Of a stretch of 64,000 bases of DNA, positions 1 to 64,000 are shown one piece after another (positions within the stretch are counted from its first letter, which is position 1; the number at the start of each line of letters is the position of its first letter). The DNA is taken from the IMG/VR virus record IMGVR_UViG_3300037419_000871; one strand, written 5' to 3'. The DNA is from a virus. Made by a program: the position numbers and the translations under genes. The notes beneath the pieces were generated by a model that saw nothing but the letters and a program-made list of their open reading frames with translations, was not told the DNA's origin and ran no database searches.

Positions 1-379
1 GCGAGAAGAACGTCAGGACGCTGGAAGGCTCGCTACGGGAGATCGCGCGCAAGGGCGGGCCGCAGGATTTGTGTCAGGCGGCGCAACTGACCTCGTGGGC
101 CGTGCCAACGACGCGGGATCACAAGGACGGATCGAGCATCGGGACGGTCGAGACGAACGGCCTGCTGGGTCGGCAGGTATGGCTTTCTTCTCCGACGCCG
201 ACTGGATCCTCTGCACAGACGGAAAAGCCAGGCCAATTGAACCCGGCACATTCCCGTTGGCTCATGGACAGCCCAACCGCGTGGGACGACTGCGCGCCTA
301 CGGCAACGCGATGCACCGCGCGAAAATCACACAATTCATCCTCGCGGCCGACGAAGCAATCAGGAGCGCAGCAGAATGA
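1..379 (+). CDS. C-terminal part of phage C5 cytosine DNA methyltransferase (5' truncated by window edge)
   Basis: Frame 2 open from base 2; [25 protein letters not shown] followed by motif-X-like [11 protein letters not shown]. Confidence 0.8.
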
Positions 380-383
380 CTGA
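3..383 (+). CDS. Alternative-frame ORF nested in the C5 MTase (motif IX-like beta polypeptide), 5' truncated
   Basis: Frame 3 open from base 3: [44 protein letters not shown]. Confidence 0.6.
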
Positions 384-1233
384 CCCTCGCGAGTTCAATC
401 GGCCGGCGGATCGGCTTGAACAAGTCTTGAAGGTCGCGTCTAGCGCGCGCCGCAACGGCAAGGATATGAATGTCTGGGCCGACGATGTGAAGGCCATGCA
501 GGATGCAGTCACCGCCCTCCGCACGGCAGCCGCAGCGTCAAGCGCTGGGCCGGTGAAGGTGAAGGTGCTCAATTGGCAACACGACGGCAATCAGTCGTAT
601 GCCTATTGTGACGTGACCGAGACGCGCTGGACGGCGAGAAATACGCAGGAGCGAAAAGCCGCCGAAGCTCGACGTGAAGCGCGCATCCTATCCGCCCTCA
701 TCCCCGAGCCCGCAAAGGCCGGTGACGCGGTGCTGCTGCGGGAGGCGTTGGTGAACGGCGCTCATTATCTCGGCGCGATTAGGCAGCGCCTTGAGCAGTT
801 GTACGAAGAACATCCTGAAAATCCTCGTTTGCGAGAACAGGTGTCGGACGAGGTCGATTTCATCGACGGATTGTTTGAATCCCTCTCCACGGCGCAACCC
901 GACACCGCCGCGCAAGGCGGCAAGCAATCTGACGGCGGCGTGGAAGGACACGCCGAATTTGCAAGCGGCGGAAAAAGCCGCGCAATGGAAGCGACTGATC
1001 ATCGTGAAAGTTGCGCGGAAACTCTCGGTGACCCCGAAGCGCTATGCAGCAATTCGCCTGAGGCCACAGGAGCCGGTATCAAGCCCGGCCCGTCAGACCC
1101 CACCCCATCGCGCCCGGAGGTGAGCGTGGCTGAACTCGCGTATTGGTTTGCTTACGAGATGCCAGTAGACGAGAGTTCGTCGGACAAAGCCCGCGCCCTG
1201 AAGGCCAAGTATCACATGGAGGGACGGGAGTGA
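376..1233 (+). CDS. hypothetical phage protein
   Basis: 285 aa ORF, ATGA-coupled to upstream gene. Confidence 0.7.
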
Positions 1234-1556
1234 CGGCTGTGCCGAAATTCACCTCTGGACCATGGGAAGCTCACCCCGCGCCCTACGGCTATGACATTTG
1301 GGCGAACACTCCACAGCCGTACCGCAAGTGGGTCGCCCCCGTCCAGCGCTTGGCAAACCCGCATCAAGAGTTGTTTTCCGGCTCGATCTATGAGGATGCC
1401 GAGACAACGAGGGCGAATGCCATGTTGATGGCCGCCGCGCCCGATCTCTTCGAGGTCGCGCAACTGATCCTCGACACCGCGACCATTGAAACACCACCCG
1501 GCCTTCTAGCAGCGGCAGAAGTGGCCATCTCCAGAGCAACGGACCCCCGCCCATGA
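1230..1556 (+). CDS. hypothetical phage protein (GPW...ANAMLMAAAPDL type)
   Basis: GTG at 1230 overlapping upstream stop, GGAGGG RBS; TSGPW and ANAxLxAAAPDL motifs common in phage early proteins. Confidence 0.75.
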   Translation: MTAVPKFTSGPWEAHPAPYGYDIWANTPQPYRKWVAPVQRLANPHQELFSGSIYEDAETTRANAMLMAAAPDLFEVAQLILDTATIETPPGLLAAAEVAISRATDPRP

Positions 1557-2050
1557 CAAACATCAAGGATGCGCTGGAACCGTTCGCGCGTATTCCGCTC
1601 GCACACACTGACGACATCGACGATAGCGCCAATGTCTTTGAATACGAAGGCGGGGCGATCCATCTTGGCGACCTGCGTAGGGTACACCAAGCCCTCTCCC
1701 AACTCACCGCCAGCCCTGACCGCGAGAAGGTGGCGGCGGGGATTGCCGCGTTGCTTATAAGTGAGGTGCCATCGCTGGGCTCCTTTGGGGCGAAACAGAT
1801 CACGGATCGCATCCTCTCCACCATTGCCCTGGATGAAGCGGCGATCCGCGCCGACGCTTCCTGCCTCGACTTCTTCGAAAAGAACCAAGACATGGAGTTG
1901 TCCTGCACATGGGACGACACCGACAAGCCATGGCAGGTCCACAGCGTAACCGGAGGAAGGAATGACCGCGAATGGAAACTGGTGGGCGATGGTGCGACGC
2001 CGCGCGAAGCCATCGCCGCCGCCATTCGCTCACAGGAGGCGGGAAGATGA
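1553..2050 (+). CDS. hypothetical phage protein
   Basis: 165 aa, coupled start and stop overlaps. Confidence 0.7.
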   Translation: MTNIKDALEPFARIPLAHTDDIDDSANVFEYEGGAIHLGDLRRVHQALSQLTASPDREKVAAGIAALLISEVPSLGSFGAKQITDRILSTIALDEAAIRADASCLDFFEKNQDMELSCTWDDTDKPWQVHSVTGGRNDREWKLVGDGATPREAIAAAIRSQEAGR

Positions 2051-2391
2051 AGCTGACAGAAAATGATATCGCTGCGCTTTGTGGTGGCAAGAAAGCCGCT
2101 CGGAGGTCCGCACGTCGGCCCCAGAGGAACGACCTCCATCGATCGAAGATTCTCCTGTTGCTGAGAATGATCGAAGCCGCGGATGGCTATATCGACGCGT
2201 CCGACGATCCTCATTCGCTGCTGACCTATTTTTGCGATGATCGAGGGTTAGAGACAGATACCTTCAATCTTGCGATCAAAGAGGGACTGATCCGAACAAC
2301 TCACGACGACATTTTTGAAACATCGCGAGCATTCATCACCGACCTGGGCCGCGCTGCACTAGAGAAAGGGCAAGCCGATGCAGTGGATTGA
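2047..2391 (+). CDS. hypothetical protein (possible C-terminal winged helix)
   Basis: ATG 2047 after GGAGG; ends ITDLGRAAL. Confidence 0.6.
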   Translation: MKLTENDIAALCGGKKAARRSARRPQRNDLHRSKILLLLRMIEAADGYIDASDDPHSLLTYFCDDRGLETDTFNLAIKEGLIRTTHDDIFETSRAFITDLGRAALEKGQADAVD

Positions 2392-2614
2392 TCTCGACGT
2401 TGGTGACGATTGCTGGTGCTACGTTGGCAACCACAAAGGCAAGAAAAGTAAGGGAACGATTATCGCTATCGTGCGTCTTCCGGGTTACGCCAAGCCGCAT
2501 TACATCGTTGAGATACCAACGAGCGTTGATCCCCTGCTGGAAGTGCGCGACGGATTCTCAATCAGCGACAGCGAGAAGAAGCATATCGGCTTTCTTCGGA
2601 GGGCAGGCCGATGA
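2378..2614 (+). CDS. hypothetical protein (SH3-like beta fold possible)
   Basis: 78 aa ORF in operon. Confidence 0.6.
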   Translation: MQWIDLDVGDDCWCYVGNHKGKKSKGTIIAIVRLPGYAKPHYIVEIPTSVDPLLEVRDGFSISDSEKKHIGFLRRAGR

Positions 2615-3124
2615 GCGCGGATTTGATGGACCGCCTCCGTCAAGACGCCGAGATGCTTCAAGACGGACCGCAGAGCAACCTTACGAAGCTATGGCACAGC
2701 GAAGTCGTCAAAGACGCCGCGAAGGATTGCAAAGAAGCCGCCGCGCGCATCGAAGCGTTGGAGGCGCTTGCCGCCGAGCGCCTTGAGAATTACCGAAAAG
2801 GAATTTCGGTAGTCCGCGACCTCAACATGCGGCACAAGGCGGAAGTCGAAGCGTTGGAGGCGGAGAACGCGAGGCTGCGGGCCGCAACCGATCGTATCGC
2901 TCGCGTTGATGACAGTCAACGCAAAACAACTCAGAACGTCAATCGAGAACAACGCCGTGCTCAACACGCGCGCCGAGAAGGCAGAGAGCGCGTTGGCCGA
3001 GGCGGTCGGCCACCTCCGTAAATGGGTTGGATGGTGTGAAGATTGGGCGTCGGGGAAGTCACACCCGGCTGACGATCTAAAGGCCGCCCGCGCATTTGTT
3101 CAGCAACACGAGGGGAAGAAGTAG
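2611..3124 (+). CDS. coiled-coil hypothetical protein(s): ORFs 2611-3021 and 2906-3124, possibly one frameshifted gene
   Basis: ARIEALEA / AENARLRAA coiled coil in frame 1 continued by RAEKAESALAEA in frame 2. Confidence 0.5.
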
Positions 3125-3304
3125 ATGATTGGCTGGGTCGCATTCATTCTCGCGATGATGGCAATCGGCGGTAATCCGTCGCAAACGAAGATGGATCAAA
3201 TCGACGCGCGTATCACTCGGCTCGAACGGCAGAAATGCACAATGATTGCCGTGAGCACACCCTCCGGTAACAAGACAATCTGCGCGTTGGATTTCCAGCC
3301 ATGA
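3125..3304 (+). CDS. small membrane/secreted hypothetical protein (59 aa)
   Basis: MIGWVAFILAMMAIGG hydrophobic N-terminus; read by hand, below track cutoff. Confidence 0.55.
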   Translation: MIGWVAFILAMMAIGGNPSQTKMDQIDARITRLERQKCTMIAVSTPSGNKTICALDFQP

Positions 3305-3702
3305 CGCACCAACGCGCAATCGAGGCCGGGGCGAGGGCTGATGCGCTGTTCGACGGTCGCACTTGGCTGGCGATGCCGAAATCTGAACGCGCTCGCTATC
3401 TTGAGCGGTCGCGCAATCACCTCACCGCCCTCGCTGCGGAAGGGCTCGTCGTGGTGCCGAAGGAGCCGACAGAGGCGATGTGGGGCGGATTAGCGCGTGA
3501 TCTAGTCATGTGGAATCGCGGCTTGCCAAACCAGTACGGCAGCACGCTTTACAAGCACCTTCGCGCATGTGGTCGAGAAATTCCCGATTGGCTACTGGCT
3601 GAGATACCAGACATCGATCACACGCCGCCGAAGGGAACGGTTGCGGTCTGCATCTACCGCGCCATGATCGCAGCCGCTCCTCCTGTCTCGGAGGGGAAGT
3701 GA
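3301..3702 (+). CDS. hypothetical phage protein
   Basis: VVPKEPTEAM...YRAMIAAAP motif typical of phage early proteins. Confidence 0.7.
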   Translation: MTHQRAIEAGARADALFDGRTWLAMPKSERARYLERSRNHLTALAAEGLVVVPKEPTEAMWGGLARDLVMWNRGLPNQYGSTLYKHLRACGREIPDWLLAEIPDIDHTPPKGTVAVCIYRAMIAAAPPVSEGK

Positions 3703-3855
3703 ATGGCGCGCTTTGCTGCTGTCCTCATTGGCTTAGTGTTTTCGAACTTCGCCTATCAGTATTTCACCGGTCAAAATTGGCCGCTCGCAATTGATCGTTC
3801 GATGTTCCAATTCACGGCGGTCGCGGTATGTGCGCTATTGACGCGCACCTCATGA
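3703..3855 (+). CDS. small membrane protein (50 aa)
   Basis: Two hydrophobic stretches, GGAGGGG RBS, coupled to next ORF. Confidence 0.5.
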   Translation: MARFAAVLIGLVFSNFAYQYFTGQNWPLAIDRSMFQFTAVAVCALLTRTS

Positions 3856-4124
3856 CCACATCCCCCTCACTCGTAAAGGCTGGGCCGATGGACGACGATC
3901 ATCTGCGCCATATATGCAAGCTCGCGTCGATTGCGGTTGGCGGACTTCGTGACCGCGAGGACTGGCTAACGTATGTGCGCGATTGCAGCGACTCCGAACT
4001 GGTCGATCATCATACGTGTCTGTCGATCCTATCGAAGGCATTTGTCGAGCTGATGAACCGAGCCGACATGAAACCAAAGTTCAGCTACCCCGCCGCCACC
4101 CCCAAGACGGAGGTGGGGAAGTGA
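3852..4124 (+). CDS. hypothetical protein
   Basis: ATGA-coupled ORF ending before Xis. Confidence 0.6.
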   Translation: MTTSPSLVKAGPMDDDHLRHICKLASIAVGGLRDREDWLTYVRDCSDSELVDHHTCLSILSKAFVELMNRADMKPKFSYPAATPKTEVGK

Positions 4125-4456
4125 GCCACGCGAATGATAATGGAGCGGCGAATGATAACGTGCCGTCGCTCGGCAACGTCTATACGCTAAACGAGGCGGC
4201 GGCCAAGTTGCACATGAGCCGACGCGCCCTTCAGGACACGATTAAGAGGCTCCCATTCTACGCCAAGAATGGTAGGGTCTATCTCTTTTCGGATAGTGAC
4301 ATTTTGGCGATTTGGAACGGCATGCGATGCGACTCTACCTCTGCCGCAGAAGCCCTAAAGGAAACTGGTACATCCGCGGGACGGACGCGGAAGGCGCGCC
4401 CATCTTCGAATCTACGAAAACAACTCGCCGAGATATTGCAGAAGCGCAGCGCATAA
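4121..4456 (+). CDS. xis: excisionase-like helix-turn-helix protein
   Basis: YTLNEAAAKLHMSRRALQD MerR/Xis-type HTH, GRVYLF wing; directly upstream of integrase. Confidence 0.75.
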   Translation: MSHANDNGAANDNVPSLGNVYTLNEAAAKLHMSRRALQDTIKRLPFYAKNGRVYLFSDSDILAIWNGMRCDSTSAAEALKETGTSAGRTRKARPSSNLRKQLAEILQKRSA

Positions 4457-5475
4457 AACTTGAGGAGCGCCTGCTTGGCGAATCCGTTCACGGCAAGAAG
4501 CCATTCGTTACGTTTGGCGAAGCGGCTATTTCGTATCTGGCGTCTGGCGGCAAGCACCGCTTCCTAGCTAATGCCAAGACACAAGAGCCTGTTGGGCCAT
4601 TCCTGAAGTTCGAGGCAAGCCCACTGAAGAAAATCACCCAATCCGACCTGGACCGCGCTGCGGCTGAGGCATATCCCAGCGCGCGCCCAGACACACGCAA
4701 CAGGCAATTCTACACACCGTTTGTGGCTGTCTGGAATCACGCCGTTGGCAACGATTGGGCTGACTACCGCAAATGGAAGCGGCCCAAGAAGCCGAGGGGG
4801 ACGAACGTAGCCGTTCTGGCGCCCACCCGTGCGGGCAATAAGCCCGTGGCATACGAACACGCCTCTAAGTTCGTCCTCGCCATGTCGCCCGCTAATGCGA
4901 TCGTGATGACTATCCTGTTCTATACTGGCATGCGTCCTATCGAGCTATTCAGCCTGGATTGTGCAGACGTTGACGTTAAGGGCCGCTGGATCACCATCAA
5001 GTCGTCCAAGACTGGAGAGCCTCGCGGCGTGCCGATGCATAGGGTGCTGGTGCCACTTATGGCCGCGCTAAAGAAGCGAGGTGGCAAGCTGGTGCGCCAG
5101 TGGAACGGGAGTCCATTCGTCGTCCGCGAATCCATCGGCGGTCAGATGAAGAAGGCTATTGCGGGCGCACGCAAGCGAAGCGGCATCAAGGACGTGTCGC
5201 CCTACACCGCCCGCCACACGGTCTCGACGCAACTCGTGGTCAATGGTGTGCATCCGCACATCAAGGACCAAATCCTGGGCCACGCCGTTGATGACATGAG
5301 CCGGCACTATACCGACGTGCCCCGCAAGGAACTGATCGCGGCGATCGATACGCTACCTACGGTTAAGGCGTGGGCTGGGGCGCCGTGGATGAAAGATCCT
5401 GTTGGGCTAACTGGCACGTATGCCGGGGTTGATTGGGTGCACGGAAGCGGAACTAGGAAGAGGAAACGGGGATGA
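4327..5475 (+). CDS. int: tyrosine recombinase / phage integrase
   Basis: LFYTGMRPIEL (R), SKTGEPR (K), YTARHT (HxxR), LGH, RHY catalytic Tyr. Confidence 0.95.
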   Translation: MRLYLCRRSPKGNWYIRGTDAEGAPIFESTKTTRRDIAEAQRIKLEERLLGESVHGKKPFVTFGEAAISYLASGGKHRFLANAKTQEPVGPFLKFEASPLKKITQSDLDRAAAEAYPSARPDTRNRQFYTPFVAVWNHAVGNDWADYRKWKRPKKPRGTNVAVLAPTRAGNKPVAYEHASKFVLAMSPANAIVMTILFYTGMRPIELFSLDCADVDVKGRWITIKSSKTGEPRGVPMHRVLVPLMAALKKRGGKLVRQWNGSPFVVRESIGGQMKKAIAGARKRSGIKDVSPYTARHTVSTQLVVNGVHPHIKDQILGHAVDDMSRHYTDVPRKELIAAIDTLPTVKAWAGAPWMKDPVGLTGTYAGVDWVHGSGTRKRKRG

Positions 5476-5780
5476 GCGATTGGCGCGAAAGGTCCAATAA
5501 GAGACGCGACGAGCGTCAAACTAAGGTTCCTGTGATCCGAGCGCCTAGCGCATCCAAGAAAGACACAAAGAAGTGGTGCCGCGGTAAGGCTGGAGTTGAA
5601 CACAAACCAGTCTGCATGACGCATGATGAATGGGAAAATCGCTCTCAATCATCGGCATGGTCGAAGGATTGGCGAGTGCTTGTGTGCGAGGATTGCGGCA
5701 AGCAGCTCGATTATTGGTGGCCAGTACCATTTATGAAAGGCGCCGCTCCGCCCGCATGGCTCACAACAGACCCTAAATAA
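5472..5780 (+). CDS. hypothetical protein with putative Zn-binding Cys/His residues
   Basis: WCRGK, HKPVC, CEDC; 102 aa. Confidence 0.6.
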   Translation: MSDWRERSNKRRDERQTKVPVIRAPSASKKDTKKWCRGKAGVEHKPVCMTHDEWENRSQSSAWSKDWRVLVCEDCGKQLDYWWPVPFMKGAAPPAWLTTDPK

Positions 5781-5814
5781 TCTGTGCAAATTCTGTGCAG
5801 CGCATTCATAAAAC

Positions 5815-5846
5815 GCAAAAAACCCGCTGTTTATGCGGGTTTCTTT
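5815..5846 (+). terminator. Rho-independent (possibly bidirectional) terminator
   Basis: AAAAAACCCGC-tgttta-tGCGGGTTTCTTT hairpin with flanking A/T runs. Confidence 0.65.
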
Positions 5847-5858
5847 ATATGGGCCACA

Positions 5859-5906
5859 CCCTTCACACGGGAGAGGTCGTTGGTTCAAGCCCAACTGTGC
5901 CCACCA
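5859..5906 (+). mobile_element. attP: attP core = 3' half of tRNA-Val(CAC)
   Basis: CCCTTCACACGGGAGAGGTCGTTGGTTCAAGCCCAACTGTGCCCACCA: anticodon loop CAC, T-arm GTTGG/CCAAC, CCA end; no 5' half upstream; adjacent to integrase. Confidence 0.88.
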
Positions 5907-6052
5907 ACTAAGTCATTGAAACAATTACATCATTACATTTGCAGGCAAAGCTAGACCGCGCGTCAGTGTGCGGTACGGAGCACGAACATGTGTGCAAATC
6001 TGTACAAACGGTGTGCAGTCTGTTCTTGATGTGTTCTTGGGGAGAAAATGAC

Positions 6053-6613
6053 GTGAAGCACGATAACGACAACAAGAAATCTATCGCTATAGATATCCCC
6101 CATATGACGCAAAGTGACGCCGATCGGTTCTGGAGCCTGGTTTCAGTCGAGGCGACAAATGAGTGTTGGCTATGGACCGGAGCGGCGAACGCCAATGGCT
6201 ATGGGAGATTTCGCATAGGGGAAAGTCTGTATTCGCCCCATCGAGTCGCACACAGTCTCGCCAATGGTGACATCCAGAATGTAGACGAATTCCATGGCAC
6301 GGTCGTCCGACACAAGTGCGATAACCCGCCATGCTGCAACCCGGCACACCTTGAGACGGGCAGACAGATCGATAACGTTGCCGACATGAAAGAACGTGGA
6401 AGAGATGACAGCGCTCGCGGCGAGGCATCCGGAAAAGCAAAGCTCACGGAGGATATGGTCCGCTTTATCCGCGAAAGCCAACTGTCCAGCAGAAAGTTGG
6501 CTGCGGAATTGGGTATTGTTTCGGACGGCACCATTCGTCAGATTCGCCGCGGTGAGCGTTGGGCGCACATTGCCGCGAATGACAACGGGAGCAAGAAAGA
6601 CAGGGCCGCCTAA
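6053..6613 (+). CDS. HNH homing endonuclease with C-terminal HTH
   Basis: RFWSLV, CWLWTG, GYG, HRVA, VRHKCDNPPCCNPAHLETG..IDN. Confidence 0.9.
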   Translation: MKHDNDNKKSIAIDIPHMTQSDADRFWSLVSVEATNECWLWTGAANANGYGRFRIGESLYSPHRVAHSLANGDIQNVDEFHGTVVRHKCDNPPCCNPAHLETGRQIDNVADMKERGRDDSARGEASGKAKLTEDMVRFIRESQLSSRKLAAELGIVSDGTIRQIRRGERWAHIAANDNGSKKDRAA

Positions 6614-6614
6614 T

Positions 6615-6650
6615 GAAAAACCCGCCCCAACTTTCGCTGGAGCGGGTTCT
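6615..6650. terminator. bidirectional terminator hairpin
   Basis: AAAAACCCGCCCCAAC-TTTC-GCTGGAGCGGGTTCT; minus-strand loop GAAA followed by T run. Confidence 0.65.
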
Positions 6651-7211
6651 GTCTTGCGGGCCGGGTTAGGACGTTGCCCAATGCCATGCAGAGCTTGGGG
6701 TCGTACCGGCCGGTGCTGACTTCACCGCATAGGCGCCTGCATAAAGCGCCGCCGCAAGATTCTCCCAGCCGCTCCCCGGGTCGACCGTACTCGTCCCTTA
6801 CGGACCGGCCCGGTCTGGGCGCTCGCGCGGACCCGCTAGACTTGCATCTAGCCTGATGTTTACCCACCGCAGGGCGTATGTGCGGTGCATCTTTCTGGCC
6901 TATCCGCATGCCCGCCGCGTTGTGTGGCGGGCGAGGGAGATAAACCAGAAAGAAACTGGAGCCGCATACCACGCCATGCGCACGCCGGCCTGTCCTGCAG
7001 ACCCGGTAATGGGGGACGCGCGCGCATTAAGAATCGGCGCTGTCACGCTCTACCTGGAGCCGCCACTATCGAGGCGGCATGAAAAACGTTCACTCGTTGT
7101 GAATTTTACGCGCTACAGCGCATAACCGTGAATTATGCGCTGTCTCGTATACGCTTCATATCTGGCGCATATGACGCGCCAACGTATCATTTATGGTTCA
7201 TTGCTGCGCCG

Positions 7212-7463
7212 CTACGCGGCGGCAGCAATGTCCGAAGAATGTAGGCTAGTTTCGGACGCCTCAACTTGCGTAGAGGCGGGCCAACAAGGCAGGCATGGTG
7301 CCAACTCCCTGATGTGATCGACAAGATACCCCGCGCCCCTCCGCGCCTCCGCCGCGTCAACCAATGACCTGATTCTGGCAAGAGCCTTTGGAGCGCTAAG
7401 GCCGATGTGCTCGTAGTCATTCGGCTTGCGTCGTATTGCCTTCTCGGCACTCCACTTCATCAT
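7212..7463 (-). CDS. hypothetical protein
   Basis: Coupled to upstream ORF; ATG at 7463 or 7460. Confidence 0.45.
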   Translation of the reverse strand: MMKWSAEKAIRRKPNDYEHIGLSAPKALARIRSLVDAAEARRGAGYLVDHIRELAPCLPCWPASTQVEASETSLHSSDIAAAA

Positions 7464-7807
7464 CACGATGCCTCCATCATCAATTCTTCCGCGCACCCGC
7501 GCCGATAGTTCGCCCAAGGGTCTTCGCGAAGCGAAGTAAAGATGTAATCGCGGCTCGTTTCGTCCTCGGAGTCGTATTTTTCAACTAGCGTGTGCTCCGG
7601 GTCATCGCGCAAAACATGATATGCGGGAGTTTCCATACCTGCGGCTTCCGCCTCGTCCATCAGAGCGATAAAGCGGTTCTGCCAATCAACCGGCAGGGCC
7701 TCCAGCGCCAGACGCGGCATAACAAAGTATGATGAATACGAAAGCCCGAACCACCCATGCAGCGGGCTTTCAACATAGGTGCCGTTTTGCTCTTGATGCA
7801 TCATCAC
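7463..7807 (-). CDS. hypothetical phage protein
   Basis: 114 aa, HGWFGLSYSSY...PWANYRRG. Confidence 0.7.
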   Translation of the reverse strand: MMMHQEQNGTYVESPLHGWFGLSYSSYFVMPRLALEALPVDWQNRFIALMDEAEAAGMETPAYHVLRDDPEHTLVEKYDSEDETSRDYIFTSLREDPWANYRRGCAEELMMEAS

Positions 7808-8319
7808 GCCGCCGCTCCTACGCTAGTTGGCGCGGCTACAGCACGTTGCTCCCTCATCCAAGCCACCGCCCCAGCCAGATAGTTGATCGCCCCAAGGCAC
7901 TCCGCCTCGGCCGCACCGAGCTCACCCCGCTCAATCATGCCGGCCGCCTCACCCGCCTTCTTGATGGCCTGCCCCAAGGGGAAGCCCGGGCCAACCAGGC
8001 GGGTTGTCTCGAGCATAGGCTGGTCATCAAACGGCAGATCCCGCGCGTGGCGCTCCTTGCCCTTGCCGGTTGCGGCATGGGCAAATGCGGCGTCGAGGAT
8101 GGTGCGGAGGGTGGTGTATGGGTCGCGCGGGCAATGCCACGTACCATGCACGTCCATATGACCGTTACTATTGGTCGCCTCCGGCTGGCCAATAGTCGGG
8201 TGCCATTCGGAGGTAGGCAACACTTCGCAAGGCGCGGTGTCTTGTGCCGAAGCAATGCGGGCCGCGATTTCTTCTTTAGCCGTAGCGCGCAGCGCCATCT
8301 CTCTTGTCGGGTATCCCAC
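7804..8319 (-). CDS. conserved hypothetical phage protein (GKGKERHA family)
   Basis: AAFAHAATGKGKERHA...GQAIKKA...LGAINYLAG. Confidence 0.75.
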   Translation of the reverse strand: MGYPTREMALRATAKEEIAARIASAQDTAPCEVLPTSEWHPTIGQPEATNSNGHMDVHGTWHCPRDPYTTLRTILDAAFAHAATGKGKERHARDLPFDDQPMLETTRLVGPGFPLGQAIKKAGEAAGMIERGELGAAEAECLGAINYLAGAVAWMREQRAVAAPTSVGAAA

Positions 8320-8603
8320 TAAACCGCCTCCATCTCTTTCTTGCTTTCATCCGCCACCAACGGCCGGAACCGCCACGACGCAAACGGCTTTTCAAAGTCC
8401 ACAATCTTGTCACCAACCTGATAAGGCAGGCGGTCGTTTTTGATTTCCATAAGCAGCAAACCTTCCACGCCGAAGTGGTCAATCACCACGTCGCGCACGG
8501 TGTAGGTGCTGTTTAATGTTGGCATTACCTCGTCGCCGTAGCCAAGCAGGCCGAGGTTGTCAGTTGAGATGCAGACGACGGGTTGATTGTGGGTGAAGGT
8601 CAT
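8319..8603 (-). CDS. hypothetical protein
   Basis: 94 aa, FASWRFRPL. Confidence 0.65.
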   Translation of the reverse strand: MTFTHNQPVVCISTDNLGLLGYGDEVMPTLNSTYTVRDVVIDHFGVEGLLLMEIKNDRLPYQVGDKIVDFEKPFASWRFRPLVADESKKEMEAV

Positions 8604-8767
8604 ACATCAACCTCGTTATTGGCTAGTGCGGCGGCTTGTTGCTCTGGTGTAAGGGTGGCGAAGAAACCGGAAGGCACCACTTTGCCATTCTTAACAGTTA
8701 GCAAGGCGCGTGGCTCGTCGTCATCCGCGGCGATGCGGAAACTATTCGCTTCAACGGTCTCAGCCAT
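8600..8767 (-). CDS. small hypothetical protein (55 aa)
   Basis: Read by hand; coupled on both sides. Confidence 0.55.
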   Translation of the reverse strand: MAETVEANSFRIAADDDEPRALLTVKNGKVVPSGFFATLTPEQQAAALANNEVDV

Positions 8768-8982
8768 CACGCTGCCTCCGCAACTTGCGAAGCGGAGGGG
8801 GGTAGAGACTCTAGGCGGATAGCGTCTTCCTCGTAGGCTTCGACTGACACCATTCGCCGATGCGCGAGGGCATCAAATGCGTAGCGACGCATATCCATGA
8901 TGGCCGACAACGCAAGCCCCTTCCAGGTTTGGATTTCATCGGCATCGTCTTCAAATGGGATTTCTTCGAATGTCATTTCCAC
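8767..8982 (-). CDS. hypothetical protein
   Basis: GGAGG RBS, 71 aa acidic. Confidence 0.6.
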   Translation of the reverse strand: MEMTFEEIPFEDDADEIQTWKGLALSAIMDMRRYAFDALAHRRMVSVEAYEEDAIRLESLPPSASQVAEAA

Positions 8983-8985
8983 CTC

Positions 8986-9351
8986 CTAATAAAACGCCTT
9001 CGGATCAAACCCATGCGTCGCACACACCTTCGCCGCCAGTTTTCTAAACGGCATGTTATGCACGTCTTCGCTCTTGCTGCGGCTTTCCATGCCGGTTAGC
9101 CGCAGATGCATATGCAGAATCTCATGGGCCATCGTCTCCATCAACGTCTTGGTGTGGCCGACCGTTGCCGACGACACTTCGATTGTGTGCGTCCCGTCCC
9201 AGATGTATTGAGCGAACATCTTGCGCGATCGGATAACACGAAACTTGATATCGTCGCCGTCAGGTAGGTTCCAGCTTTTGAATGGCGGTGTCGTGCAAAG
9301 ATAGTCGTATGCGGCGGCGAGGATTTCGGGTGTGAGTGGGAGGTGGGTCAT
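8986..9351 (-). CDS. SprT-like zinc metalloprotease domain protein
   Basis: TMAHEILHMH (HExxH) with later H..PF motif. Confidence 0.65.
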   Translation of the reverse strand: MTHLPLTPEILAAAYDYLCTTPPFKSWNLPDGDDIKFRVIRSRKMFAQYIWDGTHTIEVSSATVGHTKTLMETMAHEILHMHLRLTGMESRSKSEDVHNMPFRKLAAKVCATHGFDPKAFY

Positions 9352-9432
9352 GAAGCCTCGAAGTACTGAGTAATTTCCAACGCGATCAGGCAGGCAACAA
9401 TTACCAGACCGGCGAACAGCAGCGGGTCCACG

Positions 9433-9642
9433 CTACACCACCCTCATCGCCACTGGCGGCTGCGCGCCGAAGATCGTCAACTCAACCGCACCACCGCGCG
9501 ACATGCGTTGCAGTTCTTCCGCTGTCGGCACCCACTGCGTCACAACCGTCTTGCCGTCGCGCTTGGCCGGAAGGTCTTCGCAGGGAAGCTCTGCTGTGCC
9601 GCGGTACAGGGCATTGAAGCCGTCGAATTTGGTGGGTGTCAT
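9433..9642 (-). CDS. hypothetical phage protein
   Basis: CEDLPA...WVPTAEEL...QPPVAM. Confidence 0.7.
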   Translation of the reverse strand: MTPTKFDGFNALYRGTAELPCEDLPAKRDGKTVVTQWVPTAEELQRMSRGGAVELTIFGAQPPVAMRVV

Positions 9643-9809
9643 GCGGCACCTACCGGCGTAGGGGCGGCAAAAGCACTGTGCCCGCGCTCGATAAGCATTC
9701 GACGCGCCGCCTCAGATATCGTGATGCCCGGCTCATCGCAGGTTTCATCCGCAACGGGTATCATCCCGTCGATCAGTTCAATGACCGCCAAAGCCTGTTC
9801 CAAGTTCAT
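9639..9809 (-). CDS. small hypothetical protein (56 aa)
   Basis: Read by hand; ATGA-coupled on both sides. Confidence 0.55.
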   Translation of the reverse strand: MNLEQALAVIELIDGMIPVADETCDEPGITISEAARRMLIERGHSAFAAPTPVGAA

Positions 9810-11080
9810 GCCGCCGCTTTCCTTTCTTCATTATCATTCGCCGCAACCTGCAATCCACGCGACGGAGGGAAGCGCTTAATCACGCGCCCGCTTTCGCCGT
9901 CCTGTCTGTGCAGCGTCACCGATTGCATCGCGCTGCCCGATCGATACCCGTGCGCGTGCGCGAATGAATCTCGCGGCACAGGCTGGCTAAAGGACTCGCA
10001 AATCAGCGAGCCGATTTGCTTCTTTGTCTCGTGGTGAATGTGTCCAAAGATGCACCATCGATACAGGGACGCATTCCAGTATTCCGGATTATCTTCGGCC
10101 ATCATCACATACATACGATCAGGCTTCATCGTATGGCCGTGCGTGGCGCCCGTGTAGTTTACACCGAACAGATGGAAAAAGTGGTCGTTGTTGGCGTCTT
10201 CCGTATCGATCTCGACGCGCTCTTCATTTGCGTAAAACAGCCCCAAGGCGATGTTCAACCACATAGCCGACTCGGGGTCGTGGTTGCCTTTGAGGTTCTT
10301 TACGATGACGCGCTTGTGCCGCTGCAACGCCAAGTCAATCGTGGTCCGCAGCATATTGACGCCCGCCCACTTAACCTTGTGGCTGCGTCCATCAACGTCC
10401 AATTGGTGACCTGATGCCGGGGTTACGTTGCGCTGGTCGTCGGCGTGGAAGAAATCACCAGTGTTGATGATGACGCCGGTTTCAGCGGGCGGCGATTCGC
10501 CTATCAGGCGATGTAGCGTTCCACCGACACGGGACACGCCAATCTTCAGATCGTTGGATTCGCCAGTTTCCTTGACGTGTGCAAGCATCCCGATGTGTGG
10601 ATCGACTATTGGATAATAGTTGCACAGGTCCGCATAGGTTTCTCTCGGCGGCCGGACCAGCTTAGCGAAGCCTTTGTATTGGCCAAACTCGGTGTGGATG
10701 GCTGCGGCGAGCGCCATCGTGTCGGCTGAGTCCTCTCTTGTCTTCACCCACTTCTGGATAACCCGGCCTTCGGCATCCACCAGCGCGGACTCACCCTTGA
10801 TGGCGTGACCATCAATCGGCGCATATACCTCGCCCGGCTCCTTCGTTTGCTTGACCCAAGCGTCACCGACCTTTGCCGCCACGCTCTTGATGGCAAATCC
10901 TGGCATTGCTGCCGGGTGTTCCAATAGCATCCCCTTCTCAGCCGCCCTCCGTAGCCGCGATTGCACGGTTTCCCGCGCCAGCCCCATGGCCTTAGCCGTG
11001 GCGGACTGGTTGCGATCGCACGCGGTATAGGCGGCTACCGTGGCCGCAAGGTCTTCGTCGCTGACTGGTGGTGTGCTCAT
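9806..11080 (-). CDS. N-terminal HTH + calcineurin-like metallophosphoesterase
   Basis: NQSATAKAMGLARETVQSRL HTH; DPHIG, GDFFHAD, GNHD, HGH, GHIHH metal motifs. Confidence 0.8.
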   Translation of the reverse strand: MSTPPVSDEDLAATVAAYTACDRNQSATAKAMGLARETVQSRLRRAAEKGMLLEHPAAMPGFAIKSVAAKVGDAWVKQTKEPGEVYAPIDGHAIKGESALVDAEGRVIQKWVKTREDSADTMALAAAIHTEFGQYKGFAKLVRPPRETYADLCNYYPIVDPHIGMLAHVKETGESNDLKIGVSRVGGTLHRLIGESPPAETGVIINTGDFFHADDQRNVTPASGHQLDVDGRSHKVKWAGVNMLRTTIDLALQRHKRVIVKNLKGNHDPESAMWLNIALGLFYANEERVEIDTEDANNDHFFHLFGVNYTGATHGHTMKPDRMYVMMAEDNPEYWNASLYRWCIFGHIHHETKKQIGSLICESFSQPVPRDSFAHAHGYRSGSAMQSVTLHRQDGESGRVIKRFPPSRGLQVAANDNEERKAAA

Positions 11081-11221
11081 GAAGCCCCGTTGGATTGTGT
11101 TGACAATGATATTTGAGCCTGCGCGCGGGATTTTCGGACCGGCTAAGAAAATTTAGGCGCGGCGTCGACAGTGAAAGACAACCCTACCTCCCTCCCGCGG
11201 GCGAAGGATTAGGGAGACCGG

Positions 11222-11259
11222 CAAAGAAAAATTTGGCCCCGATTTACGGGGCCTGCTTT
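11222..11259 (-). terminator. terminator after lysis cassette
   Basis: minus strand GGCCCCG-taaat-CGGGGCC followed by AAATTTTTCTTT. Confidence 0.6.
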
Positions 11260-11389
11260 TGGTGCTGTGCAACATAATAAGGACTGGCCGGGTCCACCCG
11301 GGCTGCGTGGTTATCCAAGGCCAGCCCGAGCGCCATGGCGAACGGGAGCAAGAACCCCAGCGCCACGGCCCAATCTATAATTCCCTCGA

Positions 11390-11686
11390 TCACGGCTTCG
11401 GCACGAAGTGCATTAGGAATGTATCGAAACGGTCACCAAGCCGGTTGACCGCGTCGGTAAACTCCTTGAGCGTTTCGCGGCTGACGTACTCAGACGCGAC
11501 GTGCTCTTTGTGGTCGGCCAGTTCGCGGGCCAACTCTACGGCCCTCGCGCTCGCCCCCGAGGCCAGTGTCTCGGCCGCCGTAATGCGCCCATCGGCGGTA
11601 GTCAGGCGTCCGGACAGTTTCCATATCCAACCCACCACCGCCAAAAGAACGGTCACTGCGACGCCGGCAATTGCTTCAATGCCCAT
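11390..11686 (-). CDS. lysis-region membrane protein (holin/antiholin-like)
   Basis: One N-terminal TM helix then coiled coil, EYVSRE motif. Confidence 0.65.
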   Translation of the reverse strand: MGIEAIAGVAVTVLLAVVGWIWKLSGRLTTADGRITAAETLASGASARAVELARELADHKEHVASEYVSRETLKEFTDAVNRLGDRFDTFLMHFVPKP

Positions 11687-11958
11687 CACCGCCACCTCTT
11701 TTGCAAGTCGCCGTACCAGGCCAGAAACCGATTTCCGCACGCCTGCATGACGGCAGAGCGGACACGATCCTGCTTCCACAGGGATTCGACTTCGGCCACG
11801 GTTAGGGCCTTGGCTGGCACCTTCACCGGACCTCGCCGGAAGCACGCCTGAATGTCAGCGGGGACCGTGGGCAGCGCCCCCGAGGTGGTGCCGGAAGGCT
11901 GGCAACCGGCCAGCATGAGGCCCGCCACTAGCGCGGCGGCTGCTACAGTGTATTTCAA
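11686..11958 (-). CDS. o-spanin (Rz1-like lipoprotein)
   Basis: TTG start, signal peptide and lipobox LAGC, Pro-rich; follows i-spanin. Confidence 0.75.
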   Translation of the reverse strand: MKYTVAAAALVAGLMLAGCQPSGTTSGALPTVPADIQACFRRGPVKVPAKALTVAEVESLWKQDRVRSAVMQACGNRFLAWYGDLQKRWR

Positions 11959-12356
11959 TGGATATCTCCCACCCTCTTCGCCGCATCTTCCGGAAGGCAC
12001 TGGTTGTTATTGGACGGCGTCTGTGCCGCCAGCGCCTCCAGTTCTGCAATTCTGGCATTAGCTGCCAAGGCGCGCTTGACGTCGGCCTGATTGACGTCGC
12101 GCAGCGTGTCCAGTCGGCCTTGCAACACTTTGGTTTGCTCCGCGACCTCCTCGGTTACGCGGCGGTCGTACCCGTTCTTATCGAACTGTTGCGCGTACAG
12201 GCCGGCAGCAGCCACCACCAAGGCCGCAACGGCAACCTTCCAGTTCTTCGCGAACCACGCCACCGCGCCCAACGCCACGACGGCAAGCACGACCACTAGA
12301 ACAAGCGCGAGGTTCGCGCCCAAATACGAAAGCAACCACACTAACGCGGCCCCCAC
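11955..12356 (-). CDS. i-spanin (Rz-like)
   Basis: N-terminal TM segments and periplasmic coiled coil with C-terminal Cys; downstream of endolysin. Confidence 0.75.
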   Translation of the reverse strand: MGAALVWLLSYLGANLALVLVVVLAVVALGAVAWFAKNWKVAVAALVVAAAGLYAQQFDKNGYDRRVTEEVAEQTKVLQGRLDTLRDVNQADVKRALAANARIAELEALAAQTPSNNNQCLPEDAAKRVGDIH

Positions 12357-12418
12357 GATGCAATGATAATGATGACTATGATGATGACTGCGGCCAGCCC
12401 GAGCGGTCCAAGCAACAT
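12341..12418 (-). CDS. 25-aa single-pass membrane peptide
   Basis: MLLGPLGLAAVIIIVIIIIASWGPR with GGAGG RBS; between endolysin and i-spanin. Confidence 0.55.
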   Translation of the reverse strand: MLLGPLGLAAVIIIVIIIIASWGPR

Positions 12419-12475
12419 GCGCGCCTCCACTATCGGGGTGGCGCGGGTGCGCCTACGTAGCTACAGCCCGCATGG

Positions 12476-12955
12476 CTACAGGCCGGTAAGACACAGGCGT
12501 TCTTCGGCCTTGCGCCGGTTATCCAGCCCGCGCACCACCTTGCCGCCCGCCCGGTTGTAAAGCCGCAGCGCGTGGCATGCGCCGCGGAAGTCGCCCGCCT
12601 TCAAGGCGCGAACCATGCTAGAATTGCAGAACGCGCCTGATCCGAAGTTGTACGCGCCCGACACGAACGCCACGCGCATGTTGTCGGTCAGTTTGGCCTC
12701 AATGAATGGCCCCCAGCACGACGATATCTCGGCGTAATAGCGGGGCAGTTTCTGCGCCAACAGATCGCGGCATTCCTGCTTGCTGTATTGCCGGTTTTCG
12801 ACGTTCTCGGTTTCGCCATAGCAAACCGTCACCACGCCAACGATGTCCCGGTACGGCTTGGTGTACAGCCCCTCCCACGGCATGACGAACAACGCCGCGG
12901 CCAGCGCCACGCCAGCCGCCAGGCCAGCGCCTTTTTTGGCATTCGGTCGGGGCAT
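12476..12955 (-). CDS. endolysin, GH24 lysozyme, probable SAR type
   Basis: WEG...YRDIVGVVTVCYGET (E-D-T triad), GLDNRRKAE; Ala/Gly-rich N-terminal anchor. Confidence 0.92.
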   Translation of the reverse strand: MPRPNAKKGAGLAAGVALAAALFVMPWEGLYTKPYRDIVGVVTVCYGETENVENRQYSKQECRDLLAQKLPRYYAEISSCWGPFIEAKLTDNMRVAFVSGAYNFGSGAFCNSSMVRALKAGDFRGACHALRLYNRAGGKVVRGLDNRRKAEERLCLTGL

Positions 12956-13194
12956 TAGGCCTCCGCCCCCGGCTGCTTAAGCAAGCGCGCCCCGATCAGG
13001 ACGGCCCAGCCCAGCGTGTTGAGTACCAGAAACCAGACAGGCGGCATGACGTACACAAACGCCGCCAGCCCAAGCATCGCGCCGTTCAAGGCCCCGAAGA
13101 ACAGACCGACGCGGATAGACCACAGGCGGGTTAATTCGGTGCGCCAGCGGGGGATTAGGCGCAAACGGGCGCTGCCCGGTAAGGGGTTGGCCAT
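12955..13194 (-). CDS. holin/pinholin
   Basis: 79 aa, two TM helices, WSIR motif, coupled to endolysin. Confidence 0.7.
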   Translation of the reverse strand: MANPLPGSARLRLIPRWRTELTRLWSIRVGLFFGALNGAMLGLAAFVYVMPPVWFLVLNTLGWAVLIGARLLKQPGAEA

Positions 13195-13294
13195 AGGTTC
13201 TCGTCCTCTGAATTGGAGGTGGGGGTGAACTAGCGGGTTGCGGTTGGTTTGGTGCGGTGTTTAAGTCCGTCCCGGAACATGGGCACGGGGCAAA

Positions 13295-13681
13295 ATGCGG
13301 TACTTGATCGTTGTTGCGTCTCTCGCGCTGGCCGGATGTAGCGGCCTTCAATGGGACAGCGGAGTGACCTGGGCTCCTGATTTCATTAAGCAGGAACAGT
13401 CGAAGCCATCATCTATCGAACCAGAGCCGCTTCCCGACGTAGCGGCCATCGTCAAAACGCAAGGCGCTAAAACTTTCTCAAATCTTCAATCGATCCAGAT
13501 CAGCGAACCTTGGCCCGACAGTAATCACTGGAAACTCTGCGCAAGGGTCCGCAGCCTGAGCGTAACGGGGGCGCCGGTCAGCGGCACCTACACCGTTAAT
13601 GTTGTTGGTGGGAATCTCCGTGACCCTCGCCTCGACACCGCCGGCGTCTGCACAAAGTTGAAATATAGAGCACCGGTCTAA
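13295..13681 (+). CDS. lipoprotein (moron)
   Basis: MRYLIVVASLALAGC lipobox; opposite strand to late genes. Confidence 0.8.
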   Translation: MRYLIVVASLALAGCSGLQWDSGVTWAPDFIKQEQSKPSSIEPEPLPDVAAIVKTQGAKTFSNLQSIQISEPWPDSNHWKLCARVRSLSVTGAPVSGTYTVNVVGGNLRDPRLDTAGVCTKLKYRAPV

Positions 13682-13786
13682 AGTAGCAGCGAAGAACCGT
13701 GGTTATCGATCGCATGCACACAGCGGCCCGTTGAAAGGGAACAACAGCAGTGTTACAACCCGACCTTTAAACGAAGGGTTGTAATT

Positions 13787-13990
13787 ATGGATTTGCGAGA
13801 AAATTTTGGGCCGTTTATTGGAATTTTGTCAGCGATTTCAATGCTTTTTCTATTTGCTTACACTGTCTACCTTGATAGCCCACAATATCTGCGTGAGCAG
13901 ATCGCCTTTGAATGCCAGCATTCACCGAAAGCGTGCGGGAAAGCGGAGCATGTGCGCGTAAGCGACCGCATCGGAAACATGCAGAAGTAA
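13787..13990 (+). CDS. small single-TM protein (moron)
   Basis: GPFIGILSAISMLFLFAYTVYL TM, CxxxPxxC. Confidence 0.6.
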   Translation: MDLRENFGPFIGILSAISMLFLFAYTVYLDSPQYLREQIAFECQHSPKACGKAEHVRVSDRIGNMQK

Positions 13991-15304
13991 GCCGTTCGGG
14001 AAGACATCCGGACGCGCCGCGACGGTATCGAGAATGGTGTCTCTAACCGTCGGCTCCCACGCATCCAAAAGCATCAAATGCGTGAACAGCAGGCCACGAG
14101 AGTATCCTATCCTTTCGCTGGTCCCACCCGTGACCCGCAAGTCCATTTTCCCGATGAATGTGTTGATTGATCGATTCTGACGGATGACGAGACCAAGAAC
14201 CGACCAGAGAAGCCCGACGCGAACACCCTCATCAAGTTTCAGCCCGCTTTCGTCGAGATAGACTAAGGCCGGCAGGGTGATCGCGGCCTTCCAAAATTGT
14301 TCCTCGTACTGATCTTTCGGCAGAACCTGATAGGGCCAGCTGAGCGCTGTGCGTCCGATCTCTGTGTTCATCGGCGTCGCGTGCGCGACGAAGTAATGCT
14401 CGAATCCGACAGCGAAGTCGCGAAAAGCCGGATCGCCTCCATACTGAAATGCAAGCATTGATGCTTCCGCAAACGCTGCCATGTGATTGATCGCGTCGTG
14501 TTCCCCGCTCCAGAGATTGCGGAAATATCGCTGATCGCCCTCGATGACTTGCTCGGCTAGGTACGGTTTCAGGATTGCGATGCCGCGCTCAGCAAACGAT
14601 AGAATCTCTTCTTTCCGCTTGGCGTCGAACTCTTTGTAGCCTCGAATGTCGAGCGCAAGCCGTATCATCGGGGTTATGATTCGCGCCGGCAGAGTGATCT
14701 CCCTGCCCGGCTTGCCCGGCTCGTTCAGGCTCCAACCATCGATATTGTCCCGGCCGAAGCTATCCTTGCGGCCCAGCACACGGTCGGTGTGTGCAAACGC
14801 TTGGCGCGCACCACGCAAAAACATGTCGATATATCGAAGATCGAACGTCGCCATGAAGGCGTCGATCTCTGCGTTCGCGGCGTAAGCCCATCCCCAGGCC
14901 AACGCGCTTCCGGGATCGGTCGTCAAATCACTGTTGGCGAGTGCGGCATCCCGTTCAGCCAAAAACTGATACAGCACCTCATGTGAGGCTGGCAGCTTTA
15001 TAAAAGCGAAGTACGCTTTCCGACAGGCGACATCCAATTCCATCGGATCAGGCCTGCGGGCGGCAAGTTTTTCAAGCGCGGAGATAGTGTCCTGAAAGCT
15101 GTGCTCGTCCGGGAAAAGTGAGAACGCGGCTTCAACGGTGCTCCGGCTAATTCGTCTGGACAGAAGGTCCTTTTGCAGATCGTTATACGATGCAAGTGGC
15201 GTGCGGGCGAACTTAGAGAGGGGCGGCTCGATGCCGTCATGACCCGGGAGCAAGAGCCCAGCCAAGAGGACGGTCACAGCAAAAAACGCTCGAAAGATCA
15301 TGCA
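13922..15304 (-). CDS. exported hypothetical protein, possible (alpha/alpha)-barrel carbohydrate-active fold
   Basis: Signal-like MIFRAFFAVTVLLAGLLLPG; helical aromatic-rich repeats; start may be 15304-15349. Confidence 0.6.
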   Translation of the reverse strand, partial: CMIFRAFFAVTVLLAGLLLPGHDGIEPPLSKFARTPLASYNDLQKDLLSRRISRSTVEAAFSLFPDEHSFQDTISALEKLAARRPDPMELDVACRKAYFAFIKLPASHEVLYQFLAERDAALANSDLTTDPGSALAWGWAYAANAEIDAFMATFDLRYIDMFLRGARQAFAHTDRVLGRKDSFGRDNIDGWSLNEPGKPGREITLPARIITPMIRLALDIRGYKEFDAKRKEEILSFAERGIAILKPYLAEQVIEGDQRYFRNLWSGEHDAINHMAAFAEASMLAFQYGGDPAFRDFAVGFEHYFVAHATPMNTEIGRTALSWPYQVLPKDQYEEQFWKAAITLPALVYLDESGLKLDEGVRVGLLWSVLGLVIRQNRSINTFIGKMDLRVTGGTSERIGYSRGLLFTHLMLLDAWEPTVRDTILDTVAARPDVFPNGLLLHVSDAVAYAHMLRFPARFR

Positions 15305-15397
15305 GGTTCCCGGGTCGAGTACGCCTGCATAAGCATTTGACAAGCACAAATCCAGTGGGCAGTTTCTCTCCGTTCATCCTCCCTCCAAGTTCATCCC

Positions 15398-16579
15398 ATG
15401 ACCCGATTTTCTTATTTCGCGCTGCCCATTTGCTCGGTTCTGTTCTTATTTTCGGCATTCTACAAAAACTTAGTTCCATCCCCCGTCGACCTGTCCGTGG
15501 TCGCCGGCGCGCTGGTCTGTATCTGCTTGGTCCCATGGTGGCGGTCCTTCGCTGGTTTGAAGCAGCCTCTCGTGCTTCTGATTTTGGCGCTGAACCTGTA
15601 CCTAGCCATCAGATTGTTCCCCGAGTACCCCAACTGGGGAATGCGAAAATTGACAGCGGCATTTCTATTCGGCCTGCCGGCGCTATGCGCTGGGTATGTT
15701 ATCGCGAGTGATGGTAGACTTCGCGGGGTGACGATGTGGACATTCTCGCTGTTGTCGATCCCCCTCGCCGCAATCGTAGTCATCGAATCTCTGTCTAGCC
15801 CACTCGATTTTTCCACGATTGGCGGGTCAGGATATCAGATCACCGGAATGTTCTTCGCATTCGCGATGATTGCTAGCGCAGTTCTCGCTAACCCCTACAC
15901 CATGGCGGCGTCAGTCATCGGCGCCTTGGTTTGCGGCAATATCACAGGCATCGCGTTTGGCGGTGCCGCCGTTATTCTCATATGGCTGCGGCGGTGGGAC
16001 TTAAAAGATGTTTTAAAACAGGCTGCATGGTCTTTGGCAGTCGTCGTCGCCTACACCATTTTAGTAGCTCCGCCGCTGGCGATTCAGCGGACTCTGTTGA
16101 CCTCTCTCGGGCTAGCCAAGCGCACCGAACTAGTTGAACCGCCGAAAGCCAGCGCCACCGTTCCGGAGATGTTTAAATCGATCACCACCAATCCGGACAA
16201 GCTCGAAGAGAACGCCACCACAAGCACTGAACGTCTCGACATCTGGAAGGCCGCGATCAAAAAGATTGAGCAAAAGCCTTTTTGGGGCTGGGGCTACGGC
16301 GACGTTAAATACGGAGCGGCCACCATGGCACACAACGTATTTCTCGAAATGCTCGCAGAAGGCGGCCTCATCGCGTTCGGTCTGATGCTCGCAATCTTCG
16401 TCGTTGCCTTTAGGCAGGTCTGGCTTGCTAACGACAGCTTGGCGCTTGGCTTCTTGTTGCTCGTGTCGCTGGATCTGATGATTTCTGCGATTTGGGGTTT
16501 ACGGATTTCGCTATTTGCGTTCGGGCTGGCCGCCGGGGCGGCCTACCATAAAGTCAAAAGCCCTCAGCCTCCCACTTGA
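15398..16579 (+). CDS. O-antigen ligase/polymerase family (WaaL/Wzy_C) membrane protein
   Basis: About 11-12 TM helices; periplasmic ERLDIWKAAI..KPFWGWGYG...AHNVFLEMLAEGG signature. Confidence 0.85.
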   Translation: MTRFSYFALPICSVLFLFSAFYKNLVPSPVDLSVVAGALVCICLVPWWRSFAGLKQPLVLLILALNLYLAIRLFPEYPNWGMRKLTAAFLFGLPALCAGYVIASDGRLRGVTMWTFSLLSIPLAAIVVIESLSSPLDFSTIGGSGYQITGMFFAFAMIASAVLANPYTMAASVIGALVCGNITGIAFGGAAVILIWLRRWDLKDVLKQAAWSLAVVVAYTILVAPPLAIQRTLLTSLGLAKRTELVEPPKASATVPEMFKSITTNPDKLEENATTSTERLDIWKAAIKKIEQKPFWGWGYGDVKYGAATMAHNVFLEMLAEGGLIAFGLMLAIFVVAFRQVWLANDSLALGFLLLVSLDLMISAIWGLRISLFAFGLAAGAAYHKVKSPQPPT

Positions 16580-19076
16580 CGTGAACAGTCCCATCCTCAC
16601 CAAAAACTGCGCCAGTCGCCGTTGCAATTAGAACCGTCATGCCGGTATATGCGACGGTCGGGCATGACGTTTCCCCAAATCGAACTGACCCTATGCCTGA
16701 TGTCATAGGCTGCGCCGAGGTGAAGATCGGCGGCGAGGTCGCCGAGAAAAATTCGGGGAAGTCAAACGATGCTGTTGCCGAACTCGCCGCCGATGCGAGG
16801 GCAACGTCGACATAGCCCACTTGCCGCGTCGGATACGACAACACCTTGACGGTCGCTCCGACGTTGTAGGTGACGTTGTTCGCGCCTCCCAACGTAATCT
16901 CATTCCGCCCGAAAGCGATAATGTTCGTATTGTTGTCAGCGATTGCGACGCCGACAACTGAGTTATAGCTCGACGGAACAAGCGTCGGCTTGAACTGCAA
17001 CGTGTTCCCGCCGATGTAGCCACGATTGCCGATGCTGGAAGCACGAATGAAGGTCGGGTCCGTAACCGTGGTGCCGAGCACCGAAACTATGGTGTTTCCT
17101 TCACACCGGAATCCGTCATTCAGGAAGTACCAGTTAATGCCACCCCACTCCGGCTCGATGATAATGTTGCCGCGCGCGATCACGCCGCTGGTGGCGAAGA
17201 AATGCATTGCCGCAAGTTCAAGCTCCTCGTTGCCGAAATGCTTGATGATGTTGCCCTCGACGATCGTATTGGCGTTCGCCGTGATGAGCGTCGGTCCCGC
17301 ACTGCTTTGGCCGCCCATGCGGATGCCGCACCCTTCGTAGGTGCCGACCAGCAGATTGCCCGCGATGATGTTGGTGTTCGCAACCTCTGTACCGGGGCTG
17401 TCGAACGTGCAGTTCACACCATGATGAACGTTGATCGCCGAGTTATCGACGACACGATTGTGGTTGCCAGCATGGATATCGTAACCGGTGTAGATGAGGT
17501 TGTTGAGCACAGTGTTCTGCGTGATCAGAACGTCGAACGGGGCTGGGCTCGCCGTGATGTTCGTGTCGAGCGGCGGCACGGTTTCTCGCGTGCAGGAGAT
17601 GCCGTAGGCCGAGGCACCAATGCCGGGCCCTACCGTATCTACGAGATTGCTGCGAATTTCGGCATGCAGCGGAGACAGCAACATGATCCCCGCGTAGCCG
17701 ACATCTTTGATGCGACAGCCGGTGACCTTCGCGTTGGACACAAATTGTCCGAAGATCGCGTAGCCACGGAACCCCGTCAGGTGGCAGTTGTGGATCTCGA
17801 CGCCATCGATGAACGTTGGGGCATCCGGCGCGTTGCTGACGCCGACGAACTTATAGGCGTGCTGGAATCCGTCCGCGACGGTAGAACCGGCAGTCCCGGT
17901 GCCTGTCGCGTGCAAGGACAGAACGACACATCCGGCGGCGATGTTCAGGAAATCGATTCCGCTCGTGGTGTTGATCAGCTTCGCGCCGTTACCGAACACC
18001 AACGTGTTGGGCGACAGCGTCAGCTCATCAGTGATGAAGTATGTTTTGCCCGGCGTGAACTTAAGAATCTTCCCCGCGGCGAATGCCATAGCTTCTTGAA
18101 TGGCGGCCGTGTCGTCAGTCGTCCCGTCACCGACTGCGCCGAATGCGGCAACATCTACTTCGGTTGCATTATTTACCCACCAACCGCCGTTCGTGGCATC
18201 AGTCGAACCATCCGGCAAGAAACGATCCGTAGACCGAAACCCGCCACGTGCCGGCGCCGAGGCGACACGGCTGTACATCTGCAAGGGCGCGTCGCCGTGG
18301 TTCGCCCAACCAGCGGTCAGAAGATATGAGCGAGAGGCAATAAACGACGAGAGTTTTGCCGTCGCAACGGAGGCAATGGTAGGAACGTCACCAGCGCCGA
18401 CTGTTGCAGCTAGATCAGCCGCCTCGATCGCGCGGTCCCGAGCATCTACCGCAGTCGCGGCGGCGCTCTCTGCGGCAGCTTGGATCGCCGCGCTGGCCTG
18501 ATCTGAGATCAGCCGAAAATCTGTGCCGTCGATATAGCCAGAGATGAGCATCCCGGCAACCAGACCGCCAATGACCGGATCGTTACCTGATGACGTTCTG
18601 ATGCGGAGAGGGGCCCCGCCATTCAACGCGACCGTAACGGGTGAGGCCGTGTTGGTGCTCGTGATGTTCAGGACGATAAGCGAGTCGGTAGAGGCCAGCG
18701 GATAGTCGTTCGTGGCAATGATCGCACTGGCGCTGCCGGCGCCATCGTTCTGGGCGCGATAGAACGAATACGGAAGGTTAGCGAGTTTGGTCCAGGTCCC
18801 GGCACCGGACGCGCCCGATTTTTGATAGACGCCGTTGAACGCTGGCGTGGGATCTAGGACAACCCACGCCATCTTCATCGCATCGTAGTTCAGGCTCGCA
18901 TAGGCCTGTGCGCGCGTCGTAAAAACAACGCCGCCACCCACCTGAAAGCCACTCAGCATGGTCTCAAGATATCCGCCCCATGCACGGATATCGCGTTTGG
19001 CAGGCTGGTTCGGCCCCGACGCGGGAATACCGATATTGCTATAGTCACGCCAAACCTCTGCCGCAGTGAGTGCCAT
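16554..19076 (-). CDS. tailspike / depolymerase with right-handed beta-helix
   Basis: VDVAAFGAVGDGTTDDTAAIQEA pectate-lyase-3 start; repeated I.GN/NTI beta-helix rungs; N-terminal virion anchor. Confidence 0.88.
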   Translation of the reverse strand: MALTAAEVWRDYSNIGIPASGPNQPAKRDIRAWGGYLETMLSGFQVGGGVVFTTRAQAYASLNYDAMKMAWVVLDPTPAFNGVYQKSGASGAGTWTKLANLPYSFYRAQNDGAGSASAIIATNDYPLASTDSLIVLNITSTNTASPVTVALNGGAPLRIRTSSGNDPVIGGLVAGMLISGYIDGTDFRLISDQASAAIQAAAESAAATAVDARDRAIEAADLAATVGAGDVPTIASVATAKLSSFIASRSYLLTAGWANHGDAPLQMYSRVASAPARGGFRSTDRFLPDGSTDATNGGWWVNNATEVDVAAFGAVGDGTTDDTAAIQEAMAFAAGKILKFTPGKTYFITDELTLSPNTLVFGNGAKLINTTSGIDFLNIAAGCVVLSLHATGTGTAGSTVADGFQHAYKFVGVSNAPDAPTFIDGVEIHNCHLTGFRGYAIFGQFVSNAKVTGCRIKDVGYAGIMLLSPLHAEIRSNLVDTVGPGIGASAYGISCTRETVPPLDTNITASPAPFDVLITQNTVLNNLIYTGYDIHAGNHNRVVDNSAINVHHGVNCTFDSPGTEVANTNIIAGNLLVGTYEGCGIRMGGQSSAGPTLITANANTIVEGNIIKHFGNEELELAAMHFFATSGVIARGNIIIEPEWGGINWYFLNDGFRCEGNTIVSVLGTTVTDPTFIRASSIGNRGYIGGNTLQFKPTLVPSSYNSVVGVAIADNNTNIIAFGRNEITLGGANNVTYNVGATVKVLSYPTRQVGYVDVALASAASSATASFDFPEFFSATSPPIFTSAQPMTSGIGSVRFGETSCPTVAYTGMTVLIATATGAVFGEDGTVHVKWEAEGF

Positions 19077-19118
19077 GGCCAGTTTTCCTTATTTAAGTGA
19101 ATGTGCCGAAGCAGACGA

Positions 19119-19892
19119 TTAAGCGATCTCGTAAAATCCAGAGACACTCAGGACCGATCCGTCGCCAAACGGGAACGAACCGTCATAAAGATGAGAGAAG
19201 CTGTAGTTGCTGAAGACCTGAGAGCAGAGGCTCTTGCCGCTGTTGATAAAGACGCCGAGGCAAGGCAGCTGCGCTGCAACAGTGTGCGGAAGTGACCCGC
19301 GGATTTCGCCGCCAGCCGTTCCGATCGTCGTGATTGTCAGGATCTGGCGAAACAAGACAAGCTTGCCGAGAACAACATAGGCCCCGGTTGCGCTTGCAGC
19401 CGTGATAGCTCCCGTCGTTGACGTCACGACCGGCGTATACGCAGTCCACGCTCCAACCCCCAAGAGCGCAAAGATATCCGCCGCCGTCGCGCCGGTCAGC
19501 AAGGACCGCCCGAGCGCGGCAGTGGTCAACGATGCGATAGCCGTAAGGTCACTATCAAGTGGTTGCTTCCCGGCCAGCGCCGTGGTGACCGTGGTGGCGA
19601 AGTTGGCGTCGTCGCCGAGCGCGTCGGCAAGCTCTTTCAGTGTATCGAGTGTGCTGGGCGCTGCATTGACGAGCGCCGCCAGCGCCGCCTTCACAGCCTT
19701 TTGCGAAGGGATTTTGGAATCACTATTCGCAGCCATCGTGCTGTCAGTGTCGATGGCAGCAGTGTCCACCTTTCCGGCGGCCGCCGCATATAGCTCGGTG
19801 TCGTTGGCGTTGATCTTCTGAAACGCCGCCCGAATGGAATCACCAGTCCCATCATTCGCCGCTGTGCCGACATTAATCGCCTGTTGAGCCAT
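19119..19892 (-). CDS. short tail fibre protein
   Basis: ATG at 19892; GTAANDGTGDSIRAAFQKINAN and APSTLDTLKELADALGDDANFATTV fibre segments. Confidence 0.8.
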   Translation of the reverse strand: MAQQAINVGTAANDGTGDSIRAAFQKINANDTELYAAAAGKVDTAAIDTDSTMAANSDSKIPSQKAVKAALAALVNAAPSTLDTLKELADALGDDANFATTVTTALAGKQPLDSDLTAIASLTTAALGRSLLTGATAADIFALLGVGAWTAYTPVVTSTTGAITAASATGAYVVLGKLVLFRQILTITTIGTAGGEIRGSLPHTVAAQLPCLGVFINSGKSLCSQVFSNYSFSHLYDGSFPFGDGSVLSVSGFYEIA

Positions 19893-21754
19893 CAGGAGTG
19901 GTCCGCCGTAATGAGAGTGGAGTCTGCCGTGTAAAGATTGCTGTCCGCCTTGAACGGCAGCAGCGACCAAGAAGAGATAGAGCCGCGCGGGCCAACCGTT
20001 GCCGCCTGAACGATGTAAGCTGAACCAAGCTGCACCAGGCCCGTCGTGATGCTCACCGTGGTGCCGTCCGAATTGGTGTCGTCGCCGCTTGCCTCGACCC
20101 AAGGTCCCGGATTTCCGTCACCGGCATCGGCGATGCGATATCTGACCAGGTAGGAGACGTCACTGCGTCCCGGATCGTCGAATGTCACCAGCAGGCGATA
20201 GCCATCAGTGTCATTACCGGTGAGCGTACTGTTCACACTCGTCGGAACAGGAAGTGCATCGCTGCCGATTGATGGCGGGATGACGGGCGCCCGCCCCTCA
20301 TCTTCGATCGGATCATAGGCCTCGATATCGTCGCCGATCAGGTTGAAGTTGAACGTCACCCGACCGGCCATCAGATCGAGATCCGCGCTTTGAATCTCGA
20401 TTACGCAATCCTGCAGACCCGAGACGAACGGATATTGCAGCCGGACCCAACGGCGGCCGATTGCGCGCAGCCCATACAGCGTCGTGGTGATCGACCCGGT
20501 CATTGCCGGGTTAAGGCGCTGCATGGCGCGCGACGCGAGCCGTCGTGCCTGCGAATTGCTCTGCACCCACGACAGATCGATTGGCTGGGACCGGACCACC
20601 CCGGCTAGCGAGATTGCATCTTCATCGCGCCAGGTCTCGGTCTGAACCGAGGAATAGTTCTGCTCCGGGTCGGTGAAAGTGATGTCCAGCTGGTTGACGG
20701 ACTGTTCGTCGGGTTGGCCATAGCTCACCGAGAATGCAAGGATATGCTTCTCGTTCAGCGTGACATCTGGCTCGCGGTAAAAGCCGACGACGATGGAGAA
20801 CGTGCCGTCCCCATTTTCCGATAACCACCCGTCGCACGTCGACAGGATGCCGTTGATGACATCCTCCGGCTTGTTGTCGAACTGAAACCAGATCGAACAT
20901 TGGTAGCGCGGCTCGAATGAACCGTCTGCTTTCTCCACGAACTCATCGCATAGATCGGCTTCATGGAGCCAGGCACCGAGAACAGGAGCAATGACTGTGT
21001 CGTAGTCCAGTCCAAGGCCACCATCGGCCCGGGTCAGATAATCCATCAGTTGAATGACGGGATTGAATGATGTCTTCCACGTCGATTCATCGCTGCGGAT
21101 CTGCGTCAGGTCGCGCGGGTCCCAAACAACGGAACAGTCGGCCACCACGGAAAGGACCGGCAGTCCCCTCGGATAGATCTTCTGGAAGTCCTTCTCCTTG
21201 ACGCCGGAACAGACCAGAGAGGCCCATGCGATGCCCTTGCCGGCATGTTCTGCGGTCCAGGTTGCACCGATGCCGGGCAATCCGATGAATTGCGCGAGCG
21301 GAGGCGTGTCTGTCCCCAGCGTCGTTTGGATTCCGACGTTGTGGCCGCCGTACCTGCCATCATCGCCCGGGAGAACGCCATAGGTGTCCGGGATCAGCGT
21401 GACCAAGTCATCGTGCAGATAGTGCGCGACGACGCCACCGATCCTCCCGGAATGAAAGGCCATCACGTCGCAGGAATTGCCTGCGGCTTCCTCAAAATAC
21501 ATGTAGTAACCGGCGAGCCGGTTGCGGCCATAGCCACGAATGCGCGGCGGGACCGCCTGTTTGATCGGCTGGGTGCCGTCCGCCGGCTTCGGCAAACTGG
21601 GCCGCAGCGCATACTGCAGACCAATCGAAACGCCGATCACCGCGGCCGTCCCGACGATCGAGGCGGTGCTGACGCCAAGAATTGTCGCGGGGATACCGGC
21701 TGCGCCCGCCGCCTCGGCCGCGGCGATGATGATGGCGCCGATCGTCTCAACCAT
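19892..21754 (-). CDS. central tail / tip attachment (hub) protein
   Basis: 620 aa after NlpC-like gene; YGRNRL, NPVIQLMDYL, FnIII-like C-terminus. Confidence 0.8.
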   Translation of the reverse strand: MVETIGAIIIAAAEAAGAAGIPATILGVSTASIVGTAAVIGVSIGLQYALRPSLPKPADGTQPIKQAVPPRIRGYGRNRLAGYYMYFEEAAGNSCDVMAFHSGRIGGVVAHYLHDDLVTLIPDTYGVLPGDDGRYGGHNVGIQTTLGTDTPPLAQFIGLPGIGATWTAEHAGKGIAWASLVCSGVKEKDFQKIYPRGLPVLSVVADCSVVWDPRDLTQIRSDESTWKTSFNPVIQLMDYLTRADGGLGLDYDTVIAPVLGAWLHEADLCDEFVEKADGSFEPRYQCSIWFQFDNKPEDVINGILSTCDGWLSENGDGTFSIVVGFYREPDVTLNEKHILAFSVSYGQPDEQSVNQLDITFTDPEQNYSSVQTETWRDEDAISLAGVVRSQPIDLSWVQSNSQARRLASRAMQRLNPAMTGSITTTLYGLRAIGRRWVRLQYPFVSGLQDCVIEIQSADLDLMAGRVTFNFNLIGDDIEAYDPIEDEGRAPVIPPSIGSDALPVPTSVNSTLTGNDTDGYRLLVTFDDPGRSDVSYLVRYRIADAGDGNPGPWVEASGDDTNSDGTTVSITTGLVQLGSAYIVQAATVGPRGSISSWSLLPFKADSNLYTADSTLITADHS

Positions 21755-22174
21755 TTAGAACGTCCAAGCCTTGACGGTCGGCAACAGATCGTCTCGCGCG
21801 ATCACCAGGCCGCGATCAGCGGAAATAACCGCACGCATCGATTCCGAAACGCAGATTGAACCTGTCGGAAAGCGCAGGATCTTGCCGTGTCGTACAGCGA
21901 TCGGCGCGCTCACCAACATCGGGTCACCCGCCTTCGGTTCGTCGGTCTCGCGCAACCCGATTGCAGCCGCGCGCGCGGCGCAGGCCGTCACGAACCCACC
22001 TTCCTCACGAAGCATCTTTCGATATTCTCGATTGGACGAATACGTCCCGCGGCGATCGGCGATCGGGTCACACCCCGTCACCGCCAGGATCCAGTCCGCC
22101 ATAAAGACACAGCAATCGAGAGCCCCGGGCCTAAACGGCCGCCGGGCTACCGCCGCGAGATAGTCGGCGAGCAT
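21755..22174 (-). CDS. NlpC/P60-like tail tip assembly protein (DUF6950-like)
   Basis: FRPGALDCCVFMADW...GCDP. Confidence 0.75.
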   Translation of the reverse strand: MLADYLAAVARRPFRPGALDCCVFMADWILAVTGCDPIADRRGTYSSNREYRKMLREEGGFVTACAARAAAIGLRETDEPKAGDPMLVSAPIAVRHGKILRFPTGSICVSESMRAVISADRGLVIARDDLLPTVKAWTF

Positions 22175-22316
22175 TGAATGAACCGGTTATGGTCATCACT
22201 CCATGACTGTGGGTCGTCACGATCCGCGCCGCGTTTCAGCCACTTCATAGTGAAATAAACGCCGCAGGAAACGCTGGCACCAAAGCCAAATCCGACAACA
22301 CACAGAACTGCGAAAC

Positions 22317-22922
22317 TCAAAATCGTGGCCATGTCTTGCTGAATCCCGTTGCATAGAGTGGCGTGCGTTCACAGAACCGGTCGCCCGGGTGGCGCGCCTG
22401 CTGATCTTGATCAGTGAAATACGAATAGGACGGGCGCCGACGCCCCGTGGTCAGGCTCCCGACCGAGAGTGTTACGGTGCGGACGACCGGAGTATCCGGG
22501 TTATCGGTGATCGCCTGCTGCACGCTCAGAAAGTCTGCTATGTAGTTCTGACACCACTTCACCGGACCCAAGAGCTGCCATTGGCCGTTCATCACCGCAA
22601 AGCCGACAGAACAGCGTTTGCCCTTGACCTGTTCGGCATCTCCCCCGCTGGCGATCTTCAGAATGTCGCCAGACACGCCGCTGACGGTGAAGTCGACACG
22701 TTCGGCCGCGCCGTTGATGAGCTGCTTGAAAGCAGGAACGCTCGCGATCTCGCCAAAACCCGCGTAACTCGCCCCGGCCGGATCCAGCACATTGACGCCC
22801 GGCTCGATCCTACCAACGCCGAGCCACAGCCGCAAAATCGGGTCGGTTTCGAGGCGGAAAAACACTCCGATATTGTGAACGCCGGATTCCAGCGCCGGAG
22901 CCTCTGCATCGTTCAGGATCAC
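22317..22922 (-). CDS. minor tail protein
   Basis: Position between Dit-like and NlpC genes; DQQARHPGDRFC. Confidence 0.75.
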   Translation of the reverse strand: MILNDAEAPALESGVHNIGVFFRLETDPILRLWLGVGRIEPGVNVLDPAGASYAGFGEIASVPAFKQLINGAAERVDFTVSGVSGDILKIASGGDAEQVKGKRCSVGFAVMNGQWQLLGPVKWCQNYIADFLSVQQAITDNPDTPVVRTVTLSVGSLTTGRRRPSYSYFTDQDQQARHPGDRFCERTPLYATGFSKTWPRF

Positions 22923-23647
22923 TGGAACGCCTCGACAAAGCTGGCGTCAGCACTGTTGAACGTCCACGGCTGAACGCTCAGGTCCATCGCCCCTGCATTG
23001 GCAAGACGCATCGTGCAACGCGGCCGATCGAACTCAACATCCGTTCCGCTCGCGACGGCCTCGCGAAGCGGCGGATTGAACGTGACAACGGCATGAGCCG
23101 CGTCGACATAGTCGACAGTCGCGATCTCGTAGAGCCGCCAGCCGACTGTCGGGTGGTTGATTGAGAAGCTTTCGCCTCCAACCAAAGGCCCCGCATTCAG
23201 CAACTGCAACCCCAGCGTCGTCGCCCGCAGCGCCGCGGCGTCATAGGTGATCACGTCGATGACAGGCTGATAATAGCCGGTTCCGTCGTCAAAAGGCGTT
23301 CCGTCGCTGTGACGAATCAGACCAAACTCGCTTGCGCCCGACGGAAACGGCCGAAACAAAGCGTCGTTGCGCGGCACCACGATCACATTGACGCCGCCGG
23401 CGCAGACCTGCCGGACGGCGCGCCAAAGCAACGTGCTAAACTTCGGACGATCTCGACCGATATCGCCGATGCCCTTCCGACCACTCAACGACACCGCGCT
23501 CATCGTGCAGGTCCAATAGCCGCCACCATCCGACCGACCAATGGTCATGACGCCCGCGCCGGTCTGCCCGGGCGCCATGGTGTTGCCGGCAATGTTCCAG
23601 GCGTGCGACCGCTCCCTTAGGAGAGCCCGAGGGAATTCCGGCACCAT
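22919..23647 (-). CDS. distal tail protein (Dit-like)
   Basis: Immediately after tape measure; FNPPLREAV. Confidence 0.7.
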   Translation of the reverse strand: MVPEFPRALLRERSHAWNIAGNTMAPGQTGAGVMTIGRSDGGGYWTCTMSAVSLSGRKGIGDIGRDRPKFSTLLWRAVRQVCAGGVNVIVVPRNDALFRPFPSGASEFGLIRHSDGTPFDDGTGYYQPVIDVITYDAAALRATTLGLQLLNAGPLVGGESFSINHPTVGWRLYEIATVDYVDAAHAVVTFNPPLREAVASGTDVEFDRPRCTMRLANAGAMDLSVQPWTFNSADASFVEAFQ

Positions 23648-25980
23648 CAGGACACACCCGTGAGCTGATACCGCTGCGAGCTGATCGTTGCCCGCTGCTG
23701 CGAGGCGATGGCGCGGCTGTGAGCATTCAATACCCGTTCCAGGCGAGAGATGGCAGCAGGGTCGGCGCCGGACGCGTCGACGTTGTAAGTAATAGACGTT
23801 GACGGGGCCATGCCGCCCTGTCGCAGGACGTCATTCGGCACGATCTGCGATCCGCGAGGGATGTTCAAAAGCTCGGGGCCGTTCTCGCCAACCAGCGATA
23901 GACCTCCCTTAGCGTAATCGGTGCCTGAAGCGTACATGCCGCCGGTTGCTGTTAGCGACAAACCAGTGCCGCCCGTGGCAGCGCCACCGCCACCAAACAG
24001 GCTGAACAGATTGAACCCGCCGCCACCAGATCCGCCGAATGCAGCCTTCCATAGGTTGTCCGCTGCCATGCTTGCCAACTTGTCAGCAATCTTGCCCAGC
24101 GCGTTTGACGCAGCAGTCTTGAGCGCGTCCATAGCAGATGCGCCATTTCGGATTTGCTGCACGAAGTCAGTCATAAACCCACGGTTGATGTCTTGTCCCA
24201 TATTGGACAGTTCACGCATAGCATTCAGAGCGCGTAAACCAGACGCCTCAACGCTATTCAAAGACTCCGCAACCGAGTTGTATTGACCGCGCAATTGCTG
24301 CGCGATCTGCACGTCTTCCGGCGTCAAAAATGCCGTTTGTTTACCGAACCCAATATCGCTCGCAACACGAGCCTTCTGCATGGCGAGCTGCGCTTTGCCG
24401 TAGGCATCCGCCACTTGTTCGATAACCTTGCGTTGCGCCTCCGTAACGACATTGTTGCCAAGGCCAGCCGCGGTATTCGCCTGCTTCGCTACAGTTTCAA
24501 GTTGCGCCGCGACTTTTGCGCGTCCGCGCGCTTCAGTGCCGAGATCCAGAGCCGCCGCCTCTGCCTGCAATGCGGAAGTGCGTTTTTCAATATTTCCTGC
24601 AGCACTATCGAATCTATCGACGCCAGCATCAGTCGGCTTCAACTTCGGCGCAGGTCCGGCACCGCGTGACGGTTGACGCTCTTGAGCGGGCGGAAGATTT
24701 CCGAATCGCTCATTGAATGTTGCGGGGCGGTTATTGATGGCGTCCACCGCAGCGCCGGCCACAGTTACTGCCGGTCCAATAATTGGATTGATTTTTGCAG
24801 CGACCCAAGCAATCGTTTTAAGCCAATCCGGAATCTTAAAATTATTCGCGATCTCAACAGCACGCGCGATTAGGTTGACCACATCGGCCCAATGGCCCTT
24901 GATCGTGATCATAACGGACGCGAGCTCGTTCCACGACGGTTTGAGCGACCGAGAAAGACGGTCGTTCGCCATCTTCAACTGATCGTCGATTTCCTTTGCC
25001 CGCTGGACAAGTTCATTTGGGAAAATACCGTCTTGCGACTTCTTCAAGTCGTCCATCGTCGCCAGAATGCCCTCGGCCGACGTCTTCCCTTGGCGGATAC
25101 GGTCCACAAACTGTGTTCCGAACATTTTTTCGCCGACGTCAAGCGACGCCGCGTGCTGGCCGACCTTATCTAATTCGACCATCGACTTAAGAACGGCTTG
25201 AACTTTCTCTTCTTGCGTTTGAGCATCGCGAAAAAGAACAAGACCCTGCAACTGCGTGCCCGCCGCCTTTGCGACGGTCGCGTTGTATACGCGGAGCGCC
25301 TTTTCGACGTCGGTAATACGCTCCTTGCCGGTCTCCCACTTCGAAAGATCGATAGGTGATTTATCTTTGGTGGCGTTGAACGCATTCGACAGCGCGCCGT
25401 CTAATTCGTCAGTCGTAATCTTAAGTTTGCGCGCCTCGCCCTCAAACAATTGGAGGAACGCTGGACTAACCTTCATGTTGGACGCTTTGTCGGCGACCGC
25501 GACCATCGCGGCGATTTGGTCGCGCGCCGCACCAATCGCTTCACCCATAAGGTGAATGGCCTCATAGACGGCAAACGCACGCAACGCCAGCGGGGCAAGC
25601 GACTGTGCAAACCCCGTTACGGCCGGAACGCCGACCGCTGTAAACGCCTGAAATGATCCCTTGACCGCGGGCGATGCGAATACGCTCGCAACCTTAAGTC
25701 CCGCTTCAGTGGATTCCTTTACGGCGGTTTGCGTGAAGTCCTGAATTTGCGGTTTTACCTTGGCAAACTGATCGCCAAGAAACTTCGTCGCGTCTTGGAC
25801 AGCCGGCTTGAATTTGTCGGACTTGATCGCAAGCTGTATCTGCGCCTTGGCTTGCATCTTGACGAATTCCTTGACGACAAAATCAGTCGCCGAGGAAGTC
25901 ATGGACTTAGCTTCGCTGATACTCTTGTCGAACCCCTGGGTGTCTAACCCCATTGGAATGCGTAGTGCGGGGACTGCCAT
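23647..25980 (-). CDS. tail tape measure protein
   Basis: 777 aa Ala-rich helical; C-terminal ASGTDY..GG..LVGENGPELL. Confidence 0.9.
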   Translation of the reverse strand: MAVPALRIPMGLDTQGFDKSISEAKSMTSSATDFVVKEFVKMQAKAQIQLAIKSDKFKPAVQDATKFLGDQFAKVKPQIQDFTQTAVKESTEAGLKVASVFASPAVKGSFQAFTAVGVPAVTGFAQSLAPLALRAFAVYEAIHLMGEAIGAARDQIAAMVAVADKASNMKVSPAFLQLFEGEARKLKITTDELDGALSNAFNATKDKSPIDLSKWETGKERITDVEKALRVYNATVAKAAGTQLQGLVLFRDAQTQEEKVQAVLKSMVELDKVGQHAASLDVGEKMFGTQFVDRIRQGKTSAEGILATMDDLKKSQDGIFPNELVQRAKEIDDQLKMANDRLSRSLKPSWNELASVMITIKGHWADVVNLIARAVEIANNFKIPDWLKTIAWVAAKINPIIGPAVTVAGAAVDAINNRPATFNERFGNLPPAQERQPSRGAGPAPKLKPTDAGVDRFDSAAGNIEKRTSALQAEAAALDLGTEARGRAKVAAQLETVAKQANTAAGLGNNVVTEAQRKVIEQVADAYGKAQLAMQKARVASDIGFGKQTAFLTPEDVQIAQQLRGQYNSVAESLNSVEASGLRALNAMRELSNMGQDINRGFMTDFVQQIRNGASAMDALKTAASNALGKIADKLASMAADNLWKAAFGGSGGGGFNLFSLFGGGGAATGGTGLSLTATGGMYASGTDYAKGGLSLVGENGPELLNIPRGSQIVPNDVLRQGGMAPSTSITYNVDASGADPAAISRLERVLNAHSRAIASQQRATISSQRYQLTGVS

Positions 25981-26241
25981 TTACGCGACCGCCCTTTTGC
26001 TAATACCGTGTGCGGCCAGCATGTCGTCAAACTCGTCGTTAGACATTGCTTCCGGCTTATCCGTCCCGTTCGCTCGATTCAGACCGTCAGCGTATGCCGC
26101 GATCTCCCAAATCGTGAACTCTTCCACTTCACGCGGCGACCACTCGGCCGCTGCACCAATTGCAATTACTTCAGATCGTCGGAGGCGCCCGTCGTCGTGG
26201 TAAAGCCGGGATTTTCCTTCGCCTCCGGCTCCAGTTTTCCC
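25981..26241 (-). CDS. tail assembly chaperone frameshift extension (gpGT-like)
   Basis: -1 frame open from GGGAAAA (26241-26235) to TAA 25983-25981: WSPREVEEFTIWEIAAYADG. Confidence 0.8.
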   Translation of the reverse strand, partial: GKTGAGGEGKSRLYHDDGRLRRSEVIAIGAAAEWSPREVEEFTIWEIAAYADGLNRANGTDKPEAMSNDEFDDMLAAHGISKRAVA

Positions 26242-26567
26242 ACGGGATCATCCGCAGGCGCTCCGAACAACACCGCGCGTACAATCGCGTATGCGAGCAA
26301 AACGCTATGAGACAGCGGGTTTTCGTCGACATGGTTCTTAACAGCCGCCATCGCCTGTTCCGGCGTCTTGCCACCACCAATCAGGCCAAGCCGGATTGTC
26401 TCACGCACCTCATTTATGCCATACGCGCCGCTTTCGAGCCGCCCCGCGATAACGCCGATTCCAGCCTTACACTTGTCTTCGAGGTCGAGAATGAGACCTA
26501 CCTTGGAAAGGCAGAACTGATCTTCTCCGCCCGCCCAAACTATAGACACCGTACCGTTAGCGCTCAT
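26166..26567 (-). CDS. tail assembly chaperone (GTA gp10-like)
   Basis: VRETIRLGLIGGG; directly upstream of tape measure. Confidence 0.85.
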   Translation of the reverse strand: MSANGTVSIVWAGGEDQFCLSKVGLILDLEDKCKAGIGVIAGRLESGAYGINEVRETIRLGLIGGGKTPEQAMAAVKNHVDENPLSHSVLLAYAIVRAVLFGAPADDPVGKLEPEAKENPGFTTTTGASDDLK

Positions 26568-27028
26568 GACTTAATAGCCTCTTCAATTGCGTCTTGGATG
26601 GCTTGGTGGATTTCTTCTTTGTTGGCGCGATATGTATTGAAGAAGAACGGCTCGGCTGGATGATCCTTCGAACCAAACTCGACAGCGCGGCTGTAGTCGT
26701 AAGAAACGCCGCTACCTTGCCCAACCGGGACTTTCGATATCCCGCTATTATCTCGACCATCGATAATAACTGGAGACGTATAATCAGTGCTGCGGCCGTA
26801 ATACTTCGTTGTCGCATCGCCACCGGCCGTCACCTCTAAATCGAGGTCGTTCTTTTTGCGCCGAACCATAACACTGTCGCGCAACGCGCCAGTTTTTACG
26901 GGCGCGGCAGCTTTTATCTTTTCCGCCAATCCGTCAGCCTGCTCTTTAATCGCAAGAGCAAGCTTCTTTTTAGCCTTGAACGACAGATCATCAAACCATG
27001 ATTGAACGTCGTCATCAGGGCGTGCCAT
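26564..27028 (-). CDS. HK97 gp10-like tail component
   Basis: APVKTGALRDS, VEFGS...PAEPFF. Confidence 0.85.
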   Translation of the reverse strand: MARPDDDVQSWFDDLSFKAKKKLALAIKEQADGLAEKIKAAAPVKTGALRDSVMVRRKKNDLDLEVTAGGDATTKYYGRSTDYTSPVIIDGRDNSGISKVPVGQGSGVSYDYSRAVEFGSKDHPAEPFFFNTYRANKEEIHQAIQDAIEEAIKS

Positions 27029-27030
27029 TT

Positions 27031-27468
27031 CTAAACAGCATCAACCCACGTCACCGCACCGTCATTGACGAGCGTGACGTCGACGGTAACCTTCTGGCCG
27101 CGTGTGCCGCCCAACTTGAACGCGCTCAGAATGAACGTGCCGGCATAGTGTCCCAGCGATGCGTTATCGAGTTTGATCTGGAGGTTGTGCGAAGCGGCGC
27201 TCATGAACCAATCGTTCCACTTCTGGAACGACTCCACGGCCATAACACCCGTACCGCTCACGGTCGCCGAGAGTGCGTTAACATCCTTGGCTTCCCACGC
27301 CGGGGCCTCGGGATTGTCGCAGTCAGGCAGCAACGTGGTATTGGTCGATGCAGCAAGATCAAATGACTTGGTCGTCAAGCCGCACGGCTCCGCGAATACT
27401 TCCGGGCTGGCGCCGTCGCCAACCAGGATCAACAGTTTGGTGCCGGGCAAAACAGTCGGCTGTGCCAT
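27031..27468 (-). CDS. major tail tube protein
   Basis: GTKLLILVGDGASPEVF...CGL, GTA-like tube fold. Confidence 0.88.
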   Translation of the reverse strand: MAQPTVLPGTKLLILVGDGASPEVFAEPCGLTTKSFDLAASTNTTLLPDCDNPEAPAWEAKDVNALSATVSGTGVMAVESFQKWNDWFMSAASHNLQIKLDNASLGHYAGTFILSAFKLGGTRGQKVTVDVTLVNDGAVTWVDAV

Positions 27469-27534
27469 AGTACGATGTTCCTTTCATAGAACAGCAAGCC
27501 GCGGTCTGCGGCGTCATAGCGCGTGGTGCGCGGT

Positions 27535-27945
27535 TTAGACTGGGGAAAGAAGCGCCCTGAATGTCAGCGATACCCGGCGCGTAATGCCGTCCGGATCACG
27601 GAGCGGCTGGTATTGCTCTAGTTCGAACACTACGACGTTGAAGCCGGCCACGCTTAGCGCATCTGGCTTGTCGTCTAACTTCGCGACGATGGCCGCCGCG
27701 ATTTCCTTCGCTTCTTTGTAGCCGTTGTAGGTCGACCACACGTCGATGATTGGGAAACACTCGGCGCCGTCGATGCAACCGGCCTTGTCAGGTAGAACTT
27801 GGCAGTCGCCCAGACTTACATAAGGCGTTGCGGCGTTTTGCGGAGCGGCGTCGTAAACGCGGCCACCGACAGCAGTCGGGAGCGCGCCAGACGTAGTTAA
27901 CGCGCCGAAGATGGCCGTCTGGAGCGAAAACGACGGGTCAATCAT
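27535..27945 (-). CDS. tail terminator (DUF3168-like)
   Basis: LQTAIFGAL, RVYD..PQ..TPYV, DPDGITRR. Confidence 0.85.
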   Translation of the reverse strand: MIDPSFSLQTAIFGALTTSGALPTAVGGRVYDAAPQNAATPYVSLGDCQVLPDKAGCIDGAECFPIIDVWSTYNGYKEAKEIAAAIVAKLDDKPDALSVAGFNVVVFELEQYQPLRDPDGITRRVSLTFRALLSPV

Positions 27946-28157
27946 TGGCCTATTAACCGGCTAATAAAGCCATTGCCGTCCGTAGCGTTAATCTCCATTG
28001 GCTCAATGGGATCAACAACTTCACCGGCCCTCGCGGAGACTATTGCGCGGACAGCCGCTTCCGGCACCCGCTGGTATGTCTGGCCACCTAGATATTGCAC
28101 GAAGGCGCGCGAGGTGGCACGGTAGGAGAAATCACGTTCCATTCTGATGGTTTTCAT
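27942..28157 (-). CDS. small hypothetical head-tail region protein
   Basis: 71 aa, coupled to terminator gene. Confidence 0.6.
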   Translation of the reverse strand: MKTIRMERDFSYRATSRAFVQYLGGQTYQRVPEAAVRAIVSARAGEVVDPIEPMEINATDGNGFISRLIGQ

Positions 28158-28367
28158 ATGAAAACGATTTCTCTGGTAATTCTTCTGGCTCTGACCAGCG
28201 CCGCGAACGCGGCTACTGATGATGACATTATGACGTGTGCTGGAATACCGGACAGCAAGGAGCGGCTGTTATGTTTTGATGCAACCGCTCGGATGGTGTT
28301 GTCGCGTCGAATTAGTTCACCCGAAAACTACATCCTTCAGCGTTTTAAAAAGTCCGCCGACAAGTAG
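28158..28367 (+). CDS. small secreted protein inserted antisense in neck module
   Basis: Signal peptide MKTISLVILLALTSAANA; CAGIPDSKERLLCFD. Confidence 0.7.
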   Translation: MKTISLVILLALTSAANAATDDDIMTCAGIPDSKERLLCFDATARMVLSRRISSPENYILQRFKKSADK

Positions 28368-28718
28368 TTAAGGCGTCGCAGTTGACGGGTCTTCGCCATC
28401 TGTTTCAACCGCGAATTCCAGCATGTCGTTTCGCTGATCTGGATTGGCGGCTCCGCGGATGTTGTACGTCACCCCATCCACCACAACGCGATATTTTCCA
28501 TCAATCAACCGCGTTGCCGTACTGCTGCGCACCCTTAGAACTCCCGCCGACGCATCCGCAATACGCCCCTGCTGGATCTTCTCGCGCGCACGCTCGGGCG
28601 ACAGTTGCGACCAGACCGTGACGTATTCCTGCCACGACAGCGTGGAGCCGCCTGCGCCGTCTGAGACGGAAACCTGCGATTCGAAGCGGGCGCGCTTGTT
28701 GAGGGTGCCGGCTTTCAT
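28368..28718 (-). CDS. head closure / head-tail adaptor
   Basis: MKAGTLNKRARF...YNIR. Confidence 0.85.
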   Translation of the reverse strand: MKAGTLNKRARFESQVSVSDGAGGSTLSWQEYVTVWSQLSPERAREKIQQGRIADASAGVLRVRSSTATRLIDGKYRVVVDGVTYNIRGAANPDQRNDMLEFAVETDGEDPSTATP

Positions 28719-28873
28719 TCTACAGTGATCTCGCAACGCGTCCCGGTGAGCCAAGCGCCAACCAGAAACACGCGGCCAGCAAGCCAGAGGCGCGGCTTCC
28801 ACATGCGCGGCAACCTTACGCGCAGCGTAAGCATCTCAATGGCGCGGACTTCAAGGTCGTGCGCGGTCATTGC
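28715..28873 (-). CDS. small hypothetical protein
   Basis: MTAHDLEVRA..., coupled to adaptor. Confidence 0.45.
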   Translation of the reverse strand, partial: AMTAHDLEVRAIEMLTLRVRLPRMWKPRLWLAGRVFLVGAWLTGTRCEITVE

Positions 28874-28874
28874 C

Positions 28875-29285
28875 TTACACCACAACCCCCGGCGCAACAA
28901 TCCGAACGGCGAGCACCGACGTCGACTTGGCAATACCAAGCTGACAGACATTCTCACCAGTCGTGAGATCGGCCGCGGGCTGAATGCCACCCGCAGTTTC
29001 GGACAAATAGTACGCGGTGCCCTTTGTGAGCGTGGCGCCGATCGTTACGTCACCCTCAACCTGCACCGTGACAGGCTGGTTCAACGCGGCGCCATTCAAC
29101 GCAATGCCACCGGCAGTCTTCGCCGCAGTCGTCGCCGAGTCGCTGTCAGCCAACTTCCACTTGTTCACGGTCGTATCGAAATACACAACCTGCCCTGCCG
29201 TAATGGCTTCCCCGGCCGTGCCGCTAGCGCGCTTGCCGGAGCCGTCGCCAACAACACTCGTCGCAGTAATCGTAAGATCGGTCAT
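28875..29285 (-). CDS. putative capsid decoration/cement protein
   Basis: AGEAITAGQVVY, GIALNGA, YYLS..AGGI. Confidence 0.6.
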   Translation of the reverse strand: MTDLTITATSVVGDGSGKRASGTAGEAITAGQVVYFDTTVNKWKLADSDSATTAAKTAGGIALNGAALNQPVTVQVEGDVTIGATLTKGTAYYLSETAGGIQPAADLTTGENVCQLGIAKSTSVLAVRIVAPGVVV

Positions 29286-29302
29286 GGTTCCTCCAATAGC
29301 CG

Positions 29303-29848
29303 CTAGATGCCGCGGCGATAATTGCTCAAAAGACTGTCAAACGCCGTCCAACTCGGGACGGCGCCGTTCTCGCGAACGGCATAAGCGTCTGCAATGAAAA
29401 GCAGGATTGCGTGCTTCACGGCGGGTGGCACTTCTGCATAGCCGACCGTGGCCGTCACAGTTATGCGCGATCCCGTCTGCACCACAGGCCACACCTGTCC
29501 CGGCTTCAACACAATCGCGGTGCTCAACCCATCAGAGTGTAGTTCGTAAACTGTGTCGGGTAACGTCTGCTCTGCGCCCGCTGCATCGATATACGTAATC
29601 GACGCTACAGCGCTGACGGGCGCAATCGGCAGATAAGCAATATCTGCAAAACTATCGCACTTTACCTCGACTGTGCGCGAGACAAGCGGCGTATTGCAAT
29701 ACTTCTCGACGTGATCCGTCGCCGCCGCAATGAGCAGCGCAATGTCTGTGGCATCATCCGCGGCATCGATACGAAGGCGCAGCTTCACTTCGTCTGCCGT
29801 AACCGGCAACGTTGCAGGTGCTTCCGTGACCTTCGCCGGATACCACAT
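29303..29848 (-). CDS. head-tail connector (gp6-like)
   Basis: PVTADEVKLRLRID, VPPAVKHAILLFIADAYAVRE. Confidence 0.88.
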   Translation of the reverse strand: MWYPAKVTEAPATLPVTADEVKLRLRIDAADDATDIALLIAAATDHVEKYCNTPLVSRTVEVKCDSFADIAYLPIAPVSAVASITYIDAAGAEQTLPDTVYELHSDGLSTAIVLKPGQVWPVVQTGSRITVTATVGYAEVPPAVKHAILLFIADAYAVRENGAVPSWTAFDSLLSNYRRGI

Positions 29849-30054
29849 TAGATTTCCTTGCGCGGTCGTCCACGCCTGCGCTGTTCGGTTGCAGGTTCGG
29901 CAACAACCGCCCGCTCAACGCGATGCTCAGCAACTGGCACCGCGTATTCCGCGGCAATCAACCGAACGGCCTCAGCATCCGGGAAATCCCGCTCGTCGCC
30001 CGGCGCCAGCAACATGCCGGGGCCGGACAACTCAACCAGCATACGAACAAGCAT
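29848..30054 (-). CDS. small hypothetical protein (capsid-adjacent, RGRPRK tail)
   Basis: EAVRLIAAEYA, RRGRPRK. Confidence 0.7.
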   Translation of the reverse strand: MLVRMLVELSGPGMLLAPGDERDFPDAEAVRLIAAEYAVPVAEHRVERAVVAEPATEQRRRGRPRKEI

Positions 30055-30260
30055 TAGCCCGCACTGACCGTCAGAACGCCACTATTGCTCCACAACAGAC
30101 CTGCGACGTTAGGATCTGCGGTCGGGATGCCGGTGACAATCGCTTTGCCGGCGGCGTTCACGGTGAAGATCATGTTACCAATAGCGATTACACCTCCGGC
30201 CTCAGCCGTGAGTTTGTCGCCACCGACATCACGATGGACTTTGCCACTATAATCAGACAT
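30054..30260 (-). CDS. small virion-associated hypothetical protein
   Basis: IPTADPNVAGLLWSNSGVLTVSAG. Confidence 0.7.
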   Translation of the reverse strand: MSDYSGKVHRDVGGDKLTAEAGGVIAIGNMIFTVNAAGKAIVTGIPTADPNVAGLLWSNSGVLTVSAG

Positions 30261-30318
30261 TCATTCCTCCAATTAAACCAAGGGAAGTGGCGGGCCGTTG
30301 CCAGCCCGCCGTGTCCGA

Positions 30319-31605
30319 TTACGGCTGCAACAGATGCTTGACGGCGGCAGTGTCACCAAGCTCGCCATCAAGGTAGATCAGGCCAGCGATGCCCAGATCC
30401 GGCCAATAGGTCTCACGCTTGACACCAATCATCGGCGAACCAACCTTGCGAACGAAATACTTGCCGAAGTCGCCGAACAGGATGGACTTCTTGCCGGTAG
30501 CAACGCCGTCCATCGCCTGGTTCACGCTATAGCGGTAACCAAGGATCGAACCCGGTACGCCGTTCTGCACATCACCGTTCGTCCAGATGTAGCGGCCGTC
30601 GCCGTCCTTCAGCTTGCGGAGAGCCGCCAGCGTCAGGTCATTGAACATGAACCGCACCTTCGGAGACTGGCGATAGGCCGGGTCGACCGAGTGAACAAGG
30701 TCAATCAGTTCGTCGTAGGTCACGGCAGCAGCCGCAGCGGCGTCCTTGCCCTTGACCGACGCGGTAACGATACCGTTCGGGTCACCAGTACCGTCGCCCG
30801 TGGTAAGCTGCTTGTTGGCAATGCGCCCAAGACGCTCGCCGAGCAACTGACCGAGCAGCGATTCCATGTTGAAGATAGAGTCGCGAGCCAGCTCCAGCGA
30901 GAACTTCACCCATTCGGTGTCGTAGCCGTAAGCCTCAAGCGACTTCTGGCCGAAGGTGACGTCGCTGCCACCATCGTCAGTCATCGCGGTGCCTTCCGCG
31001 TGCTGAACCGCGGTAACTGCGGTATCGTCAACGGTCGGGATCTTGATCGTCACGCCAGTCGAGGTGGAGATGACGGTACAGATATCCTCGTCATACATCG
31101 GACCCCAAGCCTTCATCGACTTGATGATCTGATTGGACAACTCCACCGGAACGGTGTAGCCGCCCGCAGTCGTCGATGTGCCCTGCGTGGAGACCTGCGT
31201 GCGCTGTTCGTTGGCGAGTTTCACGCCCTCCTTCAGAACCGCGCGCTCTTCCTGCGACAGTTCGTCAAGCGACGCACCGCGCGACAGATACTTGTAGAAC
31301 ACCTCGCGGTATTCCGGCTTCGCCTCTTCGGCCTGGCCGCGCTGTTCGTCGCCATCCTTGGCAACCGGGCGCTTGCCCTTGCGCTCTTCGGCGGCGCGCT
31401 CTTCAATCGCGGCCTGCGCAGCGGCAAGACGCTCTTCGCGCTCGATCTGCACGCCGATCTTGTCAAACTCGGCCATGATGTCGTCATGGCGCTTTTCCAA
31501 CTCAGCCGAACGGGCTTCGTCGGTGTTCTTGCCAACCTCGTCGAGGGCGGCGCGCGCGTCAACAATCAGCTTCTCGCGCTTTTCCTGAAGTTCCTTGATA
31601 GTCAT
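30319..31605 (-). CDS. major capsid protein, HK97 fold
   Basis: N-terminal coiled-coil delta domain, GGYTVP, GDFGKY, DGELGD. Confidence 0.95.
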   Translation of the reverse strand: MTIKELQEKREKLIVDARAALDEVGKNTDEARSAELEKRHDDIMAEFDKIGVQIEREERLAAAQAAIEERAAEERKGKRPVAKDGDEQRGQAEEAKPEYREVFYKYLSRGASLDELSQEERAVLKEGVKLANEQRTQVSTQGTSTTAGGYTVPVELSNQIIKSMKAWGPMYDEDICTVISTSTGVTIKIPTVDDTAVTAVQHAEGTAMTDDGGSDVTFGQKSLEAYGYDTEWVKFSLELARDSIFNMESLLGQLLGERLGRIANKQLTTGDGTGDPNGIVTASVKGKDAAAAAAVTYDELIDLVHSVDPAYRQSPKVRFMFNDLTLAALRKLKDGDGRYIWTNGDVQNGVPGSILGYRYSVNQAMDGVATGKKSILFGDFGKYFVRKVGSPMIGVKRETYWPDLGIAGLIYLDGELGDTAAVKHLLQP

Positions 31606-31680
31606 AGTTTAGGGCTCCTAAAGTAAGGCCACGCAGGCCATGGGGATTAACTGGCAGGACGTTTCGCGTCCGCCCTCCGG

Positions 31681-32346
31681 CTACTCGCCGGGTGACACGG
31701 GCGCGTCCTGCCGGATGCCCCGAAACTGCTGTTCCATTCTTGCTCGCTTTTCAGCGATGCGTCGCTTGGCTGCCGCCGCATCAGCGGCGCGCTGTTCTGC
31801 GGTCTTCTCGCCGGCTTCACGCTCCTTGCGGGCGCTATCCAGATCGCGCAACGCAATCGACGTACCTTCGTAGGCGGGCTCCGAAACGATCGAGACTTCG
31901 CGGAGGATCACTTCGTCGATCGTGCGCGACGGGATATCGCCCGTGTCATCCCAGGTTTGTTTAGTGACGATGAAGCCGAAAGACATGCCGGTGACATCGC
32001 CGCGCTCAATCAACGTCTGCACGTCGCGACCGTCAGACGTATCCGGCAAGTCGATCTCGACCGCCAGGCCCCTTTCGTCTTCATGAATACGCAAAGTGCC
32101 GGCGCTCTTGCGCCCAAGCACGCGCCCGCTGTTGTGATCGAAGTACGCCCGGACATCCGCGGTCTTCAGCGTTTCGGTAAAGGCTCCCGGTGCAATCGTC
32201 TCTCGGAAGTAATCGCCGATCTCGGTCATGTCATTGAAGACAGCCGCATAACCCGCAACGGTCGTTTTGCCATCGGCGGCACGGCGCTCAATGGGCGCCG
32301 TAAACGACCGAACCTCTTGTCCATTAAGGTCGGGCTTCTTGCTCAT
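31681..32346 (-). CDS. HK97 prohead protease
   Basis: GYAAVFN, FDHN, GMSFGF, EVSIVSEPAY. Confidence 0.95.
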   Translation of the reverse strand: MSKKPDLNGQEVRSFTAPIERRAADGKTTVAGYAAVFNDMTEIGDYFRETIAPGAFTETLKTADVRAYFDHNSGRVLGRKSAGTLRIHEDERGLAVEIDLPDTSDGRDVQTLIERGDVTGMSFGFIVTKQTWDDTGDIPSRTIDEVILREVSIVSEPAYEGTSIALRDLDSARKEREAGEKTAEQRAADAAAAKRRIAEKRARMEQQFRGIRQDAPVSPGE

Positions 32347-33650
32347 GCTGCTTTCGGTTCCTCAGTGTCTGGCGTGTCCCCATGCGCCGAATTGTCATTT
32401 GCCGGTTCACCGGACTCCGCGGGCTTGGCAACAGTCTGCACCGGCTGCGAGCCTAGCGGGACGGTGCCGCCCTGCATGAACAAGTCGTCAGCGTGCTCGT
32501 TCTCGTGGTCGGGACGATTTTCTAACGCCCGCCCCTCGTTCGGAGTCAGCAAGCCGGCCTGAATGCCGCGCGTGATGCCGTCGATACGCGACTTGAAGTC
32601 GCCGCGAAGCAGGCCATCGAGGTTATGTTCAATATACCGCCCCTTGGTGCCACGGCCGAACAACTTCAGATTCAACTCACCTTCAAACGCTTCGGCCCAC
32701 TGGCCGATCAGGTGCTTAACGAGATGCAAGTCCTGCTGCTCAGCGTTGCTGAACGTCGCGCGCGACAGATCCTGCAAAAACACGGGCGGCAACTGGAACG
32801 CGCGCGCGATTTCCTCAACCTGGAAACGCCGCGCCTCAACCATCTGGCCCTTGTCGGGCTCAAGGCCCACAGGCTTCAACTCGTAGCCGCCAGGAATCGG
32901 CGTGATAGGCTTGCCGCTCGCCTTGGCAGTATCGATCGCTCGGTTAATGTCCGCCAACATGCGGTTCATCTGCTCGGCACCGGCCGGGAGCGGTCCTGTC
33001 AACGCCAACGGAGGAACGCCACCGCCTGCAAAGAAGTTACTGGCGTAGTCGTTCATCGCCAAGGCAAGCTGAATCGCCTTCGATGCGTTGGCAATTGGCC
33101 CATAATGCCCAACGCCATCGGCGCGCAGCATGTATGGGATATCGATGACGTCCGCGGCATCGTAATCTCGGCCGTCAAACTTATAGACGAGTTTCAGCCC
33201 CTCTCGGCGAACCGTCGTCTTGCCGGGATCCATCGGCCAAATGGCTTCAACACCCTGCGGCGCACGCTCAATCCACGCAAAACCGCGCCCGCCCGTAAAC
33301 ACCTGTTGCCAGAAATACTGACGAAACTTGAACGAATCCATCTCGTCATTCGGCGCATCGTGAATGACGGACTCAAGTTTGCCACTAACCTTCTTCGGGC
33401 CATCCTTCGTCTCGCGGTACGCATGCAACGGCAGAGCAGCCATCGTGCGAGACAGAAAAGCAACCGCAGCAGCAACAGCAGGAACACCAAGCGCACTGTC
33501 AATCGTGATGTGCGCGAGGTTCTTTGCATCGATGCCAAAAAATGCGAGAAAATCGTGAGAACTGACGGGAATCGTGCCGTTTGTAGGCAGATTTCGCACT
33601 TCCGCTTGAGTTTTCGTGGCAGTTTCAGCCCTGTCAAACGGCCACATCAA
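32343..33650 (-). CDS. HK97-family portal protein
   Basis: IARAFQLPP, NAEQQ, LTPNEGRALEN. Confidence 0.95.
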   Translation of the reverse strand: MMWPFDRAETATKTQAEVRNLPTNGTIPVSSHDFLAFFGIDAKNLAHITIDSALGVPAVAAAVAFLSRTMAALPLHAYRETKDGPKKVSGKLESVIHDAPNDEMDSFKFRQYFWQQVFTGGRGFAWIERAPQGVEAIWPMDPGKTTVRREGLKLVYKFDGRDYDAADVIDIPYMLRADGVGHYGPIANASKAIQLALAMNDYASNFFAGGGVPPLALTGPLPAGAEQMNRMLADINRAIDTAKASGKPITPIPGGYELKPVGLEPDKGQMVEARRFQVEEIARAFQLPPVFLQDLSRATFSNAEQQDLHLVKHLIGQWAEAFEGELNLKLFGRGTKGRYIEHNLDGLLRGDFKSRIDGITRGIQAGLLTPNEGRALENRPDHENEHADDLFMQGGTVPLGSQPVQTVAKPAESGEPANDNSAHGDTPDTEEPKAA

Positions 33651-35209
33651 TAAGCTCCGACATTAGAAAGGCTGAAATTTGGGTCGTTCCAGGGGGATGA
33701 GACGGGTGCCACTTCGACGTATTCGGACGCGGCGCCCATCGCCATAGCAAGAGAAACCATTCCATCAATCCGACCGCGGCTTTGAGCCTTTGTCAGTTTG
33801 CGGTTGCCAGCGTCGTCCTGCTTGGCGATTGCATTGGCGGCGCACATATTTAGCACAGGATGGCCACCGTGCCGCAACTTTCCGTTCAGCAGGGCCGATT
33901 CAAGTGATCGAAGTGCGGGAGACATGGAGACAAATCCCTGCCCGAATTCTAGAAACCGCTCTTCAATTTCCTCTTCCGTAAATCCAGCGCGCAACAGGCA
34001 TGGCTTAAAGTGCTTCCAGTTATACCGATCGAAAGCAATCTTTTGGATATTGTATGTGTCAAACACATCCCGGATGTGACGCGCTACAAAATCATACTCA
34101 ATACTCTTAGCACCTGGAACGACGTCCAAATATCGATCAGCCCATTGATCGTAAGGAACGCGATCTGCGCGCGCACGCTCATGAATGCCATGTCCGGGTA
34201 ACCAGAATGTTGGGTAAACGTCCCACGCACCAGCAGTAACGTCGGGCGCTATCAGCACAAGTGCGGTAAGGTCATTCGTCTCAGATAGATCGAGACCGCC
34301 GTACACCGGCCTACCGGTTAGGTCGGGATTTGGTTTAGCAGAGCACGCTTCCCAGACGCTGCGCGTAATAAACGGACTGCTAACCTCAACCCTCTGGTTG
34401 AGCACAAGGTTACGATATGCCGCCTCGCGCGAAGGGAGGCGCTTGGCCTCCTCCATCATCTGCAGGGTTTCTTCCGGATTCTGGAAGTCACCGAACGCCG
34501 GATTGGCTACCCTGATCGTCGCTTCACAGAACGGATCAGCATCGATCGGGGCGGTGAACAGAAACACCCGGATTTTAGGATCCTTCGACTTAACCGCGTC
34601 GTCAATCAGCATCGACAATAGGTCAGCGTCGGTTGCCGCCTGCGTCGAGATCACGATGGAGAGCGGCTTGTCCTGCGCACCAGTCGCCGTCTCAAGCGCC
34701 TCATATAACTCGGAGCGTGGCCCCTTAACCTGGCCAAGTTCATCATGAACGATAAACACGGGCGACAGGCCGTAAGCGGTACTGGCGTCTGCGGAGAGCG
34801 CGCGGTAACGCGTACCGAGTTCGCCGCAGACCAGCTCCTTGCTACTATCTTTTGGGATAACGTATTCGCGCAATGAGTTTGAAATACGCGCGCACTTTGC
34901 AGCAAGATTGAAGATCACCGCGGCCTGTTCTCGCGACTGCGCCGAGCTATACAACTGACTGTTGGGCTTGGCCTCCGGCCCACAAAGATGCAGCAAAAGA
35001 AGGAACGCGCTCAACGCGGTTTTGGCGTTCTTCCGACCGACCGAAATAATCGCGCGCCGTGTGTCGGCCGGGTTATCGTAAATACCGAGCACGATTTCGC
35101 GCTGCCACTTACGCAACCTAACCGGCTTGCCAAGATGCGCGCCTTCGGGGATATAGCAGTGGGTTTCGATCCACTTGCAATTGCGCTCACCGCGCGTCAA
35201 CTTTCCCAT
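33647..35209 (-). CDS. terL: terminase large subunit
   Basis: GRKNAKT Walker A, VHDELG Walker B, GLDLSE, RIDGMVSL. Confidence 0.95.
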   Translation of the reverse strand: MGKLTRGERNCKWIETHCYIPEGAHLGKPVRLRKWQREIVLGIYDNPADTRRAIISVGRKNAKTALSAFLLLLHLCGPEAKPNSQLYSSAQSREQAAVIFNLAAKCARISNSLREYVIPKDSSKELVCGELGTRYRALSADASTAYGLSPVFIVHDELGQVKGPRSELYEALETATGAQDKPLSIVISTQAATDADLLSMLIDDAVKSKDPKIRVFLFTAPIDADPFCEATIRVANPAFGDFQNPEETLQMMEEAKRLPSREAAYRNLVLNQRVEVSSPFITRSVWEACSAKPNPDLTGRPVYGGLDLSETNDLTALVLIAPDVTAGAWDVYPTFWLPGHGIHERARADRVPYDQWADRYLDVVPGAKSIEYDFVARHIRDVFDTYNIQKIAFDRYNWKHFKPCLLRAGFTEEEIEERFLEFGQGFVSMSPALRSLESALLNGKLRHGGHPVLNMCAANAIAKQDDAGNRKLTKAQSRGRIDGMVSLAMAMGAASEYVEVAPVSSPWNDPNFSLSNVGAY

Positions 35210-35628
35210 GGCTTCTTTGCGTTGGCGCCAGACTTTTTGGAAGCCGTGTTGGCGTTCAGAGCGTTATAGCGGGACTGTTGCGTCAACCGCATCCTGGTGG
35301 CGAGCGACGACATGGCCCGGCCTTCACGCTCAAACATCTTTGTCAGTTTGTCGAAGCGTTCGGCGCCCGCTTCCGTGTTGATGTCAGCGAGGGGAAATGT
35401 GTCTAAGACTACCGAAAGTTTCAAAGCATTCTCGGCATGGCGCACATACTGAATCAGGAGGCCGTGCGTCTCACGGCTAAACCAGTCTGCTGGCAGGCGA
35501 CCAACGATCGCGCGCCACTCATCAGATTGAAAGTCCGTGAGACCAGTGGGCGGCGGAGGTCGCTGCCCCGGCAATTGCGCGGATTTAACTTCCTTACTCG
35601 CCGCAGATTTACGTCCGCGGGGTGCCAT
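35197..35628 (-). CDS. terS: terminase small subunit (P27-like)
   Basis: MAPRGRK, RMRLTQQSR; upstream of terL. Confidence 0.85.
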   Translation of the reverse strand: MAPRGRKSAASKEVKSAQLPGQRPPPPTGLTDFQSDEWRAIVGRLPADWFSRETHGLLIQYVRHAENALKLSVVLDTFPLADINTEAGAERFDKLTKMFEREGRAMSSLATRMRLTQQSRYNALNANTASKKSGANAKKPWES

Positions 35629-35676
35629 AACGATTGATCCTAAATGCCTTTTTTCTTATGGTTTTTCGTTGCTCTT

Positions 35677-35697
35677 GGGGGCCGACGCTAGCTAGCG
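35677..35697. other. candidate cos site
   Basis: GC-rich GGGGGCCGACGC plus palindrome CGCTAGCTAGCG about 50 bp upstream of terS; position typical of cos in HK97-like phages. Confidence 0.35.
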
Positions 35698-35828
35698 CGA
35701 AAGTTCGGAGAGAACTGACCCAGCCCTCCCATCTTCTTGCTTTTTCTTGTCTTTTTCATCTTTACTCGGAAGCACAGTCCGAATAGCAGCGAACGCTGCC
35801 TTGCGAATGCGCTGGCAGGTACAACAGG

Positions 35829-36452
35829 TCATGAAGCCCATAATCTCCCATGGACGATCTCGCATACTGTGCCAGCAGATAGACCGTACTTGAGGCACAT
35901 CGAACGCTGTGTAGAGCCCGCTGCAACCATCGCTCTGATGTCTTCTGCGTCACTCATATTAATCTTAGTCGACCTAGTGTTCCGAGACTGAACTGATGAT
36001 GATGCCCAACGGCAGTTGTCCGGCTCGTAGTCACCATTTGGGTCTGTGCGATCGAGCGTCGTCCCATCAGGACGCTCACCCATATCACTCAAGAAGACAC
36101 TAAAATCTCTCCACTCATGGCAGACAGATATCCCGCGGCCACCATACGTATCCCAATTTGAAGATACTGGGTTGGTGGTTCTGCGTATCATCGCTTCCCA
36201 GGATCGATAGGTCGGAGTCCTTGAGTACGGAGAGGCGTGGCCGTGTCGCTTACTTCTGGCTGACGTAGCCTCACGAGCTAAACAGCCGCAACTTTGCGTG
36301 TGGCCATACTTTAAGGATTGGGTAGAAACGTCCTTCAGTGCTCCACATTCACATCGGCACAGCCATCTAATTCCGCTCTTGCCGTTCGGTGCACGAGATA
36401 AAACGGTCAAACGACCAAACTTAAGCCCGACTAAATCAGAAACGTTCCCCAC
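35829..36452 (-). CDS. HNH-type homing endonuclease with C-terminal HTH
   Basis: FGRLTV, WLCRCECG, TQSCGC, YGGRGI.VC.EW, TTLDR.DPNGDYEPDNCRWA. Confidence 0.88.
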   Translation of the reverse strand: MGNVSDLVGLKFGRLTVLSRAPNGKSGIRWLCRCECGALKDVSTQSLKYGHTQSCGCLAREATSARSKRHGHASPYSRTPTYRSWEAMIRRTTNPVSSNWDTYGGRGISVCHEWRDFSVFLSDMGERPDGTTLDRTDPNGDYEPDNCRWASSSVQSRNTRSTKINMSDAEDIRAMVAAGSTQRSMCLKYGLSAGTVCEIVHGRLWAS

Positions 36453-36547
36453 AGGCCTCGACTCCCGTGTTGTTTGACCTCGACTATGAGCGAGTGGACC
36501 GAGGCCCACTCGCTCAAAAGCAGCGCAAGAGGTCGAGAATTGCGCCG

Positions 36548-36850
36548 CTAGGAATCAATCGGCCAACCCGTGACGTCAAAAGTAACCACTTCCTGCCCTG
36601 ACTCCATCCGGCGCTTCACACTGTCATGACAATGTTTGCAAAGGGACTGCAGGTTCTCGGGGTCAAAGAATAAATCCACGCTGCCCTTATGCGGGACGAC
36701 GTGGTCGACGATATCCGCAATAACGACATCTTCACGCTGTTTACAGAACTGGCACAACGGCTCCATCGCCAATTGCCATTCGCGCAACCCGTCCCATCGC
36801 GCGGTGTTGTAGAGGTGCTGCCACGGCCGCTTGGTGCGATTTACTGCCAC
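36548..36850 (-). CDS. packaging-associated HNH endonuclease (HK97 gp74-like)
   Basis: PLCQFC, VDHVVPHKG, NLQSLCKHCHD. Confidence 0.9.
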   Translation of the reverse strand: MAVNRTKRPWQHLYNTARWDGLREWQLAMEPLCQFCKQREDVVIADIVDHVVPHKGSVDLFFDPENLQSLCKHCHDSVKRRMESGQEVVTFDVTGWPIDS

Positions 36851-36853
36851 AAC

Positions 36854-37060
36854 CTAAGCCGGATCCGATTTCTCCGAATTCCACTCGCAGCCCGCCAGAA
36901 CCTTGAACTCCTGGCCCTTGGCATTTAGCTCTACCGCCTTGGCTTGGACACGCGCCACCTCGTCGAGGCACGCTGCATACGTCTCGACCGGCTGGCGCTT
37001 AACAAACGGCTGCGTCATACCGGGCGACAGCAGCATGACGACGAAAATGATTTTCAGCAT
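36854..37060 (-). CDS. small secreted hypothetical protein
   Basis: MLKIIFVVMLL, two Cys. Confidence 0.6.
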   Translation of the reverse strand: MLKIIFVVMLLSPGMTQPFVKRQPVETYAACLDEVARVQAKAVELNAKGQEFKVLAGCEWNSEKSDPA

Positions 37061-37094
37061 GTGCGACTCAGCATGGGTGGTCCTGCAGCAATGA

Positions 37095-37171
37095 TGGAGC
37101 GGGCCGTGGGAATCGAACCCACCTAGAACAGTTTGGAAGACTGCCGCCTTAGCCCAGACAGCCAGACCCGC
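37095..37171 (-). tRNA. tRNA-Gly(TCC)
   Basis: Acceptor GCGGGTC/GGCCCGC, anticodon arm GCAGT-CTTCCAA-ACTGT, T-arm GTGGG-TTCGATT-CCCAC, U73, encoded CCA. Confidence 0.88.
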
Positions 37172-37251
37172 TAAAAACAAACGAGGAGGGCGAAACCCGC
37201 AACCGTCTTGGCATTCGGCCCATGGGCCTTATAGCGCCAAGCAACGCCTCG

Positions 37252-37407
37252 CTATGTCGTTACCCCGACGTCTGCGTCCGGCATAAACACAAAATGCCAG
37301 CCCGCATCTTCCAGAGCCGCAACAATATCTTCTGACGCCGTGTCCGGGTCGTCGTGGTCCCACAACTCTTCCCGGATAATCTCAATGGGCTTGCGGGAAT
37401 GGGTCAC
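37252..37407 (-). CDS. small acidic hypothetical protein (51 aa)
   Basis: MTHSRKPIEIIREELWDHDDPDTASEDIVAALEDAGWHF, read by hand. Confidence 0.45.
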   Translation of the reverse strand: MTHSRKPIEIIREELWDHDDPDTASEDIVAALEDAGWHFVFMPDADVGVTT

Positions 37408-37615
37408 GGCGGCACCAAGAAGGCCGGCACCACGTAGAGCGCCGGGTGCCTATGGTGAACCATAGGCGGGGAATTTGTAGACGGGCGAAGCGTGCTGAAA
37501 CGGCCTCTGGGGCTTTCGCCGTGAAATTACTACATGCCGACGTGACGTAGCCCGTCAAAGGAGAAAAGAACCCCTTCACTAAACCAAGTTCCCCAGATGG
37601 GTTCTAGGGACGTTT

Positions 37616-38545
37616 TTATGCGGCGCGGCGTAGCTCTGCTATTGCCGCGTCCACCTCCAGCACGGCTTTACGTTCCGCCTGCTTGGTATTGCCCCAGTTC
37701 TTAGCCGTCGCAATCTCCCGCATCGTCATGCCTGCCAGCGCCATATCAAGCACGTCCGGCACCGCATGGCCGTTGGCATCGATAGCCGCGATCATCGACA
37801 TCTCAGCAGCGTCAGGCGCACCAACGAACGAACCTTCCGTGGCCATGGCGTTTGCGTCAGGCTTCCCACAAAGGAAGTCCACCTTCCACGCCATGCCGGG
37901 TTTACACAACGTCACATTGGCTTGCGGGTTGGCCTCTGCGCACTGCTCTAGCGTCCGCGTACCATCGACACCATGGCTTGCCAGCAGATCGCGCAACTTC
38001 GACGGCACAACATACCCAACTGCCGCAGCGGTAAGCCGGACCAGAACATGGCACGCGCTCGGGTATCTGGTATCCGGCACCCATGCGGGCGGCATCTTAC
38101 CAATGCCGCGGAGCGACATCAGCCATGTTCCGTGCGCGTTGTTGCCCGCGGCGAGCGCTTTCGAAGTCTTGCGTCGACTGCCCTTTGGTTTCTTGTAGCC
38201 GTCCTTAGGCTTGAGCCAGAACTCCTCGCCCTCCTTGTTTAGGATCGGTGTGCCATCCTCCGCCGCTGCCCGGTATTCCGTCAGTCGGCCCTTGGCATCG
38301 AAGCGCAACCCGATTACGCCTTCTGGGTCCGGCTTGCCGTCCTTCACGGTGATGGCCGCGCGCCTGACTTCTTCGATGGTGGGGCGCATTACCATTTCGC
38401 TGTCGACGCCAATCCCTTCCGTTATGGGCACGTTGTCGTTCGCTACGGTGTTGCGCGCCTTAACGATATTGGCCAGAAACTCTGCATCGTCCTGACGGCC
38501 TAGTCGGATGAGGCGGGCGAACAGGCGGCCTGATGTCGGCTTCAT
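37616..38545 (-). CDS. putative late-gene transcriptional regulator with C-terminal sigma4/LuxR-like HTH
   Basis: VLDMALAGMTMREIATAKNWG; last early gene before tRNA and packaging operon. Confidence 0.55.
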   Translation of the reverse strand: MKPTSGRLFARLIRLGRQDDAEFLANIVKARNTVANDNVPITEGIGVDSEMVMRPTIEEVRRAAITVKDGKPDPEGVIGLRFDAKGRLTEYRAAAEDGTPILNKEGEEFWLKPKDGYKKPKGSRRKTSKALAAGNNAHGTWLMSLRGIGKMPPAWVPDTRYPSACHVLVRLTAAAVGYVVPSKLRDLLASHGVDGTRTLEQCAEANPQANVTLCKPGMAWKVDFLCGKPDANAMATEGSFVGAPDAAEMSMIAAIDANGHAVPDVLDMALAGMTMREIATAKNWGNTKQAERKAVLEVDAAIAELRRAA

Positions 38546-38730
38546 ACGCGCGCTCCTTCTAGCGCGGCGGCGCCAGCCTCAGTGAGTTTTGCCGTCGCCC
38601 CAAATGGATCATATTCGATCATGCCGCTATCCTGCAGGTTTGAGAGAATCCGCAACATTCGCTTGGAGCGCATCGCCCTGCTGGCCGATTCTTCTAGGTT
38701 TCGGCAAACATCAATTTCTTCAGTGTTCAT
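38542..38730 (-). CDS. small winged-helix-like protein
   Basis: LQDSGMIEY...KLTEAGAAAL. Confidence 0.55.
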   Translation of the reverse strand: MNTEEIDVCRNLEESASRAMRSKRMLRILSNLQDSGMIEYDPFGATAKLTEAGAAALEGARV

Positions 38731-39170
38731 GGTCTCTCCCCGTTATCATTCCCCGCCAACCACCCCCGCACCACCGATACCGCCTGTATCGCGCTGTCGG
38801 CCTCCGTGGCGGCCTTAATCACCGCCTGGTATCCAAACCCCAGACGCGCCAGCAAAGCGCCCCTGTCGCGCTGCTCTGGCGACAAACGGCCCTTAGCGGC
38901 CTTGAACTCGATCAGGCCCAGCCGCCCGCCCTCAAGGTAAACGCGCAGATCGTGCTCCCCGGCAACGAGTCCGGTTGCTTTCATGATGGTTGCGCTCTGC
39001 CGTGAGCGCCGGCCTGCCGCCATGTCGGCCGCGAGCGTGAACCGCCTGCCGAATTCCGGCATAGCGCGCAGCGCCCTGACCGCACTGGCCTGTATCTTCC
39101 ACTCCGGCACGGTGTCAGTCCGCCGCACAACGCGGGTGCCGTTTCGTAGCTTGGTTGTTTTGAATCCCAT
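38727..39170 (-). CDS. VRR-NUC domain nuclease
   Basis: PEWKIQ, GEHDL, IEFKAAKGRLSPEQ. Confidence 0.85.
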   Translation of the reverse strand: MGFKTTKLRNGTRVVRRTDTVPEWKIQASAVRALRAMPEFGRRFTLAADMAAGRRSRQSATIMKATGLVAGEHDLRVYLEGGRLGLIEFKAAKGRLSPEQRDRGALLARLGFGYQAVIKAATEADSAIQAVSVVRGWLAGNDNGERP

Positions 39171-39271
39171 GCCACCAACTCCCGCTCGTCGGCGGATGTT
39201 TAGGGTGGCGGGAGAAAATAAATTTGCGGGCGTGGTGGACCCGTAAGCCCGTGGCGGGCTAGCCTGTCGCC

Positions 39272-39490
39272 ATGCGCAAGTTTGTCCCAACGCTGATCCT
39301 GGTCGCCGCGGTAGTGGCGATTGTTTGGGCCGCCTCCAACAACAAGCCACTAGAACAACCGCGCCGCTATGGTGACGTTGCCAAGGCCGAGTGCGTCCGC
39401 GGGGCCGGGCCGGAGCGCGATAGCCAGGAGGCCTGTCTGTCCGGCAAGTTGCTGCGCAAGGCGATAGAGATGCAGGCGGCGGATAGGTAG
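39272..39490 (+). CDS. small membrane-anchored protein (antisense moron)
   Basis: N-terminal TM, two Cys. Confidence 0.6.
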   Translation: MRKFVPTLILVAAVVAIVWAASNNKPLEQPRRYGDVAKAECVRGAGPERDSQEACLSGKLLRKAIEMQAADR

Positions 39491-39529
39491 GTTGCTAGAC
39501 CAGATTGTGGCAAAGTTGGGGCAGCAGAA

Positions 39530-39790
39530 TTGCACACCACCTCCACCTGCACACCTCTGGTTTTGAGGTGGATATCCGTAACCTCATCCCCCACCTGCCC
39601 CCCACCCCCGCCCCTAAAGGGGGACGGGGTGGGGTGGTGCAGGGATTCTTATGCTTCGTGGTGTGCAATGCCCACCACCCAAAAGCAGGGCACGTGCAGG
39701 TGGATAAACAGGCCAGCCGGGAAGGTGGATTGTGGCGACAATGCGTCATTTGCACCCCACCTGCACAGCTAGGTGGATAAGGTGGCTGTT
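39530..39790. repeat. putative replication origin: AGGTGGAT/CACCTGCAC repeats around a C/G inverted repeat
   Basis: Non-coding, directly downstream of primase-helicase; CCCCACCCCCGCCCC-TAAA-GGGGACGGGGTGGGG. Confidence 0.55.
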
Positions 39791-39857
39791 GCAGATATGG
39801 CACAAGAAAACCCAGCCGCGAGGCGGGTCATCCTTCTCTATCGCGTTGTTTTCTACC

Positions 39858-42116
39858 TCACACCGCCGCTCTCGCCGGCCTCACAAACTTGATTTTCCTC
39901 CCCACATGCCGCGGATCGTCCTCGTCCACCTCGGCCAAGATGCCGTTGGCGATCCACGAATCCAGCGCCGCCTTGATGCGCCGTTTTTCCGGCGTCATGG
40001 CGCGGCTGGTTTCTATGTCGGCGCCCATGGCTTGCGCCAGGACGTAGCCGGCCCAATCGGATGACTGATCGCTCGCGCGGCAGTTCTGATTAGCCAGCCG
40101 CACCAGCACCTCGGCCCGCACGTCGTCTGGAATGGCCGCCGCAACGGCATCCTTGGACGGCCAGTTCCACTCCGTCACGACGCCGGCATGGTCTTGCGGC
40201 TTCAGGATGCCGGTGCCATTGCCTAAAGGCACGCTCTCCATCTTGCGCCAATGCTGACTGTTGTCGAGCTTGGTCAGATTGGCCTTGCCGTAGTGGATCC
40301 AGAAGTAGCTAAACCTGTCGTTCGGGTCTAAGCCCGCCTTGGTGGCCTGATCCTCTGTCATGCGGTTTAGCACCCGCACGGAACGCGCCGCACCAATCAG
40401 CGACACGGCTCCGCGGGCATCCTCCACGGTGGCCTCGCGGTCGGACATTTTGCGCAGGTGGTGTACCACGTCGACGGCGCAGTTGGTCATGTCCGCGATT
40501 TGCGCCCACAGCTTGGCCACCTTGTCGATCGCGCCGTTGTCGTTCTCATTGACGTGGTGCGTCGACACGAACGGGTCAATGATCATGACGTCGATGCCGT
40601 GGCGGCGGATTTGCTCCACGACAGCCTCGACAACCGGCTTGTTGATCTTCAGGCCGGTTTTCTTATCCTCCTCCATGATGACAAGTTCCTGCTCGCGTCC
40701 GGTGTCGAGGAACAGGCGGCCGGCGATGTCATCAGGCGCAAGATTGTAATGGAGGCATGCGGCCATGATCCGCCGGTCCATTTCGTCGCGCGGATCCTCG
40801 GCGTTGAACAGCCAGCAAGACAGGCGCGTGGGTGGCTTTGTGCCTGCCAGCGGCTTGCCTGACACCATAGAAAGCGCCTCCACGATACTGTTGGACGTTT
40901 TCCCCAAGCCACCCGGCGAGACGGTTACAGACACGAATTTGCGGATGTAGTGTGTACCGAACGCGAACTCTCTGCGGGGTAGTTTCTTGGGATCTTTGTA
41001 GGTGAACGGCGTGGCTGTGAAGGCTGGGCGCTCGGGCGCTGGAGTGTTGTCTTGCGTAAGCGATACGAACTCGGGGTCGGCGCCGTGGTTGCCCGGCTCT
41101 GGCGCGTGGTCAGCGCCGGGTGCTGCGGGCAGCGCAACGTCGTGCGCGCCGGTTTTGGCGGTTGCACTGGCCTTCCGTAGCCCGTTCTCAATCATCTTGG
41201 TAATGTCGATCAGCCGCGTGTTGTCGCCACGATCCGGCGCCGGGATATCGCGCGGTTGCTGGATGCCCGCAGCCAACCCGTTCTCGATTGTCTTGCAGCA
41301 CCGCGCCCAATCACGGCCCCAGCCGCGCGCAACGTCCTGCAGCAAGGCGCGCGCTTCGGATTCCGACAAAGCGCCGGCACCGACGAATGTGCCGAGGCAG
41401 AACGAAGCGTCGTTGAGAGAGTTGTTCCTCGACCCCATAGGCGCGCCGGCAAGTTCCGCCAACTCACGGTCAACCGCCGCGTTGACGTATGCGCTGTTGG
41501 TGTGGGAGTTGCCCGCGCGGATGGTTGTTTGCTCAGGCGCGCGTCGCACGACCAAGTCTAGCAACCACGCAGGCGCATCAGCGATGTCCGGTATCTTGTT
41601 GGCGTCGGGTTGCTCTACCCATTTGTAAGCGCGGCCATCAGACATGACGCTGCCGGCCGCGCAGACGTACCCGCCTTCCGAACGCAAATCCACGCCCGCG
41701 CCGAGGTTGCCGCGGTTGCGTGTGCCGTCGACGTATTTAAACAGGTAGTGCATTCCACCGTTGGGCGATTTAACGCGCGCGGTCTCTGGCAGCGGCCCGT
41801 GCTCCGCTTCCATCTCATGCAGCCACTCGAACCCATTTGCGGCTCCGGGTTTGTTGTCCACGTCGAGGACGAAGAACCCAGCATCCTTGCCGGTGGGAAT
41901 GCCTACGGCCGCATCCGGCCAGTCGTTGAACCAACGCTTGACGATGTGCGCAAACCGCGTTGCCCCGCGGAAGCCGTTTGATGTAAGAGGCGTTTTCTCG
42001 CCAAGCGTTGTCACCTCACCTGTATACGGGTCGGTGGTTTCCTCCGCGCGGCTGCGGCACGGGAAGACCTTCAGGCCCTGCGAGACGTAGAAGTTGGCGA
42101 GTTCAAGCGGCGTCAC
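39858..42116 (-). CDS. bifunctional primase-polymerase fused to AAA_25 (RepA-like) helicase
   Basis: VFPC..KTP, VLDVD, HYLF, DLRSEGGYV; SPGGLGKT Walker A, IIDPF, VVHHLRK. Confidence 0.92.
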   Translation of the reverse strand: MTPLELANFYVSQGLKVFPCRSRAEETTDPYTGEVTTLGEKTPLTSNGFRGATRFAHIVKRWFNDWPDAAVGIPTGKDAGFFVLDVDNKPGAANGFEWLHEMEAEHGPLPETARVKSPNGGMHYLFKYVDGTRNRGNLGAGVDLRSEGGYVCAAGSVMSDGRAYKWVEQPDANKIPDIADAPAWLLDLVVRRAPEQTTIRAGNSHTNSAYVNAAVDRELAELAGAPMGSRNNSLNDASFCLGTFVGAGALSESEARALLQDVARGWGRDWARCCKTIENGLAAGIQQPRDIPAPDRGDNTRLIDITKMIENGLRKASATAKTGAHDVALPAAPGADHAPEPGNHGADPEFVSLTQDNTPAPERPAFTATPFTYKDPKKLPRREFAFGTHYIRKFVSVTVSPGGLGKTSNSIVEALSMVSGKPLAGTKPPTRLSCWLFNAEDPRDEMDRRIMAACLHYNLAPDDIAGRLFLDTGREQELVIMEEDKKTGLKINKPVVEAVVEQIRRHGIDVMIIDPFVSTHHVNENDNGAIDKVAKLWAQIADMTNCAVDVVHHLRKMSDREATVEDARGAVSLIGAARSVRVLNRMTEDQATKAGLDPNDRFSYFWIHYGKANLTKLDNSQHWRKMESVPLGNGTGILKPQDHAGVVTEWNWPSKDAVAAAIPDDVRAEVLVRLANQNCRASDQSSDWAGYVLAQAMGADIETSRAMTPEKRRIKAALDSWIANGILAEVDEDDPRHVGRKIKFVRPARAAV

Positions 42117-44031
42117 GGATCACCTGTGTCTGGTTGTTGTTATTGTCGTTGGCGGCGGTGGGCGGCATCAGCCGCTGTATGCGCCGTCCTAGCCACGCGA
42201 AAAGCGGCACTGCCCAACTATTCCCCAGCGCCTTGTAGCGCGGACCGTCAGCCGCCAAGCGCGCAACGTCCGCGCGCGTCAGGTTCTTCGGATTACCGCG
42301 GGCCATGTACTTGACCCAATCGGCGTCGAGTTTCGCTTCGCTGACCTTGTTATACGGAATCGCGGTGTAGTCCGGCGACCACCAACGGCCGGCGTCGTCG
42401 AGCCACGCGCCGGGGTAGTCGGGACTGCATAAGAATTGAAACCCCTGCAGACGCTCGCATTCGCGCGGCGTGAGACGTCGGACGGCGGAGGTTAGCACAT
42501 GCGGCTTATCCCCACCGCCTGAGCTTGCGCGCAGCGCGGTGGCAACGTCGCCACCTAGTTCTGCCGTCGCGCCGCCTTCACGGCCACGGAGGGCGACGGT
42601 GCAGACCGCCATAGGATCGTGACGTCGCAAGGTTGGTGATAATTCTGCCGACGCGTCCGCTCCGAAGTCTACAGACTGGAACGCAATCGCAGGCATCACA
42701 CCCGCATTAGCATGGCTCGTGGTGTGTCCGCCGGCGCGTAGAGTTGGCGCTAGGTCGGTGGAAGCGTCGGCGCCGTAGTCCTTGGCGCTAAACGCGATGA
42801 CGTGAGGCGGGCGAGAGGGGCGGTTCTCCCCTTCGGCCCGCAACGTCCCAGCCACGTCGTCTTGCTTCCACCAACCTTGTCCAGTCTCGTGCATGACCGT
42901 TACAATCGGCGTGCCGCGACCCGTGCCGTCTTCCGATCCGTCCGCACCTTCGGCTTTCAACGCGTGACTGATAGGACCAGTGACGCCTACCGCAACCATA
43001 GTCGTCGACTCGTAGTCCTGCGATGAACCCTCGCGCGTTGTGTCGCAACGCGCGATCTCGGGTGCGTAAGCGACAGCAGAACGTGAGTGCCCGTCAGTCG
43101 TTAGAGTTGGTACGATTTCTTTTTCAAGTGTTACCATCTCTTCGTGTGCAGACTTTCGACCGTTGGGCCGCCCCTTATTCATATGAAGAAAGCAAGCCAC
43201 AACCGGACCATGCCCGCGCGTATCTCCGGTACGCTCTACTCCCCGGCCACTTGCCGTAAGGCTTGGTGCAACTGCGGCGGCAATTCCTTGCCCCGTTTCT
43301 CTGCTCGGCGGAGAATCCCGGCGCACGCTTTCTGGCTCAAAAAGAACCGCTGCGGGATCGGCCCCGTTTCCAAAATCTGCGACAACGATGACACGCTTGC
43401 GTCGTTGGGCCAGTCCGAAGTATTGGGCGTCGAGGACACGCCACGCCGCACGTCCTTTGGGTCCAGCGACCATACCCGCGTTAGGCCAGCGACGTCCCTT
43501 TGGTGGTGGTAGGGCATCTGCTGCGCCCACAAGTCCGGCGAGGAAACATCCGAAGGCGTTGTCTTTAGTTGAGAGAACTCCGGGTACATTTTCCCAGACT
43601 GCATTCCGAAGTCCATTGCCATTTGTCGTGCCATTGCCGGCGAGTTCATGAGCGAGCCTTACGAATTCGAGAGAAAGATTACCGCGCGCGTCGTCTAATG
43701 ACTGACGCAGACCGGCAACACTAAACGCCTGGCATGGCGTGCCGCCACACAGGATATCAACACGGCTAAGCGTAGCTGTATCGATCTTGGTGAAGTCGCC
43801 AAGGTTAGGTACACTTGGATAGTGATGCGCGAGCACCGCAGACGGAAACTTCTCAATCTCCGAAAATGCCACGGCCTGCCACTGCGGCCACGCTACGGAC
43901 GCCGCTTCAATGCCAGAGCATACGCTCAGGAAGCGCAGCGCCCCTGCGTTAGCCGGTGCGCAATGACCGCCACAATAATCTCCGCGGTCGTATCGTGCAG
44001 CGTCTGGACAATTATCATTCGCGTACTCCAT
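42103..44031 (-). CDS. C5 cytosine DNA methyltransferase with long repeated TRD region
   Basis: SVCSGIEAA (I), GGTPCQAFS (IV), WENVPG (VI), QRRKRV (VIII), LTPRECERLQGF (IX), YKALGNS (X). Confidence 0.93.
   Translation of the reverse strand: MEYANDNCPDAARYDRGDYCGGHCAPANAGALRFLSVCSGIEAASVAWPQWQAVAFSEIEKFPSAVLAHHYPSVPNLGDFTKIDTATLSRVDILCGGTPCQAFSVAGLRQSLDDARGNLSLEFVRLAHELAGNGTTNGNGLRNAVWENVPGVLSTKDNAFGCFLAGLVGAADALPPPKGRRWPNAGMVAGPKGRAAWRVLDAQYFGLAQRRKRVIVVADFGNGADPAAVLFEPESVRRDSPPSRETGQGIAAAVAPSLTASGRGVERTGDTRGHGPVVACFLHMNKGRPNGRKSAHEEMVTLEKEIVPTLTTDGHSRSAVAYAPEIARCDTTREGSSQDYESTTMVAVGVTGPISHALKAEGADGSEDGTGRGTPIVTVMHETGQGWWKQDDVAGTLRAEGENRPSRPPHVIAFSAKDYGADASTDLAPTLRAGGHTTSHANAGVMPAIAFQSVDFGADASAELSPTLRRHDPMAVCTVALRGREGGATAELGGDVATALRASSGGGDKPHVLTSAVRRLTPRECERLQGFQFLCSPDYPGAWLDDAGRWWSPDYTAIPYNKVSEAKLDADWVKYMARGNPKNLTRADVARLAADGPRYKALGNSWAVPLFAWLGRRIQRLMPPTAANDNNNNQTQVIRDAA
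43236..43649 (-). CDS. alternative-frame ORF nested in C5 MTase
   Basis: 137 aa, same strand, shifted frame; SDWPNDASVSSLSQILETGPIPQRFFLSQKACAGILRRAEKRGKELP. Confidence 0.6.
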   Translation of the reverse strand: MNSPAMARQMAMDFGMQSGKMYPEFSQLKTTPSDVSSPDLWAQQMPYHHQRDVAGLTRVWSLDPKDVRRGVSSTPNTSDWPNDASVSSLSQILETGPIPQRFFLSQKACAGILRRAEKRGKELPPQLHQALRQVAGE

Positions 44032-44399
44032 CACCACGGAATCTCCCTGCTCACAATCTCCCGCATGCTGTCGGCGTATGCGATAAACCCCAGCCGCCAG
44101 AACGTCGCCCACTCCTCTTCCGTCAACGTGGCAAGGTCTGTCTTTTGTATGGAGTCAAGGTATTCTCCGCCTGCGTTGCCGCCGTCTTCCAAGGCGCGTG
44201 TTTCGAACTCGTCCAGTTGCTTGCGTGGCATGTGATAGACCTTTGGTAATTTGGAGCGGACGCCGTTGTGTGTGTCGTCCAGGCATTCCCAGCACCCCCA
44301 TTTGATGGGTGCGCGGTCGTGCGGGGCATAGCCGATGTTGTCGTGGCGGCGTTTGCAGATGAAGCAAACGCCAACAAGTTCGTGGGCTAGGCTGGTCAT
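44031..44399 (-). CDS. CxxC-containing conserved phage protein (DUF6511-like)
   Basis: CFICKR...CWEC; GGEYLDSIQKTDLATL. Confidence 0.7.
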   Translation of the reverse strand: MTSLAHELVGVCFICKRRHDNIGYAPHDRAPIKWGCWECLDDTHNGVRSKLPKVYHMPRKQLDEFETRALEDGGNAGGEYLDSIQKTDLATLTEEEWATFWRLGFIAYADSMREIVSREIPW

Positions 44400-45979
44400 G
44401 CTGCGAACAAGTCGGCTTGTGGTGTGTTGTCGTTTGCCGGTTGCGCGGCTTGCGCCGTAGCTACTGGCAACGATGGAGCGGTAAGTCGCCGCTTAATGTC
44501 CTCCACATATTCCGCCTCGCGCTCGATAAGTACCGCACGGAAGCCTTCGCGCTCTGCCGCCTCTCCGGTCGTCCCCGATCCCGCAAATGGATCCAAGACC
44601 GTCCCGCCGGGCGGTGTGATAAGGCGGGCCAACCAAGACATAAGGGCCACGGGCTTGACGGTTGGGTGTTTCGATCCGGCGCGGTCGGCTTTGCTGGCTT
44701 TTGCTGAATAGAAGAATCGGGCGGCAGAGCCACCTGCGTCCCCGTAACGCATCGCTGCGCCGCCGATACCGAACATGCTGCTTTCGGGTCCGCTGTGTGT
44801 TCCCTCCGCAGCGGTGCGCGCCTTACCAGCGCCGTGCGTATTCGGAAACGCCCCGACCACTTCATCCGAGCCGTCGTGAATTACGTTGGCCGGCCAGCGT
44901 CCGGCACCACTTGGCTTCCAAGTTCCTTCCGTCACGACGCCGCCGTTGATATTCGCCCCATAAATTTTGTTCGGTGTGCTCTTGCCGCTGCGGCCTTCCA
45001 TCTCCGCAACATCCGCCGCACTCGTCCCAACCCTACACCCATCAATATTCAGCGCGCCGGTGCGCCAGCGCAGCACATTCGCGGCGACCGTGCCTTCGGA
45101 CAGCGGCTTGCGCGCGAGCACGATGGGTTCAAACGCCGGTTTGAGCGCGGTGCCCCAGCCCTCCCATTGGCGGGCGGCGTCGAGCACCGGAGTCGGCGCA
45201 AGCTGGCGGCCCGTAAAGCTTCCGACTGTGTTGCCGGACCCGCCGTGCAACCCGCCCGTCGTCTCGATTGTGCCGCGCTGCTTTGCGGCTTCGCCCCACT
45301 CACCTTTGCGCTCGTTCAGCCGCCACACATCGGAGTCCATTTCGTCGCCGAGCGAAAGGAAGGCTTTCAACTGCAGCCACTGTTCCCACTTCGGACACTG
45401 GCAACGATGCAATAGGCGCGACGTCCACCAGCCGCCCATGTCTGACGTGCCCATGTGAGTATCGATATCGCTCCGCGATTTACCGGCGCGATCCGCAGCG
45501 TCCGCTACAAACGTGGTTACGCGCAGAATATCGGGACGGTCGTCGCGCGCCTTATCAATCCCCTTGCTCACATCATGCGACTTCGGAAAACCCGTCCCAT
45601 ATACCCACATCAACGAGTCGCGAATTTCAAATCCCGCATCCTCGATCGCGCACGCCATGCGGTGATACCCGCGCGACGCACCGAACGCGGCGACATGCCC
45701 GCCCGGTTTCAACACGCGCAGGACGTCGACCCAAAACTCTTCGGAGAACGCGGTCTCGCCGGTATCCCAGGTCTTGCCCATGAACCCGGCCGACGCGCGC
45801 ATATATGCGTCGTTGCCCTTTGCTGGCGCAGCGTTCGCACCGCCGAACCGCTTGACGATGGAAACCAGTGCATAGGGAGGATCTGTGACGCAGCTATCCA
45901 GCGAATTATCCGGCAACTGCCGCAGCACGTCGCGGTTGTCGCCGTGGTACAACTCACAATTTCCAATAACTGTTTTCAA
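44396..45979 (-). CDS. N6-adenine/N4-cytosine DNA methyltransferase (beta class) with internal insertion
   Basis: VTDPPY, HPTVKP, VLDPFAGSGTT. Confidence 0.92.
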   Translation of the reverse strand: MKTVIGNCELYHGDNRDVLRQLPDNSLDSCVTDPPYALVSIVKRFGGANAAPAKGNDAYMRASAGFMGKTWDTGETAFSEEFWVDVLRVLKPGGHVAAFGASRGYHRMACAIEDAGFEIRDSLMWVYGTGFPKSHDVSKGIDKARDDRPDILRVTTFVADAADRAGKSRSDIDTHMGTSDMGGWWTSRLLHRCQCPKWEQWLQLKAFLSLGDEMDSDVWRLNERKGEWGEAAKQRGTIETTGGLHGGSGNTVGSFTGRQLAPTPVLDAARQWEGWGTALKPAFEPIVLARKPLSEGTVAANVLRWRTGALNIDGCRVGTSAADVAEMEGRSGKSTPNKIYGANINGGVVTEGTWKPSGAGRWPANVIHDGSDEVVGAFPNTHGAGKARTAAEGTHSGPESSMFGIGGAAMRYGDAGGSAARFFYSAKASKADRAGSKHPTVKPVALMSWLARLITPPGGTVLDPFAGSGTTGEAAEREGFRAVLIEREAEYVEDIKRRLTAPSLPVATAQAAQPANDNTPQADLFAA

Positions 45980-46203
45980 GACAACACCCCCTTCACTCTC
46001 AACGTTTCAAACAACCGCCGCAGCGTGTAACTGCGCACGAGCGACACGACGGTGAACAACAGGCCAATAGCGGCATGTTCACCTGCACCAACGTAAATCC
46101 CGAACATCGGGAAGATTGCCATCTGAGCCGCTATTGCTACGCAATAGCCGATTGCGATGTTGGCTAATGATTCCGCCAAGCTCGCGCGTCTGGATTGTTT
46201 CAT
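45976..46203 (-). CDS. small two-TM phage protein often found beside methyltransferases
   Basis: SLAESLANIAIGY, RSYTLRRLF. Confidence 0.75.
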   Translation of the reverse strand: MKQSRRASLAESLANIAIGYCVAIAAQMAIFPMFGIYVGAGEHAAIGLLFTVVSLVRSYTLRRLFETLRVKGVLS

Positions 46204-46264
46204 AGTATGTGCCCCGCTTGGTCGGGTTGCACGGGTGTCTCGGCCAACGGGCCGCGCACTACTG

Positions 46265-46450
46265 CTACTGCGTGCTACGCCGCGCAGTAGCAGGCTTTGT
46301 AGGTTGCTCTAGGAAATCGTAATCTTCCGCTATTTCTTCGACGGGATAATCCATATCGTTTCCTATGAACGCCACTCGATCGCGCCTCACATTCACAATC
46401 GACAGCCGGCCGTTGTGCTTGTCCATCACCCACCAATACCCGTCGTTCAT
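46265..46450 (-). CDS. hypothetical protein
   Basis: GAGG RBS; DGYWWV. Confidence 0.55.
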   Translation of the reverse strand: MNDGYWWVMDKHNGRLSIVNVRRDRVAFIGNDMDYPVEEIAEDYDFLEQPTKPATARRSTQ

Positions 46451-46459
46451 GTCGTCACC

Positions 46460-48166
46460 TCAGAACGGCACCTCAGAATCCCAACTCTCCCCCGCCGCCA
46501 TCAGCGGCTTCCAGTTGTCGTTGCTTGCGGTGGGCACGCTATCGCTCGCCAACTGCTCTCCAGCCTTCCAAGCATTCACGTTCTGGTATTTGCCGTTTAG
46601 CTTTAGTTGCACCTCTGCCGTCGTTCGCAGTTCGTCGGCGCGGTCTAGGAACTCCGCAACGGTTTTAGGGAAAGGAGCCTTACCGCCGTGGTCGCGCCAG
46701 TATCGATCTGACTTTGATTTGGGAAACGCCCGCTTTTTAGGATCTGGATGCTCTAAGTGTTGAGGGCAGACCCAATCATTGACGACGTTCAGACCGAGCC
46801 TGTAGCTGACCTTCACAGTTGGCGGGAAGCCGTGAACCTTCGGCGGATTCTCCCTGAACGTCCGGCCTGTTACCGCATGCCAAACGGGAGGCGCGGTGGA
46901 GAGGATTGGCGTTATGTCTGCACTTGCCTTGTGCTTAGGCTTGTCCGATTCCGGAAATTCAAAGCCACAATCGATACATACTCGCGCAGCCGCATGATTA
47001 ATGCATTGGCATTCGGGACAAACGCGGATAGGAGCCTCGCCTTGGCCCTTACCAGGCTGCCTGATCTGGACTGCATCAATAGGGCCCAGATCCGACACCA
47101 CACCAGCGAAGTCCAAAACGCGACAATTTTTCTTGCCGGGCGAAAGCCGCAACCCCCTGCCCACTTGCTGCACGTACAAGGCTGGGGACTTCGTCGGTCG
47201 CATCAACGCCAACAGATCGGTCGGCGGGTGATTAAATCCGATGGATAAAACGTTCACATTCGTAAGACAGCGAATCTCGCCACGCTTGTATGCATCAAGC
47301 GTGCGCCGTCGCTCGCCGGCGTCCATCGTCCCCTCGACCATGGCGCAGCTAACACCTTGGCGGATAAACGCATCCCTCACGTCAGCCGCATGCTGGACCC
47401 CAGCACAAAAGGCCAGCCAACTTTTGCGCCCCTCGGCCAATCCGAACTTGATGACCTCCGCGACGGCCGACTCTGTTACGTCAGACTTATTAACGGCCCG
47501 CTCCAATTCGCCAGAAATATATTCGCCACCTCGCGTGTGAACACCTGACACGTCGAATTTCGTATCCGTGGCCTTGCTTACAGGCGGAACAAGAAAGCCG
47601 TCGTCGATAAGGCGGCCAACGCCGACGTCAAATGCAACCGTCTTGAATAGCGAGTCCTCTGCGTCGACAAGCATTCCACTATCCATGCGATACGGCGTGC
47701 CGGACATGCCTAGAATTCGCAAATCAGGGTTGATCGCGCGAAGATCATCAATGAACCTGCGGTACATAGTTGTAGACTTCGGGCTAATTAGGTGGCATTC
47801 GTCGATGATAAGACAATCAACCCAGCCAATGATTACCGCCAGTTTGTAGACAGACTGAATCGAGCAAAACAGAACTTGCGACCGCGTGTCGCGCTGGCCA
47901 AGGGCTGCGCTGTTGATGCCAGCCGGGCAAAACGGCCAAGCGTCAACTAGCGCCTTATAATTCTGCGTCACTAACTCCCGCGTGTGAACGGCACACACAA
48001 ATCGAGCGTCAGGGAAGTCCGCGATCATGCGTTGGATAAACGCGGCCTGCATGATGGTTTTACCGGCGCCAACGCTAGCGACAAGCAGGGTCGACTCCAC
48101 GTCATCGAATTCCTTGATGACCGCAGAAACTGCTTCTTCCTGGTAGGGGCGCAATGTGAATGTCAT
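46460..48166 (-). CDS. SF2 DEAD/DEAH-like helicase with C-terminal Zn ribbon
   Basis: LRPYQ, GAGKT, DECH, SGTP, QQVGRGLR, CPEC...CIDC. Confidence 0.93.
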   Translation of the reverse strand: MTFTLRPYQEEAVSAVIKEFDDVESTLLVASVGAGKTIMQAAFIQRMIADFPDARFVCAVHTRELVTQNYKALVDAWPFCPAGINSAALGQRDTRSQVLFCSIQSVYKLAVIIGWVDCLIIDECHLISPKSTTMYRRFIDDLRAINPDLRILGMSGTPYRMDSGMLVDAEDSLFKTVAFDVGVGRLIDDGFLVPPVSKATDTKFDVSGVHTRGGEYISGELERAVNKSDVTESAVAEVIKFGLAEGRKSWLAFCAGVQHAADVRDAFIRQGVSCAMVEGTMDAGERRRTLDAYKRGEIRCLTNVNVLSIGFNHPPTDLLALMRPTKSPALYVQQVGRGLRLSPGKKNCRVLDFAGVVSDLGPIDAVQIRQPGKGQGEAPIRVCPECQCINHAAARVCIDCGFEFPESDKPKHKASADITPILSTAPPVWHAVTGRTFRENPPKVHGFPPTVKVSYRLGLNVVNDWVCPQHLEHPDPKKRAFPKSKSDRYWRDHGGKAPFPKTVAEFLDRADELRTTAEVQLKLNGKYQNVNAWKAGEQLASDSVPTASNDNWKPLMAAGESWDSEVPF

Positions 48167-48939
48167 GCCGCTAGCATTGCCTCTTCGACCATCTTTGCCG
48201 TGATATTGTCATTGGTTGGATGGAGATGCGCTCTACGCTCCATCCTGACGATTCTAGATACTTGCTTGGTATCCGTACCAATCTCTCGCGCGATATCGGA
48301 TAAAGACATCCCTGATGAATGCAGAACGTGGATGCGTCGCACATCATCATCAAACAGACTTACGCGACAATCTTGTGTTGGCTTCTTGCCTTGAACGTCG
48401 GCAATCATCCCGGCAGTGATTGGGTCATTGTCTGGATGCACGTGATTCCACCTGTCGCCAGAAGCTATGCGGCTAACCTGTTGCCTTCGAATGTTGAGCC
48501 CAGCAGCAATATCTTCTTGTGTCTTACCTTCAGAGCGAAGGACATGAATCGTGCGGGCTATTTCTGTCGTGACCTTGGACCACGGCGCAATGTCGCCAAG
48601 CTGTTTAGTTCCGTGCGCGATCTTATCAGCCTCGTTCTCGACTTGAGTTGCCCATCTGAGGCAGAACGGACTAACGCAACCCATACTCCCATTGCCGCAG
48701 TTATGAGCGGCTTGGTGTAGGTCGGACGGCGGATCACCATTAACTGATCTGCACACATACCTATGAGCCAGACCTGGATTAGCATCTATGGTGGCGCGAG
48801 CGTATCCCTTTGCGTCTCTATAAAACGGCCAGAAGACGCACCCCTTGATTTCATCCTTGCGGGCAATAATGTCATCAAGAAATGCGCGAGCTTCCCCGAG
48901 TTTTGCTCGACGTGGTTTGTTGTCATTCGCTGCTAGCAT
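48163..48939 (-). CDS. HNH-like homing endonuclease with two tandem HTH modules
   Basis: CVFWP..GYA, AHRYVC, AAHNCG..GCVSP..LRWATQVENEAD; duplicated QVSRI..RW.H.HP.ND. Confidence 0.8.
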   Translation of the reverse strand: MLAANDNKPRRAKLGEARAFLDDIIARKDEIKGCVFWPFYRDAKGYARATIDANPGLAHRYVCRSVNGDPPSDLHQAAHNCGNGSMGCVSPFCLRWATQVENEADKIAHGTKQLGDIAPWSKVTTEIARTIHVLRSEGKTQEDIAAGLNIRRQQVSRIASGDRWNHVHPDNDPITAGMIADVQGKKPTQDCRVSLFDDDVRRIHVLHSSGMSLSDIAREIGTDTKQVSRIVRMERRAHLHPTNDNITAKMVEEAMLAA

Positions 48940-48963
48940 TTACGCGCCTCCCGCTGATAATCC

Positions 48964-49470
48964 CTAAGCTGCAGCATTCTTTTTCTCGTTGTCATTCGCC
49001 GCACGCAGAAACGCGCGCGCATCACGGACTGTGCAATAAACAGAGGCCCGCGTTTTCCCGAACGCCCCACCAATCTCGGCGCCGGAATATCCAACTGCTT
49101 TCATGGTCAGCACTTCGGCCTCGTAGCGCGTGACGTTATTCAACGTCCGGGGAATGTCTGTGTAGTGTTCCTGATTGGCTGGTGACACTATCGGATGCGG
49201 CGAGAGCATCGTTTGTGTCCGGTCATTTCGCGCCAGCCGAGAGACAACCTTCAACACCTGAAACTCAAGCCACGGCGCAAACCCTCCCTCTGGCCCATCG
49301 TCGTACCAGTACCATTTGGAAAGCGCGTGCGCGAACGTCTCCTGGTAGATGTCTTCCGCATCAAGGGTGATCGCATATTTGCGTGATAGTTTACGGAGCA
49401 GCGGGTCGTACTGCAGGAGAAGTTTATCGAACCATGCGGGGCGCTGTTGGTTGTCGTTCGCGGGGATCAT
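48964..49470 (-). CDS. ECF-like sigma factor (sigma2 + sigma4 domains)
   Basis: DAEDIYQETF, FAPWL, GYSGAEIGGAFGKTRASV. Confidence 0.75.
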   Translation of the reverse strand: MIPANDNQQRPAWFDKLLLQYDPLLRKLSRKYAITLDAEDIYQETFAHALSKWYWYDDGPEGGFAPWLEFQVLKVVSRLARNDRTQTMLSPHPIVSPANQEHYTDIPRTLNNVTRYEAEVLTMKAVGYSGAEIGGAFGKTRASVYCTVRDARAFLRAANDNEKKNAAA

Positions 49471-49700
49471 GCGGCACCTGACGGAGCGGCAAGGCTGGTC
49501 CAATGGGTGGGCTTAAGCGGTGTACTCGCGTAGCCACAAGAAAAGTCGTCGTAACTATCGTCAAGCCACAATGGACCTCCGCTGCCGTCAAAATCATTTG
49601 CGTCGCAGCGGAAACTGCCGATGTGGAAACGTCCTCCGCTATACAATAGCAACTCCGTGCCGTCCTTCGGCGCGCTATCCATGGTTTGCCAATCAATCAC
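49467..49700 (-). CDS. DUF551-like phage protein
   Basis: WQTMDSAPKDGT...PTHWTSL. Confidence 0.8.
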   Translation of the reverse strand: MIDWQTMDSAPKDGTELLLYSGGRFHIGSFRCDANDFDGSGGPLWLDDSYDDFSCGYASTPLKPTHWTSLAAPSGAA

Positions 49701-50686
49701 GCCGCCTCTCCCATCTTGTCCGCACCATCAACCCACGTCTTGCCGTTCCACAGCACGTAGGTAACTGTCTCGGCTTCGTCGTCCGCGTCTATTTGTTCGC
49801 CTGGCACCATTCCGGGCACGTAGAGGTGGGCCGGACACGCAGCCTTCTGCTCGTCCAGCGAAAGCGGCTTTGCCCAACGGCTGCACGACCAATGTGCGTC
49901 GCCCGTCATCTCCGGCGTGGCGTGGAGGCAGGATCGACAAGTGACTCGCGGCCATGATTTTCCGTGGCAGATGTCATGGTGTTTACAGAACATGCAGCCG
50001 AAGAACCCCGGATCATCCGAGATGCGCGACGGCGGCGAGCTACTGTTAACGATGCGCTCCGCCCGCGCGATCTGGCGGATGCAGTAGTCGGCGTCGTATT
50101 CGATGCGTTCCGCATAGAGTGTGTCCGTGTCTTTACAGGCTGAGAGGTACAACGCGCGGGTCAGACTGAAACCGTGCATACCGATCTGGCATTGGCCAAA
50201 GTGAAGCGGTTTGCTGACTCGAATGCCCTTGCCCCCCTTGCGCGGGTCATGCTTCTGCAATTCCTTCATGCCTTCGGCGTTGGTGGACTTCAGTTCCAGC
50301 AGGTGCTCAGTCTTGGGTGCTTCAGGGACGTTGTCGCAGGCGCCATCCCGCTTGCCGCGGACGAACCCAGACGCGAGCCTGATGCGGTCCTGTTGCCCCC
50401 ATACCTCGACGCCGATGCGCTGCAGATCCTCGACGAGCCTTTCTTCTTCACGGTTTCCGGTGTCGAACAGGCGGATTTTGCGTCCATCTAAGTGCTCTGG
50501 CTGGCTTGCCCAGCGCAGGCCATACCAGAGCGCGCGATCGCATTCCGTGCCGATCTCACCGACGCTGATGCCCAACGAGTCATAGTGCTTGTTGGCGGTT
50601 TCGTAAGCGCGATAGATGGCGGCGACGGTTGGGGATACGGGGCGAGGGATGGGTGCCACAATTAATCTTCCACTACGTTCGCGCAA
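49697..50686 (-). CDS. PD-(D/E)xK (Cas4/YqaJ-like) exonuclease
   Basis: GTECDRALWY, DG..., LLELKS, H..QCQ, CMFCKHHDIC. Confidence 0.85.
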   Translation of the reverse strand: MRERSGRLIVAPIPRPVSPTVAAIYRAYETANKHYDSLGISVGEIGTECDRALWYGLRWASQPEHLDGRKIRLFDTGNREEERLVEDLQRIGVEVWGQQDRIRLASGFVRGKRDGACDNVPEAPKTEHLLELKSTNAEGMKELQKHDPRKGGKGIRVSKPLHFGQCQIGMHGFSLTRALYLSACKDTDTLYAERIEYDADYCIRQIARAERIVNSSSPPSRISDDPGFFGCMFCKHHDICHGKSWPRVTCRSCLHATPEMTGDAHWSCSRWAKPLSLDEQKAACPAHLYVPGMVPGEQIDADDEAETVTYVLWNGKTWVDGADKMGEAA

Positions 50687-50928
50687 AATTGCGGGACTTG
50701 CTCCATGTCGACTTCATACTTTCCGAGTAATTCCTCGCCGTCGTAGAGCGTGAAGTCGATGGGCCATTTCATCTCCCACCCATCGTGATTGTAGAAGAAG
50801 TCTTTAGCCGCCTCCTCTGCCACCCATGCTTTGCCGGTCTCCCAATCGACGGTTCCGTTAGACTCAAATTCGTAACACTCGCAACCGTCATCAACTTCGT
50901 AGCTGTACGTATGATAGTAGCCCATCAC
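50662..50928 (-). CDS. acidic hypothetical protein
   Basis: 88 aa, HDGWEMKWP. Confidence 0.65.
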   Translation of the reverse strand: MMGYYHTYSYEVDDGCECYEFESNGTVDWETGKAWVAEEAAKDFFYNHDGWEMKWPIDFTLYDGEELLGKYEVDMEQVPQFCANVVED

Positions 50929-51134
50929 CTCACCCCTCCCCGCACACCGTCATAAGCCGCCTTGCAGGCACGCGCGCGGGCAAGGATGGTGGGGTGCGCG
51001 CTGCGGTACAGGATTGGCGCGGTGAACCCGAGTGCGCCGGCAAGTTCTTCGTACATGGTTTCGCTCGTATCCAGGTTGGCGAGCACTTCGCCGATGATGT
51101 CGCACGCGGCGTTATAGGTTTTGTCGTCCATCAT
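50925..51134 (-). CDS. hypothetical protein
   Basis: Coupled ORF. Confidence 0.55.
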   Translation of the reverse strand: MMDDKTYNAACDIIGEVLANLDTSETMYEELAGALGFTAPILYRSAHPTILARARACKAAYDGVRGGVR

Positions 51135-52192
51135 GCGGCCTCCTTGACGCGCATCGGCATCACGAGTCCCAACCAATCTCCATTGCCTTGGAAGATCGCA
51201 GGCGTATTACCGTCTGCAAACGACGCGCGCACTTCATCGCCCGATGCCGCGCCCAAGACATCCGCGATGTAGGCCGTGTTGAACCCGATCTCGATAGGCT
51301 CGCCCGCGTATTCAGCCTCGACGTCTTCATGCGCGGAGCCGTCATCGCCGTTGGCGTCTACAGCGATGTTGTCGCCCGCAACCGTGAACTTCGCCGCACG
51401 CCCTCGGTTGCTTTCAATCGTGGATACGCGGGCTACGGCAGAGGCAAGCTCCTTCCGGTCGACCGTCACAACGTTGGTGTTGTTTCGCGGAATGACTCGG
51501 GAGTAATCCGGGAACGTCCCATCGATCAGCTTGGACACGATGATGGTATCCGCCGTGGCAAAGCGGACCTTGGTCTGCGACAGCGCGACGTCCACCACGC
51601 CGGCCGGCACGACGCCGACAGTCTTGGCCGGGATAATCACCGCCGGGATCTGCGGCATGCCGGACGCGGTGTTGTGCGCCAACCGGTGACCGTCCGTTGC
51701 TACGGCACGAATACCGCCCTCAGCCGTGCTGTGTAGGTGGACGCCGCACAGATAGAATCGCGTTTGTTCTGACGAGATGGCGAACTTGACCGGCGCGACA
51801 AGGTCGGCAAAGTCCAATTGGAAAGGCTCGCCAAGTTCGCCCGCGTCAAGGTGCGGAAAATCCGCAACCGGCAAGGTCGGCAGCGTGAACCGGCTGCGGC
51901 CGGATTTCACAACCAGCTTGTCGTCTTTGTGGTCCAGAGTGACGACATCGCCAGACAGGCGACGCGCGATATCGCTCAGGCGTTTGGCGTCGACGGTGGT
52001 GCTGATTTCGCCGTCGCAGTGAGTCATGGCGCTGTACTGGATATCCAGATCGGTGCCAGTTACCGTCAGTTTGCCGCCGTCCGTGGACAGCAGCACGTTG
52101 GCAAGGATAGGAATGGTGTTGCGATGCTCCACCACCTTGGAAACAGCCGCCAGCGTTCGCGCCAAATCGGCGCGTTGAATTGTGAGGGTCAT
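51131..52192 (-). CDS. dnaN: DNA polymerase III beta sliding clamp homolog
   Basis: RNTIPILANVL, TGTDLD, TRFYLCGV, VATDGHRLA, IDGTFPDY, IGFN..Y, VMPMR. Confidence 0.95.
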   Translation of the reverse strand: MTLTIQRADLARTLAAVSKVVEHRNTIPILANVLLSTDGGKLTVTGTDLDIQYSAMTHCDGEISTTVDAKRLSDIARRLSGDVVTLDHKDDKLVVKSGRSRFTLPTLPVADFPHLDAGELGEPFQLDFADLVAPVKFAISSEQTRFYLCGVHLHSTAEGGIRAVATDGHRLAHNTASGMPQIPAVIIPAKTVGVVPAGVVDVALSQTKVRFATADTIIVSKLIDGTFPDYSRVIPRNNTNVVTVDRKELASAVARVSTIESNRGRAAKFTVAGDNIAVDANGDDGSAHEDVEAEYAGEPIEIGFNTAYIADVLGAASGDEVRASFADGNTPAIFQGNGDWLGLVMPMRVKEAA

Positions 52193-52256
52193 TTTTCACC
52201 TGTATATAAAGAGAAACCGGGGGTTGCCGCTCCACTAGCGAGGAGCGGCATGGTTG

Positions 52257-52460
52257 TTAAGCGTTGTTAGAAACGTATTTGACGGCGTCATACAGTTTCA
52301 GCGCCAACACAATGCGCTGCGCGTCCCGCAACCGCATAACCGGCTCCTGCACGAACTTTCCGGACTCCACCTCGCGCGTGATAATCCTCATCAACGATGA
52401 CCCGAAGTCGCTCAGCGTTACTGCGTCGTCACCAACACTCTTAATCTCCCACGCCATCAC
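52257..52460 (-). CDS. hypothetical protein
   Basis: GAGAGGG RBS. Confidence 0.55.
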   Translation of the reverse strand: MMAWEIKSVGDDAVTLSDFGSSLMRIITREVESGKFVQEPVMRLRDAQRIVLALKLYDAVKYVSNNA

Positions 52461-52521
52461 AACACCCTCTCAGTTGTAGCCGACACACCTTCAGGCAGGC
52501 GGTCGTGTTCGTGGTTATTGC

Positions 52522-52701
52522 TCAATGCACCGTCTCCCCATCTCGTTCATAAATTTCAGCGTCAACGCGCTCATCGTCTAGCCACTGATCTACGTCCAGT
52601 CCGAACAGCCACGCAGTTACGCGGCGATCCCATTCTTCGCGCTCCGCTGCGGTCGCCGCCGCGATTTCGCTGGGCTGTGCATCGATAGGTAGGCGTGGCA
52701 T
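52522..52701 (-). CDS. hypothetical protein
   Basis: MPRLPIDAQ start within track ORF. Confidence 0.45.
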   Translation of the reverse strand: MPRLPIDAQPSEIAAATAAEREEWDRRVTAWLFGLDVDQWLDDERVDAEIYERDGETVH

Positions 52702-53052
52702 CAATGCACCGTCTTTCGTGTGTAAACGTTCGTCCCGTCCCACGTATCGATGCGGGAGATTGTCGGAAACGACTCGCCGACCAATCGCACCTGCTCCATG
52801 CTGTACAGCGCGAGCGCAACCATGAAGCCGCCTTCGGTGTCGTCTACAAATACGTGATAGATGTTCATGGCCGCGACGACACATCACGAATGAACAACGG
52901 CACCACGCCGAACAAGAACCAGCCTTCACGACGCCATGACTTTGCGTAGTAGTCGCGGCCCTTCGTAGCCGTCCACATTTTGTGTACAATCATCGGACTC
53001 TCCCGTTGGTAACTACTGGTGCGCAGCGCGCACCAGTAGTGTTGCTGTTGCG

Positions 53053-53652
53053 TTACGCCGCGCGCTTCCCCCAGGGGCGGCTCTTGCCAGCCACTGCACC
53101 CGTAGCCGCCGCACCGCCGTTGCCAGTCGTGCGCGCGTCACCACTTGCAGGCCGGTTGTCGTTGGCGGGCTTGCGATTGTCGTTGGCCGCCGCGGGGGCT
53201 GTGACGCCGATCTCGGGCATGTTGGGATCGTCGGCGTGATAGAACTTCTTCACCTCGTTGCGAGGCGCGTAAGTCGTGTTGCCTACCTTGCGTTCTTTCG
53301 ACAGGCCGACCTTTGCCGCAAATCCGTGGAAGTGAAGCATCTCGCTGTCATCCACATCGCCCTCGATACCAGTTGCGGCGATCAGATGTTCAAGCTGGCC
53401 TTGTCCAATTTCTTGAGTCTTCGGATTGGTGTGCTCCAGCATGATATTTCCGAAGATGAGACGGCCCTTGTATTCCTCCGGCTCGATCACGCTGTAGCGC
53501 AAGGCGAGCATCTTGCCCTGACCCTTTTCGGTGTCGGTGTCCTTGATTTCCGACTGGATAATCTCCAACGCATAGATGCCTTCGGGGAGATTTTCGAAAT
53601 CGTTCTGGTCGTCTACTTCTGCTGCTTTAACGCTTCGTCCAAGAATTGCCAT
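53053..53652 (-). CDS. DUF669 single-stranded DNA-binding-like protein
   Basis: LPEGIY, EYKGRLIF, IGQGQL, RNEVKKF. Confidence 0.85.
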   Translation of the reverse strand: MAILGRSVKAAEVDDQNDFENLPEGIYALEIIQSEIKDTDTEKGQGKMLALRYSVIEPEEYKGRLIFGNIMLEHTNPKTQEIGQGQLEHLIAATGIEGDVDDSEMLHFHGFAAKVGLSKERKVGNTTYAPRNEVKKFYHADDPNMPEIGVTAPAAANDNRKPANDNRPASGDARTTGNGGAAATGAVAGKSRPWGKRAA

Positions 53653-54084
53653 GTAATTCCCGTTGGCTTGCGGGTTGCTCCTTCGGAGCGATGCACTCGG
53701 CAAAGGGCCGATCGTGCTACTGCACTAGCGTGCAGTTAGTCGTTCGTGTCTTGCTCCACAGCGTCCAGTTTCACGATGAAGTACGCGAATGTCGGATGCC
53801 ATGTGACATCGATAACGCGCTGCTTGTCTTTCATCTGAGCGTCTACCCACGCCTGCAGAACGTCGTTCATGCTGGCCTTGTTCAGGTGCAGTTCGTTGGT
53901 ACCGAGCATCACGCCGCCTCCATTCCACGTTGCTTTCCTTCGTCATACCCATCGGCAACCATTGGCCAATCAAAAGCCCGGCCGTTGCTCACCAGCAGCA
54001 TCATGCCCTTACGCGCATGAGCCGGAGGCGGGTTGGGAAGCAGCGCGCGCACGAGCGTTACGCTGTTGCAGCGGAGGGCGGGGA

Positions 54085-54858
54085 TCATTGGGCGGGATCC
54101 TGCGCGCTGGGCAGGTACTCTGCGAACTTGGCGAAGCCTGACCCCTTCTTATAGATAAAGCTGTCCGGCATGCTGAAGCGGTTCTTCGCGACGAAGCCGG
54201 CCTTTTCGTTCAGATGCACCAGGCGCTCGTTGCCACCCTCGGCATGCGTCACCTTCTTATTGAACCCGGCATCCGCAGTCTTGAGCGAGATGCGATAGTT
54301 CATGAAGGCGACGATGTCCGACTGCTCACGCACCAACGCGTTTGCGCGCTTATGCAGTTTCGGACTATAGCGGCTATATGGATCTGAGGTCGGCGAGTCG
54401 AAGCGCACGATCTCCGGGTGCGCGAGTTGGACGACAAATAGGCCGGCGCGGGCCAGCGCGGACGTGGCCTGCAGATATTCCTTCCACTCGGTATCTGCTT
54501 CGATATATCCCTTGCCGTACCCGGCTTCCTCGATTGAATTGATGCCAAGGCGACGGCACGTTGCGCCCCACACCAGACCCTCAAGGCCGTCGAGGCTGTC
54601 GATAATAACCGAGCCGAATTCGTGGTCGCCGTCCAGCAACTCACCGAACACGTCCAATAACGACTCGTAGGATTCAATCGTGCCGGGTGTCTGCAGTTCG
54701 ACGTCGCTCGGCGGCGTCTCGCCTTCAGTCGGCAGATAGACGGCGCTCGGGAATTCCGCGGCAAGGCTGGTTTTGCCAACACCGTCCACGCCGTACAACA
54801 AAATCTTGGGCGGGTGATTGGTCTTGGTAGACTTCAAGCTAGATAGAGAAATCGCCAT
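54085..54858 (-). CDS. AAA_24 ATPase (Sak4-like recombinase)
   Basis: LLYGVDGVGKT, VIIDSLD, YGKGY, AKNRF. Confidence 0.9.
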   Translation of the reverse strand: MAISLSSLKSTKTNHPPKILLYGVDGVGKTSLAAEFPSAVYLPTEGETPPSDVELQTPGTIESYESLLDVFGELLDGDHEFGSVIIDSLDGLEGLVWGATCRRLGINSIEEAGYGKGYIEADTEWKEYLQATSALARAGLFVVQLAHPEIVRFDSPTSDPYSRYSPKLHKRANALVREQSDIVAFMNYRISLKTADAGFNKKVTHAEGGNERLVHLNEKAGFVAKNRFSMPDSFIYKKGSGFAKFAEYLPSAQDPAQ

Positions 54859-55004
54859 TAGGTTTGTTTCCTAATGAAAGATAGCGCGCGGCAAAGGCCG
54901 CTCACGCAGAGCCGGGTAACGCTACCGCCAGTGCAGCGGCGTGGTTGCGATTGCTACTAGCGCGACCACTAGTAGCAAGACGTGCAGCGGGTCGAGGTGC
55001 GGCA

Positions 55005-55244
55005 CTAGAAAAGGCCCGACCAAACCCCAACCCCATGAATCACGCCAACCGGCGCGACGATGCACCCGAACAGCAAGAGAATCCACGCGCTGGCCTTGAT
55101 GCAGACGATAACGTGCGTGATCCAGGCTGCTGCACTACCGAGCAGCAGCGAGATAAAGGCCAGCCCGAGAGCAAGATAACCACCAGCCTCCGGCAGTTGC
55201 GATGGCGCGCGCGATGCTTGCCGTGTGTTGAACATCGTCTGCAT
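55005..55244 (-). CDS. small membrane protein
   Basis: Hydrophobic; PVGVIHG. Confidence 0.65.
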   Translation of the reverse strand: MQTMFNTRQASRAPSQLPEAGGYLALGLAFISLLLGSAAAWITHVIVCIKASAWILLLFGCIVAPVGVIHGVGVWSGLF

Positions 55245-55245
55245 G

Positions 55246-55536
55246 TCACGCCGCCTCACGATACGATTCCACATAGCCAGCCTCCATCTCATCCGCCACA
55301 GCCCGCAAAGCCGCCGCCTGCGCCTTGTGCCGTGAGCGAGCCTTGCGGCGGCGCTCGTCGTATGACTTGCGTTCGTTCCAGTCGGCTACGGCACGCAATG
55401 CTGCCGGGTTGGCGTTGGTTGCGAGCGCCTGTTGCAGGGTGATGGTTGCCGCACTAGCGAGCGGCAAGTCGTTGTAAGCCCGAGTGAAGGCCGGGTTGCG
55501 GTGAAGGCGGGTCTTGAGTTCGACGACGTTGGTCAT
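55246..55536 (-). CDS. hypothetical protein
   Basis: 96 aa, coupled. Confidence 0.6.
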   Translation of the reverse strand: MTNVVELKTRLHRNPAFTRAYNDLPLASAATITLQQALATNANPAALRAVADWNERKSYDERRRKARSRHKAQAAALRAVADEMEAGYVESYREAA

Positions 55537-55868
55537 TAGGCGGCTTCCTCATCGATTGAGCTAAACAACGGCGGCACGGCTAACTTTTCCCGAGCGTATT
55601 CGCGAGCCTTATTCATCGCGGCCATTCGCTCGTTGAAATCTTGCTGTATCTTTTCGCAAAGGCGAGCTATTCGCTCTGGCGTTCGCTCCAAGCCACCAAT
55701 TTCGCCGCGATATTCGATGCCGTGCGGGCCAACAAAGTGGTAGGCGACGCGCGGAAGGAACTCGCCCTTGGTGATAACGGCATCGTGGTGACAGGCGCGC
55801 GCTACCAGCAGGTGCACCGGTTCGCCGAACTTCAGTTCTAGCGGGCGCGGCCTAAACCAAGCCATCAC
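55536..55868 (-). CDS. hypothetical protein
   Basis: 110 aa, coupled. Confidence 0.6.
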   Translation of the reverse strand: MMAWFRPRPLELKFGEPVHLLVARACHHDAVITKGEFLPRVAYHFVGPHGIEYRGEIGGLERTPERIARLCEKIQQDFNERMAAMNKAREYAREKLAVPPLFSSIDEEAA

Positions 55869-56122
55869 GCCACCTCCTTCATCACGTCGAATAAGGCGAG
55901 CACGATGTCCTTCGAAGACGTGACTTTTCCAGCATCGTCAAACGTTTCAACGACTCCATTCTCAAAGTCGATGTTGATGTCGCCGGTAGGCAAATCAACG
56001 TCAACGGCTGGCTCAAAATCGTAGAGCATCATCACGAACGTGTCGACCTGATCCCACCCCGTCGCCGTGCCGATAACGCGGCCAAGGACGGTCCAGTCAA
56101 CGCGCTTTTCTTTTGACATCAC
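55865..56122 (-). CDS. hypothetical protein
   Basis: 85 aa, coupled. Confidence 0.6.
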   Translation of the reverse strand: MMSKEKRVDWTVLGRVIGTATGWDQVDTFVMMLYDFEPAVDVDLPTGDINIDFENGVVETFDDAGKVTSSKDIVLALFDVMKEVA

Positions 56123-57045
56123 GCCACCTCTTTCATCTCAATATGCTGTTCCGCCACCCGCCCAGCCACGCGCTGGTAAACCGCGAATTCCTGGCCGGGA
56201 TTGTTGCGCGCAAGGCGCTCGGCTTCCTTGGTGGCCGCTTCGACAGAGGCGTGAGCGTGCGGCCACTGTGACGGGCGCGGCTTGCCGTTGCTGATTAGGG
56301 CGACGATGCAGGGTTCTTTCATGCCCCACGGGCGATGTGGGGGCGGTTCATCTCTCGACGGTGCCTGCACGAGTTCGAAGTAGGTTTCGGGCCATCGGTA
56401 TCTGCGGGTTTTCAAACTCGCAAAGTCCGAAGTGACGTTCACAGTCCCGCATTTCATGTTATCTGGAAAATCGGACTTCGTGACTGTATAAAGATGGTCC
56501 GCAAATAGCAGGTCGGTGCAGGATTCCACGCACCTCACCACGTCACCCGCCTTGAACTTCGGCTTCGGTGGTAACTTCGGCTTCGGCACCTCTTCCCACG
56601 GCACGCGCGCGCTCGTCGCGTGTTGCTTGCCAGCCACATCCTCCACCCGCTCCCAATCCAGATTGTCCGCATGAAAGAACGCAACAACCGTCCCATACGC
56701 GGACGCGTCATCCATCCGCACACTGACGTTGTCGCCAATGACAGCCGACACCGTGCCGCGCTCACCGCACGCGCGCACGCCACTGTGCTTGTTCAACTTA
56801 ACGCGATCGCCGGGGCGGAAGGCGGGGGAAAGACGGTAGGCGAACAAACCTTCAATGTCCGGCCCAAGATCCGGGAGGTAGCAATAATCATCTCCGCCCG
56901 GCACACTCTCGACGCGCGTCACAGTGGCAACGTCACCAACATTCCCACCGCCGCGCGCGTCAACCACGCGCACCCGATCACCAACCCGGTAGCGGCCCTG
57001 CTGCACAGCAGCAGGCTTGTCCTCATTCCATCCAAATCCGTACAT
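56119..57045 (-). CDS. protein with three SH3/KOW-like repeats
   Basis: YRVGDRVRVV, FRPGDRVKL, FKAGDVVRC; C-terminal ATKEAERLARNNPGQEF. Confidence 0.7.
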   Translation of the reverse strand: MYGFGWNEDKPAAVQQGRYRVGDRVRVVDARGGGNVGDVATVTRVESVPGGDDYCYLPDLGPDIEGLFAYRLSPAFRPGDRVKLNKHSGVRACGERGTVSAVIGDNVSVRMDDASAYGTVVAFFHADNLDWERVEDVAGKQHATSARVPWEEVPKPKLPPKPKFKAGDVVRCVESCTDLLFADHLYTVTKSDFPDNMKCGTVNVTSDFASLKTRRYRWPETYFELVQAPSRDEPPPHRPWGMKEPCIVALISNGKPRPSQWPHAHASVEAATKEAERLARNNPGQEFAVYQRVAGRVAEQHIEMKEVA

Positions 57046-57055
57046 GCGTCCCTCC

Positions 57056-57325
57056 TTAGTGCTTGGTTGCGTTGCGGGCTTCGCGGGCGCACGCAAGGCA
57101 CGCCACGTTGTGTAAGTCCGGCTCGGGTTCATCGAGCAAGCTGTCGCGATACCAGCGCTCGGTCGGCGTATCGGAGCCGTCGAAAAAGAAAACGCGGTAT
57201 TCGTCCTCGCCGCTTGTCGTAACCTTGATGCCGGTTACTGTGCCGGCGAGTTCGCCGGCGACAATAACTTCGTCATCAATGCGAAAGCGCGTCATGCCGT
57301 AGAGCGTTTGTTCAACTGGTGTCAT
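57056..57325 (-). CDS. hypothetical protein (YodC/SH3-like)
   Basis: FRIDDEVIV, CLAC. Confidence 0.6.
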   Translation of the reverse strand: MTPVEQTLYGMTRFRIDDEVIVAGELAGTVTGIKVTTSGEDEYRVFFFDGSDTPTERWYRDSLLDEPEPDLHNVACLACAREARNATKH

Positions 57326-57449
57326 CGTGGCTCCGAATAAGAAGGCACCTTGCGGTGCAGTTTGCCGCGCGGTGTGGGCGCGCGGGGTTGGGGGTAGCGG
57401 TTGCCGAAACTTGCGTGTCGGCATTGATGGGGTTTGATGGTGGTTGGCG

Positions 57450-59471
57450 TCAGGCGGCTAAACGCTGTTCTTCAGAATTGCGCTGCTTCGTTTTCGACCT
57501 CGCGGCCTTTTTTGGCCACGCGCTCGCTGGAATCTTGATATTGGTGTTGTCGCGCACCCACTCTAGGCCGCGCTGGATGTGGACCCAGCCGTTGGAGGCG
57601 CGTGGTAGGCCCATCTTGGAGTATCGACAAAATGTCGGGCTGGATATTCCGATGCGACGAGTGAATTCTATTCGACGCTCATAATCGCCTTCGTGTAAGG
57701 ACTCCTGCGGAGCCCGTCTTGTTGAAGATCGGAATTTATCGTCCCTGATCCAACCAATTACTTGTTCCTTGTCGTACAGAACTCGCAATCCAACTTTTTT
57801 TGTTCTGAGACCTCCACGTTTTGCCGCCCCTTTGATTCCTGGCGCAGATAGCCCAGTCAATCGCTCGACTTCAGCCAATGTGATCAGGCCATCATATGAA
57901 AGTATTGACGCGGCTTCGCTTCTGGAATTTTTAGTGACCCATCTTTTCGCATCTTCGACCATGGGATTTCCATGCGCGTCGGTTGGCATGCCGCGCCGCA
58001 CCCACTTATTTGCCATTGAGGCTGTTACGCCGAGCATCCGGCAGAATTCTCGCCGCGAAACACATCCGCGCGCAGGCTTTTTTCCTAGCTTTGTGTTTTC
58101 CCTTACCCAAGCCAGCCCACCAGCTTCATTTATGAAGCCTTCGCCGTCGACTGGAAGACCGACGCGCTTCCAGTTCGCAACAGTACCTCTTCTAATGCCA
58201 AGGATGTTTGCGAACTTCGTTGTGGAGCAGTACCCCTCCGGCACTACACCGCGCACCTCAGTCAGCACGCCATCAAACTCACCGATCTCGCGACCAGTCG
58301 GAAATTCGTACCCGCAAGCGCAAACCGGCTCACGCTCGGCGCGCACTTCCTTGCACTCCGGGCAACGTCGCGGACCACGCTCCACCGACAAGCGCCGCGC
58401 CTTCGCCGCGCCGCCGTCAAGCGACCAATGCCAGTCATCGGCGAACCATGCATGCTCGCGATGCAGGCCAGCGTGGTCCATGATTATTGCAACGTCTTTG
58501 CCCTTAGCCTTACGCAGACCGCGGCCAATCATCTGCAAGAGTAGTGTCGGTGACTTGGTGGGCCGCATGAGGATTACGGCGTCGATCGCTGGCAAGTCGA
58601 AGCCTTCCGTGAACACCTCGACGTTGCACAGCACCTTGATGCGGCCAGCGGCCAACTGTTGCACAGCCGAATCGCGCTCAGCTGTTGGCGTTGTGCCGTC
58701 TACATGAGCGGCTGCAATACCCTCGTCGTTAAACCGTTCTGCCAATGCACGGCTCGCTTCAACCGACGCGCAAAATGCCAGCGCGCGCTTGCCCTTGGCG
58801 TTCTTTTTATACTCGCGAACAGCGTCACCGATCAGAACGGGCGTGTTCATAATCTTGCCAAGGTCCGCTTTCTTGTAGTCACCGGCCTGCATTTTTGCGT
58901 TGGTCAGATCGGGATCGCTCGGCGCGAAATACCGAAACTCAGACAGGAAGCCTTTCTTGATAAGCTCGGCGATACCTGGCCCAGTCACTAATTCGGCAAA
59001 CCACTCGCCGAGTCCCTTGCCGTCAAGGCGCTCCGGGGTTGCGGTAAGTCCCAAGTGGCGCGCGTCTTTCAACTTGGCGCGGATTGCCGCCCAAGACTTC
59101 GCCGCGACGTGGTGGCACTCGTCCCAGATAACCAGCTTTGGCGACGGCAACTTCTTGATGCGCTTCGGCAGCGTCCCCACCGAAACAATCTGCACCCGCT
59201 TCTTTGGCTGCATCTCGCCACGCGGAGAGACAATACCGAAGTCAATTCCGGCCGCCGTGAACGCCTTAGCGACCTGCCGCTCGATTTCCTGCCGATGGCA
59301 TACGAACCAGATCACGCCACGCGACGTGGCGACGATCTCTGTTGCTGCCCTCGTCTTACCGGCTCCGGTCGGCATCTGCAAAATGCAACTGCCGCTTTTT
59401 GTTAGCGCGCGACGCGCGCTTTCAATTGCGGTGCGCTGATATGCGCGCAGCTTGGGGGATTTTGCCATCAC
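57450..59471 (-). CDS. SF2 helicase with four C-terminal HTH repeats
   Basis: LRAYQ, PTGAGKT, DECHH, TATP, QMIGRGLR, CPEC..CACG, then four wHTH repeats. Confidence 0.9.
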   Translation of the reverse strand: MMAKSPKLRAYQRTAIESARRALTKSGSCILQMPTGAGKTRAATEIVATSRGVIWFVCHRQEIERQVAKAFTAAGIDFGIVSPRGEMQPKKRVQIVSVGTLPKRIKKLPSPKLVIWDECHHVAAKSWAAIRAKLKDARHLGLTATPERLDGKGLGEWFAELVTGPGIAELIKKGFLSEFRYFAPSDPDLTNAKMQAGDYKKADLGKIMNTPVLIGDAVREYKKNAKGKRALAFCASVEASRALAERFNDEGIAAAHVDGTTPTAERDSAVQQLAAGRIKVLCNVEVFTEGFDLPAIDAVILMRPTKSPTLLLQMIGRGLRKAKGKDVAIIMDHAGLHREHAWFADDWHWSLDGGAAKARRLSVERGPRRCPECKEVRAEREPVCACGYEFPTGREIGEFDGVLTEVRGVVPEGYCSTTKFANILGIRRGTVANWKRVGLPVDGEGFINEAGGLAWVRENTKLGKKPARGCVSRREFCRMLGVTASMANKWVRRGMPTDAHGNPMVEDAKRWVTKNSRSEAASILSYDGLITLAEVERLTGLSAPGIKGAAKRGGLRTKKVGLRVLYDKEQVIGWIRDDKFRSSTRRAPQESLHEGDYERRIEFTRRIGISSPTFCRYSKMGLPRASNGWVHIQRGLEWVRDNTNIKIPASAWPKKAARSKTKQRNSEEQRLAA

Positions 59472-59740
59472 ACGCTCGCTTTATTCAGATTGAGATGCGT
59501 AAGTTTCGCTCGCAAGCGAAACTCAATCTCGCCAGTCAAGTGGTGGGTGATCGCATCCTTTTTGGAATCCAACTCTTCGATGCGCTCAACCGAACCGCGC
59601 TCGATAAAGAACTGGCAATTATTTAATTCCCAAAATCGGACGCACTTGTCGTTGATGATAATCTCTGCCCGACCCGTCGCGTCGCCATTTGAATGCAGGA
59701 CGCAACTAATGGCGCCTTCGTTTCTGAGTTGTCCGTTCAC
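59468..59740 (-). CDS. hypothetical protein
   Basis: 90 aa, coupled. Confidence 0.5.
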   Translation of the reverse strand: MNGQLRNEGAISCVLHSNGDATGRAEIIINDKCVRFWELNNCQFFIERGSVERIEELDSKKDAITHHLTGEIEFRLRAKLTHLNLNKASV

Positions 59741-59741
59741 G

Positions 59742-60254
59742 TTACGCCGCCCGCGCCAACGTCACGGCGCGCTCAGTGCTACGCTGCGGCAGCCACGTTT
59801 TTTCTTCGCTAAACGGCATCACACAATCACCGCCATACCCAAGCAAACGAGGCTGGCCGTAGCTGCACTCGGTCAGCGCGCGAACGTCGTCTTCGTACAT
59901 TCGCGAGGGGTGCTCGGTCATAAGGGCGAGCAGTTCAAGGCTGGCGCCTTGGTCGGTCGGGGCTTCTTCAATCTCTGCAATCAGAATCAGGCGGCGGACC
60001 ACTGCGCGGCTAAGGCCGGTTTTGCGGGAAATTTCTTCGTTGGTATATTGATCCCCCCACAACTCCATAACTTTGGAGTATGTAGCGTCTGATACAGACG
60101 TCTCGTTTCGGGCTGCATACAGTTCGGCACGGTGACGGTTGTAGAATTTTTCTACGGACGAGACCGACGTCCCTAATCTTGCGGCAACTTCCGCCACGGT
60201 AATTTCAGGGATGCAGGCAAGATCAATGGTTTTTTCTCGGTCCCAGCGAAACAT
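59742..60254 (-). CDS. two-HTH protein, first gene of leftward operon (Cro/GcrA-like position)
   Basis: ATG 60254 after GAGG; TVAEVAARLGTSVSSV and TNEEISRKTGLSRAVV. Confidence 0.65.
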   Translation of the reverse strand: MFRWDREKTIDLACIPEITVAEVAARLGTSVSSVEKFYNRHRAELYAARNETSVSDATYSKVMELWGDQYTNEEISRKTGLSRAVVRRLILIAEIEEAPTDQGASLELLALMTEHPSRMYEDDVRALTECSYGQPRLLGYGGDCVMPFSEEKTWLPQRSTERAVTLARAA

Positions 60255-60300
60255 TACGGCCTCTTGCGGGTTGGTTGCCTTAGCGTTCGGTAACCATACG

Positions 60301-60335
60301 CGAGAGTCGTAGATTCGCAATAGAAAGACCGTAAA
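60301..60335 (-). promoter_or_regulatory. leftward promoter/operator
   Basis: Minus-strand TTTACGGTCTTTCTATTGCGAATCTACGACTCTCG, 30/35 identical to 61769-61803. Confidence 0.7.
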
Positions 60336-60453
60336 AATCTAATAGGTATTGATGGATTTTTCGTATCCGTTTACGATGCTTATGTTTTTTCCTCTTGCGC
60401 AGCCTACGAATGTTCCATTATAGGAACGCTGAACTAGTACAAAAGGAGTAGAG

Positions 60454-61155
60454 GTGATGGATTATGGAAAGTGGCTGAAGAAGGAAATGACTAGAATCAG
60501 CGCGCGTGGGCAAAAGACGAAAAACATCGAGGCGTTGATGAAGCGGCTGAAGAAGTCGACGAACCATTATTACACATACGAGCGCGGCGAGATCGATCTA
60601 ACGCCTAAGGAAATAGCCATTTGTGCAGAGTTTTTCGGCGTCGAGCCGCCCACAAAGCAGAAGCCATCGGCAGAGACTAACGTAATTCCGTTTCACCCGC
60701 CTGGCGTCGGGTCAAAGACGATCGAATATCCTGTTCTCGGTGTCGTAGACGCAGGCGCATTTCGCGAAGCAGATATGCTGGCGCAGGTGGATCCGCGCAC
60801 CGTGCCCGGCCCGGCCAACACGGCCTACCCTCACGCGGCACCCATGGCGTGGGAGGCTCGCGGAGACTCGATGAATGAAGCCAAGATATTCGACGGTACA
60901 ATTCTGCTCGGCGTAGACTTCCAGCAAGCCGGTGCCGTCCTTACCAACGACATGGTTGTTGTCGTCCAGCAAAATCGCGGCGGGCTAATTGAGCGTTCCG
61001 TTAAGGCGGTCGCCGTTTATCCCGATCGCATTGAGTTCCAGCCGAGATCGTCCAACCCTCTGCACAAGCCTTTTGTGTATGAAAACGGCGGCGATGACGG
61101 CGTTTCAGAAGTAACAGTCCTCTCCATTATCCACTGCACTGTGAATTTGTTTTAG
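60454..61155 (+). CDS. CI-like repressor (XRE HTH + S24 peptidase domain)
   Basis: N-terminal HTH (YYTYERGE), C-terminal RGDSMN (Ser) and SVKA (Lys). Confidence 0.88.
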   Translation: MMDYGKWLKKEMTRISARGQKTKNIEALMKRLKKSTNHYYTYERGEIDLTPKEIAICAEFFGVEPPTKQKPSAETNVIPFHPPGVGSKTIEYPVLGVVDAGAFREADMLAQVDPRTVPGPANTAYPHAAPMAWEARGDSMNEAKIFDGTILLGVDFQQAGAVLTNDMVVVVQQNRGGLIERSVKAVAVYPDRIEFQPRSSNPLHKPFVYENGGDDGVSEVTVLSIIHCTVNLF

Positions 61156-61206
61156 TCATCGCGATTGTAACTTGCGCCACCCACAATTTTGACGCATTCT
61201 ATTATT

Positions 61207-61395
61207 GGGCGTAGAAAACCCGGACTTCGTTGTAGGCTAAATCCGCATATGGACGGTGCGCCGAAACCCGACTCGCACGTCGGCACCGTACCCTGGCGGG
61301 TACGCGAACTGGCCTTTGGCCGGGAGCGTCTCGCCATGTCCAACCCGCAAGGGTAAAAGCGGACGGCCCGTAAACGAAGCGGGTTTTCTACCCCC
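61207..61395 (+). ncRNA. candidate structured non-coding RNA
   Basis: 12-bp closing stem GTAGAAAACCCG/CGGGTTTTCTAC, internal stems, ACCC-GCAA-GGGT GNRA hairpin. Confidence 0.5.
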
Positions 61396-61431
61396 GGCTG
61401 CCGCGCCGATTGCGGCACATTGGGGTCTATC

Positions 61432-61707
61432 ATGCATCGATTAGCTATAGTACAGGAACGGGGAGGAAGGGCCGCGCTCGATACGTTCGACGCGGCCTTA
61501 TATTTCGCAATTCTTAGAACGTGTGGCGGCAACCCGCATGTGCGGGCAGACGGCATCTACTGCCGCGTCCTAACAACCGTCACGATCATCAATGAAGCCG
61601 ATCGATGGGCTGCACGGCACGACCCCAATGGTGTCGCGCGGGTAGCGTATGCGCGCGGGCTGTGGTTGCGCCGTAGCGAAGGAACAGACGTCCTTGAGCT
61701 TGGCTAA
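61432..61707 (+). CDS. hypothetical protein
   Basis: ORF between candidate RNA and terminator. Confidence 0.45.
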   Translation: MHRLAIVQERGGRAALDTFDAALYFAILRTCGGNPHVRADGIYCRVLTTVTIINEADRWAARHDPNGVARVAYARGLWLRRSEGTDVLELG

Positions 61708-61727
61708 CCCGTCCGCGCGCATACGTG

Positions 61728-61762
61728 AATAATAGGGCCGTTGCTGGCCCTATTATTTTTTT
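61728..61762 (+). terminator. Rho-independent terminator
   Basis: AATAATAGGGCC-gttgct-GGCCCTATTATT perfect 12-bp stem plus T run. Confidence 0.75.
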
Positions 61763-61768
61763 ATGATC

Positions 61769-61810
61769 TTTACGGTTCTTCTATTGCATTTCTACGACTC
61801 TCGTATATTC
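61769..61810 (+). promoter_or_regulatory. rightward early promoter/operator
   Basis: TTTACGGTTCTTCTATTGCATTTCTACGACTCTCGTATATT: TTGCAT -35-like, TATATT -10-like; repeat of 60301-60335. Confidence 0.7.
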
Positions 61811-61842
61811 TGCTCCTCATCGTAGTTGAGGAGCCCGCCCCA

Positions 61843-62247
61843 ATGTCCTCCATCTCCATCCAGCGCCAGCACATCCAGAACACAACGAACTGGCCGCTTT
61901 ATCGCGAACACCGCGCCTACCTGGCCGATCTGTTCCCGGCTATTCGCTACAGCGGCCAGCCCAAGGCCCCGCTGTGCTGCCACATCAAGTACGATCTGAT
62001 CGGTGCCAACACCGGCCTCAGCGCCGACGACATCAAACACTTCCTGCGCGCCTACACCTTCGGGCCGAAGTACCTGCGCGCGTTGAAGGCCGGTGCTGCA
62101 CGTTTCGACCTGTGGGGCGAACCCGTCGGGATTGTCACCGACGACGAAGCCGAAATGGCCGCGCTTGCGCTTGACGTGCATTACGAAATGCGGCGCGCGG
62201 GTCGCGTTGGTACGGGTGCTGTGCGTGGGCTGGAGTGCGCGGCATGA
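61843..62247 (+). CDS. ProQ/FinO-domain RNA-binding protein
   Basis: LADLFP..., PKAPL..HIKYDL, LRAYTFGPKYLRAL.AGAARFDLWGEPVGIVTDDEA matches FinO/ProQ pattern. Confidence 0.85.
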   Translation: MSSISIQRQHIQNTTNWPLYREHRAYLADLFPAIRYSGQPKAPLCCHIKYDLIGANTGLSADDIKHFLRAYTFGPKYLRALKAGAARFDLWGEPVGIVTDDEAEMAALALDVHYEMRRAGRVGTGAVRGLECAA

Positions 62248-62561
62248 CCAGCGCAGCAAAGCATACGGCGGCCGTGCCTCAGTGGAAAGACACGACGAGC
62301 TATTCGCAGGGACGTGACCGCAAGCCGACATGCTGGTCGATTGATTTCGGCGGGATGCATCTGAGCGTTCTAACGGGTCATCTATACAACCCCGACAATT
62401 GGGTTGTTCATTGCGAACCATGGTTTAACGCGAAACAGATCGCGCCGAAGTCAACCGACACCGCCACGGCGCAAAGGCTCGCAATCGAACTCGTAGCTGA
62501 GAAGCTGCGCGTGGCATCCGCCACCCTCGCCCGTTGCTCCTCGCAAGTGGAGGAAGGGTGA
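62244..62561 (+). CDS. hypothetical phage protein
   Basis: WKDTTSYS, WVVHC. Confidence 0.7.
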   Translation: MTSAAKHTAAVPQWKDTTSYSQGRDRKPTCWSIDFGGMHLSVLTGHLYNPDNWVVHCEPWFNAKQIAPKSTDTATAQRLAIELVAEKLRVASATLARCSSQVEEG

Positions 62562-62619
62562 TGGATGGACTTGCAAGGGCATTGACGTTTCTGCCGATCG
62601 TCATTTTCGCGATCTTCCT

Positions 62620-62841
62620 TTGTCACATGATCTGGATGATGTGATGACCGCCCCCGACCTCATAGCCGATCAAGCGATTCTCACCATCAGCGCATGGCAA
62701 CGTCAAGCTCTCCCCTCGTTGGATGAAGCAATGCTGTTGCTCTACCTCGATCAGGCGCGGCGCTGGGAAGCAAACGACAACCACCAGGATCACTACGGCG
62801 CCACGCTGGATGTGGTGCGCAGGGAGATGGCACATGGCTAA
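62620..62841 (+). CDS. hypothetical protein
   Basis: Start uncertain (62620-62647). Confidence 0.55.
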   Translation: MSHDLDDVMTAPDLIADQAILTISAWQRQALPSLDEAMLLLYLDQARRWEANDNHQDHYGATLDVVRREMAHG

Positions 62842-63085
62842 CGCAAGCGACATGCCTGCGAAGATTTGGTGGGAGGCGGGCTTCGCAGGGGCGAGCGACG
62901 TCGCTCCGGTATCGAAGGACTACACCCCCTACATCCGCGCCGATCTGGTCGAGCCTCTGGTAGAGGCGCTGCGGAAGGCAGAGGAACTTTATCAGGTCGG
63001 CTTGTTGAACGCGCCTGATAACCTTGCCGATGAAGTCGTCACGCTCCGTCGCGCCGCCCTCTCATCCTGGGAGGCCGGGCAATGA
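62834..63085 (+). CDS. hypothetical protein
   Basis: MPAKIW...YIRADL motif. Confidence 0.65.
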   Translation: MANASDMPAKIWWEAGFAGASDVAPVSKDYTPYIRADLVEPLVEALRKAEELYQVGLLNAPDNLADEVVTLRRAALSSWEAGQ

Positions 63086-63624
63086 CCACCGGCCTCCACC
63101 AATCTCAACTCGCACCAGCCGAGAACAAATTCCATGTCGGGAACGGATCCGATGGGAAGCATTATTGGCTGACCCCACCTGATGTGTATGCCGCGCTCGA
63201 TGCCGAATTTTCTTTCGACTTCGATCCGTGTCCGTATCCACTACCACACGGCTTCGATGGCCTGACCTGCGAATGGGGCCGGTCGAATTACGTCAATCCA
63301 CCATTCGGCTCGATCATCCACGATGGCAAGAAGAAAGGCCCGACAGCTTGGGTCCGCAAGGCCATTGCCGAACAGCAAAAAGGCAAGCGCGTCGTTCTGG
63401 TCTACCCGGTCGATAAGTGGGTGCTCATGCTGATGAAGGCGATCCTTGGCGATCACGCTCAGGTCCGAAACCTTGGCGACGTGAAGTGGCTGGCGACGGA
63501 GGACGGATCCGCCGGTAAGGGCACCGGGCGGCATATTGCTTGTTTCATTCTGGAGCCGGACGCCGCCATCCTCAAGGCACGTCAGACCGCCGCGCAACCG
63601 GCCAAGCAAGCGGAGGCGCGGTAA
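63082..63624 (+). CDS. phage Dam-like N6-adenine DNA methyltransferase
   Basis: HYWLTPP, FDFDPC, DGL..EW, YVNPPF. Confidence 0.85.
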   Translation: MTTGLHQSQLAPAENKFHVGNGSDGKHYWLTPPDVYAALDAEFSFDFDPCPYPLPHGFDGLTCEWGRSNYVNPPFGSIIHDGKKKGPTAWVRKAIAEQQKGKRVVLVYPVDKWVLMLMKAILGDHAQVRNLGDVKWLATEDGSAGKGTGRHIACFILEPDAAILKARQTAAQPAKQAEAR

Positions 63625-64000
63625 GTGAATGGACGCGCGCTCTACAATGAAATCGACGAGTTCGCAGCCGACTGGCTCGAAAACCTCATTCGTGCAGGGC
63701 TCATTGCCCCTGGACGAGTTGAGCGGCGATCGATCGTTGACCTCACGGCAGACGATCTTGCCGGATACTGGCAAGTCCATCTGTTCGCCGGCATTGGAAT
63801 CTGGTCAGCAAGCCTTCGCGATGCCGGACAGCGAGACGACGCGCCGTGGTGGACAGCATCCTGCCCGTGCCCGCCGTTCAGTGCAGCCGGAAAGAAAAAG
63901 TCCTGCCCCTCATGCGGCGGCACAAACCCTGTCCCGCATGTTGGACGAACTGGCCACTTCGTATGCTGCGTATGCGGCCACGACTGGCTTGCCGACGACA
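63625..64000 (+). CDS. C5 cytosine DNA methyltransferase N-terminus (3' truncated; absent from ORF track)
   Basis: GTG 63625: YNEIDEFAADWL, HLFAGIG (I), SCPCPPFS (IV); frame open to window end. Confidence 0.88.
   Translation, partial: MNGRALYNEIDEFAADWLENLIRAGLIAPGRVERRSIVDLTADDLAGYWQVHLFAGIGIWSASLRDAGQRDDAPWWTASCPCPPFSAAGKKKSCPSCGGTNPVPHVGRTGHFVCCVCGHDWLADD

Follow-up and report, generated by a model that had tools for sequence, protein, structure and literature searches.

The structured element at positions 61207-61399 (+ strand) of the window, by which we mean the entire 64,000-nt stretch of virus record IMGVR_UViG_3300037419_000871, belongs to an RNA family, more than 50 copies of which were confirmed in contigs from viruses and metagenomes. 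Comparison of these copies established the family membership, the fold and the strand of the window element, as well as the three-way complementarity of its short segments. We consider it probable (roughly 60%) that positions 61171-61707 form a single unit in which a divergent c4-type leader of alphaproteobacterial phages (~190 nt) controls a small ORF. Any processing of the RNA, the sense in which it regulates and the role of the small ORF are inferred from sequence. Of 20 sequencing runs in which this DNA occurs, none is recorded as an RNA run.

The element lies directly 3' of a + strand gene (60454-61155) encoding a CI-like repressor with HTH and S24 peptidase domains (PF00717 at 1.2e-07 and PF01381 at 5.9e-04), and homologous repressors precede the element in four other loci (L004, L005, L083 and L207). 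A promoter-like site on the + strand (61171-61200) is composed of a -35 box CTTGCG (61171-61176) and a -10 box CATTCT (61195-61200), separated by 18 nt, or by 17 nt if the -35 box is read as TTGCGC (61172-61177). Six nucleotides separate the -10 box from the GGG at 61207. A generic sigma-70 scan made no call on this site; the putative promoter was recognised by eye and from a GGG-anchored alignment, in which most of 42 distinct members have a CTTG box at a constant spacing to the GGG start. Upstream terminators precede the CTTG box in family members. At the other end, an intrinsic terminator on the + strand (61727-61758), with a 14-bp stem followed by a T-run and arms that are perfect 12-nt repeats, ends the unit of element and small ORF and is the sole terminator-like site in 60200-62400. 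The words TTCTAT/TTCTAC recur near both promoters of the region, those of the element and of the next operon.

The small ORF and its ribosome site occupy 61418-61707 (+ strand; GGGG at 61422-61425, ATG at 61432, 91 aa). A profile search retrieved 52 cluster representatives at E<=1e-3. The protein had no match in Pfam, PHROG or protein atlas features, and a word-indexed protein search returned only the query itself. Its AF2 model (pLDDT 86) is without a clear fold match: nothing was found against the PDB by Foldseek, and VIA-align yielded no more than a weak similarity (Z 5.3) to beta-hairpin docking domains. Kinship with the Icd protein of phage P1 was considered and dropped, as there is no similarity (probability 0.3% for the small-ORF profile against P1 Icd). 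The downstream ORFs of the family have no match to any Pfam or PHROG family.

The element folds far better than shuffled sequence. Positions 61200-61400 of the + strand reach -101.8 kcal/mol, compared with -74.3 +/- 4.8 in shuffled sequence (z -5.8; none of 200 shuffles did as well). Its outer arms (61207-61222 and 61380-61395) are 16 nt each and 94% complementary, and they contain the perfect 12-bp closing stem (61211-61222/61380-61391) that the original prediction had described. Several of the nested structures in that prediction were likewise present, namely the stems CCGAC/GTCGG (61268-61272/61279-61283) and GGCC/GGCC (61311-61314/61318-61321) and a GNRA hairpin, which is a GCAA hairpin at 61343-61354. 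Two others needed revision. The stem TCCGC/GCGGA appears in the single-sequence minimum free energy (MFE) fold of the window but is replaced in the family fold, where GCG+GACG (61359-61365) pairs with CGUC-U-CGC (61327-61334). An alternative CCCG/CGGG hairpin (61367-61370/61380-61383) exists and is conserved (six pairs, five with compensatory changes, 100% of cells paired), but it is not terminator-like across the family, because the U-run predicted to follow it is not conserved; this run is a specificity segment, a', that varies among members.

The family alignment resolves the element into three parts. The 5' arm (61207-61231, + strand) is a hairpin with a GGG/CCC stem (61207-61209/61219-61221), kept in 23 of 23 aligned members, which holds segment a1 (GTAGAAAA, 61211-61218) in its loop and is followed by segment b1 (CTTCGTT, 61225-61231). 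The variable 5' domain (61232-61318, + strand) contains several hairpins, the number of which differs among members; in the window these are CCGAC/GTCGG (61268-61283) and GTACCC-TGGC-GGGTAC (61288-61303), and a further one, CTGGCC-TTT-GGCCGG (61309-61323), competes with helix P2 of the next domain. The YUGGCG-loop hairpin of this domain has six pairs, five of them with compensatory changes. The third part is a c4-like three-way junction (61319-61398, + strand), identified by a family covariance model (CM) and by covariation, in which P2 (61319-61326/61391-61398) and P4 (61327-61334/61359-61365) are followed by the GCAA hairpin P5 (61343-61354) and by P6, the CCCG/CGGG hairpin. P4 and P5 are joined by an invariant internal loop (CATGTCCA at 61335-61342 and AAAA at 61355-61358). 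P6 displays segment b' (AACGAAG, 61373-61379) in its loop, and a' (TTTTCTAC, 61384-61391) is single-stranded. Model R1 matched the window at 61278-61421 with 112.6 bits (E 1.6e-22). Between this domain and the ribosome site lies hairpin P7 (GCCGC-GCCGATT-GCGGC, 61400-61416, + strand), and a hairpin at this position is predicted family-wide with compensatory changes (alignment columns 242-257). Segments a1b1 and a'b' of the window are complementary over 12 + 7 bp. The 12-bp closing stem of the original prediction is the pairing of a1b1 with a'b', and it competes with the c4-like fold. The RNA is a discrete element with two competing folds, and the predicted RNA layer of phage regulation is plausible.

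The original prediction had proposed a search for covariation among homologs, and we found strong covariation in the junction of the 3' half. The models gave 31 matches of 90-151 bits, in loci taken either from viral contigs or from assemblies reached by exact-protein look-up (one of these matches, L077, is a second copy of the window's own phage), and at least 22 further copies came from the first 80 metagenome pattern matches. In the family fold, 98.4% of cells are paired, and 18 of 31 pairs show double changes (122 cells with double changes). The covariation score was 0.479, compared with 0.181 in shuffles (0 of 500 as good) and 0.06-0.10 in slid controls, and RNAalifold recovered the identical fold independently. 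G-U pairs occur at four positions (UG:21, GU:22, GU:13 and UG:25) and would be A-C mismatches on the opposite strand, which indicates that the + strand acts as the RNA strand. Throughout the family, element and downstream ORF keep one and the same relative orientation.

The short segments differ between loci and match within them. In most members (15 of 23 in the alignment, and the majority of 18 metagenome copies that were read) a further copy, a2/b2, covers the downstream ORF at its ribosome site, and the three copies (a1b1, a'b' and a2b2) co-vary locus by locus, in metagenome members likewise. Duplexes of a'b' with a1b1 averaged -23.1 kcal/mol for cognate and -10.6 kcal/mol for non-cognate pairs, and those of a'b' with a2b2 averaged -22.5 and -12.9 kcal/mol, respectively (0 of 10000 permutations as good in either case). 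In one member (L094), a2 is mismatched to its own a', a sign of mosaicism within the family.

The window copy and eight relatives constitute nine window-type copies without a2b2. Neither a pattern scan nor a scan with sliding duplexes detected an a2b2 target of the window copy, in the window itself or up to 10 kb outside it, and a trans target in window-type loci was discarded as a candidate, the scans having returned only a1b1 and GC-rich background. Classical c4-type repression therefore cannot be the mode of the window copy. The a/b sequences of the nine copies differ, while the a1b1:a'b' pairing is kept by compensatory change and the whole junction is kept. The nine window-type copies precede a conserved ORF of ~90 aa. 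In MFE folds of the window-type leaders, the ribosome site pairs with the C-run of P2 or lies in the C-run helix in at least 4 of 8 cases, and pairs more loosely with it in others; in the window it pairs with the C-run at 61391-61396. Since this is the pairing of a G-run with a C-run, its origin could be fortuitous.

These observations suggest the following model. Transcription from the element's own promoter would yield a single unit of ~190-nt structured leader RNA and small ORF. The 3' half of the leader (61319-61398) would act as a c4-like RNA with a closing stem, a GNRA-capped arm, the b' hairpin and the single-stranded a', and its 5' end (61207-61231) would provide decoy sites, a1 being exposed in a hairpin loop and b1 adjoining it on the 3' side. 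In members with a2b2, antisense pairing over the ribosome site most likely represses translation of the downstream ORF, and a1b1 may be a built-in competitor, as proposed for P1. Window-type copies would alternate between a closed form (a1b1:a'b') and the c4 fold (P2 + P6), and this switch most likely sets whether the C-run of P2 is available to cover the small ORF's GGGG ribosome site.

The original prediction placed the element in a module with a FinO/ProQ gene, as an sRNA reliant on the ProQ/FinO protein of the phage, whose gene lies 450 nt downstream; chaperone and sRNA together would control the lysis-lysogeny switch or host mRNAs. The gene is as described: it lies on the + strand (61843-62247), scores 60.7 bits with PF04352 (cut-off 27; E 1.6e-16), and is the first ORF after the terminator at 61727-61758, thus the first gene of the rightward operon. 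Its ribosome site is indeed locked in a perfect 8-bp hairpin (61812-61834, + strand; GCTCCTCA/TGAGGAGC at 61812-61819/61827-61834; -13.8 kcal/mol), the GGAG being in the 3' arm. By single-sequence folds, a GGAG-holding hairpin is found in 10 of 10 ProQ loci (-11.8 to -17.2 kcal/mol), down to 53% protein identity, and a conserved hairpin over the ribosome site of the ProQ mRNA would be a possible regulatory target. FinO-domain proteins bind highly structured RNAs, and eight of nine window-lineage copies have ProQ as the next operon (the window, L004, L005, L031, L081, L083, L085 and probably L082, whose locus is truncated).

The discrete structured RNA in the immunity region, with its two competing folds, stands, but the distribution of the two partners argues against the ProQ pairing. 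The element is missing from five of seven loci with ProQ homologs (L001, L002, L003, L006 and L007), in which the repressor gene is directly followed by a promoter and ProQ. The PF04352 domain was found in none of five element-bearing virus records, one of which is rated 100% complete and another 86%, and locus L207 has the repressor, the element and the small ORF but lacks ProQ. A terminator hairpin with a U-tail is a binding determinant of FinO-domain proteins, and the terminator scan of 60200-62400 found no such 3' hairpin at the end of the c4-like domain. There is also no conserved complementarity between the element and the ProQ leader. A 9-nt match between the small-ORF leader (61417-61425) and the ProQ start (61838-61846) was rejected as a link, being at chance level for the region and absent in homologs. 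The word TTTCTAC near the ProQ promoter was dropped as a target because its sense is that of a' and because it falls within the -10 region of relatives (TTCTATAC). The distribution speaks against an obligatory link, and ProQ is a neighbour of the element, not a demonstrated part of a module. A functional link specific to this lineage would explain the co-occurrence, for which shared gene order accounts equally well. We regard a ProQ-dependent sRNA as distinctly unlikely.

Somewhat less unlikely, though still improbable, is a leader that acts purely in cis and involves no trans RNA. A ligand or protein would bind the internal loop (GCCAUGUCCA/UAAAAGCG), as in a riboswitch or protein-binding switch, and the only role of the a/b segments would be to form alternative helices by which the ribosome site is opened or closed. 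It is indeed in this loop, unpaired, that the most conserved nucleotides lie, the alternative folds P1 and P2 + P6 are mutually exclusive or pseudoknotted, the element is always directly 5' of an ORF on the same strand, and c4 itself may sometimes act in cis (Weinberg 2010 supplement, PMC2864571). On the other hand, segments that are hypervariable between loci and matched within each locus are typical of RNA-RNA specificity determinants, and a ligand switch would not need them; nor is a common metabolite logic apparent, because the downstream ORFs are mutually unrelated. The absence of a2b2 from the nine window-type copies, along with the family mosaicism illustrated by L094, would also suit a decaying c4-type remnant that lost a2b2 and its cargo when the small ORF recombined in and now has no regulatory role. 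This is very improbable, since the pairing of a1b1 with a'b' and the junction are kept in all nine copies by compensatory change despite diverged a/b sequences, which indicates continuing selection. Finally, the long terminal inverted repeats and the TTCTAT/TTCTAC words near both promoters might point to an element that acts as DNA, be it an operator pair, an inverted-repeat mobile element or a single-strand promoter or origin. That helices are kept via G-U pairs, A-C on the other strand, and that stems co-vary while sequences diverge make this exceedingly improbable; the window holds no second copy and no direct-repeat footprint, and the sole other same-sense copy, a2b2, has a different spacing and is absent from the window. 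We also rejected a retron (no reverse transcriptase is present), a MITE (the window contains the element only once), and a 6S-like or Y-like RNA, a tmRNA fragment or an attP copy of a host RNA gene, as locus-specific variable segments are unlike a housekeeping RNA.

Our preferred reading of a c4-type leader controlling the small ORF may form part of a wider picture, which we put forward tentatively and consider possible but on balance doubtful. The family could represent a large un-annotated class of leader RNAs in alphaproteobacterial phages with a programmable two-segment (a, b) address, written three times per locus as decoy, antisense and target, which would give private heteroimmune control of orphan cargo genes beside an integrase or repressor. 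The variant in the immunity region would have dropped the target copy and turned the decoy:antisense helix into a conformational switch, a self-contained cis-switch that exposes or masks the ribosome site via the C-run of the closing stem.

Antisense RNAs of the c4 type count among the classic mechanisms of phage immunity and have so far been catalogued mainly in phages of gamma- and betaproteobacteria, and the present family extends this type of architecture to phages of soil and rhizosphere. Genome annotation overlooks it because current Rfam models miss it. The locus-specific three-way match of two short segments over ~30 independent loci is unusually clean comparative evidence for antisense specificity, and predicts that swapping a or b would change immunity specificity. 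The window variant, in which decoy and antisense pair without a target, bears on the long-debated purpose of the c4 a1b1 sites. The family may also mark more than 10 unrelated orphan ORFs and the ~90-aa protein family as tightly regulated phage cargo.

Among known systems, FinP/FinO and RocR/RocC resemble the locus in that a mobile element carries a FinO/ProQ-domain gene close to a strongly structured regulatory RNA. They differ in that the window element is not cis-antisense to its target and is without a 3' U-tailed terminator, and in that the element and the ProQ gene co-occur in one phage lineage only. The comparison with Rfam by Infernal that the original prediction had suggested showed that no Rfam model detects the element at threshold: at gathering thresholds, only tRNAs were found in the window and 14 member loci. 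Neither C4 (RF01695, gathering 45 bits; cmscan of 61100-61900) nor c4-a1b1 (RF03163, gathering 46.7 bits) matched the window at E<=10, and C4 had no match at E<=1 in 11 other member loci. Both models work on P1 (68.8 bits for C4 and 51 bits for c4-a1b1). Conversely, the family CM gave no meaningful score on P1 c4 (2.3 bits). Because the models fail to match reciprocally, a common architecture, and not common descent, is shown with P1 c4. With 61150-61850 as query, blastn found nothing in the phage collection.

The sole Rfam family with any similarity was sRNA-Xcc1 (RF02221), at sub-threshold scores (gathering 53 bits): 26.2 bits for the window (E 0.037, 61318-61407), and 36.5, 30.3 and 27.9 bits for L043, L021 and L046, respectively. 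The matches in these four members are full-length, fall exactly on the 3' domain and have an equal stem layout. sRNA-Xcc1 is a stand-alone sRNA of about 87 nt that is borne by integrons, islands and phages of Xanthomonadaceae and others. In Xylella it is reported to adjoin the genes for C4 and IsrK (PMC12189769), and in APSE phage to precede an ORF6N gene (10.1101/2020.03.17.996009). Unlike in our family, an a1b1 leader or three-way code is not described for it in the literature found.

The 5' arm resembles c4-a1b1 in being a short hairpin with a1 in an 8-nt loop and b1 immediately after it (Rfam consensus CGGG-UUUGGCAG-CCCG; window counterpart GGGC-GUAGAAA-ACCC). That motif has two hairpins; the family lacks the first, since its RNA apparently begins with the a1 hairpin. 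Covariation cannot confirm the stem of the a1 hairpin, as it consists here only of invariant GGG/CCC. The family differs from C4 of P1/P7 (clan CL00128; immI operon c4-icd-ant) in its extra helix P4 with the invariant internal loop, in a 5' domain of about 90-110 nt with YUGGCG-loop hairpins (the P1 spacer has 66 nt), in a closing stem of 8-9 bp (17 bp in P1), and in cargo ORFs that are orphans and not relatives of icd/ant; the window copy also lacks the a2b2 of P1 immI. The hosts, unlike those of P1, are probably soil alphaproteobacteria resembling Bradyrhizobiaceae; the window's phage is present in two JGI samples from soil and rhizosphere, 3300038443 and 3300037466. The parts nevertheless follow an equal order: promoter, a1, b1, spacer, structured RNA with b' and a', a2 and b2 at the ribosome site, and ORF, matching the annotation of the P1 record (promoter, a1, b1, c4, a2, b2, icd start). 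As in P1 immI, a'/b' is complementary to the upstream a1/b1 of its own transcript, for which a competitor role was proposed (Weinberg et al. 2010 supplement, PMC2864571). The a segments of P1 are likewise about 7 nt and the b segments 7-8 nt long, b2 ends ~10 nt before the start codon, and both systems occur in a context of phage immunity or lysogeny. The fold by which Rfam describes C4, with a closing stem, a tetraloop hairpin, a long-loop (b') hairpin and a single strand of ~7 nt (a'), has covariation-supported counterparts in the window in P2, P4-P5 (GCAA loop), P6 (9-nt loop) and a'.

The structured element (61207-61399, + strand) lies between an HTH/S24 CI-like repressor gene (60454-61155, +) and a ProQ/FinO-domain gene (61843-62247, +), and is followed by a 91-aa ORF (61432-61707) and the sole intrinsic terminator of the region (61727-61758). 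The parts named in the original prediction are present: the two 16-nt arms of the element (61207-61222 and 61380-61395) show 94% complementarity, its + strand folds at -101.8 kcal/mol (z = -5.8), the downstream gene matches PF04352 (E 1.6e-16), and the ribosome site (GGAG) in the short leader of that gene is locked in a hairpin of 8 perfect base pairs (61812-61834). An exact 13-nt inverted repeat (61646-61658 CGTATGCGCGCGG and 61713-61725 CCGCGCGCATACG) covers the 3' end and stop codon of the small ORF immediately before the terminator, and could be an additional stabilising or processing hairpin. Elsewhere, the window carries a tRNA-Gly(TCC) gene (37095-37171, -).

The element belongs to a genuine, strongly supported family of structured RNAs. 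RNAalifold on 23 members predicts a 5' GGG/CCC hairpin, a hairpin with a YUGGCG loop, and a three-way junction made up of P2 (GCCGGGRG paired with CYCCCGGC in the family consensus), P4, an invariant internal loop (GCCAUGUCCA / UAAAAGCG), P5 (with a GNRA or UNCG cap) and P6. A covariance model built from 26 members found 31 copies at 90-151 bits among viral-contig loci and assemblies reached by exact-protein look-ups; one of these, L077, is from a second occurrence of the window's own phage. Metagenome pattern matches numbered more than 120, and the first 80 contributed 22 further copies. In the covariance-model alignment 98.4% of cells are paired and 18 of the 31 pairs are changed on both sides. 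The covariation check proposed with the original prediction gave a score of 0.479; shuffled alignments scored 0.181 (none of 500 reached the observed value) and slid partners 0.06-0.10. The RNA is the + strand, because the G-U pairs frequent in its helices would turn into A-C if the other strand were transcribed. The 5' domain (window 61288-61303; also L012, L063, L016 and other loci) carries one to three hairpins with an identical YUGGCG loop, for example GCGCC-UUGGCG-GGCGC, which suggests a protein-binding or tertiary-contact site.

The arms of the predicted closing stem consist of segments that we name as in phage P1 c4. The 3' arm comprises b' (the P6 loop) and a' (the single strand between P6 and the P2 3' strand), and the 5' arm comprises a1, displayed in the GGG/CCC hairpin loop, and b1. 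Of the 23 aligned members, 15 carry a further sense copy, a2b2, some 35 nt 3' of the junction; its a2 occupies a GGCU/AGCC hairpin loop, and its b2 spans the ribosome site, 8-12 nt upstream of the ATG. The a and b segments differ between loci and match inside each locus. Mean duplex energies were -23.1 kcal/mol for cognate and -10.6 for non-cognate a'b':a1b1 pairs, and -22.5 versus -12.9 kcal/mol for a'b':a2b2; in neither comparison did any of 10000 permutations do as well. The cognate pattern recurs in metagenome members with one mosaic exception, L094, in which a1 matches a' (TTTCTAG) and the downstream a2 (TGTGATAG) does not. This locus looks like a recombinant whose target is of another specificity type.

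Nine copies are of the window type (window, L004, L005, L031, L081, L082, L083, L085 and L207). In every locus of full extent an S24 repressor gene precedes the element and a ~90-aa ORF follows it; L082 is cut off on its upstream side. No a2b2 was found downstream or within 10 kb of these copies. Since a1b1:a'b' complementarity is nevertheless kept despite differing sequences, the pairing itself is under selection. In minimum free energy folds, the C-run of the P2 3' strand pairs with the GGGG ribosome site after a1b1:a'b' formation, most clearly in four of eight window-type leaders and more loosely in others. These models suggest a cis-switch in which the C-run would mask the ribosome site. 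Measured from the GGG start, a CTTG box keeps a constant position in 42 members, and the upstream gene's terminator often comes before it; this suggests that the element has its own promoter (in the window, CTTGCG at 61171-61176 and CATTCT at 61195-61200). The words TTCTAT/TTCTAC occur beside both promoter-like sites (61197, 61779 and 61789), and the ProQ promoter of relatives contains TTCTATAC repeats; these are candidate repressor operators or merely the -10 region.

A functional link between the element and the neighbouring ProQ gene would account for their adjacency in eight of the nine copies from the window's phage lineage. However, L207 and the wider RNA family point to this adjacency as shared gene order. 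Among seven fetched loci with a ProQ homologue (one from genomes, six from viral contigs), the element is present in just two, L004 and L005; the other five (L001, L002, L003, L006 and L007) have the promoter and the ProQ gene directly after the repressor gene. Conversely, most of the ~27 element homologues found in viral contigs (conserved-core pattern, then nhmmer) sit in a context other than that of the window, and PF04352 was absent from all five virus records searched (L008, L012, L015, L063 and L016), two of which are rated 100% and 86% complete. The FinO/ProQ-sRNA module is not supported as stated, and the element is not tied to ProQ. The leader hairpin of the ProQ gene is a conserved feature of its translation: in all 10 ProQ loci, with protein identity as low as 53%, it lies directly 3' of a promoter-like site and holds GGAG within its 3' arm (-11.8 to -17.2 kcal/mol). 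No link between this hairpin and the element was found.

In the only loci with annotated neighbours (L008, L015 and L063), the element is followed by a variable ORF, an integrase and HTH_17. L008 has tail tape measure and DUF2793 genes upstream; the ORFs in the counterpart position of L015 have no Pfam match. L008 (10.4 kb) and L015 (16.2 kb), in each of which an orphan ORF and an integrase follow the element, are classed by IMG/VR as having direct terminal repeats and may be satellites or assembly fragments. Long near-perfect palindromes in L027 (4127-4278) and L043 (1784-1939) score on both strands as MIR7127, a plant microRNA precursor, below the family threshold, and are probably large DNA palindromes near element-bearing loci.

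The ~90-aa ORF (AF2 model pLDDT 86) belongs to a real, conserved protein family (52 representatives) with the motifs FD..F..LR..G..P, WA..DPDG..R..YA..W..R and a terminal V.LG. Pfam, PHROG and structure searches and comparison with P1 Icd gave no functional assignment. Its distant members (L209-L211) adjoin AlpA or integrase genes and lack the RNA element. Several cargo ORFs downstream of the element (L012, L015, L063, L008, L053 and L046) are acidic, contain (D/E)EPSLG(W) repeats and a common N-terminal helix (…RLRKEA..EI.RLIAFLD), and matched no Pfam or PHROG family.

At gathering thresholds Rfam 15 gave no match in the window or 14 member loci. The C4 and c4-a1b1 models did not score on the family, and the family model did not score on P1 c4. 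The sole similarity was to sRNA-Xcc1, consistent and full-length over the 3' domain at a sub-threshold 26-36.5 bits (gathering score 53). In published reports, sRNA-Xcc1 neighbours the C4 and IsrK genes of Xylella (PMC12189769) and, in APSE phage, precedes an ORF6N gene (10.1101/2020.03.17.996009). In layout, the family resembles both the Rfam C4 consensus (a closing stem around two hairpins, one with a tetraloop and one with a long loop, and a single strand of 7 nt) and the 3' end of c4-a1b1 (a hairpin CGGG-UUUGGCAG-CCCG, then b1). The GenBank annotation of phage P1 gives promoter P1c4, a1, b1, c4 RNA, a2, b2 and the icd start, the exact order of the family. Citron and Schuster proposed that a'b' pair with a2b2 at the ant-operon ribosome site and that a1b1 may compete with a2b2 (a proposal that Weinberg et al. 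2010 restate in their supplement, PMC2864571). Because the layout is the same but the Rfam score tests for family membership failed, we describe the element as c4-like in its presumed working and outside the Rfam families: it represents a novel, un-annotated version of the antisense class that comprises c4 and c4-a1b1.
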